This document shows, piece after piece, positions 1 to 19,276 of a stretch of DNA of 19,276 nucleotides (position 1 is the first letter of the stretch; each line of letters starts with the position of its first letter). Under the pieces are notes generated by a model. The model worked only from the letters and a program-made list of their open reading frames with translations, searched no databases and was not told the origin of the DNA. Source of the DNA: Octopus sinensis (lineage: Eukaryota); contig NW_021824216.1 of NCBI RefSeq assembly GCF_006345805.1, forward strand, positions 1-19,276, in the 5' to 3' direction. The translations under genes were made by a program, and so were the position numbers.

Positions 1-75
1 TATATATATGTTGTGTGTGTGTGGTGTGTGTGTGTGTGTGTGTGTGTGTTGTGTGTGTGTTGTGTGTGTGTGTGT

Positions 76-280
76 TCTTTTATTTGTTTCAGTTATGTGA
101 CTGCGGCCACCTTCGAGCACCGCCTTTAGTCGAACAAATCGACTACATGACTTATTCTTCATAAACCTAGTACTAATTCTATCGTTCTCTTTTGCCGAAC
201 AGCGAAGTTATAGGCACGGAAACATCTCAGCACCGTTTGTCAAGCGATAGTGAGGGGACAAACACAGACACACAAAAACA

Positions 281-330
<50 letters not shown>

Positions 331-402
331 ACAGATATGGGACTGAACCGAAACCATGCGGTTGGTAGGCAAGCTACTTACCACAGAGCCCCTCCTGCGC
401 CT
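76..402 (-). mobile_element. tRNA-derived SINE, type B, internally deleted copy
   Basis: Minus-strand head AGGCGCAGGAGGGGCTCTGTGG...GGTTCAGTCCC (A/B-box-like, 338-402) and tail 76-280 both align to the full copy at 18384-18786. The ~110-bp post-head domain is missing and a (TG)n tract follows the head almost directly. Confidence 0.85.
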
Positions 403-1209
403 AGTCCGCAGCATATATTTCTTACAGATGGACGTGCAGTAGGGTGCTATTATAATAATTAATTTCTTTATGGTTCGTTGATGAGGTCATGATTAGAACT
501 TTGAGTTAGTATATACATACATACATACATACATCATACATACATACATACATACATACATACAACGAATATGTTAGAAATTCACCGAGATTTCTAATGA
601 AATAAAATGTCAAACATTGGCACGAATTGACAGGTGTGTCTTTGCTCTGGGCATTTATACCTAGAATTATCGTTATTAACATACTGTAAAAGAACGGAAA
701 CAGCTTTGACACTGTTAAAAATTAATTCCCCTTGTACGGTCTAGTGGTAATATACGGTGGCTACTGATATCAATTATTGTACTGATATCAATTATACTAC
801 CCTTGCAAAAACCAATGGAAGATATGATCACGCGATAATGCGATCAAATGCTAGGAGAATTAGTAGGCAGCAGAAATTAATCTTCTTGTTCCATATGATA
901 CACTTGCGCACTAATATATACACTCAGAGTTACACGGCTAAAACATTTCGATATACTTGCACAGCCAGGTAGATGTATTTGTATAAATATACAGCCATAA
1001 AGGTAAATACGCATATACTTATATACATTTCCATTCTTATATATATTTACACGCATACATCATTAAATAGTTGTCCTATACATTACAATATGCCTTTGTG
1101 ATATACAATAACAGCACTGGTTAACATACAGTGTGTGCATATGTATGTGTAGATGTGTCTAGTGTATATGTGTATATATATATATATTATATATATATAT
1201 ATAATATAT

Positions 1210-1246
<37 letters not shown>

Positions 1247-1968
1247 TGGTGTGTGTGTGTTGTGTGTGTGTGTACATATATGTACATAATATATGTATGT
1301 ATGGATGGATACATGTGTCTGAGAGCGTATTCCGTGTTTGCGTACGTGTACTCATATATTTAAGTGCTTTTGTGCCGATATGTGTATATGTACGTGTAAT
1401 TTTCTGTACTAATTAACCCGTTGATAAATATTTAAATATGCAAATATGGCGAAGTAGTCTTTTGACAGAGTTGTTAAGGCGTCAGAATGACTTGTGGCTT
1501 TTGTTTCTTCTCACCAGGTTCAATTCCATTCGTGGTCGATAAATAATAAACAATCTTTCCTCGTGTTGTACTCTGCCAGAACTGGTTACAACCAACAGAA
1601 TGGGTTTTGCACAAAAGTGACAGTGGAAGGCAATGAGAAAACATCTTTGAATTCTCCCACGAAAATTTCTTGTCAATGAAGACACCAGTCATCTGTTGCC
1701 AGTAAAATAGTGTTTGCTCTATGTGAATGCGGGCATGCGTATAACTCCGTATTTATATATACATGTATGTTTGTATGTATTTGTTTATGTAAGTATTTAT
1801 GTGTGTATATATGTACGTGTTTTATGTGCATATGTTTGTATATGATTATTCAATTTTATCTCAAGATTTCATGCGAATAGAAAAAGAACCGGTTTCAAAC
1901 CTAGATCCATGGCTCTTTCTTTTGAATTTCAGCAACACCAGCGGGGTATGAATGTAGGTGTGTATGTA

Positions 1969-2490
1969 CCCTAAATCCTCGAATATAATCCGCATTTTTT
2001 CCCAAAATTTAAAGGTCAAAATCCCTAGTGCGAGCTATATACGAGGTTAAAAATGAAAAATATTTTCTAAGCAATGTCCGAGTCGATATTTGCTGCCCGG
2101 CAATGTTTATTCAGACGCATTTTGTGACGTCAGGCGCGAAAATACATTGAGCAAAGCCTGAAAGCAATGAAGTCCTAAAAGAATCATCCATTTACTTGCA
2201 GTAAACAACTTTTATTATAATAAAAGTATTCAGAACACAGAATAACATATACCAAAAACAATTTGAAAACATATTTACATTCCCATATAACAGTTAAGAA
2301 CATTACCATTATTGTATTACGCATGCGCGGAAGTGTTTGTTCGACTAGGTGCTGCTGGCTTAATTACGCACGACTCAAGTTAGAGAAGGGGTGCTTATTA
2401 TACACAAGGTTTAGATTTTTCAGAGGTACAGCCCCCTAAAAATTTCCTGCGTATTATACTCAAGGGCGGACTATACTCGAGGATCTACGG
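1969..2490. mobile_element. Non-autonomous Tc1/mariner-superfamily MITE (Tc2/pogo-like termini), 522 bp
   Basis: Left end CCCTAAATCCTCGAATATAATCCGC (1969-1993) versus reverse complement of right end CCGTAGATCCTCGAGTATAGTCCGC (2466-2490): 21/25 match. TA on both sides (1967-68, 2491-92). Subterminal TATAC(T/A)C repeats near the right end. No ORF. The Tc2 assignment is from recall of CCGTA-type termini. Confidence 0.85.
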
Positions 2491-2667
2491 TATATGTGCA
2501 GATTCGTAAAATTTTTCTGTATGTATTATCATGTATATCTAGAAATGCTCATATATACTTAAGTGATAAACATCTGGAAAGTTATTTTACAGATTTTTAC
2601 AGTTCCAGTGATGTATGCATGCATCTAAATAAGGATGGGTGGATGTACGTGTTTATGTGTGTATAAG

Positions 2668-2869
2668 TGAAGGCTCGTGGCCTAGTCGTTATGACATGGC
2701 ACTCGCGATCTAGAGATTATAGGTACGATTGCCCTGCAGGGTGGTGCATTGATTTCTTGAGCAAAACCCTTCATCTCACAATGTCATGCGTTGACTTCGA
2801 CATCTGACGTGCAGCATACCGTGCACCTGTTCAAGCAATGTCGATTTGATGGACAGAGTGAGCTAATGA
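2668..2869 (+). mobile_element. tRNA-derived SINE, type C head with tail variant 1 (diverged)
   Basis: AGGCTCGTGGCCTAGTCGTT A-box region, degenerate B box, then TTCTTGAGCAAAACCCTTCATCTCAC. The head is homologous to the minus copy at 3057-3289, but the tail differs. Confidence 0.75.
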
Positions 2870-3056
2870 GTATCACCAAAAATTTCACCAACATAAAAAT
2901 ACTCACGTTTGCAGCTCGTTCATCAATAAACGTCATTACCCCTTTCCAATTTTCACTACCATTTTGTGTTTGGGGATGCTTGTGTACTTGTGTGTGCGTG
3001 CAAGTGTACGTTTATGCGCGCGCGCGTGTGTGTGTCTGCGTGTGTATGTGTGTGTA

Positions 3057-3289
3057 AAGCGTAGCCAGGCTCATGGGCCCGGTTTCTCGGTTTCTATGGC
3101 ATGTGTGTTCCCCAGCTGGACGGGCGCCAGTCCATCGCAGCGTTACTCATTTTTGTCAGCTGAGTGGACTGAAGCAACGTGAAATGAAGTGTCTTGCTCA
3201 AGAACACAACGCGTCGCCAGGCCCAGGAATCGAAACCACAATCTTACGATCATGATGCTGACACCCTAACCACTAAGCCACGAGCCTCC
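3057..3289 (-). mobile_element. tRNA-derived SINE, type C head with tail variant 2
   Basis: Minus strand: GGCTCGTGGCTTAGTGGTTAGGG (A box) ... GGTTTCGATTCC (B box) ... GCGATGGACTGGCGCCCGTCCAG...AGAAACCG. By recall this domain resembles V/Meta-SINE-type cores (unverified). Flanked by TGTGTGTGTA at 3047-3056 and 3290-3299, a possible TSD within a microsatellite. Confidence 0.88.
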
Positions 3290-3420
3290 TGTGTGTGTAG
3301 CTAATCTCATTTCAATTTATGTCAATCACCTTTGTCATAAATATAGTTCTACAGCATTTTTGTAAACTGTATTATAATACAGACGCCTGAGAGTCCTGTG
3401 TTCTGGAGTTAAGAAACAAT

Positions 3421-3463
3421 AGGTCCTGATGACGCCTGCTGAGGCCGAAACACTAGTCCACAG
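3421..3463 (+). ncRNA. Degenerate minimal type I hammerhead-ribozyme-like motif (probable Penelope-like terminal relic)
   Basis: CTGATGA (3426-32), cGCC-TGCTGA-GGCc, GAAA (3447-50), C-ACTA-G-TC with palindromic ACTAGT. Pair 10.1-11.1 is C.C and helix I is mostly unpaired, so it is probably inactive. Confidence 0.5.
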
Positions 3464-3732
3464 CAGTGCTATTCAGGTACTCAGACAGGTCTGTGCTTAA
3501 TGGCTTGCCAGTTTTAGAAAATCTTTGTTCTTCGTATTCATAGTCCCATTTTCTATTAAAGTTTACTTCTAATATGTCACGTGGAATAAATTCATTAAAT
3601 TAATTAAATTGCCACACTTCACAGAGGGGTAATTAATATATCCTTATTCGTCTTTATCATTCAAAAACAATGACATTGTCTCCTGTGTTTCTCATTGCTC
3701 TTTTGTATGTTATATAATATGTGTGTGTGTGT

Positions 3733-3839
3733 GTGGCTGTATGGTTATGAAGATCGCTTCGCAACCACGCGAACTCAGGTTCAGACCCACTCTGTAGGTC
3801 TGGCAATACCGCGTGAATAAAACAGTGCACAAGTCCGTC

Positions 3840-3882
<43 letters not shown>

Positions 3883-3959
3883 TGTGTGTGTATACCTAAA
3901 TATATATATATATACATATATATATACATATATATATCTATATATATATATATATATAG

Positions 3960-4034
<75 letters not shown>

Positions 4035-4334
4035 CATATATATAATTACATAGATACATATATAGATAGACATACACACACATACACATATATGTGTATA
4101 TATATATATGTGGTGTGTGTCTTACTTAGGTGTGTGTTTCTATTTGTTAAGCGCCGATTGACAACCAGTGTTGGTTTGTTTACTTTCTCGTTATATAGCA
4201 GGTCTCCAAAAGAGAAAGGTACACTAAGTACCACACTTATAAATTCTCAAAGCCTGGGCCGAATTTATTTCGACTAAACACTTCAAATTCATGCCCCAGC
4301 ACGGTCGCAGTACAATGAGTAAAACAAGTAAAAG
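3733..4334 (+). mobile_element. tRNA-derived SINE, type B, diverged, with ~270-bp internal (TA)n expansion
   Basis: TGGCTGTATGG (A box), GGTTCAGACCC (B box), domain ending CCGTCGTATA, microsatellite 3841-4110, then tail TTGACAACCAGTGTTGG...CCCCAGCACGGTCGCAG...AAACAAGTAAAAG matching the type B tail. Confidence 0.8.
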
Positions 4335-4779
4335 CTTTTGTGTGTGTGTATGTATGAGTGAGTGCGTGTATGTGAATGTGCGTATGTGTGGGTGCGTGAG
4401 TGTTTGAGAGGGTGTGTGCATCTGCGTGTGTGAGAAGTCTAAACGGTTAACATGAGTCCCTTTACGCCCATCAACAAGATAGGAAGAAAGAAATGCGTGG
4501 GTTTCGTCGTTATAATCGATAGGACCCTTGATATCAGTGTCCTAGTACGACTGGCAATCAACAGACTGAAACCCGTAACAAAATATAGCTGTATAAACAC
4601 TTACGTTGTGTGTGTGTGCGCGAGTTTGTGTGCGTGTGTGTGCGTGTGTGTGTTGTGTGTGTGTTTGCCTCTGTTGGAGAGAGTGCCCGTGTCTGTAAAT
4701 ATAATATCTTCTGTAAGAGTGTTTCAGCCAACCTATTTGCATACATTAACTTGTTTGAAAATGAGTGCGTGTGGGTACA

Positions 4780-5064
4780 TACAAACACACACAAACACAC
4801 ACACACACACACACACATATATGTATATATATATTTGCATATATACATAAATACATATATATGTACACACATACATATCTGTATACACAAATTCACACAC
4901 ATATGCCAAAAGCGCAAACTCAATTATATCCGTATATGCGTCAGTGCACTTTCTGTTGTATAAATGTATATATATATATGTGTGTGTGTGTGAGTGTGTG
5001 AGTGAGTGTGTGTGTATACATACATACATATACATACATACATATATAATATATATATATATAT

Positions 5065-5096
<32 letters not shown>

Positions 5097-5340
5097 TACC
5101 TGTATATCTATACACACACACACACATATATATGTGTGTGAGAGATTGAGTGTATGTGCATACATACACATACACACAATATGGATCCCTTCCACCTTTC
5201 ACGTTCTTTCTCTCTTTCATTTCTCTCACCACACACACACACACACACCACGCACTTACACACACATACACATACACTTACACACACCTAATGCTATGCT
5301 AATGTGCGCCTTCTTGTACACTTATTGTGTTTGCGTTTGT
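4780..5340. repeat. Compound (CA)/(TA)/(TG) microsatellite block
   Basis: Directly visible dinucleotide runs; source of several spurious ORFs. Confidence 0.95.
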
Positions 5341-5987
5341 ATGAGTGATTGTGCGTGTGTTGTGTGACAGCTTTATGAATGGGGTACGTATTCTAATCAC
5401 GCACCCGTTCACCCTCTTGAAAAATACAACTTTCTCAATGATACTTATAAGTCACCTGGCTTAGAAAAGCTCTCAAGCGTTCCATTAATCTGACTTGCCG
5501 AACCACCCTGAGTGTCGCCTGGCTAAACCACAAACGATGTTGTAGTTTAGATGTAATCCTCCACCAGCTGTCATAAAAACAAGTTGGAAAATATACTCAT
5601 ACACACACACACGAATCTACATAAACGCACTTAAGCACACATAAACACTTAAACGCACACACACACACACACACATACAAACACTCGCATACTCTATTGC
5701 GCATATGAATGCACATACACACACACACGAGCGCTTAAGCGATCCCTCAGAAACAGTCACATATATTCTCGGCCACACACACACACACACATACATACAC
5801 GCACCCACAGCCACATTTACACGCTCGACTATATCAAACAGACGCATACACACACAGACACACACACAAACATACTTGTACACGCACGCACAGACGCACA
5901 CACAAGTATATTTATATGTAAATCCACTCTCATTTACACGAGCGTGCGAGCACATTGCGGACATATCCTCCATCTTTCTCCCTCTAT

Positions 5988-6069
<82 letters not shown>

Positions 6070-6080
6070 GTCTGTCTGTT
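5988..6080. repeat. (TATC)n/(TGTC)n tetranucleotide microsatellite
   Basis: Directly visible tandem TATC run followed by TGTC units. Confidence 0.97.
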
Positions 6081-6228
6081 TGTCTGTTCAGTCTGTGTAT
6101 ATATGTGTGTATGTGTCATATATGATGTATAATATATAAATACGCAAATGTATGAATATAATGATAATATATATATATATATATATATACAGAGAGGGAG
6201 AGAGGAAGAGAGAGATGTATGTACTTTC

Positions 6229-6563
6229 CCCTTGTTTACATTTAACACGGATAACATAAATAAATAGTTACCAGGGTAGCAAAAAAATCACACAAGTTAA
6301 AAGAGTGTAACTCCTTGTTTTTAAAGTTAGAAACTCCGGGTTTACGCGAATTATTCTGCATAATATATATAAATAAATAAATGGAGTTAAAAGCAGGTGT
6401 TATCCAAATTCTTTTACTTCCGACACATGTTTCGAAGATATCATTGGATTTATTCCAAAGGAATATAATGGTGTGGTGTAAAAGAATGTAGTCTTCTCTT
6501 CAGGGAAATGAAGATATAAAACTCATCAATAAGGCATTTTAACAGAATATGATGGAATTGTAA
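6229..6563 (-). mobile_element. ~330-bp interspersed repeat, copy 1, probable Penelope-like pseudo-LTR carrying a hammerhead
   Basis: Collinear similarity to 9718-10034 (e.g. TAAATAAATAGTTACCAGGG-AGCAAAAA, TGTAACTCCTTGTTT, ATGGAGTTAA-GCAGGTGT, ACATGTTTCGAA). Contains a hammerhead on the minus strand and abuts a (TA)/(GA) microsatellite. The PLE link rests on established knowledge that PLE termini carry hammerheads. Confidence 0.75.
6416..6509 (-). ncRNA. Type I hammerhead ribozyme, intact catalytic core, long helix II insertion
   Basis: Minus strand: AUUUCC-CUGAAGA-GAAGA[~55 nt]UCUUC-GAAA-C(AUGU)G-UC/GGAAGU. Helix I 6 bp, helix II 5 bp with G10.1-C11.1, GUC cleavage triplet. Predicted cut between 6422 and 6421. 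Confidence 0.8.
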
Positions 6564-6587
6564 AATGATGAACTGAACGCTATTAAG

Positions 6588-6832
6588 TTGTTTTCTTAAA
6601 AAAAAACTTTAGAGGATATAACGTCAAATGTAGTGTATAGAAATTTTGAGGGAGAATTCAAAGATGTTTTCTCATTGCCTTCCTCAGAGACTTTTTTACA
6701 GAGCTTAGATAAGCTGAAGGACCACTGCAATGAGTATAGACACCCGAGAGGGGAATATTTGGAATAAAATCATAATTAACTGATTCTCCTGTAATTTTCA
6801 TCAAAGCTAAGCACTTCATACCATCACCCGTG
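6588..6832 (+). pseudogene. Mariner-type transposase C-terminal remnant plus probable 3' end of the element
   Basis: The frame from 6588 reads LFS*KKTLED...FKDVFSLPSSETFLQSLDKLKDHCNEYRHPRGEYLE* (stop 6765-67). This resembles the mariner C-terminus (LFPxLK...GxY(V/F)E*) by recall. A degenerate TIR-like end follows near 6810-6832. Confidence 0.55.
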
Positions 6833-6881
6833 CACGCACGCTTGCACACAGACACACACGCATATATGTGTGTGTGTTTGC

Positions 6882-6913
<32 letters not shown>

Positions 6914-6968
6914 AAGTATTCCCAAACACACTCTCACACACACACACATAAAGATAGATGAACAGGTA

Positions 6969-7289
6969 GGTACTTAATTTATCGAAACCGAAAGGATGAA
7001 AAGCAAGGTCGACCGCGGCGGAATTTGAACTCAGAACGTAGCGACGGGCAAAATACCTATTTCTTTATTACCCACAAGGGGCTACACACAGACAGGACAA
7101 ACAAGGACAGACAAACGGATTAAGTCGGTTATATCGACCCCAGTGCGTAACTGGTACTTAATTTATCGACCCCGGAAGGATGAAAGGCAAAGTCGACCTC
7201 GGCAGAATTTGAACTCAGAACGTAGCGACGGGCAAAATACCGCTAAGTATTTCGCCGAGCGTGCTAACAATTCTGCCAGCTCGCCGCAT
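6969..7289 (-). mobile_element. SINE type A dimer (head + one 184-bp unit + partial second unit)
   Basis: Head GCGGCGAGCTGGCAGAATTGTTAG...GAGTTCAAATTC. ATACC junctions at 7053 and 7237 (period 184). The second unit is truncated at ~6969. Confidence 0.92.
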
Positions 7290-7873
7290 TAGAAATGATT
7301 TTTAGTGTAGGTTAAATCTGACTGAAGGTCACTTAAGTTCTCCTTAAATATAATCAAACATATTAAACAGAAAAATGTGTCGGTAGGTTATAGAAAAGAC
7401 TCGAGTGACTCCACTCCTTCATTAATTTATCACTGGAATTTAGATGAAGTAGTTTATACACCAGGAAAACAATAGAGAAAAGAAAAACTTGTTTAAAGAA
7501 ATTAGAGGATATTAAGTTTCAAACTGGCTAGGAAGGTATGTCGTTACTAGAATTGTAATAAATTTAGTTTCATGTTAAAAAAAATATGCAATAGATTATT
7601 TATACTCTAATTGATTTATCGATGAAATATATATATATATATTGGAATATCCTATTAAAATAGCGAATAAAACTAAAAAGCTATAATCATAAGGCATCGC
7701 GAACAAAAATATATTAATTATCTTTAATTGTAAAGAGGAAAAAACAATTGAAAGCGCAATATTTACAGGCGCTATTTTGTAGTTAGATTCAAGAGTGAAA
7801 AGTTATAAAGGCACTAGACATATATTAATAGATTAATCTTAGGAAATTCTATTAACTGATGCCTACTTCTGTA

Positions 7874-7911
7874 CATATATATATATATATATAATATATA
7901 TATTATATATA

Positions 7912-8002
<91 letters not shown>

Positions 8003-8300
8003 TAATATATATAAATATATATTATATATATATGTATATATATATGTATATATATATAGCTTTTATACAAGTAAATATATATATATGTGTGTATACAGAT
8101 AAATATGTATATATCTATAAATATAAACATATATAATATATGTATATATATGTATGCATGTATGTGTATATATGTATTTATACAAGCACACAGACACACA
8201 CACATACATATATATACATCTACACATATGTACATACGTGCATACATATGAATATATGTATATGCACACACACATATATATATATACATATGTATATATG

Positions 8301-8356
<56 letters not shown>

Positions 8357-8390
8357 TGTGAGTGTGTGTTTGTGTATGTATGTGTGTGTA
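7874..8390. repeat. Compound (TA)n/(TG)n microsatellite block
   Basis: Directly visible; produces the spurious YI/CV-rich ORFs. Confidence 0.95.
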
Positions 8391-8468
8391 TAACAAGCAA
8401 AATAGCTAGTAATATAATCTGAAGAAGAGACTGAGTAGTGACGTATAGAAAACAGTATGGCGCGATTC

Positions 8469-8663
8469 ATCACACCAAAGTAGAAGTTGAATGTTACAGC
8501 TAGTTTAACCCCGGGGAAAAAATGAGTCAGTCCCGCGATTCTGTTAGCTGCTGGCGAATATATTGCATATAAATCCTGCAGAACATTGCATCGATAAAAA
8601 ACTGGCTAGGAATCTGCCTGCGGTTAAACTAACTGTAATATTCAACTGCCACTTTGATGTCAT
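8469..8663. repeat. Inverted-repeat element (35-bp arms, 111-bp spacer), MITE-like, unclassified
   Basis: 8476-8510 CAAAGTAGAAGTTGAATGTTACAGCTAGTTTAACC versus reverse complement of 8622-8656 CAAAGTGGCAGTTGAATATTACAGTTAGTTTAACC: 31/35 match, weakly extendable outward by ~7 bp. No TSD found. Confidence 0.8.
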
Positions 8664-8668
8664 CTGTA

Positions 8669-8714
8669 ATATATATATATATATATATACACATACATAT
8701 ATATATATATACAT

Positions 8715-8757
<43 letters not shown>

Positions 8758-8783
8758 ATATATATATATTATATATATACACG

Positions 8784-8830
<47 letters not shown>

Positions 8831-8850
8831 TACATATATATATATATAAA
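8669..8850. repeat. (TA)n microsatellite, interrupted
   Basis: Directly visible. Confidence 0.95.
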
Positions 8851-8961
8851 CAGATTAAATAGCTGCAATGACAATCCAATAATTTATTCATATCATATAT
8901 AGTATAATATGCTATGCATATGATATAATATAATATAACATAAGCAATTATTTAAAACACC

Positions 8962-9119
8962 AAAGAGCCAACAACGTATTTCGACTTATATACATTTTTT
9001 GATATATAAAGAATAAATTTCCTTTATATGTAGGTCCCCTTAGGGCAATTGGCATGTAATGGAATTGAATTATTTATGTATAAAAACATGTATATAAGTC
9101 GAAACAAATTGTTGTCTTT
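8962..9119. repeat. ~158-bp imperfect foldback palindrome
   Basis: TTTCGACTTATATACAT (8979-8995) is the exact reverse complement of 9088-9104. Inner arms 9002-9030 and 9053-9081 match 22/29. Outer CAACAA/TTGTTG and AAAGA/TCTTT also pair. The 22-nt centre contains CCC-TTA-GGG. Confidence 0.8.
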
Positions 9120-9166
9120 TTCTTTTCTTTTTTTAATAATTGTTTGTTATAAAATAATAGTGGGAG

Positions 9167-9493
9167 ACCCCCCTTCTGTCTTGAATTACCATGGGATTGA
9201 ACCTAGAAAGTTACCCTCCCAGTTACAAGTCCGGGCAATGTCGTTTATGGAAGGCCAGCAGTCGCCCATGCATACCAGCCTCCCCTCTCCGCACCACCAA
9301 TGTTATCCAATGGAAAGGCAAAGGCCGATAGAGCTTGGCAACTGTGACATTCGCAACTCATTTCCACAGCTGAGTAAACTGGAGAAGCATGAAATAAAGT
9401 GTCTTGCTCAAAAACACAACACACAGCCCGGTCTAGGAATCGAACTCACAACTGTAAGCTCGACGCTCTAACTACTGAGCTATGCACCTTCAC
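9167..9493 (-). mobile_element. tRNA-derived SINE, type D, copy 1
   Basis: Minus head GTGAAGGTGCATAGCTCAGTAGTTAGAGCG...GAGTTCGATTCC. The post-head segment TGAGCAAGACACTTTATTTCA is shared with type C. The tail is homologous to 17361-17695. Confidence 0.88.
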
Positions 9494-9717
9494 TATATTA
9501 TAGTATATTCATTGTATATTATGTTATAGTATAAATAAATTAATGGATTGTCATTTGTATCTCTAATTTATTGTTTGTAATTTGCAGTATGCCCATATTT
9601 ATGTGGTATTCAATCGACTTAGCAGTAAATTACATGTTTTTCACACCCCATGGAAGGAATCTTTTCCTATGCTTGTTACCTTATATATATACATATATAT
9701 ATAGATGAGTATAATTT

Positions 9718-10034
9718 ACCTTGTTAACAATTAACACGGAAAATAAATAAATAGTTACCAGGGCAGCAAAAATCTCACAAGTAAAGGTGTTGTAACTCCT
9801 TGTTTATAAAGGTAGAAACTTCGTGTTTACGTTGAATATTTTGAATAATATGAATAAAAAAATGGAGTTAACGCAGGTGTAATCAAATATTTTTACGTTC
9901 GATACATGTTTCGAAAATTCCACTGATACTATTCAAAAGAATAAATGGTATAAACAATGCAATCTTCTCCTCAGGAAAGTGAAAAAAACGAAACTCGTCA
10001 ATAAGACATTTTAGCAAAACATGATGGATTTGTA
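9718..10034 (-). mobile_element. ~320-bp interspersed repeat, copy 2 (paralog of 6229-6563), probable Penelope-like pseudo-LTR
   Basis: Collinear with copy 1, carries the homologous hammerhead, and is preceded by a short (TA)n run. Confidence 0.75.
9895..9980 (-). ncRNA. Type I hammerhead ribozyme paralog, slightly degraded
   Basis: Minus strand: ACUUUC-CUGAGGA-GAAGAUU[loop]AAUUUUC-GAAA-C(AUGU)A-UC/GAACGU. Helix II 7 bp, helix I 5/6 pairs, C15.2.A16.2 mismatch, AUC triplet. Confidence 0.65.
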
Positions 10035-10048
10035 TACATACATACATA

Positions 10049-10850
10049 CAGGGTGCGGTGAATAAACTGTCGTCTGAATTACGCAGAGAAGAAAATAACA
10101 CTGAAATCTCATTTTAACAGATATATTTATCATAATTACATAGAAATATCTTGAAATACTAAAGAGTAAATTGATTCAAAAATCGCCATTGGATTCAACC
10201 GCGGCCTCTATACGACTGCTGAATTTCCTGCAACTCTTCTGGACGATCTCCTTGTTTAAGTAGGTGAATGCTGCCATAATCTTTGCCTTCAGTTCATCTT
10301 TGTTATTACAAGGAGTTTTGTTGATCTCCCGCTCAACATCACCCTACGCATAATAAAAATTGGACCTTTCCTTTCTTGAATGAGGAATACCGAATATCTT
10401 CATAAACTACGTGCCTGACAAGAGACTGAGACACATCCATGTCCTTGGCTATGGACTAGATTGACTTGGAGGGATCGTTGTGAAACATGGCCTGGATCTC
10501 ACCAACAAATTGGAGAGTTATTTTCTCATCAGAACGATCAGAGTGAGTTTTCCGAGCTGTCAAACCTTGACAATACCCGTTAGACTCATCCAACTCTTTC
10601 CGAATCCTCTGCAGTGTCCTCAGTGAAACACTCTGAAATGTACGCATTCGAGCTTAAGGCGCATATACCAAGCAAGACAACATGTCGTTTCCAAATTTTT
10701 GACAGGGTGAATTGCGGCATGGTGCTGTTTTTCTCACAGACGGTGCCCGACTGATCTTACTACACCAGTAGTCGACAAAATCACAATCAAACAATGCGCA
10801 TGCACCAAATTAAATCTATAACATAGCGACAATTTACACATCGCACCCCA
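10049..10850 (-). mobile_element. Internally deleted Tc1/mariner transposon (maT/DD37D-like), 802 bp
   Basis: TA + CAGGGTGCGGTGAATAAACTGTCGTC (10049-74). The other TIR is degenerate at 10825-10850 (18 of the outer 24 positions match). A broken transposase lies on the minus strand. Subfamily assignment is inference. Confidence 0.88.
10175..10720 (-). pseudogene. Transposase pseudogene: N-terminal DNA-binding region fused to extreme C-terminus
   Basis: From ATG at 10720: MPQFTLSKIWKRHVVLLGI..., frameshift, LRTLQRIRKELDESNG...EIQAMFHNDPSKSI*SIAKDMDVSQSLVRHVVYEDIRY...QFL. After the junction near 10351-56: Y-A-*-GDVEREINKTPCNNKDELKAKIMAAF...SRIEAAVESNGDF. The catalytic triad region is absent. Confidence 0.85.
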
Positions 10851-10874
10851 CTATTGTTTTTCAAAATGTAACCG

Positions 10875-11050
10875 CGTGTGTATCGTTGGCGATGTTCTTC
10901 CCCCGCCTTCCGTTTCTTTGGACTGCCCTCTATTTCTGAAGAAGAGCAAGGCTCGAAACGTTAAATCTTCTTTCCTTCCTCTCCTGAGCGTCTCAGAGTA
11001 CAGTAATTGTACTACGTCCTAGCGTTATTCTGTTTTCTTGTTTGTTTTCT
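10875..11050 (+). mobile_element. Short Penelope-like terminal repeat fragment with minimal hammerhead
   Basis: Unique segment centred on a hammerhead motif, with a pyrimidine-rich 3' part running into a (TA)/(CA) microsatellite. Boundaries approximate. Confidence 0.5.
10932..10966 (+). ncRNA. Minimal type I hammerhead-like motif
   Basis: AUUU-CUGAAGA-A-GAGC(AAG)GCUC-GAAA-CG-UU/AAAU. Helix I 4 bp, helix II 4 bp, palindromic AACGUU in place of helix III, one extra A after the core, GUU triplet. Confidence 0.62.
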
Positions 11051-11063
11051 TTCTTTCGATTCA

Positions 11064-11225
11064 CTATATATATATGTATATATATATATTATATATATAT
11101 ATATATAAATACTACACACTTCACACATACACACATACACACACACACTCACACACACACAGATATATATATATATATATATATACATACACACATACAC
11201 ACATACACACTTACACACACACACT

Positions 11226-11257
<32 letters not shown>

Positions 11258-11299
11258 CAACATACACACATACACACACACACTCACACACACACACAG

Positions 11300-11330
<31 letters not shown>

Positions 11331-11409
11331 TACATACACACATACACGCATACACATACACACCCACACACTCACACACACACACACACACACACACCAT
11401 ATATATATA

Positions 11410-11446
<37 letters not shown>
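11064..11446. repeat. Compound (TA)/(CA) microsatellite with higher-order duplication
   Basis: The block CACACACTCACACACACACAGATATATA...TACATA occurs near 11141 and 11277, with related partial blocks between and after. Confidence 0.9.
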
Positions 11447-11448
<2 letters not shown>

Positions 11449-11763
11449 TGCTCATTGTCGAAATCAAACGACTGAAACAAACAAAAATAAATAAAGAATG
11501 TATATAAAGCTATGGTAAAACAGAAAAAAAAGTAAGTTTAATGCACGCCAGATTTCATTCTTCTAAATGCCACATAACATAATATTGATGATGAATTAAA
11601 TTACACTATTGCTGGTGGGGATTACATCAAAATAAGTGTAGTTGAATTAATGGTAATATAGAAATACGATGTTAGATTTTCCTCAGATACAGATCTGTCT
11701 CAAAATTACTTCTGCAAACAAATTGTATAATATATGAAATACTGAGTTTCATTTAGCATTGAA

Positions 11764-11781
11764 GTATCTGTCTATCTATAC

Positions 11782-11864
<83 letters not shown>

Positions 11865-11871
11865 CCTATCA

Positions 11872-11957
<86 letters not shown>

Positions 11958-12242
11958 CTACCTATCTATCTATCTATCTATCTATCTACCTATCTATCTA
12001 TCTACCTATCAATCTATCTATCTATCTGTCTGTCTGTCTGCCTGTCTGTCTCCCCGTACTTCCGTCCTTCTGTCCGTCTTTCCGTCTCTCTGTATGTCCA
12101 CCCATCCATTCCACCAATCTATCTATGTTTGTGTGTCTGTATTTGACCCCAACGTCGTTTGACAACCGATGCTGCCTGTCCGTCCGTCCGTCCGTCCGTC
12201 TCTCTGTCTATCTATCTCTCTAGCAATCCATCCATCTACCCT

Positions 12243-12300
<58 letters not shown>
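11764..12300. repeat. (TATC)n/(TGTC)/(TCCG) tetranucleotide block, with a short type B SINE tail fragment at ~12128-12176
   Basis: Visible tandem runs. TTTGTGTGTCTGTATTTGACCCCAACGTCGTTTGACAACCGATGCTG matches the start of the type B tail. Confidence 0.9.
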
Positions 12301-12628
12301 AAGTAATTATCTAGACATTGTTGCATACTCACATATACATACATTTAACTTTAATTAAATGTGATTGACGCACTAATTCTTTGAGAATATGACTCTCTCG
12401 ATATACGTATATTCTGGACAACGATCAAGGTCGTGTACTCTTAACATGTTCTATTTATCGAATATTTAAACAAGATTGCGCTTACTAATTGGAGTGGCTC
12501 TGGTTTGTAAAGTCAACAATTGAGGAGAACTTATTGAACTTCGTCTGTGAAACATATCGTATTTAATCAGAAAGTCTAAGAATGATGAAAATATGAAGTC
12601 ATATTCATGTGCTTATATGTATGTATGT

Positions 12629-12856
12629 GGAAGGCGACGAGCTGGCAGAAACGTTAGCGAAATGCGTAGGCTATATTTCGTCTACCATTACCTTCTGGGT
12701 CCAAATTCCGCCGAGGTTGACTTTGCCTTTCATCTTTTCGAGGTCGATAAATTAAGTAACAGTTACGCACTGGGGTTGATGTAATCGACTTAATCCGTTT
12801 GTCTGTCCCTGTTTGGCCCCCTCTGTGTTTAGCTCTATGTGGGTAGTAAAGAAATA
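12629..12856 (+). mobile_element. SINE type A monomer with 15-bp TSD
   Basis: GCGACGAGCTGGCAGAAACGTTAG head, central GCCTTTCATCTTTTCGAGGTCGATAAATTAAGTA domain, tail ending AAAGAAATA. TATATGTATGTATGT occurs at 12614-28 and 12857-71. Confidence 0.93.
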
Positions 12857-13945
12857 TATATGTATGTATGTATGTGATTTGCGCGCACACACATGTGTTT
12901 ATGCTTGTGTGTGTGCTTGTTTGTGTGTAGGAATATCAACAAGATGGAGGTGAGTGATCGTTGAGGAACTGCGTTCTGTGTAATAAAATCGTGATCGAAA
13001 TTGTTACAATTGTTTCTTACGAAGAAGGGATTTCATAAACCTGTTCTCAACAGATTCATGGGCGACACATACATAGATTTATAGATTTATAGTATTTAGT
13101 TATTATATATTTTATTAAGAATGAAATTATTTACCGACTCTTAAGGTTGTTTTCATTCTATTCCAAAAGCCAGGAAATATATTATAAGACATAAATTGCT
13201 TCTCTTTATGAGATTATGACTAAGACCTCTTCCTCATTGCATTTGTCATTGTAATATGTATGTGAGTTTTGATTCTGCTATTTTGCCAATCCTTTGACCC
13301 CATAGGCCAACACGCAGGTCACAATGAACCAGAAATTTCCATGTTTAGATAAATTCATGAATCACAACAAAATAAAAAATGCACGAAGTAACCGAATTAC
13401 TGCACAAAATATTATTGATTTTGGTGGGGTTTTTTTGTCTGTTGTCATTACTCGGATTACAATTGCATTTTAATATACGCAGAATGAAGAGTTTATTTTT
13501 ACATTCGATTTGTTTATTCAAAATAGTATAACAGTTTCAATTTAGTTATTAGAAATTAGTTATTAGAAAACTGATGCTTTCTTTTTTTTTTGTATCTTCA
13601 AATGTGATATTACATTTGTAGAGAGAGAGAGTGAAAATTAATCAAACATTTACTAGGGTGCAGAAAAATGCTTAAGAACCACTGTTGAGAAGGGATTATT
13701 TACTGAGCAAACTAACAAAAGAAAAGTAGTCTCTGAATCCCACATTGGTTTAACTACAAGTCCACTCAAATTAGTTTACGCCATTATATTAGAAGCGCAG
13801 ACTCGTGTTAGAATATACTTTCTGAAATCTTAAATCTAATAACTTAAGCTATGACATAAATGGCAGATCAATATATTTTATCTAAGATTATAACGGTTCA
13901 ATAAGGCTAACTATAAACAGACATATTTGAATGTCGTAAAATATT

Positions 13946-14713
13946 CTTTTCCACTCTGGGCACAAGATACTAGATTTGAGGGGTGGGGAGCCAGTCGATT
14001 AGATCGACTCCAGTACGCAACTGGTACTTAATTTATGGACCAAGAAAGGATGGAAGGTAAAGTCTGCCACGGCGGAATTTGATCTCAGAACATAAATATA
14101 GACGAAATACCTATTTCTTTAGTACCCACAAGGGGCCAAGCACAGAGAAGACAAACAAGGACAGAGAAACGGATTAAGTCGAACATATCGACCCCAGTGC
14201 GTAACTGGTACTTATTTAATCGACCTCGAAAGGATGAAAGGCAAAGTCGACCACGATTGAATTTGAACTCAGAACGTAGCGGCAGACAAAATACCTATTT
14301 CTTTACTACCCACAAGGAGCTACACACAGAGAGGACAAACAAGGACAGACAAACGGATTGAGTCGATTACATCGATCCCAGTACGAAACTGGTACTTATT
14401 TAATCGACCCTGGAAGGATGAAAGACAAAGTCGACCTCGGCGGAATTTGAACTCAGAACGTAACGGGAAACAAAATACCTATTTCTTTATTACCCACAAG
14501 GGGCTAAACACAGAGGGGACAAACAAGGACAGACATAGGTATTAAGTCGATTACATCGACCCCAGTACGTAACTGGTACTTAATTTATCGACCCCGAAAG
14601 GATGAAAGGCAAAGTCGACCTCGGCGGAATTTGAACTCAGAATGTAACGGCAGACAAAATACCCCTAAGCATCTCACCCTGCGTGCTAAACGTTTCTGCC
14701 ACCTCGCCGCTCT
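13946..14713 (-). mobile_element. SINE type A multimer: head + three 184-bp units + terminal module with a different tail; 16-bp TSD
   Basis: ATACC junctions at 14107, 14291, 14475 and 14659. Head 14659-14713. Terminal module 13946-14106. AATGTCGTAAAATATT is identical at 13930-45 and 14714-29. Confidence 0.95.
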
Positions 14714-14930
14714 AATGTCGTAAAATATTGAATTTCATTCCGGTAAATTTTATTTTTTATCGTTAATTCAGTTTTATTATCATCTTGTTTGCATAAACGA
14801 TGTTAAAGGCGAGATATTTTAAAACGTTTATCTAACGAAATGCTTCAAAATATTTAATGGCAATGATAGCCTTCTGCAAGCTATATATTACCGAATAAAA
14901 ATGACTCTGTATGTGACGTAAATGCAGTCA

Positions 14931-15118
14931 CGTGTGAGTGGCTGAGAAGATCACTTTCTAACCATGTGGTTTGGAGTTCAGTCCTAGATCTTGGTAACAT
15001 GGGTACCACGCAGTAAGACTCAACCTTCGTGATATCTACGGCCTACACAAGCATTGTGAAATGATTGGGTAGTCAGAAATTGAAAGAAGCCGGTCGTATC
15101 TATCTATTTATCTGTCTG

Positions 15119-15180
<62 letters not shown>

Positions 15181-15320
15181 ACTCAGTCTGTCTGTGTGGC
15201 TCTCTGTCTGCCTTTATAGCGATCTATTTACCTATATATCTATATTAATATGTATCTCTGTATATTAATAAGTCTGTTCTCTCTTTCATTCTCTCTGCTT
15301 TTTCTACGTATGTATGTATG

Positions 15321-15352
<32 letters not shown>

Positions 15353-15946
15353 ATATATATATTATAATATATATATATACATATATTATTATTATTTATA
15401 TACATATATATATATAATAACAATTTAGATAAAAAAAAAACATATGCATACATGCATACACATATGTACATACCTACATCTATAAGTATACATACACGCA
15501 TATATGAGTACAGGACACCGCAAATAAACATAGAACACAACGAAAAACGAAAACATAAAACCAAACAAGGAAACGGACTTCTTTTAACAACGAAAAAACA
15601 GAGTACAAGACAAACAATACAAGGAACATTCCCATTCTTCAGCTGCTCCTGTTTCGACTCAATGCGTGTTTCGAAGGTAAGATGTATGTATTTATGTATG
15701 CATATGTATGTGTATGTGTATATGTGTGTGTGCGTGTGTTTGATTTCGTGTTGTATTTGTCCTCCACCCTCACTTAAAAATTAGTGTTTATTTGCGAAGG
15801 TTCGGTAACTTGGAGCTTCAGATAAAGAGAAGCGACAGAATAAGTACTAAACGGAAAAATAAACATCAAAAAAACTCTAGAGTTCGATTTGCCTCATCTG
15901 TGCGTTGCTACAGCATGGCCGAAGCTATATGACTGAAACAAGTAAA
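14931..15946 (+). mobile_element. SINE type B split by ~640 bp of microsatellite and an unrelated insert
   Basis: Head and domain 14931-15098 end in TGAAAGAAGCCGGTCGTA. Then (TATC)n/(TA)n, a unique insert ~15500-15685, and a diverged tail ~15740-15946 ending CAGCATGGCCG...GACTGAAACAAGTAAA. Confidence 0.7.
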
Positions 15947-16245
15947 TGCTAAAAACATGTTATGTCACAGTAATAAGGAGACCGACCACTAGCCAAGTAA
16001 TTTCTTTTAAGCGAACGGTTTTCTGAATAATTAACCATATTTTAAATACCGGTTTATATCGACCAATTTGCTAATATATTTCCCACTTCTCTCCTCTCGA
16101 ATATTTCCCCCGTTCTCCGTCACAGTTTTTCTATCACTCACTAGTTTTCCACTCCTGTTCTATCAATACTTCCTCGCTAACAAATAATGATTCAACAGTA
16201 AATATAATGTGAACTTTTGAGGTTTAATATATCTATGTCTCTAAG

Positions 16246-16361
16246 AAGGCGAGCTAGCAGGAATGTTAGCACACTGGGCGAAACGCTTAGCGGTATTACG
16301 TCTGCCGTTACGTTCTGAGTTCAAATTCCGCCGCGGTCGACTTTGCCTTTCGTCCTTTCGG
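16246..16361 (+). mobile_element. SINE type A, 3'-truncated
   Basis: Head with A/B boxes (GAGTTCAAATTCC) and the start of the central domain GTCGACTTTGCCTTTCGTCCTTTCGG. Confidence 0.9.
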
Positions 16362-16451
16362 AAACGTAACTGAAAGATGAAAACTCCAGATGAAAATACA
16401 AGGCAGTGCTTGAGTGTAACATCGGCCGTGAAGAGTAATAGAAATTTTTTC

Positions 16452-16735
16452 TATCTATCTATCTATCTTTCTATGTATCTGTCTGTCTCTCTCTGTATCT
16501 ATCTATCTATCTTTCTATCTATCTATCTATCTATCTATCAATCTATCTATCTGTCTGTTTGTCTATCTGTCTATCTATCTGTCTGTCTATCTATATATCT
16601 ATCTACCGATCTATCTATCTATCTATCTATCTATCTGTCTGTTTGTCTATCTGTCTGTCTATCTATATATCTATCTACCCACCTATCAATCTATCTCTTT
16701 CGAGATACGGGTGCGCACGCGTGTGTGTGTGTTCA
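16452..16735. repeat. (TATC)/(TGTC) degenerate tetranucleotide block
   Basis: Directly visible. Confidence 0.93.
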
Positions 16736-17184
16736 CGTATGTGTAAGATAAACAGCACAATTGGATGCAGAGAAAGAAAATGCGGACAGTCACCAACGTG
16801 AGAGGCTGCAAGAAGAAAATGTAGATGCGAAATATTTTACGTAAATGAGTATGCGCGGTGAATTGTACGCCGGGGAGGAGAAAAGGGGCAAAAAGTAGAT
16901 TGGTGCTTAGAGTAACTCTTTAACCAAGTAGAATAAGAAAAATAAACAAAAATAAAAAAAAAAGAAACAAGAAAAGAGACGATGCCTGATAAAAGCGCTT
17001 GTTTGTTTTCCGACTACGCACACACACAGACAGACAGACACACACACAGACACACACACACACCCACACACCACACACACACACGAGCGGAAACTTTACA
17101 GGTGAGTGTGTTAGATAATAAAGCATTAAAAGAGAATGATTTAACCATACGCTACAATACATATATACATACATACATATAAAC

Positions 17185-17231
<47 letters not shown>

Positions 17232-17360
17232 GTGTGTTTATGAACATACATATACGTGTTTCTTTGTGTGTGTGTGTGTACGTTTATGTTTGTATGTATG
17301 CATAAATGGATGGATCTAAGTAAAAAAATGTGAAATCATCTGATATTGAATTGTAAATAT

Positions 17361-17695
17361 TAGGAACACCTTCGGCTCATGAATGACCATAGGATTGCAC
17401 TTAGAAAGTTACCTTCGGAGGCACCAGTCTGAGAAGGGTTGTTTATGGAGTGTCAGCAGTCGCCCATGCATACTAGACTACCCTCTCCACAAGATTCGAT
17501 GTTATCCAAAGGAAAATGCAAAGACCGATACAACATGGTACCAGTGATATCGTAATTCATTTCTACAGAGCCGTGACCAGCAGCAATGTGAAATAATGTG
17601 TATTGCTAAAAAATACATCACTCAGACTCGTCCAGGAATCGAACTTACTACCACAGGATTATGTGCCCGACGGTCTAACCACTGAGACATTCGCC
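17361..17695 (-). mobile_element. tRNA-derived SINE, type D, copy 2, with 14-bp TSD
   Basis: Collinear with 9167-9493 (AGAAAGTTACC, GTTTATGGA, CAGCAGTCGCCCATGCATAC, GGAATCGAAC). TGAATTGTAAATAT occurs at 17347-60 and 17696-709. Confidence 0.88.
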
Positions 17696-17750
17696 TGAAT
17701 TGTAAATATAAACAGTGGTATCTCAGCTTGCGAAAGGAAAGCTGCACAGC

Positions 17751-17979
17751 AAGGTGTACTGGCAGAAACGTTAGCATCCCGAGCGAAATGCGTAGCCGTA
17801 TTTCGTCTGTCGTTACGTTCTGAGTTTAAATTCCGCCGAGGTCGACTTTGCCTTTCATCCTTTCTGGGTCGATAAATAAAGTACCAGTTTCGTACTGGCG
17901 TCTATGTAATCGACTTAATCCCTTTCTCTGTCCTTGTTTGTCCCCTCTATGTTTAGCCCCTTGTGGGTAGTAAAGAAAT
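17751..17979 (+). mobile_element. SINE type A monomer
   Basis: Full head, central domain and tail ending AGTAAAGAAAT. Confidence 0.92.
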
Positions 17980-18158
17980 GTGTATTAGAAGACAAGTTCA
18001 AAATATGTCCATCATTTTCACACACTTCGAAATGACAATGGGTTGTATTACACATATATCCATTAATTATTGTTTATTATTCTTTATTACTTCTTGACTT
18101 TTCTTTAATTAATTTGTCTTATCTTATCTCCACATCGAACATATATATATATATATAT

Positions 18159-18311
18159 ATTTCTTTACTACCCACAAGGGGCTAAACATAGAAGGGACAA
18201 ACAAGGACAGACAAACCGTGTAAGTCGATTACATCGACCCCAGTGCGTAACTGGTACTTATTTAATCGACCCCGAAAGGATGAAAGTCGAAGTCGGTGGA
18301 GTTTGAACTCA
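18159..18311 (-). mobile_element. SINE type A, 5'-truncated at the B box
   Basis: Tail and central domain match other type A copies; it ends at TTTGAACTCA and runs into (TA)n on the tail side. Confidence 0.9.
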
Positions 18312-18383
18312 TCTTTGCTTAATTCAAATTTTGCAGCCATTTGCCTTACAAGGGAAAGGGTTTTTTAAAGCGGAACATATCTC

Positions 18384-18786
18384 TCTTTTACTTGTTTCAG
18401 TCATCTGACCGCGGCCATGCTGCTGCACAACCTTTAATCGAGCAACTCGACCCCGGGACTTATTCTTTTGTAAGCCCAGTGCTTATTCTATCGGTCTCTT
18501 TTGCCGAACCGCTAAGTAACGGGACATAAACACACCAGCATCGGTTGTCAAACAATGCTAGGGGGACAAACACAGACACACAAACACACACATGCATATA
18601 TATATATATATATACATATATACGACGGGCTTCTTTCAGTTTCCGTCTACCAAATCCACTCACAAGGCTTTGGTTGGCCCGAGGCTATAGTAGAAGACAC
18701 TTACCCAAGGTGCCACGCAGTGGGACTGAACCCGGAACCATGTGGTTGGTAAACAAGCGACTTACCACACAGCCACTCCTGCGCCT
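18384..18786 (-). mobile_element. tRNA-derived SINE, type B, full length with short internal microsatellite
   Basis: Minus: AGGCGCAGGAGTGGCTGTGTGG (A box), GGTTCAGTCCC (B box), CCTTGGGTAAGTGTCTTC (CORE-like by recall), ...GAAAGAAGCCCGTCG-(TA)n(TG)n, tail ending GACTGAAACAAGTAAAAGA. Confidence 0.93.
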
Positions 18787-18789
18787 ATG

Positions 18790-18803
18790 ATTATTATTAT
18801 TAA

Positions 18804-18880
<77 letters not shown>

Positions 18881-18890
18881 TTGTTGTTGT
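18790..18890. repeat. Compound trinucleotide microsatellite (TTA)n-(GTA)n-(GTT)n
   Basis: Directly visible; explains the poly-T/poly-N ORF. Confidence 0.96.
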
Positions 18891-19088
18891 TTGACTTTTG
18901 CTTTACATTTGTACAAGTTGGCACCGGGTCTCACCTAGAATCCTCAAGAGTCAAGTTAGAAGTTCACATTGGTGTTATGCCTAGGGTGCCATATATTTGA
19001 TTTTGTACATTACAGAGAATGTTTAAGAAACCATAAGAAAATTATGTGTCTGCTTTAAAATTTGAGATTATAAAGATTATCATTACAT

Positions 19089-19090
<2 letters not shown>

Positions 19091-19119
<29 letters not shown>

Positions 19120-19123
19120 TATT

Positions 19124-19154
<31 letters not shown>

Positions 19155-19178
19155 TTATTATTATTATTATCATGATTA
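19091..19178. repeat. Compound trinucleotide microsatellite (ATC)n-(ATT)n
   Basis: Directly visible. Confidence 0.96.
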
Positions 19179-19181
19179 TTG

Positions 19182-19276
19182 AAGGCAGCGAGCTGACAGA
19201 AAAGTTAGCACGCCGGGCGAAAAGTTAAGCGTATTTATAGTCTGGCGTTACGTAGTGAGTTCAAATTCCGCCGAAG
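19182..19276 (+). mobile_element. SINE type A head, cut by the window end
   Basis: GAAGGCAGCGAGCTGACAGAAAAGTTAGCACGCCGGGCGAAA...GAGTTCAAATTCCGCCGAAG. Confidence 0.88.

What the first reader, a model, noticed from the sequence alone, without database searches (positions are those of the whole stretch)
13930..14729. Chimeric SINE multimer inside a single perfect 16-bp TSD
Seen: a 768-bp insert consisting of one A-box head, three exact 184-bp units (B box + centre + tail 1) and a terminal module with a different tail, flanked by identical AATGTCGTAAAATATT. The units are not clones. Hairpin loops read TACGC, TTCGT, TACGT and TGCGT (TTCGT also occurs in the monomer at 17751), and one unit has the block CATAGGTATT where the others have (C/G)AAACGGATT. 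Established: long TSDs mark target-primed reverse transcription by a LINE enzyme. Inference: one integration event copied several different SINE RNAs in series, priming on the tail-2 RNA and then jumping to the 3' ends of tail-1 RNAs at a fixed site. Alternatives are a pre-formed multimeric or circular template, or later unequal exchange. This could be an undescribed SINE concatemerisation system and a route from SINE to satellite.
Basis: partly seen in the sequence, partly recalled or inferred. Interest (0 to 1): 0.8.

Follow-up and report, generated by a model that had tools for sequence, protein, structure and literature searches.

The report
SINE multimer inside one target duplication
A short retrotransposon (SINE) sits here as a head plus four tandem, non-identical body copies bracketed by one perfect 16-bp target-site duplication; the structure is real, but the same architecture is already described in clams and reptiles, and how the copies were joined cannot be settled from this window.

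Summary
AATGTCGTAAAATATT occurs only twice in the window and brackets a 768-bp insert. Read on the minus strand, the insert has four parts:
- a 50-nt tRNA-like head;
- three complete units of exactly 184 nt, 10-14% different from each other;
- a 119-nt fourth unit, 16-22% from the others;
- a 47-nt different tail.

The unit runs from the apical loop of a 13-bp anticodon-like hairpin to the exact last base of the SINE (...AAAGAAATA). That landmark-to-landmark junction points to reverse-transcriptase template switching, not random DNA breakage.

The junction is not unique to this locus. A dimer at 6963-7287 carries the identical junction. All five tail-1 multimer units share a C-to-T change (TATTTTG) that none of four monomers has (Fisher p = 0.008).

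I therefore favour one integration of a template from an existing multimer lineage (0.42). In-situ expansion gets 0.15.

It is not an undescribed system. TSD-(SINE)n-TSD arrays with head-truncated inner units are published for a clam, and SINE-derived satellites for squamates.

No related sequence could be retrieved from outside the window, so genome-wide tests remain undone. Interest is moderate.

The parts
13930..13945 (.). Left copy of the 16-bp target-site duplication AATGTCGTAAAATATT. It lies next to the SINE 3' end. Its last 4 nt (sense AATA) may be microhomology with the RNA 3' end.
   Evidence: Exact, and only two copies in the window.
13946..13992 (-). Tail 2, the 47-nt 3' module of the last unit: ...CCCCTCAAATCTAGTATCTTGTGCCCAGAGTGGAAAAG. 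It has no other copy in the window.
   Evidence: blastn-short and fuzzy k-mer search find no other copy. Weak collinear similarity to the last 38 nt of tail 1, shuffle p = 0.016.
13993..14111 (-). U4: 119 nt homologous to unit positions 1-119. It is the most divergent unit and keeps TATTTCG.
   Evidence: Alignment and distances: 16-22% from the other units, 15.1% from the consensus.
14112..14295 (-). U3: complete 184-nt unit, from the 3' side of the anticodon-like loop through the B-box-like motif and two small hairpins to tail 1, ending ...AAAGAAATA.
   Evidence: 9.8% from the consensus of copies outside the insert.
14296..14479 (-). U2: complete 184-nt unit. It shares the linked TTAAATAAG variant with U3 and with the dispersed copy at 18137-18295.
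14480..14663 (-). U1: complete 184-nt unit and the closest to the family consensus (3.8%). It carries a 3-substitution block (14535-14543) that makes a 9-nt inverted copy of the junction motif.
14664..14713 (-). Head: the 5' 50 nt, holding the acceptor-like and D-like arms with the A-box-like TGGCAGAAACG, and the 5' arm and loop of the long anticodon-like hairpin.
   Evidence: Alignment of six heads. RNAalifold gives a cloverleaf-like consensus. No Rfam or default ARAGORN tRNA call.
14714..14729 (.). Right copy of the 16-bp target-site duplication. It lies next to the SINE 5' end.
6963..7287 (-). Second multimer of the same family: head, a complete 184-nt unit, and about 95 nt of a second unit. 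It has the identical junction GAAATA|GGTATTTTG. No TSD is detectable, and it runs into a microsatellite.
12630..12856 (+). Reference monomer. It is flanked by the 16-bp TSD TATATGTATGTATGTG (12614-12629, and 12857 onward). This fixes the SINE 3' terminus at ...AAAGAAATA with no simple-repeat tail.
17751..17986 (+). Reference monomer, with TATTTCG and hairpin loop TTCGT.

Best explanation
The insert is one retrotransposition product of a tRNA-like, tail-less SINE. It was integrated by target-primed reverse transcription that started at the tail-2 end and finished at the true SINE 5' end.

The 184-nt repeat is a defined piece of the SINE RNA. It runs from the 3' side of the apical loop of the anticodon-like hairpin to the very last base of the SINE. 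Because both ends are RNA landmarks, the junction was most probably first made by a reverse transcriptase. The enzyme left one SINE RNA in that loop and resumed on the 3' end of another.

That junction is inherited, not new here. It defines a multimer lineage in this genome, marked by the identical junction and a shared C-to-T change just after it. The array was therefore most likely copied from one or more multimer-derived templates that already held diverged units. The last unit belongs to a divergent subfamily with its own tail.

Shown: the anatomy, the TSD, the heterogeneity of the units, the recurrence of the junction, and the position of the junction. Inferred: the RT origin of the junction, the single integration, and that the template was already multimeric.
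For: - A perfect 16-bp TSD surrounds the whole array.
- The 5' end coincides with the family 5' end.
- Monomer c12674, with its own 16-bp TSD, shows that the SINE ends exactly at AAAGAAATA. That is exactly where each unit ends.
- The unit starts at the 3' side of the loop of a 13-bp hairpin in a cloverleaf-like consensus fold.
- The junction is identical at 3 of 3 junctions here and at 1 of 1 in the 6963-7287 dimer.
- TATTTTG is present in 5 of 5 tail-1 multimer units and 0 of 4 monomers, Fisher p = 0.008. Each unit keeps about 10 of its 11 other CpGs, so independent decay at this one site is unlikely.
- U1 is only 3.8% from the consensus, while U2, U3 and U4 are 8.2, 9.8 and 15.1% away. The relative-rate test for U1 against U3 gives p = 0.007-0.04. 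Most divergence between units therefore predates integration, which agrees with the intact TSD.
- Three TSDs in the window all begin (A)ATAT next to the element's 3' end on the sense strand. This supports the orientation and TPRT priming.
Against: - The sense strand has three TTTT runs, at positions 55, 239 and 423. These are potential RNA polymerase III terminators, so a 768-nt pol III transcript of a pre-formed array would be inefficient.
- The two units of the 6963-7287 dimer share four private changes. Units are therefore still being generated or homogenised within lineages, not simply inherited position by position.
- Only two multimers and four or five monomers are available.
- The consensus is built from about ten sequences.
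- No source locus, no empty site and no other tail-2 copy could be examined, because every search outside the window was empty.
Confidence: 0.42

Rival explanations
1. One reading: the array was assembled de novo during this one integration. Reverse transcription primed on a tail-2 SINE RNA and ran to the anticodon-like loop. It then jumped end-to-end onto the 3' terminus of a tail-1 SINE RNA, did so three times, and copied the last RNA to its 5' end.

The fixed donor site would be explained if the SINE RNAs are cleaved, or the RT stalls, in the apical loop.
For: - The unit is exactly 'loop to RNA 3' terminus'.
- The units are heterogeneous and mosaic with dispersed copies. U2 and U3 share a linked variant with c18137, and U2 shares the loop TTCGT with c17760.
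- Relative rates are unequal.
- The terminal unit belongs to a different subfamily.
- There is a single perfect TSD.
- The family has no simple-repeat tail, so a clean junction is possible.
Against: - Four of four junctions are identical to the base, with no untemplated nucleotides.
- The same junction occurs in an older, independent locus whose two units are sisters.
- The association of TATTTTG with multimer units (p = 0.008) needs an extra assumption, for instance that the variant promotes cleavage or switching.
- RNAs ending exactly at the SINE terminus are not expected from pol III, which stops in flanking DNA.
Confidence: 0.25
2. A shorter chimeric element, at least head, one tail-1 unit and the tail-2 unit, was inserted. 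It was then expanded in place by unequal sister-chromatid or homologous exchange. Gene conversion from dispersed copies added the heterogeneity.
For: - This is the standard explanation in the literature for SINE tandem arrays (PMC11481361, PMC10702118).
- All units are exactly 184 nt, in register and without indels.
- The units of the 6963-7287 dimer are sisters.
- An intact 16-bp TSD is still expected 9-19% of the time at 10-14% divergence.
Against: - U1 is 3.8% from the consensus while U3 is 9.8% (relative-rate p = 0.007-0.04). That is not expected for in-situ sisters.
- No substitution is private to the array's units.
- The linked variant shared by U2 and U3 with a dispersed copy would need conversion.
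- It still needs a prior RT-type event to make the first chimeric junction at two RNA landmarks.
Confidence: 0.15
3. Serial nested insertions. An old tail-2 SINE was hit repeatedly at the same site in its head by new SINE copies. Their 5' ends were resolved by annealing to the resident homologous sequence, adding one unit at the 5' side each time.
For: - Divergence from the consensus rises monotonically from 5' to 3': 3.8, 8.2, 9.8 and 15.1%. This model predicts that gradient.
- The site TATTT is AT-rich, like the (A)ATAT starts of the three TSDs.
Against: - The outer TSD would then be as old as U3 and U4, and the chance of 32 unchanged bases at about 10% divergence is roughly 0.04.
- There are no internal TSDs or tails.
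- A monotonic order of four values is weak evidence, and U4's distance may reflect its subfamily rather than its age.
Confidence: 0.06
4. Assembly artefact: a mis-joined or mis-counted tandem array.
For: Tandem repeats are prone to collapse or expansion in assemblies.
Against: The units differ by 10-22% with unit-specific substitutions throughout. The flanks are unique, and the TSD is exact.
Confidence: 0.02

Closest known systems
TSD1-(SINE)n-TSD1 tandem SINE arrays in the blood clam Scapharca broughtonii (Martelossi et al. 2024, Mob DNA, PMC11481361, Fig. 5E)
   Same: One TSD pair surrounds the array. The first element has a complete tRNA-related head, the inner units share one head truncation, and the last unit carries a complete tail. 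It is also a tRNA-related SINE. Whether this window is molluscan is only a lead.
   Different: In the clam, the first and inner units are also truncated in the 3' tail, and the units are described as members of one family. Here the inner units keep the complete 3' terminus, the units are 10-22% diverged, and the last unit has a different tail. The clam paper suggests unequal recombination and reports no landmark-to-landmark junction.
SINE-derived satellites (sSat) of squamate reptiles (Vassetzky et al. 2023, Mob DNA, PMC10702118)
   Same: The tandem repeats are made of a portion of a SINE. Terminal units extend to the SINE terminus, and minor variants have both termini. Short loci have variable units.
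   Different: sSats reach up to 1000 units, become homogenised and favour subtelomeres. That paper's text has no occurrence of 'TSD' or 'target site'. Here there are 3.6 units, no homogenisation, and a clear TSD.
Chimeric retrocopies made by LINE reverse-transcriptase template switching (U6/L1-type chimeras). This comparison rests on my own knowledge of the L1 literature; a related preprint, 10.1101/2025.02.02.635956, appeared in the results but I did not read it.
   Same: A single TSD surrounds a chimera. The upstream partner is full length from its 5' end, and it is joined at its exact 3' terminus to a 5'-truncated downstream partner.
   Different: In those chimeras the truncation point of the downstream partner varies, and the 3' end is poly(A). 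Here the donor site is fixed, the partners are all the same SINE, there are up to four of them, and there is no poly(A).
Complex (dimeric or multimeric) SINEs amplified from multimeric masters, such as Alu, and the head-to-tail SINE multimers of rodents (PMC3531059, PMC8466645)
   Same: Units of SINE origin are joined head to tail and propagate as one element. The same junction occurs at independent loci.
   Different: Those use complete or nearly complete monomers, each with a promoter, and often an A-rich linker. Here the inner units lack the A-box half of the head, and potential pol III terminators lie inside the element.

Membership tests
tRNA-derived SINE (non-autonomous non-LTR retrotransposon) | Short (<1 kb), interspersed, present in multiple copies | tested here: met
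   Seven copies or fragments in 19 kb, on both strands.
tRNA-derived SINE (non-autonomous non-LTR retrotransposon) | Head derived from tRNA, with internal pol III A and B boxes | tested here: inconclusive
   The B-box-like GAGTTCAAATTCC is conserved in all copies, and RNAalifold gives a cloverleaf-like consensus. However, the A box is only 5 of 8 specified positions. Rfam tRNA and default ARAGORN are negative. ARAGORN at -ps70 with an intron allowed gives only a weak tRNA-Arg call.
tRNA-derived SINE (non-autonomous non-LTR retrotransposon) | Target-site duplications of LINE type | tested here: met
   16-bp TSDs flank the insert and monomer c12674. An unrelated SINE at 17361-17695 has a 14-bp TSD.
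tRNA-derived SINE (non-autonomous non-LTR retrotransposon) | 3' region shared with a partner LINE | not testable with these tools
   No LINE is present in the window, and no genome of this organism is in the collections.
TSD-bounded SINE multimer (TSD1-(SINE)n-TSD1, PMC11481361) | A single TSD pair around the whole array, with none between units | tested here: met
TSD-bounded SINE multimer (TSD1-(SINE)n-TSD1, PMC11481361) | First unit has a complete head; later units share one head truncation | tested here: met
   All of U1-U4 start at GGTATTT; only the 5' end has positions 1-50.
TSD-bounded SINE multimer (TSD1-(SINE)n-TSD1, PMC11481361) | First and inner units truncated in the 3' tail; only the last unit has a complete tail | tested here: not met
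   U1-U3 end at the exact SINE terminus AAAGAAATA, as defined by the TSD of c12674. The last unit has a complete but different tail.
SINE-derived satellite (sSat, PMC10702118) | Tandem repeats of a SINE portion, with terminal units reaching the SINE termini | tested here: met
SINE-derived satellite (sSat, PMC10702118) | Many or long loci with homogenised units | tested here: not met
   Two loci, of 3.6 and 1.5 units. The units are 10-22% diverged. Genome-wide abundance is not testable.
RT template-switch chimera (U6/L1 type) | One TSD; the upstream partner is full length and joined at its exact 3' end | tested here: met
RT template-switch chimera (U6/L1 type) | Independent events, so junction positions and sequences vary between loci | tested here: not met
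   Four of four junctions are identical across two loci.
Complex SINE amplified from a multimeric master (Alu-like) | The same junction at independent loci | tested here: met
   The insert and 6963-7287.
Complex SINE amplified from a multimeric master (Alu-like) | Units at the same ordinal position are orthologous between loci | tested here: inconclusive
   The units of c6969 share four private changes with each other, not with the insert's U1 or U2. But c6969_U1 is also among the nearest relatives of U1 and U3. There are too few loci to decide.
Complex SINE amplified from a multimeric master (Alu-like) | Transcribable as a whole from the head promoter, with no internal terminator | tested here: not met
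   Three TTTT runs on the sense strand, at positions 55, 239 and 423. Their strength as terminators in this organism is unknown.

The most novel reading that the evidence does not exclude
A self-propagating, RT-driven concatemerisation of SINE RNA.

- SINE RNAs are broken, or RT stalls, in the apical loop of the anticodon-like hairpin. This would be the equivalent of a tRNA half.
- RT reaching that point switches to the 3' end of another SINE RNA.
- Once a junction carrying TATTTT exists, pol III transcripts that end at the next unit's T-run finish in GGUAUUUU-3'. That matches the internal switch site, so further switches become homology-guided and reproduce the junction exactly.
- Each integration could then stitch units from different loci and different tail subfamilies into arrays. 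That would give a direct RNA-level route from SINE to satellite.
Probability: 0.22. Interest if true: 0.65.

Novelty: new member of a known kind. Interest (0 to 1): 0.4.

Why it matters
How dispersed SINEs become tandem satellites is still explained mainly by unequal recombination. This locus is a clean, TSD-delimited case. Both ends of the repeat unit coincide with RNA landmarks: the hairpin loop and the exact RNA 3' terminus. The units are also too different to be recent in-situ duplicates.

If a genome-wide census confirms that pattern, the first step of satellite birth would move to reverse transcription. It would also tie that step to a tRNA-like structural feature. As a single locus it is an instructive example of a published architecture, not a new system.

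Tried and rejected
**Searches outside the window, all empty**
- A protein search with a 92-aa antisense reading frame spanning two junctions.
- Exact-pattern DNA scans of viral, metagenome (junction pattern, then general pattern) and prokaryote genome collections.
- Exact-product look-ups of two window ORFs.

**Attempt to reach the same genome through a transposon remnant**
- A decayed transposon-like ORF pair at 10179-10653 gave four ENA proteins at 62-67% identity.
- Two 20-kb loci of assembly ERZ21867824 were fetched. They hold no copy of this SINE, so they come from a different organism and were dropped.

**RNA and tRNA searches**
- An Rfam scan of the whole window gave only microsatellite-driven miRNA look-alikes.
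- Rfam on two head regions gave nothing relevant.
- ARAGORN finds no tRNA at default settings.

**Other searches**
- A literature search for the SINE sequence string found nothing.
- Pfam on the ORF fragments found nothing.
- No TSDs were found for the copies at 6963-7287, 17751-17986, 18137-18295 or 16248-16361.

**Ideas rejected**
- That the junctions lack an expected simple-repeat tail. I first counted this against template jumping. It fell when c12674's (TATG)n turned out to be its TSD, which shows the family is tail-less.
- That the two multimers share a distinct head 5' variant. The alignment does not support it.
- That tail 2 matches the other SINE family at 17361-17695. Only two non-collinear 8-mers match.
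Full report
**What is there**

The window is AT-rich eukaryotic DNA packed with microsatellites: 51 Tandem Repeats Finder rows and GC of 0.22-0.44.

AATGTCGTAAAATATT occurs exactly twice, at 13930-13945 and 14714-14729. Among non-low-complexity direct repeats of 14 nt or more within 1.5 kb, it is the only 16-mer that abuts the ends of a repeat element.

The 768 bp between the two copies is a period-184 array of 3.6 copies, with 85% matches and no indels.
- head 14713..14664;
- U1 14663..14480, U2 14479..14296, U3 14295..14112, each exactly 184 nt;
- U4 14111..13993 (119 nt);
- a 47-nt tail 13992..13946 with no other copy in the window.

**The family and its orientation**

BLAST of the insert against the window finds six more copies:
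- a second multimer at 6963-7287 (minus strand);
- monomers at 17751-17986 (plus) and 12630-12856 (plus);
- a copy at 18137-18295 (minus) that lacks the head;
- a copy at 16248-16361 (plus) that lacks the 3' half;
- a copy cut by the window end at 19185.

The sense strand was assigned from several observations:
- a conserved B-box-like GAGTTCAAATTCC;
- a weaker A-box-like TGGCAGAAACG;
- a cloverleaf-like RNAalifold consensus of six heads, with acceptor-like, D-like and T-like arms and a 13-bp anticodon-like arm (single-sequence fold z = -2.2);
- three independent TSDs (this insert, c12674, and an unrelated SINE at 17361-17695) that all begin (A)ATAT next to the element's 3' end.

Membership in 'tRNA-derived' is only partly demonstrated. 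Rfam and default ARAGORN call no tRNA. ARAGORN at a relaxed threshold gives a weak tRNA-Arg.

From memory, tRNA-Arg-derived SINEs were described in octopus (Ohshima and Okada 1994, cited in PMC3531059). That is a lead, not a result. The organism was not identified.

**Where the unit begins and ends**

Monomer c12674 is bracketed by a 16-bp TSD, TATATGTATGTATGTG. It ends exactly at ...GTAAAGAAATA. The family therefore has no simple-repeat tail, and AAAGAAATA is the true 3' terminus.

Every multimer unit ends on that same base. Every unit starts at GGTATTT, the first bases 3' of the apical loop (TTAGC) of the long anticodon-like hairpin.

The repeat is therefore 'loop to RNA 3' end'. A random DNA breakpoint would hit the terminus within 1-2 nt only about 1-2% of the time. 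An event that knows the RNA ends, namely reverse-transcriptase template switching, is the natural origin of the junction. This step is an inference.

**Are the units clones?**

They are not. U1-U3 differ by 10-14%, and U4 differs from them by 16-22%.

- U1 is as close to the dispersed copies c6969_U1 and c17760 (16 differences each) as to U2 (18 differences).
- U2 and U3 share a linked two-position variant (TTAAATAAG) with the dispersed copy at 18137-18295.
- U2 shares the loop TTCGT with c17760.
- No substitution is private to this array.

Distance from a consensus built without the insert is 3.8% for U1, 8.2% for U2, 9.8% for U3 and 15.1% for U4. Tajima relative-rate tests of U1 against U3 give p = 0.007-0.04 with two outgroups and p = 0.027 with the consensus.

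U1 bounds the time since insertion at about 3-4% divergence. Most of the difference between units therefore predates integration, which agrees with the intact TSD. On its own the TSD is weak evidence: 16 identical bases are still expected 9-19% of the time at 10-14% divergence.

**The terminal module**

The 47-nt tail aligns collinearly, but weakly, with the last 38 nt of tail 1, sharing CCCCTC..TAG..CTTGTG..G.GT.G.AAAGAA (shuffle p = 0.016).

If the first four bases of the TSD are counted, the tail ends GGAAAAGAATA, against GTAAAGAAATA for tail 1. That suggests a complete unit of a divergent subfamily, primed with 4 nt of microhomology, rather than a truncated unit plus foreign DNA.

An in-situ origin from a single monomer is therefore excluded. 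At least a chimeric dimer must have been inserted.

**Evidence that the junction is inherited**

- The multimer at 6963-7287 has the identical junction, AAAGAAATA|GGTATTTTG. All four junctions in the window agree to the base.
- All five tail-1 multimer units read TATTTTG. The four monomers read TATTTCG, TATTTCG, TATTACG and TATTTAT (Fisher p = 0.008).
- Each unit keeps about 10 of its 11 other CpGs, so five independent decays at this one CpG are unlikely.

The templates were thus drawn from a multimer-associated lineage, not from monomer RNAs at random.

Two observations complicate this. First, the two units of the 6963-7287 dimer share four private changes (GCCCGTCGC), so unit generation or homogenisation continues within lineages. 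Second, TATTTTG creates TTTT runs at sense positions 55, 239 and 423. These may terminate pol III; PMC8466645 reports TAT(3+) terminators in mammalian SINEs. That argues against efficient transcription of a long pre-formed array.

**Weighing the models**

- **Single integration of an inherited multimer-lineage template: 0.42.**
It explains the landmarks and the heterogeneity. It needs extra assumptions for the invariant junction and for the T-variant association.
- **In-situ expansion of an inserted chimeric dimer: 0.15.**
- **Serial nested insertion: 0.06.** It predicts the observed 5'-to-3' divergence gradient, but fits poorly with an intact TSD.
- **Assembly artefact: 0.02.**

A hybrid remains open and is given as the novel case. 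In it, copy-choice or homology-guided switching uses the GGUAUUUU ends of transcripts terminated at the next unit.

**Comparison with what is known**

The architecture is published.
- Squamate SINE-derived satellites are tandem SINE portions with terminal units that reach the SINE ends (PMC10702118).
- Tandem SINE arrays are also reported in potato and in rodents.

Both of the first two papers invoke unequal recombination.

This locus differs in three ways. The inner units keep the exact 3' terminus. The units are strongly heterogeneous. The last unit has another tail.

It is a new member of a known kind, and its details bear on mechanism. It is not an undescribed system.

**Limits**

No sequence from the same organism outside the window could be obtained. 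The unit phylogeny, the tail-2 census and the orthologous-site tests that would decide between the models could not be run.

Noticed in passing
window 17361-17695 (minus strand), TSDs 17347-17360 and 17696-17709: An unrelated SINE of about 335 bp. It has a clearer tRNA-like head (GGCGAATGTCTCAGTGGTTAGACC...GTTCGATTCC), no A-tail, and a perfect 14-bp TSD, TGAATTGTAAATAT. It lies directly upstream of the monomer at 17751.
   Followed up: partly
window 14474-14482 and 14535-14543: The three clustered substitutions that make U1's odd block (plus strand ATAGGTATT) create a perfect 9-nt inverted copy of the junction motif (plus strand AATACCTAT) 52 nt away. The predicted fold of the array pairs the two. 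This looks like a templated, template-switch type mutation rather than three independent changes.
   Followed up: partly
window 13930-13945, 12614-12629 / 12857-12876, 17347-17360: On the element's sense strand, all three clear TSDs start with (A)ATAT directly after the element's 3' end. This suggests a shared nick-site preference, or microhomology priming with a 3'-terminal ...AAUA.
   Followed up: partly
window 16248-16361 (plus strand): A copy of the same SINE leaves the family alignment after about 115 nt, at ...CCTTTCGG. It continues with unrelated A-rich sequence (AAACGTAACTGAAAGATGAAAACTCCAGATGAAAATA). It could be a deletion or a third tail variant. No TSD was found.
   Followed up: no
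window 17751-17986 (+) and 18137-18295 (-): Two copies of the SINE lie tail to tail, about 150 bp apart, forming a long inverted repeat.
   Followed up: no
window 10179-10653 (minus strand): Two open stretches (65 and 55 aa) look like a decayed transposon-type gene. The only relatives found are four unnamed short ENA proteins at 62-67% identity from assembly ERZ21867824. There was no Pfam match.
   Followed up: partly
window about 3058-3252 and 9034-9468 (plus-strand ORFs): Translated stretches ...KCLAQEHNASPGPGIETT... and ...KCLAQKHNTQPGLGIELTT... recur. They probably mark the antisense strand of yet another tRNA-like SINE family. Similar recurring motifs (...GLNPEPCGW / ...GTEPKPCGW) occur at 192-368 and 18516-18749.
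   Followed up: no
whole window: Microsatellite load is very high, with (TA)n, (TG)n, (TATC)n, (TCTA)n and (ATT)n arrays up to about 440 bp. These arrays produced all 116 Rfam 'miRNA' look-alike hits.
   Followed up: no
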